Source: Candidatus Latescibacterota bacterium (GTDB lineage: Bacteria > Latescibacterota > UBA2968). Taken from it: a stretch of 64,000 bases of DNA. A model generated the notes under the pieces. It was not told the origin of the DNA, made no database searches, and worked only from the letters and a program-made list of their open reading frames with translations. The DNA lies in NCBI GenBank assembly GCA_965222605.1, contig OZ244960.1:1376001-1440000 (forward strand), read 5' to 3'. Shown here one piece after another: positions 1 through 64,000 of the stretch (positions within the stretch are counted from its first letter, which is position 1; every line of letters begins with the position of its first letter). Both the position numbers and the translations under genes were made by a program.

Positions 1-1
1 C

Positions 2-379
2 GCGCTCATGTTCGCAGAAGAAGGCGCGACATCGCAACACAAATCCTTCTTTTACTACAAACGCAACAGCATCGAAGCCGTGCGGAGCGGCAAATGGAAA
101 CTCCACATCCGCAAAGACGATCAGGAAATCCAGGAACTTTACGACCTCGAAGCCGACATCGGTGAAACCAATGACATCAGTGATCAACACCCCGACATTG
201 TGCAGAACCTCATGGCGCAAATTGACGCCTGTCGCAAAGACCTCGGAGACGATGCCGCCGGCATAACAGGCGAAAACATCCGCCCTGCCGGCCGCGTTGA
301 AAACCCCGACACCCTCACACATCTCGACCGCGACCATCCCTACATGATCGCTATTTACGACTTGAAAGAGCGGGGTTAA
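2..379 (+). CDS. Sulfatase family protein, C-terminal part (5' end outside window)
   Basis: AVRSGKWKLH...ELYDLEADIGETNDI...HPDIV is the typical sulfatase C-terminal signature; the frame is open from the window edge. Confidence 0.85.
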   Translation, partial: ALMFAEEGATSQHKSFFYYKRNSIEAVRSGKWKLHIRKDDQEIQELYDLEADIGETNDISDQHPDIVQNLMAQIDACRKDLGDDAAGITGENIRPAGRVENPDTLTHLDRDHPYMIAIYDLKERG

Positions 380-380
380 T

Positions 381-552
381 ATGGCTCTTACACCCGAACA
401 GAGTCTTCTGGCACTGCAACATCCTGCACGCAACCTCTCAAAACACCAGCAACAACATCCGCTATGGCCTTTTCGCCCGCCTGCCTCATAAAGACCAGGA
501 GACATTCCGAGATGAAATTCCCGATGACCTCTGGAAACGCTGGCGGATTTAA
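381..552 (+). pseudogene. Internally deleted phytanoyl-CoA dioxygenase (PhyH)-like remnant
   Basis: ATG at 381 gives MALTPEQ, a typical PhyH N-terminus. After one extra base another frame reads VFWHCNILHATSQNTSNNIRYGLFARLPHKDQETFRDEIPDDLWKRWRI* (stop 550-552), with the distal His and the N-x4-R motif of PhyH C-termini. The core is missing. Confidence 0.6.
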
Positions 553-569
553 CAAAAAGGAGATTTGAC

Positions 570-920
570 ATGTCAAAAATCACCATCTACCACAACCCCA
601 ACTGAAGCAAATCCAATGGCGCAATGGACATTTTGCGCGCCGACAACGTCGAGTTCGACGTGATTGAATATTTAAAAACACCATTGAGCGAACAGGACCT
701 GAGAAAATTTCTCGCACTCCTGCCCGGTGAACCCAAAGACCTGATTCACCCCAGTTCTTTTGAAGACTTAGGACGCGACATGGATGACTACAATACGCCC
801 GATGCACTCATCGATTTGCTCCTGGAACACCCCGAAGTCATGAATCGCCCCGTGTGTATTCGCGGGGACCGTGCAGTCATTGCCCGTCCCTCAGAAGCCG
901 TGCATGAACTCCTCACTTAA
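570..920 (+). CDS. arsC: ArsC/Spx-family arsenate reductase-like protein with in-frame TGA at the catalytic position (probable selenoprotein, 116 aa)
   Basis: RBS AAGGAG then ATG570: MSKITIYHNPN-TGA(603-605)-SKSNGAMDIL..., in frame with ORF 624-920. YHNPxCSKS, EYLK, NRP and ARP ArsC motifs are present and the TGA sits at the catalytic Cys position. Confidence 0.85.
607..641 (+). promoter_or_regulatory. Candidate bacterial SECIS element
   Basis: Stem GCGCAA(619-624)/TTGCGC(633-638) with loop TGGACATT starting 19 nt after the TGA and G at loop position 2. An alternative fold GCAAA-TCCA/TGGA-TTTGC (607-636) is also possible. Confidence 0.55.
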
Positions 921-922
921 AA

Positions 923-958
923 AAATAGCCGCCGAGACCTGAACCTCGGCGGCTATTT
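923..958. terminator. Bidirectional intrinsic terminator
   Basis: AAATAGCCGCCGAG-acctgaac-CTCGGCGGCTATTT perfect inverted repeat between convergent arsC and aldolase genes. Confidence 0.85.
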
Positions 959-977
959 CTACTACAGCTTCTTTAGC

Positions 978-1766
978 TCACGCACCCTCCATCGCTTTTC
1001 TCAACTCGTCGCCGCTGTTTCGCCACCACGAATGCAAAATTGAGATATCCACCCCGATATTGAAATGCCGCACACCCATATCGAGATATTCCTTCGCCTC
1101 ATCGGGAGACATAATCTCTGCGCGAGGATGCACACCCATACTCAGCGCAGTCTTAAACACCTCATTCTTCGCATCTGCCACAGCAGGATCACCCCGCTGC
1201 CCCGCCTTGCCAACACTCATCGAATAATCCGAAGGCCCCCATTGCACCATATCCACGCCCGGAACCGATAGAATCGCCTCTATATTTTCCACCGCCTCCT
1301 TCTTTTCAATCATCAAAACGACAACCGTCTCCCGCATGGCTTTGACATAATCAGCCCCCCCGCCATATCCCATATACGTGTTGCGCCGCGTGTACACACT
1401 GTACAAACCGCCATCTTCCGGCGTATCTGGAAGCGTAACGCGCACACACGCTTTGGCGTCTTCTTCTGTGCGACAATCCGTAAACAAAATACTCCCAAAA
1501 CCAGACCCTATCGCCCTTTGCGACAAATAGTGCTGATGGCTACGGTCAATTTTGAACATCATGCCCATATTGTACAACTCGGCTGCACGGCACATATTGT
1601 CCAGATCGTAGAGGTCAAACGTACCGTATTCACCAACGTACTCGACATAGTCGTAAAGTCCCGTATGCCCAATCGCCTCGACGATCGCCGGCCAACTCGA
1701 ATGAATGCGCGTGCCAATAGTGGGTTCGCCCGCATCCAATTTTTCTCTAATTCTATTGGGTTTCAA
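978..1766 (-). CDS. HpcH/HpaI aldolase/citrate lyase family protein
   Basis: NRIREKLDAGEPTIG, LMIEKKEAVENIEAILSVPGVDMVQWGPSDYSMSVG motifs; TTG start with AAGGAG RBS. Confidence 0.85.
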   Translation of the reverse strand: MKPNRIREKLDAGEPTIGTRIHSSWPAIVEAIGHTGLYDYVEYVGEYGTFDLYDLDNMCRAAELYNMGMMFKIDRSHQHYLSQRAIGSGFGSILFTDCRTEEDAKACVRVTLPDTPEDGGLYSVYTRRNTYMGYGGGADYVKAMRETVVVLMIEKKEAVENIEAILSVPGVDMVQWGPSDYSMSVGKAGQRGDPAVADAKNEVFKTALSMGVHPRAEIMSPDEAKEYLDMGVRHFNIGVDISILHSWWRNSGDELRKAMEGA

Positions 1767-1808
1767 AATAAACTCCTTTGTTAGTGGTTAGTTTTCGGTT
1801 ATCCGCTA

Positions 1809-2699
1809 TCACCCAAACAACGACTGAAAAACCCGCTTTGTTTTGTCCAGCACATCTTCGGGTAATACTTCTCCATCTGAAATTTTCACATTCTCCGCAA
1901 GATGATCCATGTTGGTCGATCCCACAATCGCAGTACACACATCTTCGTGAGACAGCGTAAAACGCAACGCAAATTCAATCAGCGGCATATCGCCCGCCAA
2001 TTCCCGCAACGGTATCTGCTGTGCCCGATTCCACGGATCGCCCATATACGAACCGTCTGGACGCTCGGATCTGAGATATACCCCGTTGGCAATCGGACGC
2101 TTGATAATCGTCCCCATATCCCGATCGCGCAAAGTGGGCATCAAATTTTCAGCAGAATCCTGGAACAACACATTGTACGTAAATTCCTGCGTATCCAAAT
2201 CCCACCTCTTCGCCGCCTCAGCCGCTGCCGATCCATCAGCCGATACACCGATAAACTTCGTCCATCCCCTATCCTTTGCCTCCAACAACGCATCAAACGC
2301 CGCGTTCCAATCGTCCGCTTCTCCCGGCAACCCGTGAAACTGCACAATATCGATCACATCCATCTTCAGCTTTGATCGACTCGTATCAATCGTCTTCAAA
2401 ATACCCTCGGGCGAATAATCCTTCACAATCTCGCGCTTACCACCATTGATCACCCGATAATCGCCGCACTTTGTCGCCAGAACAAACTCGTCCTGCCGAT
2501 GGGCGATAAACTTCCCGATCCGCTCTTCGCTATCGCCATACATCGCAGCCGTATCGATAAATGCGATACCCAAATCGAGCACCTTGTTCAGCACCGCTTC
2601 GACCTGCGATTCCCGCAGCGATGGATTTCCGATCTGCGCCGCGCCAAAACCGATTTCCGAGACCTGCAACCCCGTCTTTCCCAGCGTCCGAAATTTCAT
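1809..2699 (-). CDS. Aldo/keto reductase
   Basis: RTLGKTGLQVSEIGFG, IDTAAMYGDSEERIG, LATKCG, IDIVQFH motifs. Confidence 0.9.
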   Translation of the reverse strand: MKFRTLGKTGLQVSEIGFGAAQIGNPSLRESQVEAVLNKVLDLGIAFIDTAAMYGDSEERIGKFIAHRQDEFVLATKCGDYRVINGGKREIVKDYSPEGILKTIDTSRSKLKMDVIDIVQFHGLPGEADDWNAAFDALLEAKDRGWTKFIGVSADGSAAAEAAKRWDLDTQEFTYNVLFQDSAENLMPTLRDRDMGTIIKRPIANGVYLRSERPDGSYMGDPWNRAQQIPLRELAGDMPLIEFALRFTLSHEDVCTAIVGSTNMDHLAENVKISDGEVLPEDVLDKTKRVFQSLFG

Positions 2700-2727
2700 T
2701 TCACTCTGCCCTCACGCATTCCGATAT

Positions 2728-2758
2728 TTGCACAAGTCACCCAAATGTCGTATATAAT
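2728..2758 (+). promoter_or_regulatory. Putative sigma70 promoter of SDR gene
   Basis: TTGCAC (2728) followed by TATATAAT (2751-2758) in a divergent intergenic region. Confidence 0.4.
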
Positions 2759-2835
2759 ACAACCAAAATCCACTAAAACCACCAAAAAATCTCCAGGACA
2801 AACCACGGATATAAACTCGCTTGAGGAGAATTGAT

Positions 2836-3618
2836 ATGGACCTTGGATTGAGAGGAAAAGTTGCGGTTATTACGGGCGGCAGCGAGGGAATCGGCAAGGG
2901 AATCGCATTGCGGTTCTTGGAAGAGGGAGCGAAGGTCGCGATTTGTGCGCGACGCGATGATGTCTTGCAGCAGGCAGCGGAGGAACTTCGTGCGTTGACT
3001 GGTGGTGATATCCTTGCTATCTCTGCTGACGTGACCAAACCGGAAACGCTAACGAACTTCATCGACAGAGCGGTCCAGCATTTCGGACGGATTGACATCC
3101 TGGTCAACAGCGCCGGCCGGTCTGCCACGGGCGCCTTCGATGAGCTGATCGACGATGATTGGTATGCGGATTTAGATCTGAAACTGATGGGGGCTGTGCG
3201 TTGTGCGCGCCTGGTCATTCCTCAGATGAAACTTGTCGGCGGAGGACGGATTATCAACATCACGCATCCGGGGGGCAAACAGCCTGGAGCAGCTTCTTAT
3301 CCAACCTCCGTGAGTCGCGCAGCGGGGATAGCGATGACCAAAGCACTATCTAAGGAACTATTGCCTTACAATATCCTCGTAAACACCGTGTGCTTGACTT
3401 CTATCAAGAGCGCGCAAGGAGAACGCGCCTGGAAAGCGGAAGGTTCTCGTGGCACTTTAGAGGAGTATTGGATTGAGCGGGCTGAAGAGCATCCGTTAGG
3501 ACGTTTAGGTGAACCTTCTGATGCCGGAGCTCTTGTCGTCTTTCTTGCTTCGGAATGCGCTTCTTTCATTACAGGCACGGCGATTAACCTTGATGGCGGA
3601 TTGTCCAACGTAGTATAG
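2836..3618 (+). CDS. SDR family oxidoreductase
   Basis: TGGSEGIG Rossmann motif, DILVNSAG, NLDGG C-terminus; start taken at ATG2836 after GAGGAG. Canonical YxxxK is absent (region reads YPTSVSRAA). Confidence 0.9.
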   Translation: MDLGLRGKVAVITGGSEGIGKGIALRFLEEGAKVAICARRDDVLQQAAEELRALTGGDILAISADVTKPETLTNFIDRAVQHFGRIDILVNSAGRSATGAFDELIDDDWYADLDLKLMGAVRCARLVIPQMKLVGGGRIINITHPGGKQPGAASYPTSVSRAAGIAMTKALSKELLPYNILVNTVCLTSIKSAQGERAWKAEGSRGTLEEYWIERAEEHPLGRLGEPSDAGALVVFLASECASFITGTAINLDGGLSNVV

Positions 3619-3625
3619 ACGCGTG

Positions 3626-4426
3626 TCAATATCCTATGCTTCGCAGATAATCGCGGTTAGACTTTGCCGCTTCTGCCGGGGGTTTGGGAGGATACGGGCG
3701 GTCGAGCTCTACAGACACCCACCCATCGTAGCCCACTTCTTCCAATTTCTCCAACGCCGCCCGCGCGTCAAACCCCATATTCCCCGCACCGAGTTCTGCA
3801 AATCGCGCTTCCTCATTAAACTGCCCCGTGCGGTGATTCCACGTCGCGGGATCATTGGCATGCACATCCTTCAAATGCACATGTCCGATCCGATTCCGCA
3901 ACACATCGCGTTCAAAAACCTGCATCGGATCGCTACCCGCCGCCAGCATATGTCCCGTATCGTAGAGCAACCACAAATCGGGCGCAGCCGTCATCAATCT
4001 TTCGGCATCCTCAACCGTCTCGATCAGCGTCCGCATGTGTGCGTGGTGAAAACCCTTCACATTGTGCGCCTTGCAATATGCCAGCACCTCATCGAGCGAG
4101 CGAGCCGCATTTTCAACATCTTCATCGCTCGGATCATCGCCACCCCACATCGCACGACGACACGACGGCACCTCTGCCGCATCATTGCCCAAAGCGATAT
4201 TGTACCGAACCCGATCGAGCGGAGTCGGTCCCCCCACATTGACCAGATGCAAACCATTCTTCCTCGCCAGATTGGCTTTATAAACCAGATCATCGCCGCT
4301 ATCAATCTTCAACCCCTCAACCCCATCCCACCCGGCCTCGGCCACTTCTGCCAACACCTTCTCGGGATTTTCGTGCTGCTCACCCCGAAACTGAATCAAA
4401 TGACAAGCCACTCTAAATTTGCCCAT
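3626..4426 (-). CDS. Sugar phosphate isomerase/epimerase (IolE-like TIM barrel)
   Basis: GWDGVE, FHHAH, YDTGH, HVHLKD, FAELGAG, GWVSVELD motifs. Confidence 0.85.
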   Translation of the reverse strand: MGKFRVACHLIQFRGEQHENPEKVLAEVAEAGWDGVEGLKIDSGDDLVYKANLARKNGLHLVNVGGPTPLDRVRYNIALGNDAAEVPSCRRAMWGGDDPSDEDVENAARSLDEVLAYCKAHNVKGFHHAHMRTLIETVEDAERLMTAAPDLWLLYDTGHMLAAGSDPMQVFERDVLRNRIGHVHLKDVHANDPATWNHRTGQFNEEARFAELGAGNMGFDARAALEKLEEVGYDGWVSVELDRPYPPKPPAEAAKSNRDYLRSIGY

Positions 4427-4465
4427 ATTTGCGTCCTTTCTGTAAGAGGAAAATCCTTTTCCCGA

Positions 4466-5098
4466 CTAATCTACCGTCCGATGCGCGAAAGCATTCCACA
4501 CACCCGCCAACTCGTGAACGGCCTTAAACATCGGATACAGCGCGTCCCACATCTCATCTCGCGCTTTGAATGCGGCATCTATATCGCCCTCTGCAAATGC
4601 CTTCTTAAAAGCTGCAACCTGCGCGCGCTGCGTCTCTGCTGTCTCCTCTACACACGCAACAAAATCTTCCACAGATTGCAAGTGTTCATCTGCTCTTGCG
4701 TCTGAATCAACGCTCAAATCCAGCTCCTGATCATAAGAAGAAGAGTTCGCAAATCGCGGTGGCTCCTTCTCTCCCCCTGCCGTCCAATAAGTATGCGTAG
4801 GCAAAATATGTGGCGTCACCGACAAATACATAATCACCTCGTCATCGCCCACATTGCGTACCGTATGCGCCTCATCTGTCAGAGCAATACACATCTGTCC
4901 CGGACCCAACACTTCCTTGTGCCCTTCGATATCAAACTCTGCCTGCCCTTGTAAAATCAGAAAGATCTCCTGCCCCAAATCATGCGTATGGCTCTGATTG
5001 AACTGCCCCACCTCCATCTTCAAAAATCGCGAACGAATCTGGGGTGTCACCAGCATATTGGTAATATCTTTGCGATAGTCAAAAACTTGAAATGGCAT
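4466..5098 (-). CDS. Cupin domain protein with helical C-terminal extension
   Basis: HTHDLGQEIF...EAHTVRN cupin metal-binding motifs. Confidence 0.8.
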   Translation of the reverse strand: MPFQVFDYRKDITNMLVTPQIRSRFLKMEVGQFNQSHTHDLGQEIFLILQGQAEFDIEGHKEVLGPGQMCIALTDEAHTVRNVGDDEVIMYLSVTPHILPTHTYWTAGGEKEPPRFANSSSYDQELDLSVDSDARADEHLQSVEDFVACVEETAETQRAQVAAFKKAFAEGDIDAAFKARDEMWDALYPMFKAVHELAGVWNAFAHRTVD

Positions 5099-5119
5099 GA
5101 TACCCTCCTTATATTAAAA

Positions 5120-5262
5120 GTTAGAAGTAAGAAGTTAGAAGTCCACCCAACACCCCCACTGGATCGCGGCTCAACACCATGCCGCGATGACAATTGCCTT
5201 TCACTTCACCGTGAACTGGTCTGGACTGCGACCAGTTGTACACCGCTCCACACTTCACCCTT
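5120..5262. repeat. Mosaic of REP-like palindromes and heptamer repeats
   Basis: TTAGAAG-TAAGAAG-TTAGAAG; CTGGATCGCGGC-N10-GCCGCGATGAC; AACTGGTC-N8-GACCAGTT; 19-mer CAGTTGTACACCGCTCCAC (5233-5251) identical to 38195-38213. Confidence 0.65.
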
Positions 5263-5283
5263 CACCCCAACTGAAAGAAATGC

Positions 5284-7230
5284 ATGAGCTTACCCAATCC
5301 CGCGTCACAGCCTGACCCCGCGTCACACATCACCACCCGCGCCATTATCGTTGGCCTGATCCTGACCATTATTATCTGCTATTTCGCCACCGACACGACC
5401 TATCGCCTTCGCGCATCCCGCGTATCTCTGGGCCACATGCCCATGTCATTGTGGCTGCCTTTTCTCCTCATCTTCCTGATCAATCCCCTGCTCAAAAGAA
5501 TCCGGAAAAACTGGATGCTTCGCCCGCATGAATTGGGCCTCATCCTATGCATGGGATTTATTGGCAGTGTTTTTCCCACCAAAAACGTCGCAGGCCGCCT
5601 GATCGCCGTTCTCGCCAGCCCCTATTACAAAGCCACGCCGGAAAACCGATGGGCGGAATTTACCCACGAACACATCCAACCCTGGGCTGTACCCAGCAAT
5701 CGCGCGGGTGACATCACCTATTTGTGGGAGGGATTGCCAGCGCATCTTTCCACCCCCTATCACGTCTGGGCCGCGCCGCTCTTCTGGTGGTTCACATTTT
5801 TCTTCGCGCTATTTATCGCCTGTTTGTGTATCACCGTCATCTTGCGCAAACAATGGGTCGAACACGAACGCATCACCTTTCCCCTCGCACAATTGCCCAT
5901 ACTGATGATTCAGGATACAGCGTCGGGACAAATCGGATTTTTGAAAAACAAATTGTTCTGGACGGGATTTGGCATCGGCTTATTCATCTTATCCTGGAAT
6001 ATCCTGCCCCTCTTCTGGCACAATCTCCCAATCATTCCCATTGGTCCCACCCATAGCACCACCATCTCATTTGGGCACGACTTTCCCCCACTCCAAATCA
6101 AATTCAACTTTGTCATGACGGCCTTTGGGTATCTCACCAACCTCGAAGTCCTGCTCTCCATCTGGTTATTTCACGTACTCTCGCTTATCGAAATCGGCGC
6201 ATTAAACCGCTTTGGCATCACAGTGGGCAGAGACTTTGGCAGCGGCCTATTGCTACAACAAGTCGGTGGCTTCATCGCGTTTGCCCTGTTTGGCCTCTTC
6301 ATGGCACGGCAACATATTGGAACCGTCATCCGCGCACTCTGGCAACCCGATGCCCAGGACAAAACCGAACTCCTGTCTTACCGCACGGCTGTGATCGGCT
6401 TGATCATCTCGCTCATCTATGCCAGTGCCTGGATGTACGCACTGGGCATTTCCCTGCTGGGCATTGCAATACAACTGAGCCTGCTCTTGATCTACTTCAT
6501 CGGCCTGGCCAAAATCGTCGCGGAAACCGGCCTCGTATATGTCGAAACCCCACTGCGAACCCAGGAACTCGCCGCTGCCGCGCTCGGCACAACCGTGCAA
6601 ACCCCCGACCACGTCGGCATGGCACTATCGGCCAACAGCGTGGAAAGCCACCGCGAATACATCCTCCCATCTCTAACTCACACCGCCAAAATCCACGACG
6701 TATTTCGCTGGCCGCGCAATCGCATGGTCGCGGCCTTAATGCTCGCCTTTATCGTCGGCTTTGCCATCTCAATTATCTATACCCTCAACCTCTGTTACGG
6801 CGCGACCGGTGCCGCCAACATCCGCCACGTCTTTGTATTCGGCGGATACAGCCAGCGCATGTTTGACCGCGTTGTCTCCTGGGCATCAGAGCCGACCTCT
6901 TTTGGTCGCGTTGAATGGCAATTCCTCGCCGCGGGCGCGCTCGGCACCCTGTTTTTGAGCCTCATGCGCCTGCGCTTTGCGTGGTGGCCTCTCCATCCGG
7001 TGGGATTTACAGTGGGATATGTCTATCCCGTCAGAGTCACAGCCTTCACCGTCTTTCTCGTATGGGCATTCAAATCCATCGTACTGCGTATCGGCGGCAT
7101 TCGGCTCTACCGCAATTTGCAACCCTTCTTCATCGGCCTCTTGATCGGCTACACCCTCGGCGTTGGCCTTTCCACACTCGTGGATCACATCTACTTCCCC
7201 GGCAACGGCCACATGGTGCATTCGTGGTAA
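5284..7230 (+). CDS. DUF6785/DUF6784-type polytopic membrane protein (putative transporter), paralogue 1
   Basis: 648 aa, many hydrophobic helices; conserved LRKQWVEHERITFP, AETG, WWPLHPVGF, PFFIGL, PGNGH motifs shared with 13312-15240. Family name is from recall, not a search. Confidence 0.75.
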   Translation: MSLPNPASQPDPASHITTRAIIVGLILTIIICYFATDTTYRLRASRVSLGHMPMSLWLPFLLIFLINPLLKRIRKNWMLRPHELGLILCMGFIGSVFPTKNVAGRLIAVLASPYYKATPENRWAEFTHEHIQPWAVPSNRAGDITYLWEGLPAHLSTPYHVWAAPLFWWFTFFFALFIACLCITVILRKQWVEHERITFPLAQLPILMIQDTASGQIGFLKNKLFWTGFGIGLFILSWNILPLFWHNLPIIPIGPTHSTTISFGHDFPPLQIKFNFVMTAFGYLTNLEVLLSIWLFHVLSLIEIGALNRFGITVGRDFGSGLLLQQVGGFIAFALFGLFMARQHIGTVIRALWQPDAQDKTELLSYRTAVIGLIISLIYASAWMYALGISLLGIAIQLSLLLIYFIGLAKIVAETGLVYVETPLRTQELAAAALGTTVQTPDHVGMALSANSVESHREYILPSLTHTAKIHDVFRWPRNRMVAALMLAFIVGFAISIIYTLNLCYGATGAANIRHVFVFGGYSQRMFDRVVSWASEPTSFGRVEWQFLAAGALGTLFLSLMRLRFAWWPLHPVGFTVGYVYPVRVTAFTVFLVWAFKSIVLRIGGIRLYRNLQPFFIGLLIGYTLGVGLSTLVDHIYFPGNGHMVHSW

Positions 7231-7245
7231 GTTATATAAACGCCA

Positions 7246-7279
7246 AAAAGGGTCGCCATCGCGCGATGACAACCCTTTT
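7246..7279. terminator. Bidirectional intrinsic terminator
   Basis: AAAAGGGTCGCCATCG-CG-CGATGACAACCCTTTT between convergent genes. Confidence 0.7.
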
Positions 7280-7283
7280 CAAT

Positions 7284-8789
7284 TCAGGCTGGTTCTCGAA
7301 GTGCCAGTTCCCTGATAGTATTTACATACGGATGCCCCGTCTCCTCCAACCAACTCAGAATGCGGTCTCGCATTGATGCGGCACGCGCGCGATCTCGATA
7401 CGCCAGATTGTGTTCCTCATGGGGATCATCCGCCAAATTGTAAAGCTCGTCCAAATCGCGCTCGCCATCTGAAGGCTTCCAATTCAGCACAAATTTCCAC
7501 GCTCCCTGCCTGAGCATCACGCCTCGATTCATCAAATCCGTAAAAATCTCCTCACGCACGACATCGCGCTCCCCCCTCAAAATACCGCCCATACTCTCGC
7601 CATCTACCCTCTCGGGAATATCCACACCCGCCAGATCCAGCAGCGTGGGCATCACATCCACACTGCTATTCAAAGAAGTGTTCACAGACCCCGCTTCAAT
7701 TCGCCCGGGCCACCGCACCAAACACGGCACCTTCATCAACGTATCATAGCCACAATACGTCAACTTATACACCATGCCAAACTGCCCCACCATATCGCCG
7801 TGATCCGACACAAACATCACAATCGTATTCTCCGCCTGCCCATTGGCATCCAGCGCGTTGAGCACCCTCTCGATTTGTGCATCGATATAACTCACATATC
7901 CCCAATAACGCCGAATATAGTCCCGAACCTCATCTCTTGACCAGATATCGCGCACATAAGTGCGATCATGACCCGATTGAAAACGCGGCTTGTCCTCCAA
8001 TGGCGCGTCGTAATTATCGGGCAAGGCTACATCGTCCAAATCGTACATCGAATCCCACGGTTCGGGCGGACAGACAGGCAAATGCGGTCCGTAAAAAGAC
8101 AACACCGCACAGAATGGATTGTCCCGATTTGCATTGAGAAACGACACCATCTCATCGGCAAAAAAGTGCGCCATGTGGTGATCCTCCCCCAACAAACTCA
8201 CGCTGTGCTCCCGGTCTGGGGCACTCGGCGCTGCCTGATGATTGCCCACGCGGGGCAAATTTTTAACCTCATCGGGCAAATCGGTCGTCTGCAAATACGC
8301 TTTGAAATGATTCCATCCCCCAACCCAGTGATCAAATCCACTGCGGGGGACATCTTCGCCCGTGCCGCCCTCCACTTGCACAAATTCAAAATCGCGTGTG
8401 CTATCTACCCGCTTCTTTACCCAGCAATTGTCAAACGGACCGCGTCCCGCAATCCCGCGATACATCTGCCCTCCCAAATGCCACTTGCCAATCCACGCGG
8501 TTTGATAACCCGCATCGCGAAATGTATTGCCTATTGACGGCAACGCATCATCCAATTCCACATCGTTGACCATCACCCCGTGGTTGTGCGTATAGCGACC
8601 GGTCAAATACGTCGCTCGAGACGGCGTACACGCAAACGCCGCAATATAAAAATTGTCAAAACGCATGCCCTCGCGTGCCAGGCGGTCTTGCGCGGGTGTT
8701 TTTACAACCGAATTGCCATAACAACCGATAGTCGATACCGGTTGCTGATCCGTCATAATCAAAAGCACATTTGGACGATCACTGGACAT
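7284..8789 (-). CDS. Sulfatase (Cys-type, formylglycine-dependent), no signal peptide
   Basis: RPNVLLIMTDQ, CTPSRATYLTG, GKWHLG, SDHGD motifs; start ATG8789 after AAGGAG. Confidence 0.93.
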   Translation of the reverse strand: MSSDRPNVLLIMTDQQPVSTIGCYGNSVVKTPAQDRLAREGMRFDNFYIAAFACTPSRATYLTGRYTHNHGVMVNDVELDDALPSIGNTFRDAGYQTAWIGKWHLGGQMYRGIAGRGPFDNCWVKKRVDSTRDFEFVQVEGGTGEDVPRSGFDHWVGGWNHFKAYLQTTDLPDEVKNLPRVGNHQAAPSAPDREHSVSLLGEDHHMAHFFADEMVSFLNANRDNPFCAVLSFYGPHLPVCPPEPWDSMYDLDDVALPDNYDAPLEDKPRFQSGHDRTYVRDIWSRDEVRDYIRRYWGYVSYIDAQIERVLNALDANGQAENTIVMFVSDHGDMVGQFGMVYKLTYCGYDTLMKVPCLVRWPGRIEAGSVNTSLNSSVDVMPTLLDLAGVDIPERVDGESMGGILRGERDVVREEIFTDLMNRGVMLRQGAWKFVLNWKPSDGERDLDELYNLADDPHEEHNLAYRDRARAASMRDRILSWLEETGHPYVNTIRELALREPA

Positions 8790-8803
8790 AGGAAATACTC
8801 CTT

Positions 8804-9874
8804 CTATCCCAAAAACTTCAGACAAACGGGCATGGGCACTTCCACGACATGCCCTGTCTCTGTCAACTTTCCGGTCTCTCGATCAATGGCGAAAGACACA
8901 ATCGTATCGCTACTCTGATTCTCTGCGAGCAAGTAGTTGCTATCGGGCGAAAGCGCGATATTGCGAGGCGTTTGTCCACCAGTGGAATGAATATCGACCA
9001 GCGTCAAATGACCGCTGGACTCATCAACCGCAAAAATGGCGACACTATCGTGACCGCGATTTGATCCATACACAAACAGGTCATCAGACGAAACGTGAAT
9101 ATCCGCCGTATGGCTCGTATCTGAAAAATTGCCGGGCAATGTGGCGATGGATTGCAACTCGGTTAACGCACCGGTCTCTGCATCATAGGCATACGCATTG
9201 ACGGTATTGCCAATTTCGTTGATCAGATAGGCGTATTGTCCCCCGGGGTGAAAAGCAAAATGGCGCGGACCCTGGCCCGGCGCGACAGATACAGACGGCG
9301 GGTCATTTGCAACGAGTTTGCCATTTTCGAGATCGAGCTCAAAAATCAACACCTTGTCCAAACCGAGATCGGCAACATAAACGCGTTTGTTATCCGGCGA
9401 AATATTCGCAGAATGGGCGTGGGGACCTTGCTGCCGTTGCGGATTGACACTACCGCCCTCGTGCTGAATAAAATCCGACGCCTCGCCCAACGCGCCGTCT
9501 TCCCCAATGGGCAACATACAGGTACTACCCCCGCCGTAATTTGCCACAACAGCATAACGACCCGTTGCATCGATATTCAAATGGCAGGGACCAGTACCCC
9601 TTGTCGATTGCCGGTTGATAAATGTGAGATCTGCGGCTTCTGCATCAATAGCAAACGCGCTAATCGCCCCGGCGCTCTCGCCATTGTATTCACTAATTTC
9701 ATTGACTGCATAGAGAAATCGTCCATTGGGATGAATGGCGAGAAATGTCGGATTCTCACTCTCGATGCTATTAGCCGGGGCGAGTTCACCGGTCTCGGTA
9801 TTGAATCGGTGAATGTAAATGCCTTTGCTACCAGTGCGGGTATAGGTACCAATAAAAGCGATGATATTGCTCAT
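8804..9874 (-). CDS. pgl: Lactonase family protein (6-phosphogluconolactonase, beta-propeller)
   Basis: FIGTYT, GPCH, ANYGGG, RQQGPHAH, DLGLD, GPRHFAFHP, YGSNRGHDS, TPRN motifs. Confidence 0.9.
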   Translation of the reverse strand: MSNIIAFIGTYTRTGSKGIYIHRFNTETGELAPANSIESENPTFLAIHPNGRFLYAVNEISEYNGESAGAISAFAIDAEAADLTFINRQSTRGTGPCHLNIDATGRYAVVANYGGGSTCMLPIGEDGALGEASDFIQHEGGSVNPQRQQGPHAHSANISPDNKRVYVADLGLDKVLIFELDLENGKLVANDPPSVSVAPGQGPRHFAFHPGGQYAYLINEIGNTVNAYAYDAETGALTELQSIATLPGNFSDTSHTADIHVSSDDLFVYGSNRGHDSVAIFAVDESSGHLTLVDIHSTGGQTPRNIALSPDSNYLLAENQSSDTIVSFAIDRETGKLTETGHVVEVPMPVCLKFLG

Positions 9875-9886
9875 GGAAAATCTCCT

Positions 9887-10981
9887 TTAACGACTTAAAA
9901 TATCGACGACCATATCGCCAAAATCACTGGTCGATAGAACATTTTTCGGATCGGTTATTTCCGAGGCAAGCTCAGAAGTGGCATATCCTCTTTCGAGAAT
10001 ATCAAACATAGCGTTCCACAAAGCGTCGGACTCCTCTTTGAGACCCAGACATTTATCCAGCAGAAATGCAATACTGCCAATCATCGAATAGGGATTGGCG
10101 ATATTTTGCCCCGCGATATCGGGTGCCGAGCCGTGCGCCGGTTCCACATAGCCCTTTTCAGGTCCCATACACGCCGAAGGCATCAGACCGAGAGAACCGA
10201 GCAAACCACCTGCCTGATCGGTGAGAATATCGCCCTGCATATTTTCCAAAAGCATAACCCCGTTGAATTGCGTGGGATTTTTGACAAGTTGAAAAGCCGC
10301 GTTGTCAACGATAATTGAGACGCACTCGACATCGTCGTATTCTCTTGCCATATCTTCGATAATCGCATCCCAAAGCCGGGATGTCGCCAGCACATTGGAT
10401 TTGTGAACATGGGTCATCTTGGTGCCGAGGCGTCGGGCTTCATCAAACGCAATCTTTCCAATAGCGCGCACCTGCTCTTCGGTATAAACACAATCATCAC
10501 GCGCGTATTTCATACCCGTGGCAGTACCTTCTTCTTTCTCACCAAAATAAATACCACCAACCAGTTCCCGAATCATGAGAATATCAATGCCCTCTCCGAC
10601 GACGCTATCGCGCAGGGGTGAAAATGACGCGAGGGACTTGGGCAGCCTGACCGGGCGATAATTGGCATACGTATTAAAACGCTTTCGCAAAGGCAGAATA
10701 GCACCGAGTTCTGGGCGCGACTCCTGTGGAATTTTCTTCGTCTCTTCAATGGAAAGCCCCACCGGACCTTTGATAATCGCGTCTGCCCGATCACACAGGG
10801 CTTTTGTCTCATCGGGAAATGGACTGCCCTCGTCAAAATACGACGCCGCACCAAAAGGCGCGTATTCCAGCACAAATTCGTGATCGAACTTTTTTTCAAT
10901 CGTGCGAAGAGCTTTAATCCCTTCGCGCATAATCTCTGGCCCAATGCCATCGCCTTCAAGCACGGCGAGGGTTTTTTTCAT
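9887..10981 (-). CDS. leuB: 3-isopropylmalate dehydrogenase
   Basis: GDGIGPE, RPE, LRK...ANYRP, RELVGGIYFG, VDNAAFQL, GDILTD, EPAHGSAPDIAG. Confidence 0.85.
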   Translation of the reverse strand: MKKTLAVLEGDGIGPEIMREGIKALRTIEKKFDHEFVLEYAPFGAASYFDEGSPFPDETKALCDRADAIIKGPVGLSIEETKKIPQESRPELGAILPLRKRFNTYANYRPVRLPKSLASFSPLRDSVVGEGIDILMIRELVGGIYFGEKEEGTATGMKYARDDCVYTEEQVRAIGKIAFDEARRLGTKMTHVHKSNVLATSRLWDAIIEDMAREYDDVECVSIIVDNAAFQLVKNPTQFNGVMLLENMQGDILTDQAGGLLGSLGLMPSACMGPEKGYVEPAHGSAPDIAGQNIANPYSMIGSIAFLLDKCLGLKEESDALWNAMFDILERGYATSELASEITDPKNVLSTSDFGDMVVDILSR

Positions 10982-11007
10982 GGTAAACCTTTCTGTTTAA
11001 TTAAAAA

Positions 11008-11754
11008 TTACGGATTAAGAACAGGACTAACCACCGATGCCGCCTCTCTATCTAAAATAAACGTACAATCTGAATGTGTCTGTAAAAAACTCGCCGGACA
11101 GGCCGGATGTTGGGCATCATGAACAGCGCGGGCAATCGCTCTCGCCTTATCCTTACCCGTCGCCAGAAGGAGAATGCGTTTCGCCTCGCAAATCGTCGCA
11201 ATCCCTGCGGTGAGTGCCTGTTTGGGCACATCTTCGAGACGATCAAAAAAGCGACTATTCGCCGCAATCGTGCTCTCGGTCAAATCGACCAGACGGGTGC
11301 GAGAATCGGACCCGCTGCCGGGCTCATTAAAAGCAATATGCCCATTGCGACCAATGCCGAGCAACCACAAATCCACACCGCCACACGCCCGTATCTTAGT
11401 TTCAAAAGCCTCGCACTCGAGATCGGCATCCACTGCCATGCCATTGGGTACATGCGTATTCCACAGTTGGATATCCGTACTCGCAAAAAACGTGTGATTC
11501 ATAAAATAGCGATAACTCTGCGGATACGTGCCATCAAGCCCCCAATACTCATCGAGATTAAAGGTGGTCAAGCGCGAAAAATTCAGACCCTCCCGATTTG
11601 CTCGCACGAGTTCGGCATACGTCCTCACCGGCGTTGACCCCGTCGCCAAACCGAGCACAGCATCTGGCTTCTGGCGAATAAGCGCGGCAATTTCCGATGC
11701 GGCGGCGCGGGCCACATCGTCGGGAGTATCGCAAATTTTCACTTGAATAGGCAT
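11008..11754 (-). CDS. nagB: Glucosamine-6-phosphate deaminase
   Basis: LGLATGSTP, FNLDEY, GIGRNGHIAFNEPGS, PASFLQTH. Confidence 0.95.
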   Translation of the reverse strand: MPIQVKICDTPDDVARAAASEIAALIRQKPDAVLGLATGSTPVRTYAELVRANREGLNFSRLTTFNLDEYWGLDGTYPQSYRYFMNHTFFASTDIQLWNTHVPNGMAVDADLECEAFETKIRACGGVDLWLLGIGRNGHIAFNEPGSGSDSRTRLVDLTESTIAANSRFFDRLEDVPKQALTAGIATICEAKRILLLATGKDKARAIARAVHDAQHPACPASFLQTHSDCTFILDREAASVVSPVLNP

Positions 11755-11763
11755 AGTTCGAAA

Positions 11764-13308
11764 TCACGCTCGGCGCAGCACCTGGCCGGGCAACGCACCT
11801 GTGGGTTCCCCATTAGCAATGACAGACTGACCATTGACAATAACATGCGAAATACCGACTGGCGGCAGCGTGGGGTTTTCAAAAGTAGATCTTGCAGCCA
11901 CCGTATCGGGATCAAAAACAACGAGATCCGCAGCCTTGCCCACAGCGAGTTCGCCCCGGTCGGGAATATTGAAACGCCGCGCGGGAAAACCGCTCATCTT
12001 GTAGATCGCTTCCTCAAAGGTCAGCAACTCGCGCTCGCGCACAAAATGCCCCAGCACGCGCGCAAAACACCCAAAACCCCGCGGATGTGGATGCGGAATA
12101 TTAAAAATGCCATCACTGGCAATCATCATACGCGGATGTGTGGCCGTGCGCGTCACAGTCTGCGCGGCATCTTTGGGATCAACCTGCCAGGGAAAAATAA
12201 CAGCATGGTATTCGCGCTCCCGAAGCATCAGATCGTAAGCAAAATCTTCGATAGATGTATTTGCCCGAGCCGCGAGATCGCACAGGCGTTCTCCCGCGTA
12301 CTTGCCCGAGGCAGTGTAACCCACGATTTGATCGCCGCGCCCGAGCCATGTTTTCAGTTCGGCGACGGACTCAGCGCGAATACCCGCGTCTTGAAGACGC
12401 GCGTTGACCTCATCTGGGCTACCGACCTGAAATTTCATGGGCAACATCAGGTACAAATGGGTCATCCCTGCCGGATAGAGATAAGATTCAAATGTCAAAT
12501 CGATATCTTCGCGCTCGATTCTTTCCAGCAAATCGGCATTCTCGTCATTGACCCGCTCGTGCGAGATATGAACTGGGATATTTGCAGCGCGGGAAAGCGC
12601 GATGGTCTCTTCCCATGCGGCAACGCGCCCAATCGTGTGATAGCGCACATGAGCCGCGTAAATACCCCCGTATTCCGCTGCGACTTTGCAAAGAGCAACA
12701 AGCTCCCGAAAATCAGCATTGGCACTCGGCTGATAATCCAGACCCAGATTGAGCGCGCCAGCCCCCGCCTCCATCCATTGGCGCGTGAGATCCGCCATTT
12801 GTACAATCTCATCATCTGTTGCTGACCGCGCATCCCATCCACATGCAGACAAGCGAACCGCGCAATGAGGAACTTGCGGATACACATTTGCCGCGCTGTT
12901 ATTGGGAAATAAACGCAAATAATCCTCAGGCGTTTGCCAGCCGATTGGTATATCGACATCGCCAACAGAAAAGCGCGTATATGCCCACAATTCGCGCGTG
13001 CGATCGGGCGACAGACCCGTCCACCCAAACCCATCGGGCGTCAAAAGTTGCGTGGTAATACCCTGCTGCACTTCGGCATAACGGTGAACACCTGTGAGAA
13101 GGGCGATCTCCGAGTGGACATGCACATCGATAAAACCGGGACAGACGATATGTCCCGTCGCATCAATAACCATATCGGCCTCTGCCTGAGACAAATCGCC
13201 AATAGCTTCAATGCGATCCCTGCAAATGCCAACATCCGCCCGAAAACCGGGCGTTCGGCCCGTGCCGTCTATCACTGTGCTGTTGCGAATGAGGAGATCA
13301 AAAGTCAC
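11764..13308 (-). CDS. N-acyl-D-amino-acid deacylase family amidohydrolase
   Basis: PGFIDVHVHSE, QGITT, HISH, SDG, PHPRGFGCFAR, RGELAVGKAADLVVFDP; GTG start. Confidence 0.9.
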   Translation of the reverse strand: MTFDLLIRNSTVIDGTGRTPGFRADVGICRDRIEAIGDLSQAEADMVIDATGHIVCPGFIDVHVHSEIALLTGVHRYAEVQQGITTQLLTPDGFGWTGLSPDRTRELWAYTRFSVGDVDIPIGWQTPEDYLRLFPNNSAANVYPQVPHCAVRLSACGWDARSATDDEIVQMADLTRQWMEAGAGALNLGLDYQPSANADFRELVALCKVAAEYGGIYAAHVRYHTIGRVAAWEETIALSRAANIPVHISHERVNDENADLLERIEREDIDLTFESYLYPAGMTHLYLMLPMKFQVGSPDEVNARLQDAGIRAESVAELKTWLGRGDQIVGYTASGKYAGERLCDLAARANTSIEDFAYDLMLREREYHAVIFPWQVDPKDAAQTVTRTATHPRMMIASDGIFNIPHPHPRGFGCFARVLGHFVRERELLTFEEAIYKMSGFPARRFNIPDRGELAVGKAADLVVFDPDTVAARSTFENPTLPPVGISHVIVNGQSVIANGEPTGALPGQVLRRA

Positions 13309-13311
13309 TTT

Positions 13312-15240
13312 TTACCACCTGTTGAGTTTGTGTCCATCGCCTGGAAAAAAAAGCGCATCTACAACAACGCCCAATGCAATACCGGCAATTTGACCGGCCA
13401 GCATCCCCAGAAACAAAGGCGCGATTTTGCGATAGTATTCGAGACCGCCAAATTTGAGCACGAGTGATTTGATCGCCCAGATAAAGAAAATAGAAAAAAA
13501 GCTACTCCGCAAGACGCCCGACGATGAAATCGTAAATCCAATCGGATGAATAGGAAAGTGGGGAAAACGATAGCGAATGTAGAGCAATATACCTGTAAAA
13601 GCGGCGCCAATACCCAAAAAACGCACGCGATTCCAGTCCGTACTCATCGTCCCGGCGTGTACGCGGTTGGCGGTATAAGCCCACGAACCCACGGCACCGT
13701 CACCGGACCCATTAAAACTAACCACCCCAAAATTATAGCTGCCAATACCGTAATAACCCTGATAAAGGGTAAACGCAATAACAGTGGTCGCGCCGATCAA
13801 AGCACCTGTGGCAATCGCGGGAACAAAAGCGCGGCGGCGTTCGGCGGGCACAACAGCGGCCAGACGCGGAACATGCGCGAGTGTTGTAATCGCAAATGTT
13901 TTGGCATCACAAAAAAATGTGTAAGTCAGCCCCAGTGCAACCGCACTCGGTGCCCCCATACCCGCAATACCCAGTACGTGCCAGGTAAATGCCTGAGCAG
14001 TAATAGGACCGCGCAAAAAGACCAGGCCACTCTCGGCAATAATATGCGAAAGACCGAGATAGAGAATCAGCGTGGCACCCCAAAAGGTGAGTAAAGTAAG
14101 GACATTCATACCCGATTGCACGAGAAAGAAAACCATGTATATACTGCACAAGATCAGAATAATAAATGCCGTGCGGTAGGATAAAAGTTCCCCCCCATCA
14201 TCTATCTGCGCGTTGCGAGACCACACCTTGTGCCAGACATCGCGCAAATGTGCGCGCGCCATCCACAGCCCCCACAAAACGAGAATAATAAAACCGCCAA
14301 AACTCTGCCACCCAATAGCCGGGGCCATAGAACACCACATATCGGAAGCGCCAAAATCCAATCCAAAGCGATTGAAAATGCCAACCTGAAAAATGGCGAG
14401 CAGGTGAAAAAACCAGATGCTGTATAACACATCTGATTTCGTAAAATAGGCAAATGCAATCGTCATCGGTTGAAAGACAAACCACAGCGGTGGGAAACCG
14501 CGACCAATGGGGATATTGATCTGCCTCATAACATCCAAACGGGGCAAAGCCGTGATAAACCATGAGGCGACATTCCAGCAGAAAATGCCAAAAATGAGCG
14601 CAAATCCAATCTGAAAAAAGCGCGAGCGAATAAGGTTGGCAAACGCATCTTTTGAATCAGACGTACCCGTCAGCTCGAGAAGTGCCGTGGCAATGGGAAA
14701 CGAGAGCCGTTCGTGTTCCATCCACTGTTTGCGAAGGAGAATGACCACACAGAAATTGGCGAGAAATACAGCACCCAAAAATAGGACCCAGCCGGGAAAA
14801 AACGAGATCCATGCATTCCAGGGAAAAGGGGCACCGGGCGGTAGCCCTTCGTAAAATCCCGTAGCCGCAGCGCGGTCTGTCAGCACATTCCACTCGGCAA
14901 AATACGGCCACAGCCTTTCTGCCCACATATTTTGTGTTGAAGCGAAATAAATGGGCGCAGTAACAACGCCGAGGAAATAACCCGAAAGCCACTCGCCTTG
15001 CATATTGGCAGCCACCATGCCCATGCTACATATCGCGATAAGTTCAAAGGATGAGAGACCCCTGAATCTGTGCGAAAAGATGTAATTGAAAGCGAGCACG
15101 GCAAAAAAGGGGATGAGAAAAGCCACTGACAGATGGGCAAAATCCCCACGAGAAGAACGCAGAATCAGGCTGCTATATGCAGGCCAAAAATTCACCCAAA
15201 CAGATAGACAAAGGCCAATGATGAGAGCGCGAATGGTCAT
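13312..15240 (-). CDS. DUF6785/DUF6784-type polytopic membrane protein, paralogue 2
   Basis: MTIRALIIG start; LRKQWMEHERLSFP, AESG, FPIHPIGF, PLFLG, PGDGH; first gene of a tightly spaced - strand run ending at the sulfatase. Confidence 0.75.
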   Translation of the reverse strand: MTIRALIIGLCLSVWVNFWPAYSSLILRSSRGDFAHLSVAFLIPFFAVLAFNYIFSHRFRGLSSFELIAICSMGMVAANMQGEWLSGYFLGVVTAPIYFASTQNMWAERLWPYFAEWNVLTDRAAATGFYEGLPPGAPFPWNAWISFFPGWVLFLGAVFLANFCVVILLRKQWMEHERLSFPIATALLELTGTSDSKDAFANLIRSRFFQIGFALIFGIFCWNVASWFITALPRLDVMRQINIPIGRGFPPLWFVFQPMTIAFAYFTKSDVLYSIWFFHLLAIFQVGIFNRFGLDFGASDMWCSMAPAIGWQSFGGFIILVLWGLWMARAHLRDVWHKVWSRNAQIDDGGELLSYRTAFIILILCSIYMVFFLVQSGMNVLTLLTFWGATLILYLGLSHIIAESGLVFLRGPITAQAFTWHVLGIAGMGAPSAVALGLTYTFFCDAKTFAITTLAHVPRLAAVVPAERRRAFVPAIATGALIGATTVIAFTLYQGYYGIGSYNFGVVSFNGSGDGAVGSWAYTANRVHAGTMSTDWNRVRFLGIGAAFTGILLYIRYRFPHFPIHPIGFTISSSGVLRSSFFSIFFIWAIKSLVLKFGGLEYYRKIAPLFLGMLAGQIAGIALGVVVDALFFPGDGHKLNRW

Positions 15241-15347
15241 AGGGCACAAAATATGAAGAGAAGATTGAGACCAAAAAAACGGGCGTCTATGATAACACGG
15301 AAGATAGGGCTGGTCAAGCTGAGTGAGGGGCTGGAACTGTTGGGTGG

Positions 15348-15404
15348 CCCTCTCACCCCTCGCCTTTGGGTGAGAGGGGTAAATGGCTACTGACCACTGG
15401 CTAC
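15348..15404. repeat. REP-like palindrome plus heptamer repeat
   Basis: CCCTCTCACCC-TCGCCTTT-GGGTGAGAGGG followed by TGGCTAC-TGACCAC-TGGCTAC. Confidence 0.6.
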
Positions 15405-16315
15405 TATTTCAATGCCAGATCATCGAGCCATTGTGCCACGCTGTGTTGATTGCCCTGGATAAAAACAGGCGCAAGAGATCCACGGGCGTGCAGGGCGTGG
15501 ATGAGGCGGTCAATGGCGATGAGTTGCTCACCGGGGGTTTTGCACCGAGGCCATTGGCTCACAAATTGGCGAATGGGCGCGAGATTTCCCGTGTGTGCAT
15601 ATCTGTCGTATTGTTTTTTCCACGATTGCCATGTGAAAGCGTGACCACATGCCGCGCAGTTTAAGTATTCGACCTTGCGTTTCTGCCGTTTTGTGAAAGC
15701 CTGCCATTTTTTTTCATAACCACAGTGCGTGCAACAAAACATAGCGGACTTGTGTTGGCCTTGCCTTTTGCATTTGGGACATGTGAGATTCCAATGAGAA
15801 GACGCCTTTTTTGTATTGGATGATCCCGATTTTGAAGATGGTGGCTTGCGTAAGGTGTTGCTACAATGCGGGCAAGGGAGTCGTACGCGGTGTTTGATGG
15901 ATTGACGATATTTCTGCCATGTCCAGATCTGTTTGCAGGAAGAACAGGTGAGCGTGTTAGTGCTATAATTCCATGCCAATATTTTGCGACAATCAAAGCA
16001 ACGCGGGTGGTTGCGAAGTGCGTCTCTGCAGTCGCGCCAGGTTACTTTTTCGGCACAGATTGGACATGAAAATTGTGATGTGGATGGTTGAGCAGATGGT
16101 CGTTGCCGATAGAAGTTCCGCCGATAGACAATTTGGTCGCACTGTGGACAGGGTACTTGACCTCGCATGGCCTGTCCAAACATCAAGACTGCTTCGCCGC
16201 GTGCGTAGAGGCCCCACCCAATGTGCAGGAGTTTGTCTTCATCGAAAATACCATGGCGTATGCACTGGTAGAGTTGGCGGACGCGCCATGGTTTAAGACG
16301 AGGTACCCATTGCAT
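15404..16315 (-). CDS. Hypothetical basic multi-zinc-ribbon protein (8 CxxC)
   Basis: CPQC, CPIC, CFDC, CSSC, CPHC, CPKC, CTHC, CAAC; start ATG16315 (or 16321) after AAGGA. Confidence 0.75.
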   Translation of the reverse strand: MQWVPRLKPWRVRQLYQCIRHGIFDEDKLLHIGWGLYARGEAVLMFGQAMRGQVPCPQCDQIVYRRNFYRQRPSAQPSTSQFSCPICAEKVTWRDCRDALRNHPRCFDCRKILAWNYSTNTLTCSSCKQIWTWQKYRQSIKHRVRLPCPHCSNTLRKPPSSKSGSSNTKKASSHWNLTCPKCKRQGQHKSAMFCCTHCGYEKKWQAFTKRQKRKVEYLNCAACGHAFTWQSWKKQYDRYAHTGNLAPIRQFVSQWPRCKTPGEQLIAIDRLIHALHARGSLAPVFIQGNQHSVAQWLDDLALK

Positions 16316-16413
16316 GGTCATATCCTTTGTTTGTCGCGTAAAGAGGAGGTTCTGATTTGAAGATACAGCGCAAAAAGTCCTCGCACAAGTCCCCCCCTTC
16401 CTACGCCGATACC

Positions 16414-16442
16414 TTGACAAGAGAGAAATGGCGATTTATCAT
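16414..16442 (+). promoter_or_regulatory. Sigma70 promoter of creatininase operon
   Basis: TTGACA-17 nt-TATCAT, 45 nt upstream of ATG16488. Confidence 0.7.
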
Positions 16443-16487
16443 GAGCGTCCCACCATTCAGCAGCAGTACACATAGACGAGGCTTATT

Positions 16488-17267
16488 ATGCGCCAGAATT
16501 TCTCGGGCATCCTGGAAGAAATGACCATTGACGACGTGCGAGCACTCGCGCCCAATGTAGCGGTCATCCCCATAGGCTCCACTGAACCACACGGACTTGC
16601 ACTGCCCTATGGAACGGACAGCTTTCAAGTGGAATACGTCGCTTACGGGGGCACGCGCAAAGCCAATGAATTGGGCGGACGCATCGTGTGTTTGCCCACA
16701 CAGAGGATGAGCTTAAACAACAATTTTCGCGCCTTTCCATTTGCGTGCCGCATGCAAGTACCCACATTTATGAACCTATTAAAAGACCTCGTGGCAATGT
16801 GCCGTGCGGAAAATGTACACCGCATTGTATTCATCAATGGTCACGGCGGCAACCCCGACGTCATCCGCGCAGTACAGCGCGATTTGGCCGCACAAGATAA
16901 CCTCTTCACATGCTTGATCAGCACGGGATCCTGTGCATCGGAAGACGCAAAAGCCATTTGGGAAAATCGCAGCGATCACGCCGGCGAAGAAGAAACCTCC
17001 CAAATCATGTTCTTGCGCCCCGAACTCGTGCGCGAAAACCTGATTACCAACAACCCTCCCCAATATCCCAAACTGAAAACACTACGGGAATTTAACATAG
17101 ACTTTGTGCGCCCCTGGCATTTGTATCTGCCCGCATCTGCTGGCGGCGATGCGCGAAAAGCCTCAGCACAAAAAGGCGAGACCGTCTTAAACTCAGCCGT
17201 GGAAGGAACCGGGCGATTCCTAACCGAACTATCACAGGCAGAGGACTCAGAGACGTTTCCTTATTGA
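16488..17267 (+). CDS. Creatininase family amidohydrolase
   Basis: PIGSTEPHGLALPYGTD, NGHGGN, DHAGEEETS, ASAQKG. Confidence 0.9.
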   Translation: MRQNFSGILEEMTIDDVRALAPNVAVIPIGSTEPHGLALPYGTDSFQVEYVAYGGTRKANELGGRIVCLPTQRMSLNNNFRAFPFACRMQVPTFMNLLKDLVAMCRAENVHRIVFINGHGGNPDVIRAVQRDLAAQDNLFTCLISTGSCASEDAKAIWENRSDHAGEEETSQIMFLRPELVRENLITNNPPQYPKLKTLREFNIDFVRPWHLYLPASAGGDARKASAQKGETVLNSAVEGTGRFLTELSQAEDSETFPY

Positions 17268-17289
17268 TCTCATAGAAAGGACCTTACAA

Positions 17290-18378
17290 ATGATCACCTA
17301 CGACACACTCGGCGTAAAACCATTTATCAACGCGAGTGGCACCATTACCACACTCGGCGGTAGCTTAATGCCAGATGAAGTGCTGGAGGCGATGTGCGTG
17401 GCGGGAGGGTCATTTGTCGATTTGAACGACCTGCTTGTAAAAGCAGGTGAATATCTGGCAAAACGCATTGGCGTACCTGCGGCCTTTATTTCGTGTGGCG
17501 CCGCCAGCGGTGTACAATTATCCGCTGCGGCGTGTTTGACAGGACCTGACATAACAAAAGCGCGCCAGTTGCCACATACACAGGGATGGAAAAACGAATT
17601 TGTAATCAGCCTGGTCGATAGCCATACGTACATCCATCAGGGCATTGAAGTCTGCGGTGGCAAACTCGTGCGGGTTGGCAGCGAACATGCGGTAACCAGT
17701 GAAGACCTCATTGGCGGAATCGGTGAAAAAACAGCGGCTGTGGTACATTTCCTGGGCAAACAGAGCAAAGAACAGCTTGCAGAAATCATTGTCGGCGCCA
17801 AAAAAAAAGGCGTACCCGTCATGGTAGATGCGGCTGCACAGTTGCCTCCCCGTTCAAACTTAACCGAATTCGTCGAAATGGGCGCAAGCCTGGTGACATT
17901 CAGCGGCGGCAAAGGATTGTGCGGGCCTCAAAACAGCGGTCTGGTCGTGGGCAAAGAGGATTACGTAGAAGCCGTGCGGATCAATGCGAGTCCACATTCG
18001 GCCATTGGACGCGGCATGAAAGTAGGCAAAGAAGAGCTCCTGGGATTAATCGCGGCTGTAGATCTGTTTTTGAGCCGAAGCGATCGCGAAGATCACCAGC
18101 GCTGGCACGGACAAGCTCGCGTTGTCGTAGATGCGGTCAAACATATCGCAAACGCTTATGTGATGACCGAAGGACAGGACGCCGCGCCCGAGTTCGCGCC
18201 GCGCGCATACATAGACCTGCCGGATGAACAGCGCGATGCCGTGATACATGCATTAAAAGAAGGCGAGCCGTCAATTGTCGTGCGGCGAAGTGCCAGAGGG
18301 ATTTTGATCGACCCGATGACCATGCAAATGGGTGAAGAGGCCGTAGTCGCTAAAAAATTGCAGGAGGTATTGACATGA
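17290..18378 (+). CDS. SelA-like PLP-dependent enzyme (DgaE / D-glucosaminate-6-P ammonia-lyase-like)
   Basis: INASGTITTLGGS, VDAAAQ, FSGGKGLCGPQ, IGRGMKVGKEE; 362 aa, lacking the N-terminal domain of true SelA. Confidence 0.85.
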   Translation: MITYDTLGVKPFINASGTITTLGGSLMPDEVLEAMCVAGGSFVDLNDLLVKAGEYLAKRIGVPAAFISCGAASGVQLSAAACLTGPDITKARQLPHTQGWKNEFVISLVDSHTYIHQGIEVCGGKLVRVGSEHAVTSEDLIGGIGEKTAAVVHFLGKQSKEQLAEIIVGAKKKGVPVMVDAAAQLPPRSNLTEFVEMGASLVTFSGGKGLCGPQNSGLVVGKEDYVEAVRINASPHSAIGRGMKVGKEELLGLIAAVDLFLSRSDREDHQRWHGQARVVVDAVKHIANAYVMTEGQDAAPEFAPRAYIDLPDEQRDAVIHALKEGEPSIVVRRSARGILIDPMTMQMGEEAVVAKKLQEVLT

Positions 18379-19202
18379 TCGACGCACATTTGCATCTCAC
18401 GCACAACGGCAGATCGGTTGAAGAAACCATCACACATATCGAAGCCATCGGCGCAAAAAAAGCCGTGATGCTACCCATTGAAGATGGCGACGACGAGTTT
18501 GGTTGGATGACCGAAGACATCGTAAAGGCGCATCGGGATCATCCGGATACCATCATTCCCTTCTGCCATGTAGATGTCACGCGAGAAGACGCCGTGCCCG
18601 AACTGGAAAAACGCGCCGCCAGTGGCATTTTTAAGGGCTATGGCGAACAAAAACAGCACCTGCGACTGGACGATCCGCGATTGGAAAAAGTATTGGCAGT
18701 CTGCAATGAATTGCATTGGCCCGTAACATGGCATTTTCAAGAAGGCAAGCGGGGATATAATCAGGGGATTGAACACCTCGAAGTGCTCCTAAAAAAATTC
18801 CCAAATATTAAGTTCATCGGCCATGCCCAATCGTGGTGGACGCATATCAGCGCCGACGTACCCGCTCCCGAAGAGACCCTGTATCCCACAGGCCCGGTCA
18901 AACCCGGCGGCTTAATAGATCGGCTATTGGCAGACTATCCCAATATGTTTGCCGATTTATCAGCGGGTTCGGGTTTGGGTGGCCTCACGCGAGACGAAGA
19001 TTTTACCGCAGGATTTCTGGAGCGGCATGGCAAAAAACTGATGTTTGCCACAGATTGTCCATGCAGGGATGGCAAAGGTGCAGGCCTCTCCCGCGGCGCG
19101 TGTTTCGCGCAATTGAGCCTTCCATTCCTCAACCGCATGCTCGCCCCCGGCGCACTGGAGGATATCTTGCACAACAATGCGGTGAGGATTTTAAATCTGT
19201 GA
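18375..19202 (+). CDS. Amidohydrolase_2 family protein
   Basis: IDAHLH, GYGEQK, FIGHA, ADLSAGSG, FATD. Confidence 0.85.
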   Translation: MIDAHLHLTHNGRSVEETITHIEAIGAKKAVMLPIEDGDDEFGWMTEDIVKAHRDHPDTIIPFCHVDVTREDAVPELEKRAASGIFKGYGEQKQHLRLDDPRLEKVLAVCNELHWPVTWHFQEGKRGYNQGIEHLEVLLKKFPNIKFIGHAQSWWTHISADVPAPEETLYPTGPVKPGGLIDRLLADYPNMFADLSAGSGLGGLTRDEDFTAGFLERHGKKLMFATDCPCRDGKGAGLSRGACFAQLSLPFLNRMLAPGALEDILHNNAVRILNL

Positions 19203-19230
19203 AAAGCAGACTATCATACAGGGGCGTAGT

Positions 19231-20142
19231 TTGAAAAAAGTTTATGTGTTGCTGACAATGGACTGCGAGACGGCCAAGTCCGACGTGGCCCCCCATGCCA
19301 GGCGGATGTCGGGCAGTGGCCCTGCGGATTACCGGGAGAGTGAACGGTCAATCTATTTTTACGTTGAGACAGCAAAGGCGTACGGGTTTCCTGTCACGCT
19401 TTTTGCGCACCCGGAGGTAGCGCTGGAGAATGCGGATCTGCTTCAGACGCTGCAGGATCAGGGCGCGTGTTTGGGGCTGCATTTACATCCATACAAGCTC
19501 AGAGGAGGAAGATACAGATACGATCTGGGCGCATATTCTGCGCGTGCGCAGCGCGAGATTATTCAAGAGGCAATGCAGGTATGGGCGTCTGCGCTGGGCA
19601 AGACGCCCCGTTATTTCAGAGCGGGTTATTTTTCGGCCAATGATTGCACATTCGGCGTGCTGCGCGAACTGGGATTTGTGGGCGGCAGTCTTTCAAATCC
19701 GGGACGGATTTTGCCCGCGCACTGCAGTGTTTGGGCCGGTGCAGAGCCCTATCCCCACCGGGCGCATCTGGGGTTTCGTTTGATTCGAGGAGATAGCGAC
19801 TTTATCAATGTGCCGGTATCTGCAGCATTTGGCAGACCAGTTGCGCAAGGCCATGCGGGCGAACGGGGTTATGAGTGGTCCTATGTTCCGCACACGTACG
19901 ACCACAGGGCGGTTATTCGGGATGTGCTGAATCGTTTTCGGACCGAAGATTCCCAGTTCGGCACCCTTGTGACGGACAGCCATAATGATCAGGATTATTC
20001 CGACCCCAGGCATCCCGCAAGGCAGAACCTGGAGTTGATACTCAGATCGATTGGAGATTTCTGCGGGCAGATGGAAATGATCCCCAGGGGGATTACGCTC
20101 GATGCCCTGTGTGAGCTTGTTCTGGCGGATGGGGATGCGTAG
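19231..20142 (+). CDS. Polysaccharide deacetylase-like (NodB-fold) protein
   Basis: LLTMDCE, GLHLHP, FRAGYFSAND; TTG start. Confidence 0.7.
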   Translation: MKKVYVLLTMDCETAKSDVAPHARRMSGSGPADYRESERSIYFYVETAKAYGFPVTLFAHPEVALENADLLQTLQDQGACLGLHLHPYKLRGGRYRYDLGAYSARAQREIIQEAMQVWASALGKTPRYFRAGYFSANDCTFGVLRELGFVGGSLSNPGRILPAHCSVWAGAEPYPHRAHLGFRLIRGDSDFINVPVSAAFGRPVAQGHAGERGYEWSYVPHTYDHRAVIRDVLNRFRTEDSQFGTLVTDSHNDQDYSDPRHPARQNLELILRSIGDFCGQMEMIPRGITLDALCELVLADGDA

Positions 20143-20166
20143 CGCGTTATTGAACAGGAGGAGACC

Positions 20167-20979
20167 GTGCGAATCGATTCTCACGTACACGTATGGACAA
20201 TGGGGGCACCGCCGTTTACCCATAATGATGATATGACCACGCAACGGCCCGATTATCCAGGGCTGGTGGAAAATCTCGTCAGGTACATGAACCTCAATGA
20301 AATCGACCGCACCGTGCTGATCCAGTGTATGTATCACGGGTATGACAATCGCTATATGTGCGATTGTTTGAGGCGATTTCCAGATCGCCTGCACGGGGTG
20401 GCGCTGATCGATCCCCTGAAAACCGACGCACCCGAAACGCTGGCGCGCCTGCACCGGGACCACGGGGTGCAGGGGATGCGATTGTATCCGATTAAAGATC
20501 GGGATGCGTCGTGGTTGTCAGGCCCTGGGCAGCATGCGCTTTGGGAGACGGCACAAAGGCTGGGCGTGCCGTTTACATGGTTTGGACGCTGCCATCAGAT
20601 TCCACTACTGGAGCCGATGTTGCAGCAATTTCCCGAGGTAAATGTAATTGTAGATCATCTGGGCGAACCGATCCTGTCCGAGGGGCTGGATTTCGGGATT
20701 TTGCTGGCAGCGGCAAAGTATCCCAATCTTTTTGTAAAAGCGACCCGGATTGATGGGATTTCCGAGCAGCCCTGGCCGCACGAGGATGTGTATCCCTATG
20801 TCAGAGCCGTGTACGAGGCTTTTGGGCCTGAACGGATGCTGGGATGTACGGGTTTTCCGGAGAATCCGCAGCGCGGGGAGGCAGTTGGTTTTCGCGTGGT
20901 TGAAGCGATGGATTTTCTGTCAGATGAAGACAGAGCATGGATTTTGGGCAAGACAACCGATGCACTCTATGGCGCATAA
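20167..20979 (+). CDS. Amidohydrolase_2 family protein (sugar lactonase-like)
   Basis: IDSHVHVW, VLIQ..YHGYDNRY, VDHLGEP, FGPERM. Confidence 0.85.
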   Translation: MRIDSHVHVWTMGAPPFTHNDDMTTQRPDYPGLVENLVRYMNLNEIDRTVLIQCMYHGYDNRYMCDCLRRFPDRLHGVALIDPLKTDAPETLARLHRDHGVQGMRLYPIKDRDASWLSGPGQHALWETAQRLGVPFTWFGRCHQIPLLEPMLQQFPEVNVIVDHLGEPILSEGLDFGILLAAAKYPNLFVKATRIDGISEQPWPHEDVYPYVRAVYEAFGPERMLGCTGFPENPQRGEAVGFRVVEAMDFLSDEDRAWILGKTTDALYGA

Positions 20980-20992
20980 GGGAAAGGACAAC

Positions 20993-23794
20993 ATGAAAAG
21001 CGCGTACAAACCCGGGGATATCGAAAACGCCCGGCAAAATCTATCTCGCTACAGTTGGGCGCAGGAAATCGTGAATAGCTGGGCGCAAAGCGTTGCATTT
21101 GCCATGCAGCAAGATCGAGCGTTTTTCGACACGATGATCCCCGAATTGACCCCTGGCACGGATTACGGTCAAAACTGTCCAAATTGTGTGGGCAAGCAAT
21201 CGTTAATGGGCGGCGTACTCTTTGACTGGCACATTGACAGTCCAGATGAAATTACGTGTCGCGCCTGTGGCGCAGTTTACCCCAATGCGCAGTATCCAGA
21301 GACCGGCGTACTCGTATGCCCGCGGATGGGTCAACAGTTCACCTATTACGAGACGCCCGAAGAAGTAGCCGATCCCGAAAATCGCGCAAAGCACGCGCTC
21401 AAATGGCTCGGGGACCGCCCTACAATGACGAGCTTTAGCGGTCATATTCGAGATCGCAAAGTGGGCTGGGCACGAAGCCAGGCATTAACACTCGCCAAGC
21501 TGTACGCGGTGACAGGTGAAATTGGATACGCGGAGCGCGCGATGTGGATTCTCGACCGCATCGCCCGGGTATTCCCGAATTATCTCTACCATTCCTACGA
21601 CGGAAGTGTTGCGGACTGGCCGCCTGCAGAGGTGGCGGCCAACATGGGCAAAGAAGAGGCAGAGGGTGGCCCTCGCGGGGGGCGTTTTCCAAAAGATGCG
21701 ATCTGCCATGCCTATGGTTTGCACCAGTTTGAGGATTATTCGACGATGAACAATGGATTCTGGGGTGCGGGCCGCATGAACGTCCACGGAAAGGGAAGCG
21801 ATGCCGGGGCACTATTTGTATTGACCGTTGCCTACGACCTGATCCGCAATGCAGAATACGCGCCTGGCCGCCGACTGATAGACAGGGATACAGAGCGGCG
21901 CATAACAGAGGACTTAATTCTGGCCGGATGTGCGGACATGATGCATTGGAACTCCCTCAGCAATAAGGGCACAGCCGTTTTTGTATTGAGCGCCGCAGTG
22001 GGAATGCTTCTAAATCATCCGCAGAAGGTGCGACACGCACTGGACGGCTTCAATCGGATGCTGGCGGAGCGATATCATCACGATGGCTTTTACTCGGAGT
22101 CGCCAGCCTATTCGGCTCACAATCTTTCCAACGTGCATGAACTGGCCGATTTGCTACACGGCTATAGCGATCCTCCCGGTTATCAGCCAGAGGAAGGCGA
22201 GCGGATTGAACACCTGGACATGTTTTCAAGCGGACGTTACCCGCTTTCCCTCCTATCTCTGGCGAGAATGCTCGCGCCCGGCAACCGCATGCCAATAATT
22301 GGCGATACGCGGTACGATACCGAAGCGGACCTTCTTTCCGCTGAGATTCTCGCTGCCCGTCTCGGTGGTGCGTACGCCGGTTTACTGGAACTTGTTCAGG
22401 GGGCGCCTTTATCCGAAAAAGGCCGAGAATACGCGCTGTGGTACCGCCCTTATGATCTACGATCAGAGGCAACGACGCTACCCATGCATACCGAGTGGTT
22501 CCCCGGCTGGCATGTAGGCGTCTTGCGCGGCGGTCGAAATGACACCGCGCTTTATCTAAATGGCAATGAGCACCTGTGGACTCTGCAAACCAGTCACCGG
22601 CAGCAAGATATCTTGAGCCTGAGCTATTACGCTTATGGGGAGGAACTCGCCTCGGACCGCGGTTATTTTTCCGGCAGCAGCCAGCAGCTTCCAGACGGAC
22701 GCAGTGGACAGGTCTGGGTGAAAAGCAGTCTGTCGCACAATCTGGTGGTAGTCGATGAAGAAGAGCAGAACAACACAGCTTGCGGTTCCAACCTGGAGTT
22801 ATTTGGCACAGCACCCGGCATTGAAGTCGTACAGGCTTCGGGCGTAAATGTGTACCCCCAATGCCAGGAATATCGACGCACCTGCGCGATGGTGACAACG
22901 CCAGAGGGGCACACTTATAGTGTGGATCTTTTCCGGGTCAAAGGCGGGCAGATCCATCAATACAATTTCCACTGCAATGGCTCACCAACGGGCCTGAAAC
23001 CATCAAAGCCATCGCCGCAGGCAGTAGCTTTAGGAGACGCCTGGAATATGTGGCTCGAAAATCCACAGGCGATTGCGCCCCAGAGACCGACCACATTTAC
23101 ATGGCAATTTCGGGATGTGAATCTGGATCTGATGTTGCTGAATGTGCCACACCGCATTATTCTCGCAGATGCGCCGGGCTGGCGGGTTGGAACACCTGAG
23201 GAATTGGAAAAACCATTGATCAGACAAATTCTGGCGGAACACTGCGCCGCGGAAGGCAATGAGGCACTTGCAAGCCAGTATGCCGCTGTGATTGCGCCCT
23301 ACAAAACCGAAAGTTCTCCACTACTTGGGGCGCGGTTGCTCACAGACGATTCAGACGCTGGTGTTCTGGCGATTGAAGTAAAATTATCGGACCGCACCGA
23401 TTATATTATTTCGACAAAGGACGAAAAAGAGCGACAATTCGGCCCCGTAACCGCTGCCGCGCAATTTGCATTTGTGTCGGTAAATGATCAAGGCATACAG
23501 GGCTATTTGTTGAACGGCACAGTATTGTCGTGTGGCGATCTGAAAATTTCACTCACAGAGGCAAGCACCACTCTGAAGGTGCAGTCCGTGGAGGAAAGTG
23601 TATTTCATCTCGCAGAACCATTGCAGAACCCACATGCTGTCGTCGGCTCTTATTTGCTGGCCGGAGAGTCACCCCAGACGGGTTTTGAAATTGCATCTGC
23701 CACAGAAAACGCGATTACCGTGCGGGACTATCCCGCGATTATTTGTGACGAAGTCAGAATCTTAAATTCCGCCTGGGCGCATGTCGCGCCTTAA
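20993..23794 (+). CDS. Heparinase II/III family protein (cytoplasmic, with CxxC pair)
   Basis: Start ATG20993 after AAGGA; DGFYSESPAY, MPIIGD, SHRQQDIL, SDRGY, SHNLVVVDE, YRRT, DLFRVKGG motifs; CPNC...CRAC; no signal peptide. Confidence 0.8.
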   Translation: MKSAYKPGDIENARQNLSRYSWAQEIVNSWAQSVAFAMQQDRAFFDTMIPELTPGTDYGQNCPNCVGKQSLMGGVLFDWHIDSPDEITCRACGAVYPNAQYPETGVLVCPRMGQQFTYYETPEEVADPENRAKHALKWLGDRPTMTSFSGHIRDRKVGWARSQALTLAKLYAVTGEIGYAERAMWILDRIARVFPNYLYHSYDGSVADWPPAEVAANMGKEEAEGGPRGGRFPKDAICHAYGLHQFEDYSTMNNGFWGAGRMNVHGKGSDAGALFVLTVAYDLIRNAEYAPGRRLIDRDTERRITEDLILAGCADMMHWNSLSNKGTAVFVLSAAVGMLLNHPQKVRHALDGFNRMLAERYHHDGFYSESPAYSAHNLSNVHELADLLHGYSDPPGYQPEEGERIEHLDMFSSGRYPLSLLSLARMLAPGNRMPIIGDTRYDTEADLLSAEILAARLGGAYAGLLELVQGAPLSEKGREYALWYRPYDLRSEATTLPMHTEWFPGWHVGVLRGGRNDTALYLNGNEHLWTLQTSHRQQDILSLSYYAYGEELASDRGYFSGSSQQLPDGRSGQVWVKSSLSHNLVVVDEEEQNNTACGSNLELFGTAPGIEVVQASGVNVYPQCQEYRRTCAMVTTPEGHTYSVDLFRVKGGQIHQYNFHCNGSPTGLKPSKPSPQAVALGDAWNMWLENPQAIAPQRPTTFTWQFRDVNLDLMLLNVPHRIILADAPGWRVGTPEELEKPLIRQILAEHCAAEGNEALASQYAAVIAPYKTESSPLLGARLLTDDSDAGVLAIEVKLSDRTDYIISTKDEKERQFGPVTAAAQFAFVSVNDQGIQGYLLNGTVLSCGDLKISLTEASTTLKVQSVEESVFHLAEPLQNPHAVVGSYLLAGESPQTGFEIASATENAITVRDYPAIICDEVRILNSAWAHVAP

Positions 23795-23812
23795 AATAGG
23801 AAGGGATTTCAC

Positions 23813-24853
23813 ATGCAAATTTTTGATCAATATTCAGATCTCCTGCAATGGATTGAACAAAAGGGACACCCATCCCGCGTGCTCGGACATACGCCGGATG
23901 GGGCACCGCTGGTATGTCTCAGGACCGGAGGAGAGAAAACACCGGCTATTTTTATCAGCGCGGGCAGCCATTCGACAGAACAGGCCGGAGTCGGAGCGGC
24001 AATGGGACTTCTGGACGCGCTCGACACAAAACACCAGGTCTATGTGATTCCCAGCCGCGATCCAATGGGAATGAACGGATATGCGTACGCGCTGAGCTTG
24101 AGCCTCGGCGAAGAGCCGGAATTAAACTCCATAGAGGACGTCGAGAAAATTCTGAAGGCACGCGGCGAGGTGCTTTACGAAGAAGATGAAACAGTACTCG
24201 CGATTATAGGCGAATACGGATATTCAACGACGGGACTTCTGGGAAAATTCGAGGTAGGAGCCGAATTTCTAAAACCGCTCTTCGGGCGGCGCATTTTCTA
24301 TCCTTCGAGTGCCGAAGGCATTGAAGGCACTGCCCCCTGCCAGAGAGCCTATACGCTAATTGTCAGTCCAGAAGGCGAGGTATTGCACATCAATCGCTTT
24401 CACGATACAGCATGGTCACCTTTGGAACCGCGTTGTACGCGCAATTTGATGGCCGAAATTCAACCCGGACTGACGCTGGATCTGCACGAATACGGAGGAG
24501 ACGGCTTCTGGTTCTCTGCCCGCCACCAGCGCAATGAGGATGATGAAATATGGGAAAAACGGATGGCAGATGCGATAATTCGTTCGGTTGCCGATTCCGG
24601 AGCTAAACTATCTCCAGAAAATTATTCGCCCGGATCGTTTTTTGAGACAGGAGAACGCGGCGTATTCTGGTTGATCGCCCAGGAACGAGGAGAGGGTCTC
24701 AATCTGGCCGATTACGGAGCGCATCAGTACGGTCCGTCGTTTACAATTGAGACGGGAATGACCATGCAAGGCGGTTATCAGGAGCGAGTGCAAACGTCTA
24801 TGCTGGCAGCGCAAACCGCGATTTCGATTTTTGAAGAACGCTGGCATAAATAA
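23813..24853 (+). CDS. M14-like zinc carboxypeptidase/deacylase
   Basis: GSHSTE, NRF, LDLHE, FTIET motifs. Confidence 0.7.
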   Translation: MQIFDQYSDLLQWIEQKGHPSRVLGHTPDGAPLVCLRTGGEKTPAIFISAGSHSTEQAGVGAAMGLLDALDTKHQVYVIPSRDPMGMNGYAYALSLSLGEEPELNSIEDVEKILKARGEVLYEEDETVLAIIGEYGYSTTGLLGKFEVGAEFLKPLFGRRIFYPSSAEGIEGTAPCQRAYTLIVSPEGEVLHINRFHDTAWSPLEPRCTRNLMAEIQPGLTLDLHEYGGDGFWFSARHQRNEDDEIWEKRMADAIIRSVADSGAKLSPENYSPGSFFETGERGVFWLIAQERGEGLNLADYGAHQYGPSFTIETGMTMQGGYQERVQTSMLAAQTAISIFEERWHK

Positions 24854-24866
24854 GGCGATTGCATGT

Positions 24867-25124
24867 TCATGCAGGAGATCGCGATTCCGCGATTAACGAA
24901 CGGAGTGCTTTGTTTACAGAATTGGAATCGGGGAAATGTTGTTTTACATCTGGATCTAACATAATAGAACCGTCTTCCTCTATGAAACAGCGGGTTTCTA
25001 TTGAGCCATCCTCTTTTTTTATTTTAACCGTATGTCCTTCACGGTAAGCCTTAAAATGTTTTCCCCGAACCCCATCAGAGAAATCGTATTCCGATCGCAT
25101 TTTCTTATCTTTATTGTCCTTCAT
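24867..25124 (-). CDS. Putative antitoxin (BrnA-like partner)
   Basis: MRSEYDFSDGVRGK...LDPDV..HFPDS..VNKALRSLI; overlaps the end of brnT. Confidence 0.75.
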   Translation of the reverse strand: MKDNKDKKMRSEYDFSDGVRGKHFKAYREGHTVKIKKEDGSIETRCFIEEDGSIMLDPDVKQHFPDSNSVNKALRSLIAESRSPA

Positions 25125-25389
25125 AATTGCGTTGCTCCCTTCGGGTGGCTTCTCTACTGCTGATGAGACGTATTCGTGACCCTCTTTCTGTATAGGATAC
25201 TACGAGAAATCTTCCCTTTGATGAAAGTCCCAAATCAATATATCGATCTTCATTTATCGAATGATCTGGATCATAAACTGTAATAGCAAAAGGATCGTTA
25301 AAGATTGTCTTGGCTTCTTCGAAACTGACACCGTGTTTTCTCTCGTTTTTCCTGGATTTATTCTCATCCCATTCAAATATCAGTGACAA
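25111..25389 (-). CDS. brnT: BrnT family toxin (DUF497)
   Basis: FEWDENK...KHGVSFEEA..F.DP...EDRY..LG...IRLISSR.AT..E...Y. Confidence 0.9.
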   Translation of the reverse strand: MSLIFEWDENKSRKNERKHGVSFEEAKTIFNDPFAITVYDPDHSINEDRYIDLGLSSKGRFLVVSYTERGSRIRLISSREATRREQRNYEGQ

Positions 25390-25488
25390 AGGTACATCTC
25401 CATTTTGCTTGATTTGTTACATTTGTAATATTTCAATAATAGCCAAATTTTACGCGTACTACAAGAGAAGAAATCAAAAGGGCGAATA

Positions 25489-25803
25489 ATGGACAATATC
25501 TTCACAGATATCCCGAAATCACCAAAAGATGAATTTTTTGAAGTCTTGCTAACTGACAAAAGCCTGAAAATAGAACGCATTGTTTCACGCGGGCATCGCT
25601 CACCTGCTTCAGGCTGGTACGACCAGGAGCAAAACGAATGGGTGATGGTCGTACGCGGCAAAGCCACCATTTCGTATAAAGACGGCTCGTCAGTCCACCT
25701 CAAAACAGGAGATTATATTAACATCCCCGCCCACACCGAGCATCAAGTGACATGGACGGATCCCGACAATGATACGATTTGGCTGGCTGTGCATTACCCG
25801 TGA
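25489..25803 (+). CDS. Cupin domain protein
   Basis: IERIVSRG..SP..GWYDQ..NEWV...GDY.NIPAH..H.V.WT...TIWLAVHY. Confidence 0.85.
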   Translation: MDNIFTDIPKSPKDEFFEVLLTDKSLKIERIVSRGHRSPASGWYDQEQNEWVMVVRGKATISYKDGSSVHLKTGDYINIPAHTEHQVTWTDPDNDTIWLAVHYP

Positions 25804-25816
25804 GGGGCATCGCGTT

Positions 25817-27136
25817 ATGAATTTAATTCAAAAAATCGCGCTATATGCATTTGTCGCGCTTATCGCGTGTGGTGGAGATAATCCCGCAAGTCAAGAAGGC
25901 GGAGATAATCCCACAGATAGCGGTTTGGATGCACACCGCTTTGATATTACGGAAAATCAGACCAGCGATTTTGGCATGAACACGCCTGGGGGACGCGGGG
26001 GCAGGGTCATTCGAGTGACAAATCTGTTGGCGAGTGGACAGGGATCACTGGATGCGGCACTATCTGCATCGGGACCGCGTATTGTAGTATTTGAAGTGGG
26101 AGGGGTAATTGATCTGAACAAAACGCGGTTGAACATTCGCGAGCCGTATGTAACTGTGGCGGGACAAACCGCGCCGAGTCCGGGCATTACAATCATTCGC
26201 GGTGCAATTTTTATTCAGACACACGATGTAATTTTGCAACATATTCGGGTGCGCCCAGGCGATGCGGGGGAACTCAAGAGAAGCGGATGGGAGCCTGATG
26301 GCATCTCCACAGCGGGTGGTGATGCGTACAATGTGTTGATCGAGTACTGTTCGATTTCATGGGCAGTGGATGAAAATTTAAGCGCATCTGGTCCAAATAC
26401 CGAGGGACCAGATGCGACTTCCCGTCGCATCGCGTTTGTCAATTGCATTATCGCCGAATGCCTGAATGATGCATCGCACAGCAAAGGCCCGCACTCCATG
26501 GGATCGCTGATCCACGATTTTTGTCGAGAGATCGCCATTATCGGCAATTTGTATGCCCACAATGCAAATCGCAATCCGTATTTCAAGGCATTTACAACCG
26601 GGGTGATCGTGAACAATTTGATTTACAACCCGGGGTCTCGGGCGATTCAACTGAGTTTTTCAGATAGCGAGTTTAGCGATACCAATATTATCCCGCAAAA
26701 TGCGCGCGTGAGTGTGGTGGGCAATGTGATGATTCACGGTGGAAATACGCGGTCGGGACTGGCATTGGTGTCCTCAAAGGGCGATGCGTATCTCGAGGAT
26801 AATATCGCGCTGGATCGAACGGGTGCTGCTGTGCCTTTGACCTCGGGCAATATCCGCATTTTGAATGAAAAGCCGATCTGGGGTAATATCACACCATTGC
26901 CCGCATCGGCGGTTGTGGATCATGTAGTGCAGAGTGCGGGTGCGCGTCCGAAAGACCGCGATGAAATTGATAAACGGATTATAAGCGAGTTTCTCGCGCG
27001 CGAAGGTCGGATGATCGATAGCCAGCAAGAGGTAGGCGGCTATCCCCCGATCAATATGGTCAGGCGACCGCTGGATATTCCCGCGGATGTGGATGCGTGG
27101 TTGGCGCGACTCGCGGCAGAGCTTGAAGGGAATTAA
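25817..27136 (+). CDS. Pectate lyase (PL1-like) lipoprotein
   Basis: Lipobox ALIA-C; TPGGRGGRVIRVTNL, PRIVVFEVGG, VAGQTAP, SISWAVDE, RNP, AGARP. Confidence 0.85.
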   Translation: MNLIQKIALYAFVALIACGGDNPASQEGGDNPTDSGLDAHRFDITENQTSDFGMNTPGGRGGRVIRVTNLLASGQGSLDAALSASGPRIVVFEVGGVIDLNKTRLNIREPYVTVAGQTAPSPGITIIRGAIFIQTHDVILQHIRVRPGDAGELKRSGWEPDGISTAGGDAYNVLIEYCSISWAVDENLSASGPNTEGPDATSRRIAFVNCIIAECLNDASHSKGPHSMGSLIHDFCREIAIIGNLYAHNANRNPYFKAFTTGVIVNNLIYNPGSRAIQLSFSDSEFSDTNIIPQNARVSVVGNVMIHGGNTRSGLALVSSKGDAYLEDNIALDRTGAAVPLTSGNIRILNEKPIWGNITPLPASAVVDHVVQSAGARPKDRDEIDKRIISEFLAREGRMIDSQQEVGGYPPINMVRRPLDIPADVDAWLARLAAELEGN

Positions 27137-27169
27137 CCGTTAAAAAAGAAAGGATCGGAGAACACACAA

Positions 27170-28042
27170 ATGGAAAAACGAACACTTGGACGCACTGGAC
27201 ATCAGAGCACTGTAGCGACCTTTGGCGCATTCTCGGTGGGATATGTAGATCAGGACGAGGCAGACCGCGCCATACAACTCGTCCTTGACCACGGCGTAAA
27301 CCACATCGACATAGCGCCGAGCTACGGACACGCGATGGAGCGCGTGGCTCCGTGGATGCCCGACATACGGGACAAAGTATTCCTCGGCGCAAAAACAACC
27401 TATCGCACGCGCGACGAAGCGTGGCGAGATGTGGAACAAATGATGAAACGACTAAACGTCGAAAACTTCGACTTGTTTCAACTCCACTCAGTCGGCAATA
27501 TCCCCGAACTGGACAAAGCCATCGCATCGGGCGGCGCACTTGAAACCCTGATAGAAATGCGCGAACAGGGTCTGACCAAATGGCTGGGCATCACCGGGCA
27601 CGGACCGCAGGTTCCGAGTACCATCCTGGAAAGCCTGAAACGCTTCGACTTCGACACCATCATGTTCCCCCTGAATCCGGCAAGCATGCGGGACGCGAAT
27701 TATCGCCGGGACGCCGAAGCACTACTCGCCGAGGCAAACGCACGCAACATCGGCATCCAAACAATCAAAATGATCGCGCGCGGCGGCTGGGCTGAAAATT
27801 CAAAAGATTGCCACACCTGGTACGACCCGCACCGGGAACAAGAAGCCATTGACCGTTCCCTGTGGTGGGTCCTATCCCAGCCGATACACACCGCTCCCAC
27901 CTGCGGCGAAATCAGCTTACTGCCAAAAGTCCTCAACGCCGCCGAGCGATTCGTCCCCCTCACTCCTGACGAACAAGTAGCCGCCATCGCCGCACAGCGC
28001 CCACCCCAACCGCTTCCCGCACTGGCGATTCCCGAAATGTGA
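27170..28042 (+). CDS. Aldo/keto reductase
   Basis: RTLGRTGHQS, HIDIAPSYG, DLFQLH, GITGHG. Confidence 0.9.
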   Translation: MEKRTLGRTGHQSTVATFGAFSVGYVDQDEADRAIQLVLDHGVNHIDIAPSYGHAMERVAPWMPDIRDKVFLGAKTTYRTRDEAWRDVEQMMKRLNVENFDLFQLHSVGNIPELDKAIASGGALETLIEMREQGLTKWLGITGHGPQVPSTILESLKRFDFDTIMFPLNPASMRDANYRRDAEALLAEANARNIGIQTIKMIARGGWAENSKDCHTWYDPHREQEAIDRSLWWVLSQPIHTAPTCGEISLLPKVLNAAERFVPLTPDEQVAAIAAQRPPQPLPALAIPEM

Positions 28043-28135
28043 AGATCCATCCGTAAGGACGCAAACTTTGCGTTGCCAACCGAGCAAAACTTTGGCATCA
28101 TGCAAAACCATCCTTAAAACAGAAAGGAGTTTATC

Positions 28136-28237
28136 ATGCTCAAGCAAATAATCGGCGCAATTCTCACTATTGTGGGAGTGGCTGTTGCCATCCACACCAT
28201 CGCTGAACCACTCTATCACGCCTCCAACGACGAGTAA
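28136..28237 (+). CDS. 33-aa single-TM peptide or truncated membrane-protein remnant
   Basis: Strong RBS AAAGGAG; MLKQIIGAILTIVGVAVAIHTIAEPLYHASNDE*; stop lies 1 nt before the crcB GTG. Confidence 0.5.
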   Translation: MLKQIIGAILTIVGVAVAIHTIAEPLYHASNDE

Positions 28238-28238
28238 C

Positions 28239-28607
28239 GTGACGCAGCTACTATTCATAGCCGGCGGAGGTGCCCTGGGAGCCGTATTGCGCTACGGGAT
28301 GTCTATGGGCATACACATCCTGTTCGGACGCGGCTTTCCCTATGGCACACTCACGGTCAACGTCACCGGATCGATCCTCATGGGGTTACTTTACGTATGC
28401 CTGTCTGAATATATGGATATGCCCTGGCGCGATGGCCTGATAATAGGTCTCCTGGGGGCGTTCACAACTTTTTCGACCTTTTCCATCGAAACCCTGTACC
28501 TGCTCGAAACAAATCACCCTGTACTGGCATTGATGAACATCATCTTAAGTGTCACCCTCTGCATCGCGGGGTGCTGGATCGGCATTGTAATCGGGCGAGC
28601 AATATAG
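28239..28607 (+). CDS. crcB: Fluoride efflux channel CrcB/Fluc
   Basis: GGALGAVLRY, FPYGTLTVN, GLLGAFTTFSTF; GTG start at 28239. Confidence 0.93.
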   Translation: MTQLLFIAGGGALGAVLRYGMSMGIHILFGRGFPYGTLTVNVTGSILMGLLYVCLSEYMDMPWRDGLIIGLLGAFTTFSTFSIETLYLLETNHPVLALMNIILSVTLCIAGCWIGIVIGRAI

Positions 28608-28718
28608 AGGAGTTATCATACTAAAAAAATTAAATCCAAAAGAACGCCCTGGCGAATAGCGTGTAAAAATAGAACAGACAGAAGCGATTTACAGATATTT
28701 ACACAAGGGAGAAATTTC

Positions 28719-29939
28719 ATGGTCAAACGCATTACCGCCATCGGCGTCATCTATTTCTGCATCGCAGTAGGCTGGATTATTCTGAGTGCAACCGTCCACT
28801 TCCGCACTGAGGAACAGGACGACAAGCTCAAAAATGCTGTGGGGCAACTCTGGGGCACAGCGCAGACCCAGCGAGTACCTCAAATCTACTGGCTGGACCG
28901 CGTCACCCGTATCGAAACCAACGCCGACGAGTCTGTCTCACGCACGGTAGATGAGAAACACTTCCTGAATCTAAAAGCCAGTCGCATTGAAGTTGACCTG
29001 TCTCTGGAGCACCGGCGCAAAGGCTTGCTGTGGTACTCCACCTACCAGGTGCAATTCGCAGCCTCGTACACCCTGATCAACCCCACCGACCAGAACCGGC
29101 ACCTGTACTTCGACCTAAAACTGCCCGCCCCTCGCGCTGTGTACGACGACTTCACTTTAACCGTTGACGGTCAGTCCATTGCCGAGCTCCCGATCCGCAA
29201 CGGTCATTTAATCCAACCCATCCATCTATCACCAGGGCAGGAACTCTCCATTGACCTATCCTATCACTCCCAGGGCCTGGACGAATGGCGGTACAGTTTT
29301 GGAGACCATGTCAACCAGGTATCAGACTTCGAACTCGTGATGCACACGGACTTCGCCGCCATAGACTTCCCCCCAGATAGCATGTCTCCCACCTCAAGGA
29401 CCCGCGATGGCGACGCCTGGACTTTGACGTGGAAATACAATCATCTCCTCACCGGCACCGATCTGGGAATGACCCTCCCGGCCCGCCTCAATCCCGGTCC
29501 CTGGGTCGGCAAAGTCGTCATCGCCGCCCCCATCTCCCTCTTTCTTTTTTTCTTTTTGCTCTTTATTTTTTCCATTGTGCGCCGCCTCGACCTGCACCCG
29601 ATGCACTATTTCTTTATCGGTGCCGCCTTCTTTAGTTTTCACCTGCTGCTGGCTTATCTGGTTGACCACCTGATCATCCACTACGCCTTTGTCCTATCTT
29701 CGGCGGTCTCCATTGCCCTCGTCACCTCGTACATGAGATTGGTCCTGGGTACGCGCCTGGCCTTTGTCGAAATTGGTCTGGGACAATTTGTCTATCTCGT
29801 GCTATTTTCCTACACCTTTTTCTTTCCCGGTTATACCGGACTCGCTGTCACCCTCTTGTGCATTACGACCCTGTTCGCCGCCATGCAATTCACTGGCCGC
29901 ATCGACTGGAATGCGGTATTTAACAAGGAACCATCTTGA
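28719..29939 (+). CDS. Inner membrane CreD family protein
   Basis: N-terminal TM, RRKGLLWYSTY, LHPMHY, FHLLLAY, C-terminal TM bundle ending RIDW. Confidence 0.75.
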   Translation: MVKRITAIGVIYFCIAVGWIILSATVHFRTEEQDDKLKNAVGQLWGTAQTQRVPQIYWLDRVTRIETNADESVSRTVDEKHFLNLKASRIEVDLSLEHRRKGLLWYSTYQVQFAASYTLINPTDQNRHLYFDLKLPAPRAVYDDFTLTVDGQSIAELPIRNGHLIQPIHLSPGQELSIDLSYHSQGLDEWRYSFGDHVNQVSDFELVMHTDFAAIDFPPDSMSPTSRTRDGDAWTLTWKYNHLLTGTDLGMTLPARLNPGPWVGKVVIAAPISLFLFFFLLFIFSIVRRLDLHPMHYFFIGAAFFSFHLLLAYLVDHLIIHYAFVLSSAVSIALVTSYMRLVLGTRLAFVEIGLGQFVYLVLFSYTFFFPGYTGLAVTLLCITTLFAAMQFTGRIDWNAVFNKEPS

Positions 29940-31375
29940 TGGGTATTTCAGTAGAAAAAATCGATCTCAATGTTTTGAACATGCACACGCGATTTCCGTT
30001 TAAGTACGGGATCGCATCGCTCGTGGCATTGCCCCATTTATTTGTGCGGGCGCGGGTCAATATCGATGGAAAAAAAGAAATCGGGTTGGCCGCAGAGGGA
30101 TTGCCGCCAAAGTGGTTCACCAAAAATCCAGACGCGCCGTTTGAGTCCGATCTCGATGAAATGCTCACCGTTATTCAAAATGCCTGTGATATCGCCCTGC
30201 AAAGCGATGCAGAAAATTCGGTATTTGATCTCTGGCAAGCGATTTATACCAAACAGCGCGCCTGGGCAAAAACAACAGCCTATCCGCCGCTCCTATGGGC
30301 ATTCGGCGTCAGCATGGTCGAACGCGCACTGATCGACGCCTTCTGTCGGGCAAAAGGCGTGACATTTGCACAAGCTATAAAAGAAAATGTGCTGGACATT
30401 CGCCTTGCAGATATCCACAGCGAATTGCACGGCAACGAACCCGGCGACCTCTTGCCACACGCGGCGCGGCGATCAATCACCGTGCGGCACACCGTGGGCC
30501 TGGCCGACCCATTGACCGATGAAGACATCGCAGACGAAGATCGCGTAGATGATGGCCTGCCCCACTCACTGGCAGCAAATATCGAAGCCTATCAGTTGAC
30601 ACATCTAAAAATTAAGCTGTGCGGCGATGCAGAACAGGACCTGAATCGGCTCCGGCAAATAGCGGACTTGATGCCCGATCAATGCGCTTTCACACTCGAT
30701 GGCAACGAACAGTACACAGAGGTCGAACCCTTCAGAAAACTCTGGAACACCATTCAAGGCGATACGGTGCTCTCGTCTTTTATGAAAGGACTGATCTTTG
30801 TCGAGCAACCACTCCATCGCGACATGGCCCTCAGCGCAACCGTCAAAGCCGTACTAACAGATTGGACCGATCGCCCCCCGATGATCATCGACGAATCGGA
30901 CGGCGCCCTCAACAGCGCAACGCAGGCATTGGATTGTGGCTATGTGGGCACGAGCCACAAAAATTGCAAAGGCATTTTTAAGGGCATTGCCAATGCGTGC
31001 TTAATAGCCCATCGCCAACAACGCGACCCCTCGGGAACATATATCTTGAGCAGTGAAGATCTCGCCAATGTCGGTCCTGTGGCTTTGTTACAGGACCTCG
31101 CGGTACTGGCTGTATTGGGCGTGGATCACTCGGAGCGCAACGGGCATCACTATTTTGCGGGCTTGGACATGTATCCCGACGCAGTACAGAAACAGGTGAT
31201 GGCGCATCACAGCACCCTTTATCGCCAACACGCGCGGGGCTTTCCCATTCTAAATGTGCGCGAAGGCTCGCTCAACGTAGATAGCGTAGTCAATGCACCC
31301 TTCGGCTATGGCTTCGAACTGGACACCCTTCAATTTACCCCCCTCGCGAACTGGACCATAGATGAACTGGCCTGA
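29939..31375 (+). CDS. Uncharacterised enolase-superfamily protein
   Basis: RFPFKYG, KIKL (KxK), LDGNE, FVEQP, IIDES, SHKNCKG, ERNGHHY; TGATG coupling to creD. Confidence 0.7.
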   Translation: MGISVEKIDLNVLNMHTRFPFKYGIASLVALPHLFVRARVNIDGKKEIGLAAEGLPPKWFTKNPDAPFESDLDEMLTVIQNACDIALQSDAENSVFDLWQAIYTKQRAWAKTTAYPPLLWAFGVSMVERALIDAFCRAKGVTFAQAIKENVLDIRLADIHSELHGNEPGDLLPHAARRSITVRHTVGLADPLTDEDIADEDRVDDGLPHSLAANIEAYQLTHLKIKLCGDAEQDLNRLRQIADLMPDQCAFTLDGNEQYTEVEPFRKLWNTIQGDTVLSSFMKGLIFVEQPLHRDMALSATVKAVLTDWTDRPPMIIDESDGALNSATQALDCGYVGTSHKNCKGIFKGIANACLIAHRQQRDPSGTYILSSEDLANVGPVALLQDLAVLAVLGVDHSERNGHHYFAGLDMYPDAVQKQVMAHHSTLYRQHARGFPILNVREGSLNVDSVVNAPFGYGFELDTLQFTPLANWTIDELA

Positions 31376-31386
31376 GAGTTAAAACA

Positions 31387-32748
31387 ATGATCATAAACTG
31401 GCACCATATCGAAAAAGAAGTAACGAATTTTTTACAGCACCTGATTCGGTGTAATACGACCAATCCCCCGGGCAATGAAATCCTGTGTGCAAATTATATT
31501 GCCGATGTATTGAAGCACGAGGGCATTGACCCCTTGATTACAGAATCAGAACCTGGACGCGGAAATGTCACAGCGCGCTTAAAAGGTGGAAACGCGCCCG
31601 CGCTCATGCTATTGGGACATACAGATGTCGTCGCAGTAGAACCCGATAAATGGTCGCGCGATCCCTTTGGCGGGGAATTGCACAACGACTATATCTGGGG
31701 ACGCGGCGCACTGGACATGAAAAACATGGTCGCAGCAGAACTCATAGTCTTCTTGCTCTTGAAACGGCAAGGTGTGGCACTAAACCGCGACGTGATCTAT
31801 GCGGCAACCGCAGATGAAGAGGCCGGCAGAGGAAACCACGGCATTGGTTGGCTCATCGATCACCATCCCGAACAGGTCAATGCAAAATACGTATTAACAG
31901 AAGGCGGGGGCGGCGATTTTTATGTAAATGGAAAACACTTTTATACGTGTCAAACTGGACAAAAAGGCATTTTTCGCTTTCGTCTGAAGGCAAAAGGACA
32001 GCCAGGCCACGGTTCTCGTCCCCACCGCGACAATGCAGTCGTCAAACTCAGCCGCGCAATTGCTGCTTTGGGACAGGCAAAACTGCCAATACATTCCTCT
32101 AAAACACTGCGCGCGTTCTTAGAAGGCATTGCAGCGACACAGGACGATGAGACCGCACAACAATTGCGCCGAGTACTCGATGCAAAGCACAGTGAGAACG
32201 CATTGCAACAACTGCCCCTCGCGCCAGATATGATCGCCTCACTGCGCGCCCTATTGCACAATACGGTTTCACCAACTATTTTGGAAGCGGGCAGCAAAAT
32301 CAATGTCATACCCGCCGAAGCAACTGCGCGGATTGATGGCCGGCTCGCGCCCGGTCAGACCAATAAGAGCTTTGAAGCCGAAATCCGATCCTGCATTGGC
32401 AATGAAATTGAACTCATCACAGATCAATACAGCCCCCCTTTAGAGGCGAGTACAAATTCGCCCCTGTACGAGACCATCGTTCAGATAATGGCAGAACGCG
32501 ATCCAGACGCCACCGTAGTCCCCGCACTGATGACCGGAGGTACAGATGCCAAACATATTTGCCCGCGCTGGCCCGACGTGCAGGTTTACGGATTTATGCC
32601 CCACCGGCAAGCGCTGGGAGAAGAAGAAATGGATTTGATACACGGACATGACGAGCGCATCTCAGTAGAAAATCTCGTATTTGCAACGCGCATTTTGTAC
32701 GATATTGTAACGCGCTTTTGCGGGAGCTCAACAGGAGATAAGGCGTGA
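31387..32748 (+). CDS. M20/M25/M40 family metallo-hydrolase
   Basis: TTNPPGNE, GHTDVV, GRGALDMK, ADEE, TEGG, GGTDA, IHGHDER. Confidence 0.92.
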   Translation: MIINWHHIEKEVTNFLQHLIRCNTTNPPGNEILCANYIADVLKHEGIDPLITESEPGRGNVTARLKGGNAPALMLLGHTDVVAVEPDKWSRDPFGGELHNDYIWGRGALDMKNMVAAELIVFLLLKRQGVALNRDVIYAATADEEAGRGNHGIGWLIDHHPEQVNAKYVLTEGGGGDFYVNGKHFYTCQTGQKGIFRFRLKAKGQPGHGSRPHRDNAVVKLSRAIAALGQAKLPIHSSKTLRAFLEGIAATQDDETAQQLRRVLDAKHSENALQQLPLAPDMIASLRALLHNTVSPTILEAGSKINVIPAEATARIDGRLAPGQTNKSFEAEIRSCIGNEIELITDQYSPPLEASTNSPLYETIVQIMAERDPDATVVPALMTGGTDAKHICPRWPDVQVYGFMPHRQALGEEEMDLIHGHDERISVENLVFATRILYDIVTRFCGSSTGDKA

Positions 32749-33713
32749 AAATTCTGGTGACGGATTATGCATGGGCAAATCTGGACGTAGAAAAAAGTGT
32801 TTTGAATGAAATCGGTGCCGAACTCGTTCCCGCACCCGATGACAGTGAAGAAACACTTGTCCGTCTGGCGCAGGGATGTTGTGGTATCATGACATGCTGG
32901 GCGCAAACCACGCGCGCAGTTATCGCATCCGCATTGCCCGATTTAAAAGTAATCGTGCGATACGGTGTGGGATTGGACAATATCGATGTGTCTTATGCAA
33001 CAGAGCGAGGTATTCCCGTAGCCAATGTGCCCGATTATTGTTTTATCGACGTAGCCGAGCAAACCATGGCCCTGCTATTGGGGCTTTCGCACAAAGTCGC
33101 GCAATTTGATCGGCTAATTCGCGGCGGCACATGGGATATCCAGGCGGGCTTGCCCCTGCGGCGTTTGACAGGGCAGGTACTCGGCCTGATCGGATTTGGG
33201 CAAATTGCGCGCGAAGTCGTTCCCCGTGCACGGGCTTTTGGGCTACATGTGTTGGCCTACTCGCGGACTTTGACACCAGAACAAGCGCGCATCTGTGGCG
33301 TCGAATCCGCGGATTTGGACACCCTGCTTCGCACATCGGATTTTGTATCGCTTCACTGTCCATCTACCGATGAAACGCGAGGCCTGATCAATGCCGATAA
33401 TCTGGGAAAAATGAAGCCAACAGCGTGTTTGATCAACACATCGCGGGGCGACATTGTCGATGAGGCAGCCTTGCTCGCGGCATTAAAAAATAAAACCCTT
33501 GCAGGCGCTGCCCTCGACGTGCGATGCCAGGAGCCGCCCAAAGCAGAGGATCGTTTAATCCAAATAGATCGGGTAATTCACAGCCCACATTCGGCTTTTT
33601 ATTCGGAAGAGTCGCTCATTGAATTGGAAAAAAAAGCCGCCTGGGAAGCGCGGCGAGTCCTGACGGGAAAAGCACCCGTGCATCTGGTCAACCCGGAATA
33701 CGAGAATCCGTAA
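32745..33713 (+). CDS. D-2-hydroxyacid dehydrogenase (CtBP-like)
   Basis: RYGVGLDNID, NVPDY, GLIGFGQIA, INTSRG, EPP, SPHSAFYS. Confidence 0.9.
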   Translation: MKILVTDYAWANLDVEKSVLNEIGAELVPAPDDSEETLVRLAQGCCGIMTCWAQTTRAVIASALPDLKVIVRYGVGLDNIDVSYATERGIPVANVPDYCFIDVAEQTMALLLGLSHKVAQFDRLIRGGTWDIQAGLPLRRLTGQVLGLIGFGQIAREVVPRARAFGLHVLAYSRTLTPEQARICGVESADLDTLLRTSDFVSLHCPSTDETRGLINADNLGKMKPTACLINTSRGDIVDEAALLAALKNKTLAGAALDVRCQEPPKAEDRLIQIDRVIHSPHSAFYSEESLIELEKKAAWEARRVLTGKAPVHLVNPEYENP

Positions 33714-33729
33714 CCAAAGGAGTATCAGT

Positions 33730-34722
33730 GTGAACAAACCAAAAGTCGGTATTGTGGTTCGAAAATCACTCAGAGAAAGAATTTTGAGTGATTGGGATTT
33801 GGAAATCTTGGAAAATTTTGCAGATGTGACAATCAATGATGAAGACCGCGATATAGTAGATGAAGAAGCGGCTGAATTTTTACAGGGCATGGACGGGGCG
33901 ATGACGAGTTGGAACTCCGGAGACTTGACACCTGCGATTCTGGAAGGCGTGCCAACGCTGAAGATATGGGCTTATGGCGCGGGCACCGTAAAGGGAAAAA
34001 TCTGCGATGAGGCGTGGGAAAAAGATATTGTAGTAACAAGTGCCGCGCCCGCAATTGCCGATGATGTCGCGGAAATGACTCTGGGATTCATGACCATGGG
34101 ATTGCGCCGGGTATTTTCTCATTCACGCGCCATGCGGGAAGGTGAGAGAAGGCCGGACAAGACCGAATCGCGCTCGCTGTATCGGCGCACAATCGGCGTC
34201 ATTAGTGCCAGCCAGGTCGGGCAGCGCGTGATGCGGTTGTTGCAACCCTATCAGACGCGCATATTGCTCTACGATCCCTTTGTAACGCCAGAGCGAGCGA
34301 GCGAGGAATTTGGCGCGGAACTCGCGGATTTGGAGACAATAGCACGCGAAGCAGAGGTCGTAACCGTTCACGCACCAAAATTAGATGCGACATATCACCT
34401 CTGGAATGAGACGCATTTTAAACTCATGCGCGACGATTGCGTATTTATCAATACATCACGCGGTCCCAATATCGACGAAGCCGCGCTAATCGCAGAATTG
34501 CAAAAAGGGCGATTCTCCGCCTTTTTGGACGTGACCGATCCCGAACCACCTGCTATGGACAGCCCACTGCGCCGTTTGCCCAATGTGATCTTAACGCCGC
34601 ATTGTGCCGGGCTACAATCCTATCGCATCGGCGCACTGGTAGTCGAAGAATTGCGCCGATTTTTTGCGAGCGAAGATCAACTGTTTCAGGTCAAACGAGA
34701 AATGCTGGATCGTCTGGCATAA
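33730..34722 (+). CDS. D-2-hydroxyacid dehydrogenase
   Basis: AGTVK, VAEMT, SQVG, FINTSRG, LDVTDPEP, TPHCAG. Confidence 0.88.
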   Translation: MNKPKVGIVVRKSLRERILSDWDLEILENFADVTINDEDRDIVDEEAAEFLQGMDGAMTSWNSGDLTPAILEGVPTLKIWAYGAGTVKGKICDEAWEKDIVVTSAAPAIADDVAEMTLGFMTMGLRRVFSHSRAMREGERRPDKTESRSLYRRTIGVISASQVGQRVMRLLQPYQTRILLYDPFVTPERASEEFGAELADLETIAREAEVVTVHAPKLDATYHLWNETHFKLMRDDCVFINTSRGPNIDEAALIAELQKGRFSAFLDVTDPEPPAMDSPLRRLPNVILTPHCAGLQSYRIGALVVEELRRFFASEDQLFQVKREMLDRLA

Positions 34723-34743
34723 AAAAGGACGCGGGGGATTTTA

Positions 34744-35232
34744 ATGCAAAAACGCGTAGATTATTTATCGTGGGATGAGTACTTTATGGGTGTGGCTTTG
34801 CTATCGGCGCACCGAAGCAAAGACCCCAATACACAGGTAGGCGCGTGTATTATCAATGAAAAAAAGAAAATTGTGGGCATTGGATACAACGGATTGCCCA
34901 TTGGATGTTCGGACGATGATTTTCCCTGGGGTAGAGAAGGCGACTTTCTCGATACAAAATATCCCTATATCTGCCATGCAGAATTGAATGCGATTTTGAA
35001 CAAAATCAGCGCAGACTTACATGAATGCACGCTTTACGTCACCTTATTTCCGTGCAATGAATGTGCAAAAGTGATTATTCAGTCGGGCATTCGCGAAGTG
35101 ATCTATCTGGCAAATAAATACCCAAATTCCAATTCCGTAAAAGCCACTTGCCGCATGTTTAATAGTGCGGGTATTCGCTATCGCGCGCTGGAGGAATACC
35201 GAGAGCGCGTTGTCCTTGATTTCAGGATCTGA
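34744..35232 (+). CDS. dCMP deaminase
   Basis: SWDEYFM, RSKDPNTQVGACI, GYNG, CHAELNAI, FPCNECAK. Confidence 0.93.
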   Translation: MQKRVDYLSWDEYFMGVALLSAHRSKDPNTQVGACIINEKKKIVGIGYNGLPIGCSDDDFPWGREGDFLDTKYPYICHAELNAILNKISADLHECTLYVTLFPCNECAKVIIQSGIREVIYLANKYPNSNSVKATCRMFNSAGIRYRALEEYRERVVLDFRI

Positions 35233-35239
35233 GGCAGTC

Positions 35240-36277
35240 ATGGCATCTCTGGTACTTCAAGATAGCATGGACACGAAGGCATTGCCCAACGCGACCGATT
35301 TGAAGCGCGCGCTCGTGGATATTTTATACCGCAGGCATTTTGGGGCATTGCTAATTTTTGGCATTGATTCCCTCAATCGGGCACACGGGAACAATGGGGA
35401 TCAGGTGCTTAAAGTGCTAAAGTCTATGGCAGAATTTATTCCCACCCCCAATAGATTTCGCATAGCGGATGACAAAATCGCCGTGCTTTTTGATGCTGAT
35501 GATGCGCGTGTGCATGAAATCCCATCATCCCTGCCTGTCGTGATTGCCGACCAAACAGGACACCGCGTATCTTGCGGTGGTGTTAAAATCTCGAGCGAGG
35601 ATTATGGCCTGCATCCCCAAATGTCCGATATGATCTTTTCCACTGCCCAATGCGTACTCGCTCGGGCGCAACAACACGCAATCCCGCATGTGGTCTGGTT
35701 GACCGAGAAATCCGCAGATGATATATTATATCTAACAGATATTTCCCTGAACTTTTTTCGAAAAATTGCGCGTATCAATGCCGCGCTGGTACAGAGAATG
35801 ACATTGGAATCGCGCACAGATTTTTTGACTGGTCTTTACAATCGGCGCGGTTTTGAAGTGGTATTTACACGTATGGTGCGACGCGCAATTCGCAATGGAA
35901 ACCCCCTCGCGCTCTATTACATAGACTCCGATTCGCTCAAAGCGATTAACGACAGCAAAGGACACGATGCGGGCGACCGATTCATTGTAGATTTGGCGCA
36001 AGTATTAAATGACATGCTGCGCGCATCGGATTTGTTATCGCGGTGGGCGGGAGATGAATTTGCTGCGGTGGTTGAAAATACGTCGAGAGCGCGTGCTTAT
36101 GCGATAGCCCGCCGTTTGAACCGAGCCGTTGATGAGCGCACTGAAGGCACGATATCCATTGGGGTTTATCACGGCGTACCCGAATCAACAGAAGACGCAC
36201 TCAGAAAAGCAGATGCCGCCCTGTACCGCGCAAAAAACCGCGGAAAAAATGATATTGAATTGGCTGACCCGGTTTAG
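35240..36277 (+). CDS. Diguanylate cyclase (AGDEF variant) with degenerate N-terminal GGDEF-like domain
   Basis: TDFLTGLYNRR, DSDSLKAINDSKGHDAGD, RASD-LLSRW-AGDEF, ADAALYRAK; N-terminal IDSLNRAHG..GDQVLK..FRIADDKIAV. Confidence 0.85.
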   Translation: MASLVLQDSMDTKALPNATDLKRALVDILYRRHFGALLIFGIDSLNRAHGNNGDQVLKVLKSMAEFIPTPNRFRIADDKIAVLFDADDARVHEIPSSLPVVIADQTGHRVSCGGVKISSEDYGLHPQMSDMIFSTAQCVLARAQQHAIPHVVWLTEKSADDILYLTDISLNFFRKIARINAALVQRMTLESRTDFLTGLYNRRGFEVVFTRMVRRAIRNGNPLALYYIDSDSLKAINDSKGHDAGDRFIVDLAQVLNDMLRASDLLSRWAGDEFAAVVENTSRARAYAIARRLNRAVDERTEGTISIGVYHGVPESTEDALRKADAALYRAKNRGKNDIELADPV

Positions 36278-36356
36278 AAACCCGAAATGGGTTTGCATTG
36301 TCTTATTAAAGATTATGAGAGGAACCCGCCCATTTGCAAATGTATCCTAAAATATG

Positions 36357-36383
36357 TAGGGGCGGTGTCCCCGTGCCCGCCCG
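36357..36383 (+). repeat. GTAG-type REP half element
   Basis: GTAGGGGCGGTGTCCCCGTGCCCGCCC; related degenerate copies at ~42874-42981. Confidence 0.5.
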
Positions 36384-36404
36384 CTCATTTTAAGGAGAAG
36401 TATC

Positions 36405-36947
36405 ATGCCCAAAAAGAAAGGCTATGGATTAAATAAATACCAGAAAAAAGCAAAGAAGGCAGGCGAACTTCGGTTGCGGCGGAAAGATATTCCGCACTAT
36501 CTCGCGCTGGCAGAAAGCGACAACCCGGCAGACCGACACGAGGCCGCTGCCAATTTGTGTCCATGCCATGTGCGGCATCCCGTTCCCGAAATACAGACCG
36601 CGCTATTCAGACTCATGGAAGACTCCGATTCAAACGTGCGCGCCCGCGCCTGGCACACGCTGGAAGATGGCGGCGTACCCGACGACCCGAAAATGGATGA
36701 AATTTTTGAACGCGCCCGTCAAAATGAAACCGATAAGACAGTGCTGAACTTTATGCGGCAGGTGCAAAACGAAAATTACGCGCACAAAGAACGCACCATG
36801 CTCAAAGTCGCAGCCCAATCGGAATACAATCAGACTGGCCGATGCGATTTTTGCGGTGCAACCGGCAGGGTAAAAACGGACTTTGACACCGAAATACCCG
36901 ACGGTGGGCAGATGCGTTTTGCATTGGTATGTGAAGACTGTGGGTGA
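36405..36947 (+). CDS. HEAT-repeat protein with CPCH motif and C-terminal zinc finger; stop codon supplied by IS end
   Basis: RBS AAGGAG; NLCPCHVR, LMEDSDSNVRARAWHTL, CDFC...CEDC; TGA 36945-36947 lies within the IS terminal GTGAC. Confidence 0.75.
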   Translation: MPKKKGYGLNKYQKKAKKAGELRLRRKDIPHYLALAESDNPADRHEAAANLCPCHVRHPVPEIQTALFRLMEDSDSNVRARAWHTLEDGGVPDDPKMDEIFERARQNETDKTVLNFMRQVQNENYAHKERTMLKVAAQSEYNQTGRCDFCGATGRVKTDFDTEIPDGGQMRFALVCEDCG

Positions 36948-37130
36948 CTACTCCCAACGATAGAGCAGTTGGGCTTCTTGGCGTTTAGGTCGCCTGACGT
37001 TGTAGCCCCAACGTCAAAATGTTTATGGCAGCATTGAGGTCTCTGTCTGCGGTATAGCCACACGCCTTGCAATTGTGTACACGCTGAGAGAGTGCTTTTT
37101 TCTCTCTATGTCCGCATGCCGAGCAATCTT
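36925..37130 (-). ncRNA. Predicted omegaRNA/reRNA of TnpB (5' end uncertain), guide from flanking DNA
   Basis: TnpB reRNAs overlap the tnpB 3' end and the right end. Terminal hairpin CCCAAC/GTTGGG then TCAC; predicted guide begins CCACAGTCTTCACATACC. Confidence 0.55.
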
Positions 37131-38139
37131 GTGAGGTGTATTCAGGATTGACGGCCTTGAATCCAATACCAGCCTCTTCCGCTTTGTATTCGAGACAGTG
37201 CCGAAACAGTGACCATGCTACGTCTGCTATTGATTTAGACAATCGCCTGTTCTTTTGCATCTTTTTAACTTTCAATTTCTCGACGGCTATGAAGCTGTGA
37301 CGAGTGACCATTTTTCTTGATTCTTGATGGGCAAAGTTATGTCGCTTATTACGGATACGCTCATGCACTCTGGCAATGACTTTACGACGCTTTTCTCTTA
37401 CGGCGTCGGTCTTAGGTCTTTTTTTTACCGCGTCCCATTTGCGCTGTGCTTTGGCAAGCGTTTTTTGCTCTTTTCTAAAGAATCGCTGGTTGGCTATCTT
37501 CTGTCCGTCACTGGTTACAGCAAAGGAATTGAGACCCACGTCAATGCCAACGGCAGAGCCAGCGTCTGCTTTCTTACTTATGTCGCCTATATCGCAAGAG
37601 ATAGTAGCGAACCACTTGCCCGTGGCTGTGCGCGTGACGGTGCAAGACTTAGGCATACCCTCAAGTGGCCTGTGCTGGACAATGCGAATACAGCCTATTT
37701 TGCCTAATCGCAAGCCCTTATCGTCCAATCGGCATCCATTGGAAAACTGAGGATAGGTGATAGAATCATAGCGATTTTGATCCTTGTATCTGGGAAAGCC
37801 AGCTTTCTCGCCCGTCTTTGCACGCTCTTTGAGACGACGAAAGAATGCTTTGAATGCCAGATCAACTCTTGTTGATACTTGTTGCAATACCTGACTATAT
37901 ACTTGCTTGAATGCAAGACGCTGTTGCTTCATCAATGGTATGGTTTTGGTCTGTTCATAACGAGACAAACTTTCTTTATTCTTTTGCCATGCTTGGACTC
38001 TCGCACAGACAAGCTGGTTATATAGCAAGCGACATTCTTCAATATGTGCCAGCAAGATTTTCTCTTGCTTTTTCGTTGGTCGCAGTCTGTATTTGAAGGA
38101 CTTAAGCATAATAAAAATATATACTTATGAGCGTATTTT
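36944..38139 (-). mobile_element. IS200/IS605 family, TnpB-only (IS1341-like) element, ~1.2 kb
   Basis: Right end on - strand: GAAGCCCAACTGCTCTATCGTTGGGAGTAGTCAC (hairpin + TCAC). Left boundary inferred just after TTGAC (38144-38140). No tnpA, no target duplication. Confidence 0.8.
36985..38109 (-). CDS. tnpB: RNA-guided endonuclease TnpB
   Basis: FKYRLRPT HTH, GFPRYK, RuvC-I GIDVG, RuvC-II VEKL, TSQDCSAC/CKAC Zn finger, RuvC-III DRDLNAAINI; catalytic D-E-D intact. Confidence 0.96.
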   Translation of the reverse strand: MLKSFKYRLRPTKKQEKILLAHIEECRLLYNQLVCARVQAWQKNKESLSRYEQTKTIPLMKQQRLAFKQVYSQVLQQVSTRVDLAFKAFFRRLKERAKTGEKAGFPRYKDQNRYDSITYPQFSNGCRLDDKGLRLGKIGCIRIVQHRPLEGMPKSCTVTRTATGKWFATISCDIGDISKKADAGSAVGIDVGLNSFAVTSDGQKIANQRFFRKEQKTLAKAQRKWDAVKKRPKTDAVREKRRKVIARVHERIRNKRHNFAHQESRKMVTRHSFIAVEKLKVKKMQKNRRLSKSIADVAWSLFRHCLEYKAEEAGIGFKAVNPEYTSQDCSACGHREKKALSQRVHNCKACGYTADRDLNAAINILTLGLQRQAT

Positions 38140-38144
38140 GTCAA
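38116..38144 (-). promoter_or_regulatory. Hybrid sigma70 promoter of tnpB (TAM as -35), probably leaderless
   Basis: - strand TTGACA-17 nt-TATATT-6 nt-ATG; no Shine-Dalgarno. Confidence 0.6.
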
Positions 38145-38194
38145 GCTATTTTTCGTAGAATTAACGGATGAATCACAATGATGAAGTGCTGGCG

Positions 38195-38335
38195 CAGTTG
38201 TACACCGCTCCACCGCCCATATCGCCTTGAGCGATATGCCCAATGCTAAAGCACCACACCATAAGCATGTCCCTGCGAAAGCAGGGAGCCAGAAGCCCTT
38301 CGCCATGCGACCCACACCTGAAGGATGTGGGTCTT
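38195..38335. repeat. Cluster of REP-like palindromes
   Basis: 19-mer shared with 5233; CATATCGC-cttga-GCGATATG; TCCCTGC-gaaa-GCAGGGA-GCCAG; GACCCACA-cctgaagga-TGTGGGTC. Confidence 0.65.
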
Positions 38336-38377
38336 ACGGGCTGTTTGATAAGACGTGAAACGTGAGAGGATTTTTTT

Positions 38378-38632
38378 ATGCTCGAAGAAAAATCAGAGAT
38401 TGAGTATCCGTGTTTATGGAATTTTAAGATCATTGGCCGCGAAGAAAAACACATGCGCAGGGCAATTGCCGAAATTGTGGGCGACGGCGATTATACCCTG
38501 ACCTTTTCAAATCAAAGCAGGCACGGAAAGTATCGCAGCTTAAACCTGGATATGGTCGTCCTCGACGAATCCCACCGCCTCAATATCTTTGAGGCACTCA
38601 GACACCATAGCAGTATTCAAATTGTGCTGTAA
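38378..38632 (+). CDS. DUF493/YbeD family protein
   Basis: IEYPCLWNFKIIG, SRHGKYRS, final IVL. Confidence 0.85.
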   Translation: MLEEKSEIEYPCLWNFKIIGREEKHMRRAIAEIVGDGDYTLTFSNQSRHGKYRSLNLDMVVLDESHRLNIFEALRHHSSIQIVL

Positions 38633-38657
38633 ATCCGCTATTTCTTCCTATTTTATC

Positions 38658-38686
38658 TTGACAATCCACCCTATTTCTTGCACTAT
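38658..38686 (+). promoter_or_regulatory. Putative sigma70 promoter of oad operon
   Basis: TTGACA-17 nt-CACTAT. Confidence 0.5.
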
Positions 38687-38792
38687 TTACAGCTTGCAAT
38701 CTTTGCTTATTACGGTGCTGTTGTAGTGGAATTAAACAACCACTACGATTGAGGAAAAGCCCTCACACGTTGGGACTTCTGTGTGGTAACCT

Positions 38793-39068
38793 ATGTACAA
38801 TTTTAACTTTAACGTGCAAAATATTGAAGATGGTCAGGGCTTGGGCATTGCGCTGACCGGAATGATCATTGTATTCTGCGTTTTGACATTGATCAGCGTA
38901 TTTATTGTATTATTGCCCAAAATATTAGCTGTTGTAGCAAAGAAATTTCCCGAATCTGCAGGACATCATGGTATGCCTGTACAGGATGAAGACGACGGCT
39001 CTGCACTGGCCGCAATCGGTTTTGTCATGCACATGAGGCGCAGTACCGAAATCAAACAGAAAGTTTAG
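38793..39068 (+). CDS. oadG: Na+-translocating decarboxylase gamma subunit
   Basis: Single TM ALTGMIIVFCVL, then AAI motif; directly upstream of the beta subunit. Confidence 0.85.
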   Translation: MYNFNFNVQNIEDGQGLGIALTGMIIVFCVLTLISVFIVLLPKILAVVAKKFPESAGHHGMPVQDEDDGSALAAIGFVMHMRRSTEIKQKV

Positions 39069-39088
39069 AACAGTTTCCCAGGTATTTG

Positions 39089-40216
39089 ATGGATATATTT
39101 TACGATTTTTTGAATACGACTGGATTTGCCAACTTGAGTTGGGGCAATGTCATTATGATCGCGATCGGCATTGTGTTTATCCACCTGGCGATCACCAGAG
39201 ATTACGAACCCCTGTTGTTGCTGCCAATTGGTTTTGGCATGATCGTGGGAAATATCCCTGCTATTCCGAGCATGGCCCTCGGCGTTTACGATGAGGGCAG
39301 TGTCTTGCGCTATATTTACTTCGGCGTGACATCGGGCCTGTTCCCGCCGCTAATCTTTTTGGGAATTGGCGCAATGACCGATTTCTCAACGCTACTATCC
39401 AATCCCAAACTGGTATTGTTAGGTGCTGCGGCGCAAATGGGAATATTCCTGACCCTGATCGGTGCGCTATATTTGGGCTTTTCACCTGCAGAATCCGGAG
39501 CCATTGGGATCATTGGTGGGGCTGATGGACCGACGGCAATTTTCTTATCGGCCAAATTGGCTCCTCATCTTTTGGGAGCCATCGCCATTGCCGCGTATTC
39601 GTACATGGCACTCGTGCCAGTGATTCAGCCGCCGATTATGAAGCTATTGACCTCAAAACGCGAGCGACTGATTCGCATGCCCGAACCGCGCAAACCCTCC
39701 AAGCGCGAACGCATCATTTTTCCTATAGCTGGCTTCTTAATTGCAACCTTAATTGCACCGGGCGCATTGACCCTACTGGGCATGTTATTTTTTGGCAACT
39801 TGTTAAAAGAGAGCATGGTCACAGACCGATTGGCAGAGTCCGCACGCACGGCAATGGTCGATATCGTGACAATCTTGCTCGGTTTCTCCGTGGGCGCCAG
39901 CACAGAGGCACAGACATTTTTGACCCCTGATTCGCTTTTGATTTTTGGCCTGGGCGCGCTATCTTTTGCAGTGGCTACGGCAAGTGGCGTCCTATTTGCA
40001 AAATTGATGAATCTGTTGACAAAAGAAAAAATTAATCCCCTAATAGGTGCCGCAGGCGTATCGGCAGTACCCGATTCTGCGCGCGTCGTGCAGATGGTGG
40101 GGCAACAAGAAGATGCACATAATTTTTTGTTAATGCACGCCATGGCACCCAATGTGGCCGGCGTGATCGGCTCAGCTGTTGCCGCGGGAATTTTGTGGTC
40201 GGTGCTGGTTCATTAA
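39089..40216 (+). CDS. oadB: Na+-translocating decarboxylase beta subunit
   Basis: YEPLLLLPIGFG, GAMTDF, IGIIGGADGPTAI, AYSYMALVP, GAAGVSAVP, NVAGVIGSA. Confidence 0.95.
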   Translation: MDIFYDFLNTTGFANLSWGNVIMIAIGIVFIHLAITRDYEPLLLLPIGFGMIVGNIPAIPSMALGVYDEGSVLRYIYFGVTSGLFPPLIFLGIGAMTDFSTLLSNPKLVLLGAAAQMGIFLTLIGALYLGFSPAESGAIGIIGGADGPTAIFLSAKLAPHLLGAIAIAAYSYMALVPVIQPPIMKLLTSKRERLIRMPEPRKPSKRERIIFPIAGFLIATLIAPGALTLLGMLFFGNLLKESMVTDRLAESARTAMVDIVTILLGFSVGASTEAQTFLTPDSLLIFGLGALSFAVATASGVLFAKLMNLLTKEKINPLIGAAGVSAVPDSARVVQMVGQQEDAHNFLLMHAMAPNVAGVIGSAVAAGILWSVLVH

Positions 40217-40244
40217 GTTCAGCATTTGTTGAAGGATTATAAAT

Positions 40245-42035
40245 ATGGCAAAGAAAAAAGTAATATTTATGTGTACGGCATTTCGCGATGGTTTTCAGTC
40301 GGTTTATGGGGCGCGGGTGTTCACATCCGATTTTTTACCTGCGGTAGAAGCCGCACGCGAAGCCGGGATTGATTATTATGAAGCCGGTGGTGGGGCGCGG
40401 TTTCAGTCCCTGTACTTCTATTGCAATGAAGATGCGTTTGCAATGACCGATGCGTTTCGCGAAGCCGCAGGACCAGACGCCAATTTGCAGACCCTGGCGC
40501 GCGGGGTGAATGTGGTGGGGCTGGAATCGCAGTCGAGCGACATCATCAAGCTACACGCCGAATTGTTCAAAAAACACGGCATTACGACCATTCGCAATTT
40601 TGATGCCCTCAACGATGTCAACAATTTGATCTACAGCGGGCAGTGCATCGCAGATGCGGGATTGCACCATCAAGTATGTGTGACCTTGATGGAATTGCCC
40701 CCCGGCTGCACAGGCGCACACGATGCGGATTTTTATGAACAAACACTCCGCGAAATTTTAGATGCCGATATTCCATATCACTCAGTGTGTTTCAAAGATG
40801 CCTCGGGTACGGCTGTGCCTGCAAAAGTGTATGAGACCATTAGACGGGCGCGCCAACTGCTGCCCGACGGCACATTTATCCACTTTCACACCCATGAAAC
40901 GGCCGGGATCAGCGTACATGCCAATCTGGCTGCGCTGGAAGCGGGAGCCGATGCCATTGACCTATCGCTGGCACCGTGTTCAGGGGGCACATGCCAGCCC
41001 GATATCCTGGTCATGTGGCACGCACTTCGCGGCACAAAATACGATCTGGATATCGATATAGAGAAAGTCCGCGACGCCGAGGAAGTGTTTAAGGAATGCA
41101 TGGCGGATTACTTTTTGCCACCAGAAGCCACAGCGGTCGAACCCATGATTCTCTGGAGTCCAATGCCGGGCGGCGCGCTCACGGCCAATACGCAGATGTT
41201 GCGCGACAATGGCATTATGGACAAATATCCCGACATGATCAAAGCCATGGGCGACGTAGTGGCGCGGGGTGGTTTTGGAACATCAGTCACGCCCGTATCG
41301 CAATTCTATTTTCAGCAGGCATTTAACAATGTGATGTTTGGCCCGTGGGAAAAAATCGCCGAACCTTATGGGCAGATGGTACTCGGTTATTTTGGCAAAA
41401 CCCCGGTGCCGCCCGATCCCGAAATTGTGAAAATCGCGTCAAATCAACTGGGACTTGAACCCACAGACCAGCCGCCTTTGGAACGCAATGATGCCGATCC
41501 CGAAAAAGGAAGAGATGCTGCGAAGAAACTGTTGGACGCCGAGGGGATTGAGGCGACGGATGAGCACATCTTTATCGTAGCGACGTGCGGCGATAAGGGA
41601 ATGGACTTTTTGAAAGGCAATGCCGAAATCGGCGTACGAAAAATTGAAAAGCAGAATGAGGCACCCGTGCCAGTTACCGACGGTGCAGCAGAATATAAGC
41701 TACAGGTCAATGGCAAATCCGTACGCGTGCAAATTGACGGCAATATCGCCACCGTAAATGGCACAGCTTATACAGTAGATATAGAAGATGCGGTACCTGC
41801 ACAGGCGTCAACACCTGCCAATGCCGAACCCGTAAGCGCGCAAATGCCCGGAAAAGTCATTCGGATTTTAAAACACGCAGGGGATCACGTCCAGGCGGGC
41901 GAAGCGATTCTCATTCTGGAAGCAATGAAAATGGAAGTCCAGATCACCTCTCCAAATGCGGGCACAGTCGGCGAAATGCCCGTCAACGTCGGCGATCAAG
42001 TATCCAATGGACAGACGCTTGCGATGGTGGGGTAA
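40245..42035 (+). CDS. oadA: Oxaloacetate decarboxylase alpha / pyruvate carboxylase B-type carboxyltransferase with biotinyl domain
   Basis: RDGFQS, GGGARF, FDALND, KDASG, HTH, MPGG, VTPVSQ, EAMKM. Confidence 0.9.
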   Translation: MAKKKVIFMCTAFRDGFQSVYGARVFTSDFLPAVEAAREAGIDYYEAGGGARFQSLYFYCNEDAFAMTDAFREAAGPDANLQTLARGVNVVGLESQSSDIIKLHAELFKKHGITTIRNFDALNDVNNLIYSGQCIADAGLHHQVCVTLMELPPGCTGAHDADFYEQTLREILDADIPYHSVCFKDASGTAVPAKVYETIRRARQLLPDGTFIHFHTHETAGISVHANLAALEAGADAIDLSLAPCSGGTCQPDILVMWHALRGTKYDLDIDIEKVRDAEEVFKECMADYFLPPEATAVEPMILWSPMPGGALTANTQMLRDNGIMDKYPDMIKAMGDVVARGGFGTSVTPVSQFYFQQAFNNVMFGPWEKIAEPYGQMVLGYFGKTPVPPDPEIVKIASNQLGLEPTDQPPLERNDADPEKGRDAAKKLLDAEGIEATDEHIFIVATCGDKGMDFLKGNAEIGVRKIEKQNEAPVPVTDGAAEYKLQVNGKSVRVQIDGNIATVNGTAYTVDIEDAVPAQASTPANAEPVSAQMPGKVIRILKHAGDHVQAGEAILILEAMKMEVQITSPNAGTVGEMPVNVGDQVSNGQTLAMVG

Positions 42036-42045
42036 AACGCCCCCC

Positions 42046-42789
42046 TTAAATCGCCGCAACATCGCCTGCCCAAATCTCGCTCACCCGACCGTCTGACCCG
42101 CGCAACAAAAGCTGACCACAGTCGCCAAATCCCATGAGAACACCCGTTTTCATATCATCGCCTTCGCCAACCGAAATCTCCTCACCAATATAAACACAGC
42201 GATGCTCCCATGCTGTGCGGAGTGCTGGAAATCCCTCGTTTTCCCAGCGATCAATCCAGGGAGCAATGCCTGAGAGGATTCGCACGAGCACTTGTTCGAG
42301 ATCGTACTCGTGTCCCGTTTCAAGACGCATAGAAGTAACGGGACGGTCAATAAGAGCCGCAGTCGTCGCATCCATATTCACGTTGAGACCAATACCAATA
42401 ACAATTGCCGTACCATCGGGTTGTTTTTGGTCGCTGCGCTCGAGGAGCATGCCGCAAATTTTGGCGCGGTCAATCAACACATCATTGGGCCACTTGGTGC
42501 GCGTACTTATCCCATAAGTTTTCAGTGCATCGGATACACCCAGCGCAATGGCAATGGGAAGGGAAGCCAATTGGGGAAACGCGACTTTTGTGATAAGAAG
42601 AAAGGAAAAAGTGAGATTCTCATTGGCTCGTGCGATCCATTCACGCTGGTAACGCCCTCGTCCAGCGGTTTGCTCCCGCGCAGCGAGGACAAAGCCAGAG
42701 GAAAGCCTCTCACCTCGGGATAGACGTTGAAGAAGGTGCGTATTGGTCGAAGCGAGTTGGTCGTGCCATTCAGGCGTTAGAAAATTCAT
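42046..42789 (-). CDS. birA: Biotin--protein ligase (no HTH domain)
   Basis: STN, QTAGRGR, KWPNDV, KICGML, GIGLNV, AGDV. Confidence 0.93.
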   Translation of the reverse strand: MNFLTPEWHDQLASTNTHLLQRLSRGERLSSGFVLAAREQTAGRGRYQREWIARANENLTFSFLLITKVAFPQLASLPIAIALGVSDALKTYGISTRTKWPNDVLIDRAKICGMLLERSDQKQPDGTAIVIGIGLNVNMDATTAALIDRPVTSMRLETGHEYDLEQVLVRILSGIAPWIDRWENEGFPALRTAWEHRCVYIGEEISVGEGDDMKTGVLMGFGDCGQLLLRGSDGRVSEIWAGDVAAI

Positions 42790-42902
42790 AGGAATTGGAT
42801 GCATAAATAAATGTGATAAAATCTGACCCGTGCGCTCAGGTATTATCACATTTTTTTCGTTTGTCTCATAAGGGGTAAACACAGGTCTGCCTGTTTGCCC
42901 GC

Positions 42903-42931
42903 TTGACAATAGAATGGGAATGACACATACT
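42903..42931 (+). promoter_or_regulatory. Sigma70 promoter of yej operon
   Basis: TTGACA-17 nt-CATACT. Confidence 0.6.
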
Positions 42932-43025
42932 TCACAAGGGCAGACGTAGAGCAGCGTATAGGCGCGCCTGTGTGTCTGCCCATCGCCGTATCTGCCTTAC
43001 ACATTTTAACAATTGGAGCCTGCTT

Positions 43026-44858
43026 ATGAAAACAGTTTTGTTCGCGCTGGTATTGAGTTTGTTGGTTGTCGCAATGCCATTGGCAGATCAGCCCAATTAT
43101 AAGGGCCATGCAATTTCGATGTATGGCGACATGAAATATGGGTCTGATTTCACACACTTTGATTATGCCAACCCCAACGCACCCAAGGGTGGTACCGTGA
43201 AAATGAGTGCCAGTGGCACCTATGATTCCCTGAATCAATTCATCCTAAAAGGTGTGTCGGCTTATGGCCTGGGGTTGATTTACGATTCATTGACAGAGCG
43301 CTCGCTGGACGAACCTTTTTCCGAATACGGTTTGCTCGCAGAGTCGATAGAAGTGCCACCGGATCGTTCATGGGCACTCTTCACTCTGCGCTCTGGGGCG
43401 CGATGGCACGACGGCAAACCCATTACCCCGGAAGATGTCGCTTTTACTTTTCAAACGCTTCAGACCAAAGGTAGCCCCAGATATCGCAATTATTATGCGG
43501 ATGTCAAACAGGTTGAAAAGGTTGGCGAACGGCAAGTAAAGTTCACATTTGGAGGAAAAGACAATCGGGAATTGCCCCTCATTGTCGGGCAGATGTTGAT
43601 TTTGCCCAAACACTATTGGAAAGGCAAAAATTTTGAAAAAACAACACTGGAATCGCCGCTCGGCAGCGGACCTTACAAAATTGAAGCACTCGATCCCGGG
43701 CGTTCAATCACGTATCGGCACGTCGAAAATTATTGGGGCGCGGATTTGCCCGTGAACAAAGGACGTTATAATCCAGACGTAATTCACTACGATTATTACA
43801 AAGACAGAACCGTTGCAACCGAAGCGCAAAAAGGCGGCGAATTTGATTTTGCCTTGCAAAACATCTCCAAGTCGTGGGCAACCGCTTACAATATTCCGGC
43901 TGTGGCCGAAGGCAAATTAATTAAGGAATTAATCCCCCACGAAAATGGCACCGGGATGCAGGGATTCTGGTTTAACACCCGACGTAGCAAATTTGCCGAT
44001 CCCAAAGTGCGACACGCGCTGGCTTATGCATTTGATTTTGAATGGACCAATACCAATCTGTTTTACGGACAATACACGCGTTCAACGAGTTATTTTTCCA
44101 ATACGGAACTCGTCTCGTCGGGATTGCCCCAGGGACAGGAACTCGAAATTTTGGAAGCATTTCGCGGACAAGTGCCCGAGGAAGTATTTACCACAGAATA
44201 CAAACCGCCCACAACAGATGGGTCGGGCAACATTCGCCAGAATTTGCGCGTGGCCGCACGGATGTTGAAAGCAGCCGGGTGGTCGATAAAAGATGGAAAG
44301 CTCACCAGCGATGCATCGGGCGAAACCCTGGTGATTGAGTTTCTGATCAACAATTCGCCTTCATGGGAGCGCATTGTAGGGCCGTATATTCAAAATTTGG
44401 AACGTTTAGGTGTCGTGGGCAATATTCAAATTGTGGATACATCGCAATATCAAAATCGCATTCGAGAATACGATTTTGATGTCATCGTATCCTCCAGGGG
44501 ACAGTCGCTAAGCCCCGGCAATGAACAGCGCTATTATTGGACATCGGCAGCTGCGGATGAATCCGGAACGAGAAATTATGCGGGCATTAAAGACCCCGTC
44601 GTGGATGCGCTGGTAGATCAGCTAATCAACGCGCCCGACAGAAAAACCCTCGTGGCGACCACCCGAGCATTGGATCGCGTCCTCCTGTGGGGTCATTACG
44701 TGGTGCCGCACTGGCATATCCGCGCACACCGCGTGGTATATTGGAACAAATTTGGCAAACCCGATATTTCGCCCAAGTACCTGGCGTCACTCTGGCTGTA
44801 TTTTCCCGATACGTGGTGGGTTGATGCTGCAAAAGAAGCAGCATTAAAGAAAAATTAA
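43026..44858 (+). CDS. yejA: ABC transporter substrate-binding protein YejA
   Basis: Signal peptide; [43 protein letters not shown]. Confidence 0.92.
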
Positions 44859-44863
44859 GTGTC

Positions 44864-45970
44864 ATGGGATCCTATCTTTTCAGACGCTTTTTGCTATTTT
44901 TTCCAACCCTGCTCGGCGTAATGGTGATCAATTTTCTGATCATTCAAGCCGCACCCGGTGGGCCTGTTGAGCAAACCATTGCGCAGATACAGGGACACGA
45001 TGTGGATGCGTCTGCCCGCGTGGGCGGCGATGGAGGAGAAATATCATCCACTCAAGCCCAGCGACAGCGCAGTGAGGGATCAACGGGCAAATACCGCGGC
45101 GCGCAAGGGCTTGACCCCCAACTGATCGCGGAATTGGAGCGGATGTATGGCTTTGACAAACCGGCTCATGAACGCTTCTATCAGATGACATTACGCTATT
45201 TGCAATTCGATTTTGGCGAAAGTTTTTATCGCGATCAAACCGTCGTCGATATCGTCCTGGACAAAATGCCCGTGTCCATTTCCCTCGGTTTGTGGACGAC
45301 ATTGCTGGTTTACCTGATCTCCATTCCACTGGGTGTGACCAAAGCCGTGCGTGACGGATCCAAATTCGACGTATGGACATCGGGCGTGATCGTCATAGGC
45401 AATGCCGTGCCGGGATTTATGTTTGCAATCTTCTTAATCGTGTTATTTGCCGGTGGCAGTTATTTCGACTTTTTTCCATTGCGGGGATTGACCTCCCCCG
45501 AATGGGATCAGTTTGGCCTATTTCACAAAATCACCGATTATTTCTGGCACCTCGCACTGCCCATCGCATCCATGGTAATTGGTGGATTCGCCGGATTGAC
45601 CCTCTTGACCAAAAATTCGTTTTTGGATGAAATCAACAAACAATACGTCATGACGGCGCGGGCAAAGGGACTGGAAGAGCGTCGCGTATTGTACGGACAC
45701 GTTTTTCGCAATGCCATGCTAATTGTGATCGCGGGATTCCCGAGTGCATTTGTCAATATCTTGTTCACCGGTTCGCTATTGACCGAGATAATCTTTTCAC
45801 TCGATGGATTGGGCCTCCTGGGCTATGAAGCCACGGTCAACCGCGATTACCCGGTCATGTTTGCCACGCTTTACTTTTTTACCTTGCTGGGATTGGTAAT
45901 GCAATTGGTAAGCGACTTGACTTATACATTGGTAGATCCGAGGATTGACTTTGAAAGCAGAGAAGTATAG
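44864..45970 (+). CDS. yejB: ABC transporter permease YejB
   Basis: [47 protein letters not shown]. Confidence 0.93.
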
Positions 45971-47051
45971 CACTCACACCGAGCGCGAAGATCGATTTTG
46001 GGGTTTTCGGATATCGAGACTCACGCGCCGGCGCCTGGACAATTTTAAGGCAAATCGACGTGGCTATTACAGCCTGTGGTTTTTTCTCGTCCTGTTCGGA
46101 TTGTGCTTGCCAGCAGAATTTATCGCCAATGACAAACCCCTTTTGGTTCGGCACAAGGGGGTATTTTATTTTCCAGTATTAAAAGCCTATCCCGAAACGC
46201 TTTTTGGCGGCGATTTTGAAACCGAAGCCGAGTACCGCGATCCATTTGTGAAAGAATTAATTGAAAAGGACGGATGGATCGTCTGGCCCCCGGTCCCGTT
46301 TCGTTACGATACAATCAACTACGACCTCAAGCATCCAGCCCCTGCACCGCCTTCTACACAAAACTATCTGGGCACCGATGATCAGGCACGCGATGTAACC
46401 GCGCGATTGCTTTACGGATTTCGGTTATCGGTCTTATTTGCCCTCGCGCTCACAGTATTCAGTTCTGTGGTAGGCATTGCAGCCGGCGCAGTGCAAGGTT
46501 ATTTGGGAGGATGGGTCGATCTCATTTTTCAAAGATTCATCGAAATTTGGGGCGGATTACCCACCCTGTTTATCATCATCATTATCGCCAGCATTATTGA
46601 GCCAACTTTCTGGACTCTCTTGATCATTATGTTACTATTTTCATGGATGCGCCTGGTCGGCGTCGTACGCGCCGAGTTTTTGCGAGCACGCAATTTTGAT
46701 TTTGTACGCGCCGCACGCGCTTTAGGTGTCAATGATTTGACAATTATGTGGCGGCACGTTTTGCCCAATGCCATGGTGGCAACCCTGACCTTCTTGCCCT
46801 TTGTGCTGGTGGGGTCTGTCACCGTATTGACCTCGCTGGACTTTCTGGGCTTTGGCCTTCCGCCACCTTCTCCCTCGCTGGGAGAATTGCTCAATCAGGG
46901 CAAGCGCAATTTGCAGGCACCGTGGCTGGGTTTGTCGGGGTTTTTTGTTCTGGCAATTATGTTGTCGCTACTCGTATTTATCGGCGAGGCCGTGCGCGAT
47001 GCGTTTGATGTGCACAAGACCTTGTCGCAAACGGAGGGCAAGAGCGCGTGA
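45945..47051 (+). CDS. yejE: ABC transporter permease YejE (start uncertain)
   Basis: [50 protein letters not shown]. Confidence 0.93.
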
Positions 47052-48664
47052 GCTTGCTAAACGTTCAAAATTTGGGCGTGCATTTTCATCTCGAAGACCA
47101 CATAGTCGAAGCTGTGCGCGGCGTATCGTTTCACATTCAAAAAGGCGAAACCGTCGCGCTGGTAGGCGAATCGGGTTCAGGCAAATCCGTCTCGGCGCTT
47201 TCCGTATTGCAATTGCTGCCCTATCCACGCGCCTCGCATCCACACGGCAGCGTACAATTTGACGGAGAGGAAATGCTGGGCGCGCCGCAAGAGCGACTGC
47301 AACAACTGCGCGGCGACCGCATTGCGATGATTTTTCAGGAGCCGATGACCTCCTTAAATCCGCTACACACCATCGAGAAACAGATCGGCGAAACCCTGAT
47401 GTTGCACCGCAAAATGACGCGCGAACAAGCGCGCGAACACACGCTAAACTTATTGCAAAAAGTACACTTGCCCGATCCCGAGACGCGCCTCAAATCGTAT
47501 CCTCACCAGCTATCGGGCGGTCAGCGGCAGCGCGTGATGATCGCCATGGCCCTGGCCAATGAGCCGGATTTGCTGATTGCCGATGAGCCTACAACTGCGC
47601 TGGATGTAACGATTCAGGCACAAATTTTGAAATTGCTCAAATCGCTGCAAGACGAATTTGGCATGGCGATTTTACTCATTACACACGATCTGACAATCGT
47701 GCGGCACATCGCTGAACGAGTCTATGTAATGACGCAGGGGAAAATTGTAGAAGAAGGAAATACCGCGCGCATCTTCGAGCAACCGCAACACACATACACG
47801 CAAAAACTTTTGAACGCACAGCCGAAAGGGACGGCATCCGCGCTGAATGGATCGGCACCCACTGTGGTCGAGGCGGATAATCTGAAAGTGTGGTTCCCCA
47901 TTCAGCGGGGATTGTTGCGGCGCACCATCGGACATATAAAGGCCGTGGATGGCATCTCATTAACTGTCCGCGCCGGGCATACCGTCGGTGTCGTAGGCGA
48001 ATCTGGCTCGGGCAAAACAACACTGGGATTGGCCCTGTTGCGGTTGTTGAGCAGTCAGGGACCGATCGAGTTTAACGGACAGGGTATTCAGAGCCTGCCG
48101 AGCAAGGTACTGCGCCCCCTGAGACGAGAGATGCAAATTGTCTTTCAAGACCCCTTTGGATCGTTAAGCCCGCGCCTATCGGTCTTTCACATTATTGCCG
48201 AGGGGTTGCAAGTTCACAACATGGGAGGCAGCGATCACAAACGCCGACAACTCGTGGCGCAAATTATGGATGAGGTGGGGCTTGAAACTGAAATGATGGA
48301 CCGATTTCCACACGAGTTCTCGGGCGGTCAGCGGCAGCGCATTGCCATTGCACGCGCCATGGTATTGCGTCCCCGATTTGTGGTGCTGGACGAACCGACA
48401 AGCGCGCTGGACATGACCGTTCAGTCACAAATTATCGACTTGCTTCGGCGCTTGCAAAAAGATTACGATCTGGCTTATTTATTTATCAGTCACGACTTGC
48501 GGGTCGTGCGCGCACTGGCCAATGAACTCGTCGTGATGAAGGACGGCGTCGTTGTAGAACACGGCACAACAGAAACCGTATTTGCAAATCCACAAACAGA
48601 TTATACGCGAGAATTGATTGCAGCGGCATTTGATATCGATGTTGTCGATGGGGAGGTCCAATGA
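47048..48664 (+). CDS. yejF: ABC transporter dual ATP-binding protein YejF
   Basis: Two GESGSGK Walker A and two SGGQRQR signatures. Confidence 0.92.
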   Translation: MSLLNVQNLGVHFHLEDHIVEAVRGVSFHIQKGETVALVGESGSGKSVSALSVLQLLPYPRASHPHGSVQFDGEEMLGAPQERLQQLRGDRIAMIFQEPMTSLNPLHTIEKQIGETLMLHRKMTREQAREHTLNLLQKVHLPDPETRLKSYPHQLSGGQRQRVMIAMALANEPDLLIADEPTTALDVTIQAQILKLLKSLQDEFGMAILLITHDLTIVRHIAERVYVMTQGKIVEEGNTARIFEQPQHTYTQKLLNAQPKGTASALNGSAPTVVEADNLKVWFPIQRGLLRRTIGHIKAVDGISLTVRAGHTVGVVGESGSGKTTLGLALLRLLSSQGPIEFNGQGIQSLPSKVLRPLRREMQIVFQDPFGSLSPRLSVFHIIAEGLQVHNMGGSDHKRRQLVAQIMDEVGLETEMMDRFPHEFSGGQRQRIAIARAMVLRPRFVVLDEPTSALDMTVQSQIIDLLRRLQKDYDLAYLFISHDLRVVRALANELVVMKDGVVVEHGTTETVFANPQTDYTRELIAAAFDIDVVDGEVQ

Positions 48665-49632
48665 ATCAACTCGTTGATCAAAACGGTCACTTTATTCCGC
48701 TCACTTCGCTGACAGAGTGGAAAGAAAAACGCGCGAAAATTCTCGAAGGCGCGAAAAAAATAATGGGTCTTTTGCCGGGAGACGAAAAACGATGTCCGCT
48801 CGCTGTGGATTTGGTAGAAGAAGTGGATTGCGGCACTTATATAAGGCGGTTGATCACTTACGCCGCAGAACCCGGCGACCGCGCACGGGCGTATTTGCTA
48901 ATCCCAAAACAGGCTCTGGACGGACGGGCGTGTTCAGCCGTCTTGTGTCCACACCCCACGCATGCGACTTTGGGATACAAAACCGTAGTGGGATTGGGCG
49001 ATCGTCCCAATCGCGGCTATGCCAGCGAATTGGCCGAGCGCGGCTTTGTCACCATAGCACCGTCTTATCCCATGCTCGCGGGATATTGGCCCGATGTGTT
49101 TGGTCTGGGCTATGAAAGTGGAACCATGAAGGCGATTTGGGACAACATCCGAGCAATTGATTTGCTGGAAACACTGCCGTATGTAAAGCGGGGATCCATC
49201 GGGGCAATCGGGCACTCTCTGGGCGGGCACAATTCGGTTTATACCGCCGTCTTTGAGCCGCGCATCGGCGTTGTCGTATCGAGTTGTGGGTTGGATTCTT
49301 ACATAGATTACAAAGACGGCAATCTCGCTGGATGGACGCAGGATCGGTATATGCCAAAATTGAAAAATTACGTCCATCGGCTGTGGGATATTCCCTTTGA
49401 TTTTCACGACTTAATCGCGGCTCTGGCACCTCGCCCGTGTTTTATTGCCGCGCCTTTGCGCGATAGCAATTTCAAATGGCAAAGTGTAGATGCTGTTGCC
49501 AACGCTGCCTCGCGCGCGTATGAACTTTATGGTGCAACCAAAAATCTAATTGTCGAACACCCCGATTGCGAACACGATTTTCCCAACGCCATGCGCGAAC
49601 AGGCGTATCAATTATTTAAAAAACATCTTTGA
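48661..49632 (+). CDS. Alpha/beta hydrolase (dienelactone hydrolase-like)
   Basis: GHSLGG nucleophile elbow, LAPRP, HDFP. Confidence 0.85.
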   Translation: MNQLVDQNGHFIPLTSLTEWKEKRAKILEGAKKIMGLLPGDEKRCPLAVDLVEEVDCGTYIRRLITYAAEPGDRARAYLLIPKQALDGRACSAVLCPHPTHATLGYKTVVGLGDRPNRGYASELAERGFVTIAPSYPMLAGYWPDVFGLGYESGTMKAIWDNIRAIDLLETLPYVKRGSIGAIGHSLGGHNSVYTAVFEPRIGVVVSSCGLDSYIDYKDGNLAGWTQDRYMPKLKNYVHRLWDIPFDFHDLIAALAPRPCFIAAPLRDSNFKWQSVDAVANAASRAYELYGATKNLIVEHPDCEHDFPNAMREQAYQLFKKHL

Positions 49633-49648
49633 TGACCAGAGAGACGCC

Positions 49649-50917
49649 ATGCAAAGCAAAGTTGCTGTTCTCCGCACATCGCCGCAAACTGTTTTTGAAG
49701 ACTACCACCGCTTGCTCAATCTGGCAGATTACCAGAATGTAATTGCCAGAGAGGTGGAAACCGCGCTCAAGATCAACATCTCATGGCACTTTTTCTTTCC
49801 CGGATGTTCCACAACACCATGGCAACTCGATGGTGTTATCCGCGCTATGAAACGGGATGGCTACGATCCCGATCTCATTCACGGCTGCCACAACCGAACC
49901 GTGGTCATTGATGCGCGTTTGGGCGAAAAAGAAAACAAGCACCTCCCTGTCATTGAAGCGCACGGCTTGAAAAATATACATCTCTACGAAGGCGAAGAAT
50001 GGATCAACGTACGCGATGCCATAGGCGACCTCACCGCAAAATTTCTCTGCCTGAACGAAGTCTATCCCAAAGGCTTTCACATTCCCAGACGCTTTATCGG
50101 TGAAAACATCATCCATTTTCCCACCGTCAAAACCCACGTCTTTACCACCACCACAGGCGCCATGAAAAATGCCTTTGGCGGCCTGCTCAACGAGCGCCGT
50201 CACTGGACGCATCCCGTCATTCACGAAACCCTCGTCGATCTGCTCATGATTCAAAAGAAAATCCACCGAGGTATCTTCGCAGTTATGGACGGCACTTTTG
50301 CAGGCGATGGACCCGGTCCGCGGTGTATGATCCCCCACACCAAAAACGTCATCCTCGCCAGTGCCGACCAGGTCGCCATCGACGCAGTCGCCGCCAAAAT
50401 GATGGGCTTTGATCCACTTTCAATTAAATACATCCGCATGGCACACGACCTCGGCCTGGGATGCGGAGATCCCTCCCAAATCGAAATTGCGGGTGATTTA
50501 GACGCCGCAGAAGAGAATTGGGATTTTGTCGGCCCGTACAAAAAAATGACCTTTGCCGCCAAAATGCAGCACAAGATCTATTGGGGATGCCTCAAAAAAC
50601 CCATCGAATGGTCGCTCAAAACCATCCTCGCCCCCTGGGCTTATATGGCTTCGGTGCTCTACCACGACAGTTTCTGGTATCCTTTCCATGCGAAAAACAG
50701 GATGCAGGATGTACTCGATAGCGACTGGGGGTGCCTCTTTCGCAACTGGGAACACCTCACCCCCAACGCGCAGGGCTTTCCCGATGTGGGCGACACCTCT
50801 TCCAAACTCAAAAAAACGAATCTGCAAGCCTTATGGGATTCGCTCGGCATCTTACGCGATTGCATTGTCGAAGCCCCTGAATTCATCCAGTCTAAAAAAA
50901 CAGATCATCGAAAATAA
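49649..50917 (+). CDS. DUF362 domain protein
   Basis: LKINISWH, PTVKTH, TTGAMKNAFGG, MDG..AGDGPGP, DQVAIDA..AKMMG. Confidence 0.85.
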   Translation: MQSKVAVLRTSPQTVFEDYHRLLNLADYQNVIAREVETALKINISWHFFFPGCSTTPWQLDGVIRAMKRDGYDPDLIHGCHNRTVVIDARLGEKENKHLPVIEAHGLKNIHLYEGEEWINVRDAIGDLTAKFLCLNEVYPKGFHIPRRFIGENIIHFPTVKTHVFTTTTGAMKNAFGGLLNERRHWTHPVIHETLVDLLMIQKKIHRGIFAVMDGTFAGDGPGPRCMIPHTKNVILASADQVAIDAVAAKMMGFDPLSIKYIRMAHDLGLGCGDPSQIEIAGDLDAAEENWDFVGPYKKMTFAAKMQHKIYWGCLKKPIEWSLKTILAPWAYMASVLYHDSFWYPFHAKNRMQDVLDSDWGCLFRNWEHLTPNAQGFPDVGDTSSKLKKTNLQALWDSLGILRDCIVEAPEFIQSKKTDHRK

Positions 50918-50983
50918 TAAGCGGATAATCGCAAAGATCATCCGCCCATTCTACTTCAGCACAGGAAAAGCTATTTAGTGAGA

Positions 50984-51397
50984 TCAAATTTCTTCTGGCA
51001 AAGGGGGATGCAGGATTAGTCCTTCCACCCGTTCAAAATGCCGACGATTAAAAGTACAGAGTGCCAATTGATGATGAAGCGCAGTAGCAGCAATCAAAAC
51101 ATCAAAGTGTTCCAATCTCTGCCCCTTTTGCTCTAAACGCACTGTCCACTCAGCAAATAACTTACAAATTGGTCGCGTAACGTCGAGTACTGTAACTCCG
51201 TTCATAAAATTTTCCAATCCCAATTTGGCCTGTGCGGGTTTTTGAGCATGCACTATTCCGATCTCCAGTTCTGCCATGGTAATCATACTTACGCCCAGCC
51301 CTGCGGGTCTGAGTTCCTCAAGACGAGCAACTACTTGGGTCTGCCCACGCAAATATCCGATTACCCAACTTGTGTCTAATAGATATGCTATTACCAC
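50984..51397 (-). CDS. vapC: Type II TA VapC (PIN) toxin
   Basis: YLLDTS, ITMAEL, DVLIAATA, TFNRRHFERV. Confidence 0.9.
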   Translation of the reverse strand: MVIAYLLDTSWVIGYLRGQTQVVARLEELRPAGLGVSMITMAELEIGIVHAQKPAQAKLGLENFMNGVTVLDVTRPICKLFAEWTVRLEQKGQRLEHFDVLIAATALHHQLALCTFNRRHFERVEGLILHPPLPEEI

Positions 51398-51639
51398 GAT
51401 TCTATCTCTGGGCGGGTTCTCAAGCGGCGCAACCTATAGATGTCTTCTTCAAGATGTTTATCTGTAATCTCTTTCCAACTACCAGCAGCAGCTTGGAAAC
51501 ATCGTATTTTTTTTTCTTCTGAAATATCAGAGCACGGCTCTATAATTATCATGACGTTTTCACCTTCAGACAAAACAAGAGGTTCTTCTGGTTCCAACAC
51601 ACCGTTCCGATACATTGCTTTGATTTTTATCGATTCCAT
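51391..51639 (-). CDS. DUF104/AF2212-like antitoxin
   Basis: IKAMYRNGVLEP.EPL.LSEGE.V, AAGSW; overlaps vapC start. Confidence 0.8.
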   Translation of the reverse strand: MESIKIKAMYRNGVLEPEEPLVLSEGENVMIIIEPCSDISEEKKIRCFQAAAGSWKEITDKHLEEDIYRLRRLRTRPEIESW

Positions 51640-51760
51640 AGTGATTGTCCTTTAAAAAATACTGCGCATAATATTCTTTCCCCAAAATATACAACTATAT
51701 CTCGAATGTCAATCTGTGATCTCCGATTGATTTTTTCTTACGACTTGTATTCCGACTGCC

Positions 51761-52747
51761 ATGACCGAAATCATTCACTACCTGTTCCGCGACAAACTGC
51801 CAGAACAGCGCATTGCAAAAATCGAATCGCTCTCGGAAACTCGGGCGCACGCAGTCTGGAAAGTCACGACAGACCGATCGGTATTTGCTGTAAAACACCA
51901 CCTCTTTGCATCGCTCACACACGGCAAACCATACCACTTGCTCGCCGTTGAACAAAAAGTTACAAATCACCTGCTCGCCAGCGGCGTCCCGGTCCCCCGC
52001 ATCATCACAACCGACCCCAATCGCGGCATAGTCATCTACGAATGGTGCGGAGATCATACCCTCGATGACATCTGCCAAACCGCTGATCCCAAACCATTCG
52101 CCCACAGCGTCATCCATACCCTATGCACGCTTGAAAAAGCGTTTTACAATCACGCGACCAAATTCATCCCACACATTGCGCCTGGATGTAGCGCAGATGA
52201 CTTGCGAGAACAGTGGCACAATATCACCCAATCACTGTCTGAAACGCTTCCCGATCTCGTAACGCACGATCCCAATGCCTCAGATCTTCTATCGACCTGG
52301 GAAACCCTCGTAAACGAACTTATCCACGTACCGCCAGTGCTCGGCCCCACCGACTACAACGCCCGCAACATCGCGTGCCCAAATTCAGAGATGGCAACTG
52401 TTCTCGAACTCGCCAAAATTGGCTATGATTGGCCCGAACGTCGCCTGGTACAATACACGACATCGCTCGGCGCGCACAATCCCCGCGGTCGCATTGTTGG
52501 TCTCCTCACACCATCGCTTGCGCGGCACTATGCGCGTTTTGCATCAAAATTGTACTCGACGCCAGCCGAGACCATCCGCCTGCGCCTCGATGCACATCAC
52601 CTCATCTATCACCTGTTCGCAGCCCATATATGCCTGACAACGCCACACTGGCAAAATATCAAAACCCGCCTGGCACAGCATAAAAACCAGATATCCCAGC
52701 CCTTATCCGACCACCCCCTGATGAACAAATTCCGCGCGTATTTTTAA
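51761..52747 (+). CDS. Aminoglycoside phosphotransferase (APH)-fold protein
   Basis: FAVK, GVPVPRI, PTDYNARN (HGDxxxxN-like), ELAKIGYD. Confidence 0.65.
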   Translation: MTEIIHYLFRDKLPEQRIAKIESLSETRAHAVWKVTTDRSVFAVKHHLFASLTHGKPYHLLAVEQKVTNHLLASGVPVPRIITTDPNRGIVIYEWCGDHTLDDICQTADPKPFAHSVIHTLCTLEKAFYNHATKFIPHIAPGCSADDLREQWHNITQSLSETLPDLVTHDPNASDLLSTWETLVNELIHVPPVLGPTDYNARNIACPNSEMATVLELAKIGYDWPERRLVQYTTSLGAHNPRGRIVGLLTPSLARHYARFASKLYSTPAETIRLRLDAHHLIYHLFAAHICLTTPHWQNIKTRLAQHKNQISQPLSDHPLMNKFRAYF

Positions 52748-52751
52748 AAAC

Positions 52752-52781
52752 AAAGGCGATCCCATTCCAGGAATCGCCTTT
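52752..52781. terminator. Bidirectional intrinsic terminator
   Basis: AAAGGCGAT-N12-ATCGCCTTT between convergent genes. Confidence 0.65.
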
Positions 52782-52806
52782 CCCATATGCTACAAAATAC
52801 TCGCAC

Positions 52807-55800
52807 CTACGCAGTATTTATCACCCGTTCAAAAATCGCCCGCGTCTGTGCCATATCGTTCTTTAAAACATCTTCAAACACCTCAGCCGTATCAAACCCC
52901 ATAGCCCGGGCCACTGCTGTCAACGCGCGGTCTTCGGTGGGCAAGTGGGTGCGTGCTTGCTCGTCCTGGCGTCTGATCACTTTTTCAACGGTGCGCAAAA
53001 ACACAAATGCTTGCTGAAGACGTTGTGCATCTTCTGCCTCCAAAAACCCGCCTTCTACCAATCTTCCCAGTGCCTCAAGCGTATTGGCGCTGCGTAGCCC
53101 CGGATGATCTTTGGCGAACTTCAACTGCAAAATTTGTGCAATAAACTCAATATCTACAATCCCCCCCGCATCTGTTTTGATACTCACCACTTTACGAGAT
53201 TTTTGCCCATCTTTGCGCTCCATCTTCTTGCGAATATCCAGCATGGTGGCAACTTCTGCATCTGAAAATCCGGTACCCACAATAAAAGGCTCAAACAAAT
53301 TCAGCAGCTTTTCTCCCAGAACCGCATCGCCAGCGACGACCCGGCTGCGAGACAATGCCATGCGCTCCCAGGTTGACGCGCGCGTCTCCAAATAGCGACT
53401 ATAAGATTCCAAAGACAGTGCCAAAAGCCCGCTTGCCCCCTCGGGACGCAACCGCGGATCCACCGGATAGAGCTTCCCCTGCGGGGTATTCTGTTCCAGC
53501 ATCGCGATCATCTGCTGCGCCAGATCGATAAAAAATTGCAAATTTCCCTGTGGTCTCGCACCATCTGTTTCGCCATCTTCGCCATATACAAATACGATAT
53601 CCAAATCCGATCCAAAGTTCAATTCGCCCCCGCCCATCTTGCCCAGACCCAGCACCACAAACCCGACCTCCTCACCGCTGCGATTGCGCGGCACCCCGCG
53701 CTTTTCAATTAGTCGCGCATAAACCACCTCATAAACCGCCTGCACAATCACATCGGCCAACATCGTCAGTGCCTCAAATGTTTCAAACGTATCGGTCAAG
53801 CCCACGAGATCGCGCGTGCCAAAGCGCAGCAACTCCCGATTTTTTACAGCATTTATCCCCCCCACCAATTCGGGTGTATCACCATACCGCTCAACCTGTG
53901 CGCGAAGCTGTTCTCGCAAAGCGTCCATACCCGGACTGAGATGCAAAACCTCTGCTTCTGGATCCAGATACAAAACCTCTGGGCGAACCAGCCAATCGAG
54001 CAATCCGGGGTTGCGCCTTATCACTTGAACCAGAAATTGGCTACCAACACACAGTGACAACATAAGTTCGCGAAACCCTTGATTAGATGCCAAAATTCGA
54101 AAAAACATATCGCCCGCACCATAAGCAGACACCAGACTTTCCAGATTGCTCAATCCCTGATCGGGATCGGCTGACTCCTGGAGTGCTTGCATCAATGCCG
54201 GCGCCAGTTCTGTAAAGCTCTGACGCGCCCGTGTGCCCCGAATCCGCGGCACGTGCCCAAAAGCCAGATAAATGAGATTGCGATGCGCTTCGCCCGGTCG
54301 ATCAAACCCAATGTCTTCTAATAACCCGCTGGCCTCTGCATCGCCTATTTCCATATTTACCAGCGCGCCTATGGAACGGCCCTCGCTTTCTCTCGCCTCC
54401 GTAAAGACCTGGGCATAAACCTCCTGCACAGCCTTCAAATGGACATCCAGTGTTTTGCGATACGCCTCAGCAGATCCCATATTCATTGCGCGCGCCAGTA
54501 CGCCCTGTTCATCCTCCCCTTCGGGCAGCGAATAAACAATGCGGTTGTGCATCATCTGCAAACGGTGTTCCAAACGTCTGAAAAATACGTAAGCAGCCTT
54601 TAGCTGATCCGCTTCTTCCCCCGACAGCGCAGATACCCGTTGCAACTGCCGGATAGCCTCAAGCGTATTGTCTGACCGCGCATTCTCGTGTATGCGCCCC
54701 ACCAACAACTGCAAACACTGCACAATAAATTCGATATCTCGGATGCCACCAGAGCGCAACTTCAAATGCGTTTCGCGCTGCCCCATGCTTCCAATGCGAT
54801 CTTCAATACGCTCCTTAATGCGGTTGATCTCCGTTGCCGGACTGGTGTCAAAAAAGCGCGGATAAACAAAGGGTTGTACCATCTTCAAAAATCGCTGCCC
54901 CAGGTGTTCAGACCCGGCACAACAACGGGCCTTGATCAACATCTGCCGCTCCCACAACTCGCCCCGCCGCATATAATAGACCTCATATCCGGCAAGAGGC
55001 ATCACGAGTGCGCCGGCCGCACCATCGGGACGCAGGCGCATATCCATGCGATACAAAAATCCTTCGGGGGTCACCTCTGTCGCCGCACGCACAATTTGCT
55101 CACACAATCGGGTAAAAAACTCCTGATTGGTCACAGGCCTTGCACCATCTGTATTGCCCTCGGCGCTATAGACAAACATCAAATCGATATCCGAACTAAA
55201 ATTAAGCTCCATACCACCCAATTTGCCCAACCCAAAAATCGCAAACTCCACGGGCTGTCCATCGGCATTTCGCGGCATGCCATAACGCGTTTGCAGGTCG
55301 GGCAACAAAATATCAATCAGCTTTTGCAAACACACATCTGCCAAAATCGACAAATCAGCCGCAACATATTGAATGGCGCGTCCACCGGCCAGATCGCCCA
55401 CGCCAATACGCAACAACTCGCGCCGCGCACTTCGCCGAACAGCATTGAGTTTGTCTTCGCGCGTATCCACAGCCTCGACAGCCCGATCAAAAGACGCCAA
55501 CAATTGTACTTTCTCACACGACTGTGTAATGCGATCAGGGGCATCTGTCAACCAGTCAAAAATATCGGGATCGCGCACCAGCATATCGGCCATAAAAGGG
55601 CTACCACCCAAAACACTCAACAACATGCGGCACAACTCGGGATGCGCTTTGAGCATGTGTAAAAACGCTGTGCGACTGCTCGTCGCCTGCACGATGCGCG
55701 CAAAATTATTCAGCGCCATATCGGGGTTGGGCGCATCGATCAAGACAGAAAAAAAATCATCGGGGAATTGCCCATCAACCTCTAAGCCAGCCAATTCTTC

Positions 55801-55890
55801 GAGATTGTGCAACGCGCGTACAACATCTCGAAATCCCGCCTGTACAAGCGCGTCTTTTGCGTCGAATGTGTTAAAATCAAAAATGTCCAT
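52807..55890 (-). CDS. glnE: Glutamine synthetase adenylyltransferase/adenylyl-removing enzyme
   Basis: Two NTase modules GKLGGMELNFSSDIDL / GKMGGGELNFGSDLDI, DMRLRPDG / DPRLRPEG, WER, GGIRDIEF / GGIVDIEF. Confidence 0.93.
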   Translation of the reverse strand: MDIFDFNTFDAKDALVQAGFRDVVRALHNLEELAGLEVDGQFPDDFFSVLIDAPNPDMALNNFARIVQATSSRTAFLHMLKAHPELCRMLLSVLGGSPFMADMLVRDPDIFDWLTDAPDRITQSCEKVQLLASFDRAVEAVDTREDKLNAVRRSARRELLRIGVGDLAGGRAIQYVAADLSILADVCLQKLIDILLPDLQTRYGMPRNADGQPVEFAIFGLGKLGGMELNFSSDIDLMFVYSAEGNTDGARPVTNQEFFTRLCEQIVRAATEVTPEGFLYRMDMRLRPDGAAGALVMPLAGYEVYYMRRGELWERQMLIKARCCAGSEHLGQRFLKMVQPFVYPRFFDTSPATEINRIKERIEDRIGSMGQRETHLKLRSGGIRDIEFIVQCLQLLVGRIHENARSDNTLEAIRQLQRVSALSGEEADQLKAAYVFFRRLEHRLQMMHNRIVYSLPEGEDEQGVLARAMNMGSAEAYRKTLDVHLKAVQEVYAQVFTEARESEGRSIGALVNMEIGDAEASGLLEDIGFDRPGEAHRNLIYLAFGHVPRIRGTRARQSFTELAPALMQALQESADPDQGLSNLESLVSAYGAGDMFFRILASNQGFRELMLSLCVGSQFLVQVIRRNPGLLDWLVRPEVLYLDPEAEVLHLSPGMDALREQLRAQVERYGDTPELVGGINAVKNRELLRFGTRDLVGLTDTFETFEALTMLADVIVQAVYEVVYARLIEKRGVPRNRSGEEVGFVVLGLGKMGGGELNFGSDLDIVFVYGEDGETDGARPQGNLQFFIDLAQQMIAMLEQNTPQGKLYPVDPRLRPEGASGLLALSLESYSRYLETRASTWERMALSRSRVVAGDAVLGEKLLNLFEPFIVGTGFSDAEVATMLDIRKKMERKDGQKSRKVVSIKTDAGGIVDIEFIAQILQLKFAKDHPGLRSANTLEALGRLVEGGFLEAEDAQRLQQAFVFLRTVEKVIRRQDEQARTHLPTEDRALTAVARAMGFDTAEVFEDVLKNDMAQTRAIFERVINTA

Positions 55891-55904
55891 GACGAACCTC
55901 AACT

Positions 55905-56691
<787 letters not shown>

Positions 56692-56698
56692 GCGAACA

Positions 56699-57268
56699 AT
56701 GACTATTCGGGCCATCATCTTTGATATGGACGGTACGCTCACAGAATCTTATATCAACTGGCCGGAGTTGCGATCAAAAATCAATTGCCCGCCCGAAAAA
56801 ACCATCATCCAACACATCGACAACTTACCCGCAAAACAACGCAAACAGGCCAATGATATCCTTCTCCAAAAAGAGTGGGAAGCAGCACAGCATGCCGCCA
56901 TTCGCGTTGGCGCGACAGAACTCATCGACACGCTTCGAGCGCGCAACTACAAACTCGGCCTGGTCACCAACAACCACGGTGCTGCCATGCACCGTGTTAT
57001 CAACCGACTCAATCGCGCCTTTGATGTCGTCTTCAGCCGCGACGACGGCCCCATAAAGCCCAATCCCTATCTCATCCAAAAAACACTAAAAACCCTCGGC
57101 ATTTCCTCAAACGAGGCCATAAGCATTGGCGATAGCCGTTACGATCTCATGGCTTGTGCTGCCGCCCGCGTGCGCTGTATTCACTTCACCGATGGCGCAT
57201 CCGACCTCGCGCACGATCTCCAGGTCGCGTCATTGGATGCGATCATACCGCTTCTGCACCGCCTCTGA
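56699..57268 (+). CDS. HAD family hydrolase
   Basis: FDMDGTL, VTNN, KPNP, IGDSRYD. Confidence 0.9.
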   Translation: MTIRAIIFDMDGTLTESYINWPELRSKINCPPEKTIIQHIDNLPAKQRKQANDILLQKEWEAAQHAAIRVGATELIDTLRARNYKLGLVTNNHGAAMHRVINRLNRAFDVVFSRDDGPIKPNPYLIQKTLKTLGISSNEAISIGDSRYDLMACAAARVRCIHFTDGASDLAHDLQVASLDAIIPLLHRL

Positions 57269-58439
57269 AAGAGGCCAACTTTTCTGCACACATTCGGATG
57301 CGCGCCAGAGCCTTTTCGATATTTTCCACAGAATTCGCGTAAGAAAACCGCAAATACCCCTCGCCGTATTCGCCAAAGTCCGATCCCGCCAGACAGGCCA
57401 CATGTCCCTCATTCAAAATCACATCAGCGACTTCCGCAGATGACTTGCCCAATCCCGTGACATTTGGAAATGCGTAAAAAGCGCCCTCGGGCATTGGACA
57501 TGTAATCCCGTCAATCGCATTCAAACCCTCTACAATAATCGCACGCCGTTTGCGAAATGCAGCCATCATGGTCTCAACAGCATCCTGCGGTCCCTTCAAT
57601 GCGGACACAGCCGCCATTTGTGTAAACGCAGCCGTACACGAATTGCTATTGACCATCAACCGGTCAAAATGCGGGACGAGATCCATCGGCATCACACCAT
57701 AGCCAATGCGCCAGCCCGTCATAGCATACGTCTTGGAAAACCCATCGAGAATAATCAACAAATCGGCCATACCTTCACACGCCGAAATGCTGTGAAACTC
57801 ATCGCCATAGACCATTCGAGAATAAATCTCATCGGACAATACGGGAATCTGATGCTCAACCGCCACCTCGGCAATCGTCTTCAAATCACCTTCTGGAATC
57901 ACACCCCCCGTGGGATTTTGCGGTGAATTTAAAATAATCAGCTTTGTGCGTTCCGTCACCAGATCGCGCAATTGATCCGCATTTAGGCTAAACCCGCGAT
58001 CCTCCGTCAAAGGCACGGGCACGGGTTTAGCACCCGCAAAGCGAATCACCGACTCGTAAATCGGAAAGCCCGGATTCGGATAAATCACCTCATCGCCACG
58101 CTGGGCCAATGCGAGTATGGCATAAAACATAATCGGCTTGGCACCGGGCGTCACCACCACCTGATCGGGATGCACGTCAATCTGTCGCGTAGTCGAAATC
58201 TCTTCGGCTATTGCCTCCCGCAACTCGGGCAATCCCACGGGAGGACCGTAATGCGTAAACCCATCTGATAATGCTCTTTGCCCTGCCTCCACAATATGCG
58301 CGGGCGTATCAAAATCTGGCTCACCAATTTCCAGATGCACCACATCGCGTCCCATGGCTTCCAGCACACGCGCCTTCACCAGCACCTCAAAAGCAGATTC
58401 CGTGCCCAACAGCGACATGCGATTTGCAATATTCATCAT
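57243..58439 (-). CDS. PLP-dependent aminotransferase class I/II (aspartate aminotransferase-like)
   Basis: IGEPDF, NSPQNPTG, SDEIY, GFSKTYAMTGWRIG, EGAFY, LRFSYA. Confidence 0.93.
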   Translation of the reverse strand: MMNIANRMSLLGTESAFEVLVKARVLEAMGRDVVHLEIGEPDFDTPAHIVEAGQRALSDGFTHYGPPVGLPELREAIAEEISTTRQIDVHPDQVVVTPGAKPIMFYAILALAQRGDEVIYPNPGFPIYESVIRFAGAKPVPVPLTEDRGFSLNADQLRDLVTERTKLIILNSPQNPTGGVIPEGDLKTIAEVAVEHQIPVLSDEIYSRMVYGDEFHSISACEGMADLLIILDGFSKTYAMTGWRIGYGVMPMDLVPHFDRLMVNSNSCTAAFTQMAAVSALKGPQDAVETMMAAFRKRRAIIVEGLNAIDGITCPMPEGAFYAFPNVTGLGKSSAEVADVILNEGHVACLAGSDFGEYGEGYLRFSYANSVENIEKALARIRMCAEKLASFRGGAEAV

Positions 58440-58454
58440 CTCACCTTTCACGCC

Positions 58455-59018
58455 TCACCGAATAACAATTGCATGTGCGACTTCGGGACCATGCACACCC
58501 AGCGTCAATCGCATTTCAATATCTGCGGTTCGGCTCGGTCCAGAAATAAAAGTTGCCGTTGCATTTTCGGGATGATCCAGATAAAACTGGCGCAACGGCT
58601 CAGCCGCATCCTTCAAATTTTCCAGCAGCGTACTCGCCTTAAAAATACCGATATGTACGCGGGGCAATGTCGAAACAAGACGCACGGCATCATCCAGAGC
58701 AAACTCGACGAGACTTCCCGACTCGGCCACCCCAAAAGCCGCCCAGGACACCCCCACCTCGGCAGCATCAATCGCGTGGGGCAATTCGGAACTATCAAAG
58801 GGCGGCACATACACATCAATCCCCGCATCCACACACGCACGCTCAATAGCATCGTCTAACCCATCTGGCAACTCGGCGAACACAACCCGCTTACAACCGC
58901 CCTCCCTGAGCACATTGACCACAATGGGCGCAACCGCATCAACGCCATCGGCCACATGCGCGATACCAGACAAAGACGCGTACTTTTCGACAAATGCATC
59001 AATTAACTCATCACTCAT
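58455..59018 (-). CDS. LUD domain protein (LutC/YkgG family)
   Basis: GVAESGS, LPRVH, FISGPSRTADIE..LTLGVHGP. Confidence 0.9.
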   Translation of the reverse strand: MSDELIDAFVEKYASLSGIAHVADGVDAVAPIVVNVLREGGCKRVVFAELPDGLDDAIERACVDAGIDVYVPPFDSSELPHAIDAAEVGVSWAAFGVAESGSLVEFALDDAVRLVSTLPRVHIGIFKASTLLENLKDAAEPLRQFYLDHPENATATFISGPSRTADIEMRLTLGVHGPEVAHAIVIR

Positions 59019-59195
59019 AATCCACCTATCATATAAAAGTTTTAAAGGGCATCAAAAGTAATGCGAAATACCTTTTCACGCAAGTACACATACAAGTAAG
59101 CCCCTAATTTAAACTTTACACTTTGCACTTTGCAACCCGTCCATTATCTTAAATCTGTTCCCGTACAAACTATCCATTTTTCACTGGTAACTACC

Positions 59196-60194
59196 ATGCG
59201 CTCTCCAATACGCATCGCACAAATCGGCCTTGGGCCACTCGGCCAGATGCTCACCCCTTATCTGATAAAACGATCGGGCATTGAAATTGTCAGCGCCGTT
59301 GATATTGACCCATCCAAAACAAATCGCGACCTGGGCGAAGTGAGCCAATGCGACCAACCCCTCGGCATAGCGATCACCGATGATCTCCGCAGAGGATTGG
59401 CCGACGCAGATCTCGCTGTGGTGACAACCGTATCAGAACTTCAACGCATAGCCCCTACATTAAAAGAAATTATCAACCAGGGCGTCAACATCGTCTCAAC
59501 CTGCGAAGAACTGTCTTATCCCTGGACAACACAACCCGAATTATCCGAAACCATCGACACCTGGGCAAAAGAACACAAGGTCTCTGTACTCGGAACCGGC
59601 ATCAACCCCGGTTTTCTCATGGACTTTTTGCCCACAGCGGCCACGGGCGTGTGTCACACCGTGCAATCCATACGCATAGAACGCATCCAGGATGCCTCTG
59701 CGCGCCGTCTCCCTTTTCAGCAAAAAATAGGGGCTGGCCTCACCGTTGAAGAATTTCAGAGCCTCGTCGCACAAAAAAAAATTCGCCACGTCGGCCTAAC
59801 CGAATCCATGCATATGATCGCAGCGCGATTGGGGTGGCAACTCGACCACACCGAAGACATAGTGGAACCCGTTGTCGCAGAAACGGGGCGTTGTGCAGGC
59901 GTATTGCAAACGGGACGGGGATACCACAACGGACGGGAAGTCCTCACCCTCATCTTCAAAGCCGCCGTCGGACGAGCGATGCACAATGGCGATTCAATCG
60001 AATCTCAGGAGCGCATCCAGATCAATGGCACACCCGCTTATGACCTCATCATACCCGGCGGCATCAACGGCGACATCGCCACCTGTGCAGTTATCGCCAA
60101 TGCCATCCCAATAATCGCATCTGCCGCGCCCGGGCTACGCACCATGATTGACATACCCCCACTTTCCTGCGCGCAAACAATTCATGAGGGATAG
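59196..60194 (+). CDS. 2,4-diaminopentanoate dehydrogenase (Ord)-like / DapB-like oxidoreductase
   Basis: GLGPLG, STCEELSYP, GTGINPGFLMD, KKIRHVGLTES, GDIAT. Confidence 0.8.
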   Translation: MRSPIRIAQIGLGPLGQMLTPYLIKRSGIEIVSAVDIDPSKTNRDLGEVSQCDQPLGIAITDDLRRGLADADLAVVTTVSELQRIAPTLKEIINQGVNIVSTCEELSYPWTTQPELSETIDTWAKEHKVSVLGTGINPGFLMDFLPTAATGVCHTVQSIRIERIQDASARRLPFQQKIGAGLTVEEFQSLVAQKKIRHVGLTESMHMIAARLGWQLDHTEDIVEPVVAETGRCAGVLQTGRGYHNGREVLTLIFKAAVGRAMHNGDSIESQERIQINGTPAYDLIIPGGINGDIATCAVIANAIPIIASAAPGLRTMIDIPPLSCAQTIHEG

Positions 60195-62081
60195 ATGCCA
60201 CCTGTTATAGGCGATTTTGACCTGCACCTGCACAGCGAAGGCAATCACCATCACATCTACGATTGCCTCGGCGCACACCCCACAGAAAACCAATCGGGCG
60301 TGCGTTTTGCCGTGTGGGCACCCAATGCCCGGCGTGTAAGCGTGGTTGGCGACTTCAACGCCTGGAATGGATGCCAGCACCCCATGCGAAACAGGGGCAG
60401 TACGGGTATATGGGAGCTATTCATCCCCGATCTAACGCCTGGCACCATCTACAAATACGAAATCAAAACCCAAAACGGCGATGTCTTTACCAAGAGCGAC
60501 CCCTATGCCTTCTGTATGGAACACCGCCCGCGCACAGCCTCTGTTGTGTACCAGCCCGACGATGTCTTGTGGTCCGATGCCGATTGGCTGCAAACCCGCC
60601 GCGAAAGAGACCTATACACAGAACCAATCGCCATATACGAAGTACACCTCGGATCCTGGCGGCGTAACCCGCTCGAAGACAACCGATCACTCACCTATCG
60701 CGAACTCGCGCATGAACTAGTCGAATACGTCCTCGAAATGGGCTATACCCACATCGAACTCCTCCCCATCATGGAACATCCCTTAGACGAATCCTGGGGG
60801 TATCAGGTCACGGGCTATTACGCACCAACCAGCCGTTTTGGCACGCCAGATGATTTCAAATATTTCGTCAACCATTGTCACACCCATGGCATTGGCGTCA
60901 TCCTCGATTGGGTACCCGCACACTTTCCAACAGACGCGCATGGACTCGCGCAATTTGACGGTTCAGCCATCTACGAACACGCCGACCCACGGCAAGGGAC
61001 ACACCCCGATTGGGGTACTTTAATTTTCAATTACGGACGCAATGAAGTGCGCAATTTTCTAATTGCCAATGCCCTCTTCTGGATCGAAAAATATCACATC
61101 GACGGCTTGCGCGTCGATGCAGTTGCATCCATGCTCTACCTCGATTATTCGCGCAAAGAAGGCGAATGGATACCCAACCGCTATGGCGGCAGGGAAAATT
61201 TAGACGCCATCGCCTTTATGCATCAACTCAACACCCTGATCCACGAAAAGTTCCCGGGCGTCTTGATGATCGCCGAAGAATCGACCTCATGGCCCGGCGT
61301 CTCTCGCCCCGTTTATCTGGGCGGCCTCGGATTTGGATTCAAATGGAACATGGGCTGGATGAACGACACCCTGTCCTATATCTCTAAAGAACCGATCCAC
61401 CGCAAATACCATCACGACAACCTCACCTTTGGCCTCGTCTATGCCTTTCACGAAAACTTCATCCTCGTACTTTCCCACGACGAAGTCGTTCACGGCAAAC
61501 GCGCACTCATCGACAAAATGCCCGGCGACCGCTGGCAGAAATTCGCCAATCTGCGCGCCTTTTACGCTTTTCAATACGCCCATCCCGGCAAAAAGTTGCT
61601 CTTTATGGGCAGTGAACTCGGCCAATGGCAAGAGTGGTATTCACAGGAGAGCATACACTGGCACCTGCTCGCAGAACCCGATCACGCGGGCCTGAAGCGC
61701 TTTGTGAGAGACCTCAACACGCTCTATCGGGGAGAACCTGCGCTTTACGAACGGGATTTTGACCCCGAAGGATTTGAATGGATCTCGCTTCACGACGCCT
61801 CAAACAGCGTCCTATCCTTCTTGCGCCGCGCGCGATCACACGATGCCCCTTTGATCTTTGCCTGCAACTTTACCCCTGTCCCAAGAGAAAATTATCGCAT
61901 TGGTGTGCCCACCCCGGGCACCTACCGCGAACTCATCAACAGCGATTCCGAACGCTATGGCGGCAGCAACATGGGCAATCTCGGCACTGTTCACACCGCC
62001 CCCATCGCAAGTCACGGACATCCGCAATCCCTGCAAATCACCCTTCCCCCCCTCGCTGCTGTCATATTCAAGCCCGAGTAA
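60195..62081 (+). CDS. glgB: 1,4-alpha-glucan branching enzyme
   Basis: [54 protein letters not shown]. Confidence 0.96.
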
Positions 62082-62106
62082 GATCCCTTAAAAAAGAGGT
62101 TTTTTT

Positions 62107-64000
62107 ATGATCAGATCACTTGACCGCACAGGCATCTGGCGGACTTATTCCATAGACAGTGGCCTTCCAGGGCAATGCATTGAATACATTGCCGAAGACA
62201 GCGAAGGGTATCTCTAGTTCGCCACCTGGGATAACGGAGTTAGTCGCTTCGATGGGGACGAGTTTCAAAATTTTACACGACAGGACGGTCTTGTTAGTGA
62301 CCGCGTTTATTTTATTCAAAAGGACAGTCAGAATCGGTTGTGGTTTGGTACATTAAATGGGGTCTGCTGGTACGACGGAGCAAATTTCCACCATCTGGAG
62401 GACGATGGGATCGCAGGCCGTGCTGTGCAGTTCATTTACGAAGATCGTGAGGGTCGTATATGGTGTGGTGGGCACAGGACTCTGGGATATTACGACGGCA
62501 CTATGTTCCACGATTTGATTCCGCTCTATCTCCAGCACTACGAGCGGCCGCCTTCTCCTATGTGGCCCAAACAGTGTCGGGGTATTACTCAGGATCCGGA
62601 AGGTCATCTGTGGTTTGGCTTTAACTACCTCATCCGTTTCGATGGCATATCCTTCCATCGCTATGAGGAGAAAGAGGGTTTTCCTCGACGCCAGACGAGC
62701 TATGCCGTGGGACAGGACCATACCGGCAAGGTGTGGATCGGTCAGCGGGAAAACGAAAACCAACTCTGGTGCTATGCCGATGGCACCTTCCAGCCTGTTG
62801 AGGTAGATTTGGGTGGGGTCCTGCGCAGCATTCAGTGTGACGGTGAAGGTCGGATGTGGTTTAGCACTTCCGAAGGTGTGCTCTATCATGACGGTGATGG
62901 GTTCAGCAGGTTTACCCTTGCCGATGGCCTGCCCCATCCCGCAGTCAAAGCCGTATTCCAGGATCGCGAGCATCAGTTTTGGTTCGCCACCTGGGGTGGC
63001 GTTGTGCTCTACGATGCACATAGTATCAGCGTTTTCGATCTCGGTAAGGAATTCGGCTCAATCAATTATGAGATCTCTCAGATTGCACAAGACCGGCGAG
63101 GTGATCTATGGATCGGGTATGCGTCTTATGATTACAGGTCTATGAAAGAAAGCGTCGGTCGCTTCAATGGCGAGCACTTTGAATTTGTAGGCACTGAGGA
63201 TGGCTTGGATATCAACAACTGTTTCGCCATCTGTGAGGACCACGACGGAACTGTGTGGTTCGGCGGCCGCAACGGCTTGTTCCGCTACGAAGATCAGCAG
63301 CTTAAAAAAATAAAAACAATTGCAGGTTTAGGCGAAAAAACGGTCAGCGCCATCGCGCAAGACAGGGAAGGACAATTTCTTTTTGGCTGTTGGGAAAGCG
63401 GCCCCATAGGAATAAAAGAAGAGCTTTATACCAGCCCATTGAAGATCATTTACCAGCAGGGCGATCAGTTCCAAACTATTTTTCAGGATAATGAGAAGAA
63501 AGATCCTTTCAGCCGCATCGGCACGGTAATTGCCGGGCGCAATGGCGAGGTCTATTTTCATCTCGTTCACCAAAATTTCTCCAATAACGACAAGGGTTTC
63601 GCTCGCTGGCATCCCGAAGAGGGGCTTAAATTTTATGGAATTGAAGATGGGCTGATAGACACCAATGTCAACGACCTGCTATTAGACCGCAATGGCAACC
63701 TGTGGATCGCCACTCAGAGGGGTCTTTGTTGCTTTGATGGCAGTGCCTTCCGCAACTTCACGGCTGAAGAGATTCTGCTAAGCAACGCCATCCATTGTTT
63801 GTTCGAGGATCGGAAAGGACACCTCTGGCTCGGCACAGACAGGGGTGTGGTTCACTTTGATAGTCGGTTTTTCCAGACCATCAAGTCATCGCACATAGGA
63901 ACGGTTTGCCAGATACTCGAAGACCGCGACGGAACGTTCTGGTTTGGTACAGTCCAAAACACCCTGGTACGCTACCGTCAGCGGCAAATTCCGCCCCTGA
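62107..64000 (+). pseudogene. Two-component regulator propeller (Reg_prop) repeat protein with in-frame TAG at codon 37; 3' end outside window
   Basis: RBS GAGG, ATG62107: MIRSLDRTGIWRTYSIDSGL...EDSEGYL-TAG(62215-62217)-FATWDNG. The frame then stays open to the window end with many DxxGxhW repeats. Absent from the ORF track. Confidence 0.75.

Follow-up and report, generated by a model that had tools for sequence, protein, structure and literature searches.

Two families of selenocysteine (Sec)-containing proteins have been described under the name of arsenate reductase. The text of the Sargasso Sea selenoproteome includes 'arsenate reductase' (COG1393) among its new selenoprotein families, with 14 sequences, and refers to a predicted SECIS element in its Figure 3 (PMC1088965). 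This family has been listed since 2005/2008 as 'Arsenate reductase (ArsC) 1', with a UxxS motif and the assignments pfam03960, COG1393 and TIGR00014 (PMC1088965, PMC2398784), alongside a second family, 'Arsenate reductase 2', with a UxxC motif (PMC2398784); both are repeated in the text of reviews (PMC9312934, PMC13188914). An earlier note on the DNA analysed here, made from the sequence alone, had stated that Sec-containing ArsC-like proteins were reported from marine metagenomes, and the 'ArsC 1, UxxS' family is the one to which this applies (PMC1088965). The canonical bacterial SECIS (bSECIS) model, as quoted in the text of PMC13188914 from Zhang & Gladyshev 2005, comprises a stem of 4-16 bp, a loop of 3-9 nt with a G in one of its first two positions, a distance of 16-37 nt from the UGA and a minimum free energy (MFE) of at most -7.5 kcal/mol. 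According to the same text, some bacterial SECIS elements depart from this model (PMC13188914).

The DNA analysed here is a 64,000-nt window of the closed, 6.34 Mb and 98.7%-complete genome of a Candidatus Latescibacterota bacterium. The plus-strand stretch 570-920 of this window forms a single gene with 116 codons before its stop, running from the ATG at 570-572 to the TAA at 918-920 and carrying an in-frame TGA at 603-605 as codon 12. A ribosome-binding site (RBS), AAGGAG (557-562, +), lies 7 nt 5' of the start codon. The frame consists of 11 sense codons, the TGA and then an in-frame continuation into the ORF that a mechanical list of open reading frames starts at ATG624 (624-626, +), which is an internal Met at codon 19. 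Translated with TGA as U, the full coding sequence (570-920, +) yields a Sec-containing ArsC-family protein of 116 residues with the motif H-N-P-N-U-S-K-S, in which the TGA (603-605, +) is the predicted Sec codon of U-S-K-S (UxxS), as judged by column alignment to homologues and to Cys12 of R773 ArsC. The earlier note had proposed a good RBS, a start at ATG570 and a TGA read in frame into the ORF from 624, and this frame can be followed intact to TAA918. It had also held that standard callers truncate the gene and lose its active site. The caller ORF indeed starts at ATG624 and encodes 98 residues, and database proteins are cut likewise: 30 of the 31 best hits among public proteins (P0002-P0032) are 86-98 residues long and match 73-84% of the query, and the one full-length best hit shows Ser at the Sec column. 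The gene is therefore systematically truncated in public sets, with 30 of the 31 nearest database proteins lacking the active site, and because of this truncation function predictions and selenoproteome counts are wrong for UxxS ArsC proteins in Latescibacterota and their relatives.

The protein matches the Pfam family ArsC (PF03960, E 1.4e-10), and this domain together with U-S-K-S places it in the ArsC 1 (UxxS) family. As described in the text of the cited papers, that family likewise combines the ArsC domain with Sec in place of the catalytic Cys, has numerous Cys homologues and carries a stem-loop 3' of the UGA. The gene at 570-920 is thus an unannotated member of a known family, and its recognition is a correct re-annotation, not a discovery. 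It differs from the family as described in that text in its host, Candidatus Latescibacterota, which is not mentioned there (the term 'Latescibacter' has no occurrences in the BSepDB paper), and in that its clade has His60 and Cys96. The running text on the ArsC 1 family, as distinct from the figures, makes no mention of the distal hairpin described below. 'Arsenate reductase 2', or arsenate reductase-like (cd03032 / NF041106, UxxC), belongs to the same superfamily and has Sec in the same column; a member of this UxxC family in the same genome has its resolving Cys three residues after Sec, in Spx-like fashion, whereas the 570-920 protein has Ser there. Assignment to the Spx/MgsR regulators was rejected, the TIGR01617 model giving 41.6 bits against a cut-off of 75.05 and the motif being UxxS and not CxxC.

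A close relative of known structure is the glutaredoxin-coupled arsenate reductase ArsC of plasmid R773 / E. coli, whose structures (1I9D, 1JZW) align with the 570-920 protein over its full length (E 5e-17). In this alignment U12 corresponds to Cys12, R93 to Arg94 and R106 to Arg107, so that the catalytic column and two arginines are kept, and His60 stands at Arg60. Unlike R773 ArsC, the protein therefore has Sec for Cys12, His for Arg60 and an extra Cys two residues past a Pro; it also lacks ars operon context, its genome yielded neither ACR3 nor ArsB, and its match to TIGR00014 falls below cut-off.

To place the TGA in a comparative context, we performed a protein search of 61 genomes, comprising the window's own and 60 relatives, which returned a match in 57 of the 61. 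Orthologues at 62-99% identity were found in 31 genomes, including all 21 of the window's genus and members of five other genera (the genera concerned being g1, g2, g3, g6, g10 and g12). Every one of these orthologues has exactly one TGA inside the match, and the fetched DNA places it at codon 12 in 31/31. The weaker matches to the protein's own family (at most 46% identity) contain no stop in any case, and all nine distant homologues that were fetched have Cys in the TGA column, within the motif Y-H-N-P-[RK]-C-S-K-S. Eleven further Sec forms outside the 31 were identified in records of Gemmatimonadaceae, Binatia, Actinomycetota and Pseudomonadales, and the overall set comprised 41 distinct Sec and 74 Cys downstream sequences. 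Two loci whose motif pattern was unmatched were left out of the Sec/Cys hairpin, tree and MFE counts: L090, in which the residues at the motif follow another pattern, and L081, which has no in-frame N-terminus. The latter, a Thermoanaerobaculia record, still has the V-E-F-D-V region and its C-terminal part, with the N-terminal active-site segment out of frame, and may be a frameshifted or decayed Sec-ArsC.

We consider it very probable, on the strength of these comparisons, that 570-920 encodes a thioredoxin-fold ArsC-family reductase of the glutaredoxin (R773) type in which the nucleophilic Cys12 is replaced by a predicted Sec encoded by the UGA at 603-605. The claim that the TGA replaces the nucleophilic Cys of the ArsC motif agrees both with the alignment to Cys12 of R773 ArsC and with the Cys found in the nine distant homologues and the 74 Cys forms; the homologue alignment that the earlier note had called for thus sets TGA in 31/31 orthologues against Cys in distant homologues at the same column. 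In the proposed mechanism, SelB with Sec-tRNA(Sec) would be recruited at the UGA by mRNA structure just 3' of it, including the proximal hairpin at 619-638; Sec would be inserted at 603-605 and translation would then run to TAA918. A selenolate at position 12, aided by Arg93 and Arg106, could attack an oxyanion or a disulfide-type substrate, after which Sec12 would be recycled by a thiol reductant.

The proximal hairpin (619-638, +) is formed by GCGCAA (619-624) and UUGCGC (633-638), with a 6-bp stem and an 8-nt loop UGGACAUU. Its stem begins 13 nt and its loop 19 nt after the UGA, there is a G at loop position 2, and its computed energy is -9.5 kcal/mol, all of which lies within the canonical bSECIS model as quoted in the text of PMC13188914. 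The SECIS-like hairpin that had been proposed from the sequence is in this sense well formed: its GCGCAA/TTGCGC stem and G-containing loop are present, but the distance of 19 nt downstream that had been assigned to its start is that of the loop, the stem starting at 13 nt. Hairpins of this kind, taken as a stem of at least 6 pairs, a loop of 3-8 nt with a G in the first two places and a start 11-17 nt downstream, occur at 695 of 40,000 random genome positions (1.7%), and the strict hairpin test was passed by five of the nine selenoprotein genes of the genome. In the eight other TGA genes the distance from the UGA to the start of the hairpin is 12-16 nt, a geometry like that of the proximal hairpin; in selD, for example, a 7-bp stem starts at 13 nt and leads into the loop GGU. 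The sequence and register of the proximal hairpin drift between clades. Covariation in two registers was weak, with double changes at one and two pairs and no clear excess over shuffles, and this hairpin was absent from the consensus that RNAalifold computed for 18 diverse Sec forms across phyla. The fold of the wider 71-nt stretch 595-665 is unremarkable taken alone (z -0.84).

A second, distal hairpin lies at 646-661 (+), where ACGUCG and CGACGU form a 6-bp stem around the loop AGUU within codons 26-31 (N-V-E-F-D-V). From the UGA it is 40 nt to the start of the stem and 46 nt to the loop, which places the loop beyond the canonical 16-37 nt. Set against the canonical bSECIS model, it is hence the proximal hairpin that fits, whereas the element conserved across phyla is the distal one, which fails the spacing. 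Six of the 65 informative columns in the 31 orthologues use a single codon, namely H8 and the five consecutive columns N26-D30; codons 26-30 show no synonymous variation in these orthologues, and the adjacent Val, Glu and Asp codons vary freely. All six distal pairs form in 41/41 distinct Sec forms from five phyla, in which the loop AGUU is constant, compared with full pairing in 4 of the 74 Cys forms; among the 16 Cys forms displayed (5 or 6 pairs), none has the AGUU loop. Where the stem does change, pairing is preserved, through a GC-to-AU double change in L068 and GU wobbles in L051 and in L077/L078/L080. The distal helix was also the sole consensus structure returned by RNAalifold for the 18 diverse Sec forms from five phyla. 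At equal G+C, the 40 nt after the codon have a mean MFE of -13.2 kcal/mol in Sec forms versus -9.3 kcal/mol in Cys forms, a difference with a Mann-Whitney p of 6e-11, although relatedness among the sequences means that they are not independent; values of at most -7.5 kcal/mol were obtained for 41/41 Sec forms and 48/74 Cys forms. We conclude from these comparisons that both hairpins are linked to the predicted Sec decoding.

The same evidence raises the question of which hairpin carries the signal, the selenoprotein status of the gene not being in dispute. It may be that the distal hairpin, alone or as part of a bipartite element, is the recoding signal, with SelB docking at ACGUCG-AGUU-CGACGU, and that the main part played by the variable proximal hairpin is to compact the RNA in between and so bring the distal hairpin near the ribosome. 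We take this to be a serious possibility, if not quite a probable one. The synonymous invariance of N26-D30, the complete pairing and constant loop of the Sec forms, the substitutions that keep pairing and the isolation of the distal helix in the consensus all speak for it, as does the G-U step contained in the loop AGUU. Such a G-U step in the loop is the SelB contact in the SECIS elements of E. coli and Moorella. One Prx-like selenoprotein gene of the genome, moreover, has a proximal hairpin with the loop AGUUA. The position of the distal loop, 46 nt from the UGA where the canonical range is 16-37 nt, tells against such a role, and so does the finding that the eight other TGA genes, with hairpins 12-16 nt after their UGA, were not seen to have a distal element. 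The exact motif occurs twice in the genome, the second site without Sec context, which is not what a general signal would show. Part of the stem could, furthermore, come free with the peptide, the Val and Asp codons being reverse complements of each other, so that V-[DE]-x-D-V yields some of the pairing by itself, and the Sec forms may share one origin, in which case the 41 sequences are not independent.

The distal motif was also considered as a general SECIS consensus and rejected, one other 14-nt and two other 12-nt hits in the genome having no Sec context, and a full-text search for the 12-nt distal motif returned unrelated papers only. The distal hairpin is nevertheless a rare case of a sequence-conserved element that co-occurs with the UGA across phyla, in a field where bacterial SECIS elements are notoriously poorly defined. 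Given the published statement that not all bSECIS elements follow the model, the UxxS ArsC proteins may be a non-canonical SECIS case; if the distal signal proved to be required, they would provide a concrete instance of the 'distinct classes of bSECIS', said to exist yet undefined.

Sec insertion itself has to be weighed against the possibility that the TGA is a true stop, so that the locus would be a pseudogene or would make only the 98-residue product from ATG624. Gene callers and the public protein sets do give this short form, in 30 of the 31 best hits P0002-P0032, and TGA is the commonest stop of the genome. The conserved unit, however, extends upstream of the TGA: 31/31 orthologues, down to 62% identity, keep the TGA, the 11 codons that precede it, the N-terminal strand, the start codon and the RBS (an AGGAG/GGAG-like site 5' of the start in the orthologues displayed), and the Sec forms of four other phyla also keep the TGA, the preceding codons and the RBS. 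Residues T5, Y7, H8 and N9 are invariant in A2, a 12-row alignment of Sec forms, and codons 5, 7 and 9 vary synonymously among the 31 orthologues. The internal Met (the ATG624 column), by contrast, is present in only 19 of the 31 orthologues, so it is not the truncated ORF that is conserved; the product of that ORF would lack strand 1 and the residue aligned to Cys12. With a complete Sec machinery in the genome as well (see below), we judge a true stop very improbable. A sequencing error or a decayed copy, which the earlier note had named as an outcome that would count against its reading, is likewise not what was found, given TGA in 31/31 orthologues and in the 11 Sec forms elsewhere. Contigs from independent sequencing agree: in a DNA run of another study they extend over 300-715, with 0-1 differences, and in RNA libraries of two studies over 553-1235 and 450-914. 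The differences listed for these contigs include no change at 603-605, which is weak evidence in that it comes from contigs only and RNA libraries can contain DNA. In a further RNA run (X17), contig coverage was limited to 300-509 and did not reach the gene.

The genome encodes a full set of Sec genes, all above their curated cut-offs: selA (C1:1086447-1087787, 576 bits) adjoining selB (C1:1084528-1086408, 388 bits), selD (C1:3613020-3613943, 365 bits), in which the active-site column is itself an in-frame TGA, and, about 100 nt downstream of selD, tRNA-Sec (C1:3614049-3614142, 73 bits) with the anticodon TCA. The check for Sec machinery proposed in the earlier note thus finds selA, selB, tRNA-Sec (selC) and selD all present. 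Missing machinery was one of three outcomes that the note had named as contrary to its reading, and since none of the three occurred, the selenoprotein reading is supported. At least eight other genes have an in-frame TGA at a redox motif, namely selD, an ArsC-like UxxC paralogue and six Prx-like genes. The ArsC/Spx-like UxxC paralogue (about C1:6123373-6123720, -) has its TGA in U-S-T-C and is about 30% identical to the 570-920 protein; it was found with one TGA in 15 genomes of the same genus. One Prx-like gene, with TGA in U-G-C, precedes selD and tRNA-Sec in a Sec cluster on the plus strand (C1:3612286-3614142), and the five others lie at C1:113134, 2204268, 3554446, 3769407 and 4026340. 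A search of the genome for CMD/AhpD found no TGA-containing member. With at least nine genes that have an in-frame TGA at a redox motif, the genome is selenoprotein-rich, which bears on selenium use in a little-studied phylum. A weak match to the selA model within the window (17647-18081, C1:1393647-1394081; 41 bits, far under cut-off) is probably another PLP-dependent enzyme and not a second selA.

That the TGA is read as Trp, Gly or Cys through an altered code or near-cognate read-through, as the W of P0033 and the S of P0005 at the TGA column might suggest, deserves hardly any credence in a genome with a dedicated tRNA-Sec, SelA, SelB and SelD, where TGA is the commonest stop and ends 824 of 2015 long open frames, which implies the standard genetic code, and for a codon whose homologue column is Cys, the classic Sec/Cys pair, and which is followed by structured RNA only in its TGA forms. 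Both of these database relatives have the V-E-F-D-V peptide; the W of P0033 may reflect translation of a TGA with a different code table, and the S of P0005 may be a true TGA-to-TCA change or an artefact.

The function of the Sec-containing protein is a separate matter from its decoding. TIGR00014 (arsenate reductase, glutaredoxin) is the best NCBIfam model, and with C standing in for U the protein scores 88.5 bits against a cut-off of 106.05. The arginine triad Arg60, Arg94 and Arg107 of R773 ArsC is incomplete: R93 and R106 are kept, and position 60 is a His that is invariant in the 12 Sec forms of A2. Cys96, two residues after a conserved Pro, is nearly invariant in A2 and present in 30 of the 31 orthologues. 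The Sec forms of Binatia, Actinomycetota and Pseudomonadales have Arg at position 60 and lack Cys96. Searches of the closed, 98.7%-complete genome for ACR3, ArsB and pI258-type ArsC found none of these three; gshB (TIGR01380) was also not found in the genome, which has one GCS2-family ligase and one glutaredoxin-domain gene. The neighbouring genes encode a sulfatase C-terminus, an HpcH/HpaI aldolase, an aldo/keto reductase and an SDR, none of them arsenic-related. On account of His60, the sub-threshold TIGR00014 score, the failure to find ACR3, ArsB, pI258-type ArsC and gshB, and these arsenic-unrelated neighbours, 'arsenate reductase' is to be read as a family label and not as a demonstrated function. 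Going by the sequence, we commit to a predicted selenolate-based thiol/oxyanion reductase; arsenate is a possible substrate, though a doubtful one that is not favoured over others. That a genome in which no arsenite pump was detected has a Sec-ArsC also calls the 'arsenate reductase' label of the family itself into question.

Taking decoding and function together, we offer a tentative proposal that, as a whole, we hold to be rather doubtful. The UxxS ArsC family would use a non-canonical, possibly bipartite signal, in which an invariant 16-nt hairpin is required for Sec insertion; this hairpin, conserved at the synonymous level in at least five phyla, would even dictate the V-E-F-D-V peptide, and the proximal hairpin would serve as a folding spacer. 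The Latescibacterota/Gemmatimonadota clade, marked by His60, mostly by Cys96 and, in the window's genome, by the lack of a detectable arsenite pump, may in addition use a non-arsenate substrate, with Cys96 resolving a selenenylsulfide.

A quick SH-aLRT tree, for which the Sec/Cys column was masked, was inferred for 116 distinct proteins. In it, a single subfamily (SH-aLRT 98) unites every one of the 42 Sec forms with 15 Cys forms, and the 59 classical Cys forms lie outside it. Within this quick tree, one origin of Sec and several (Sec/Cys switches) were not separable.

The flanks of the gene were inspected as well. A promoter scan of 300-1100 found no sigma-70-like promoter, and an Rfam scan of 540-980 gave sub-threshold chance hits only. 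A simple terminator scan reported a terminator-like hit on the reverse strand of the proximal hairpin, in our view by chance, and missed an intrinsic-terminator-like hairpin at 923-958 (+), immediately 3' of the stop codon, which has a 14-bp stem followed by UUUCU. This hairpin has a computed energy of -25.2 kcal/mol (z -8.73), with folds as stable in 0 of 200 shuffles, and separates the Sec-ArsC gene from the convergent HpcH/HpaI aldolase gene. At the other end of the gene, synteny breaks at about position 553, just 5' of the RBS, with two alternative upstream sequences among same-genus orthologues, and contigs from other runs diverge before 553-554. Because of this break, the Sec-ArsC gene with its RBS and terminator appears to act as a small portable unit.
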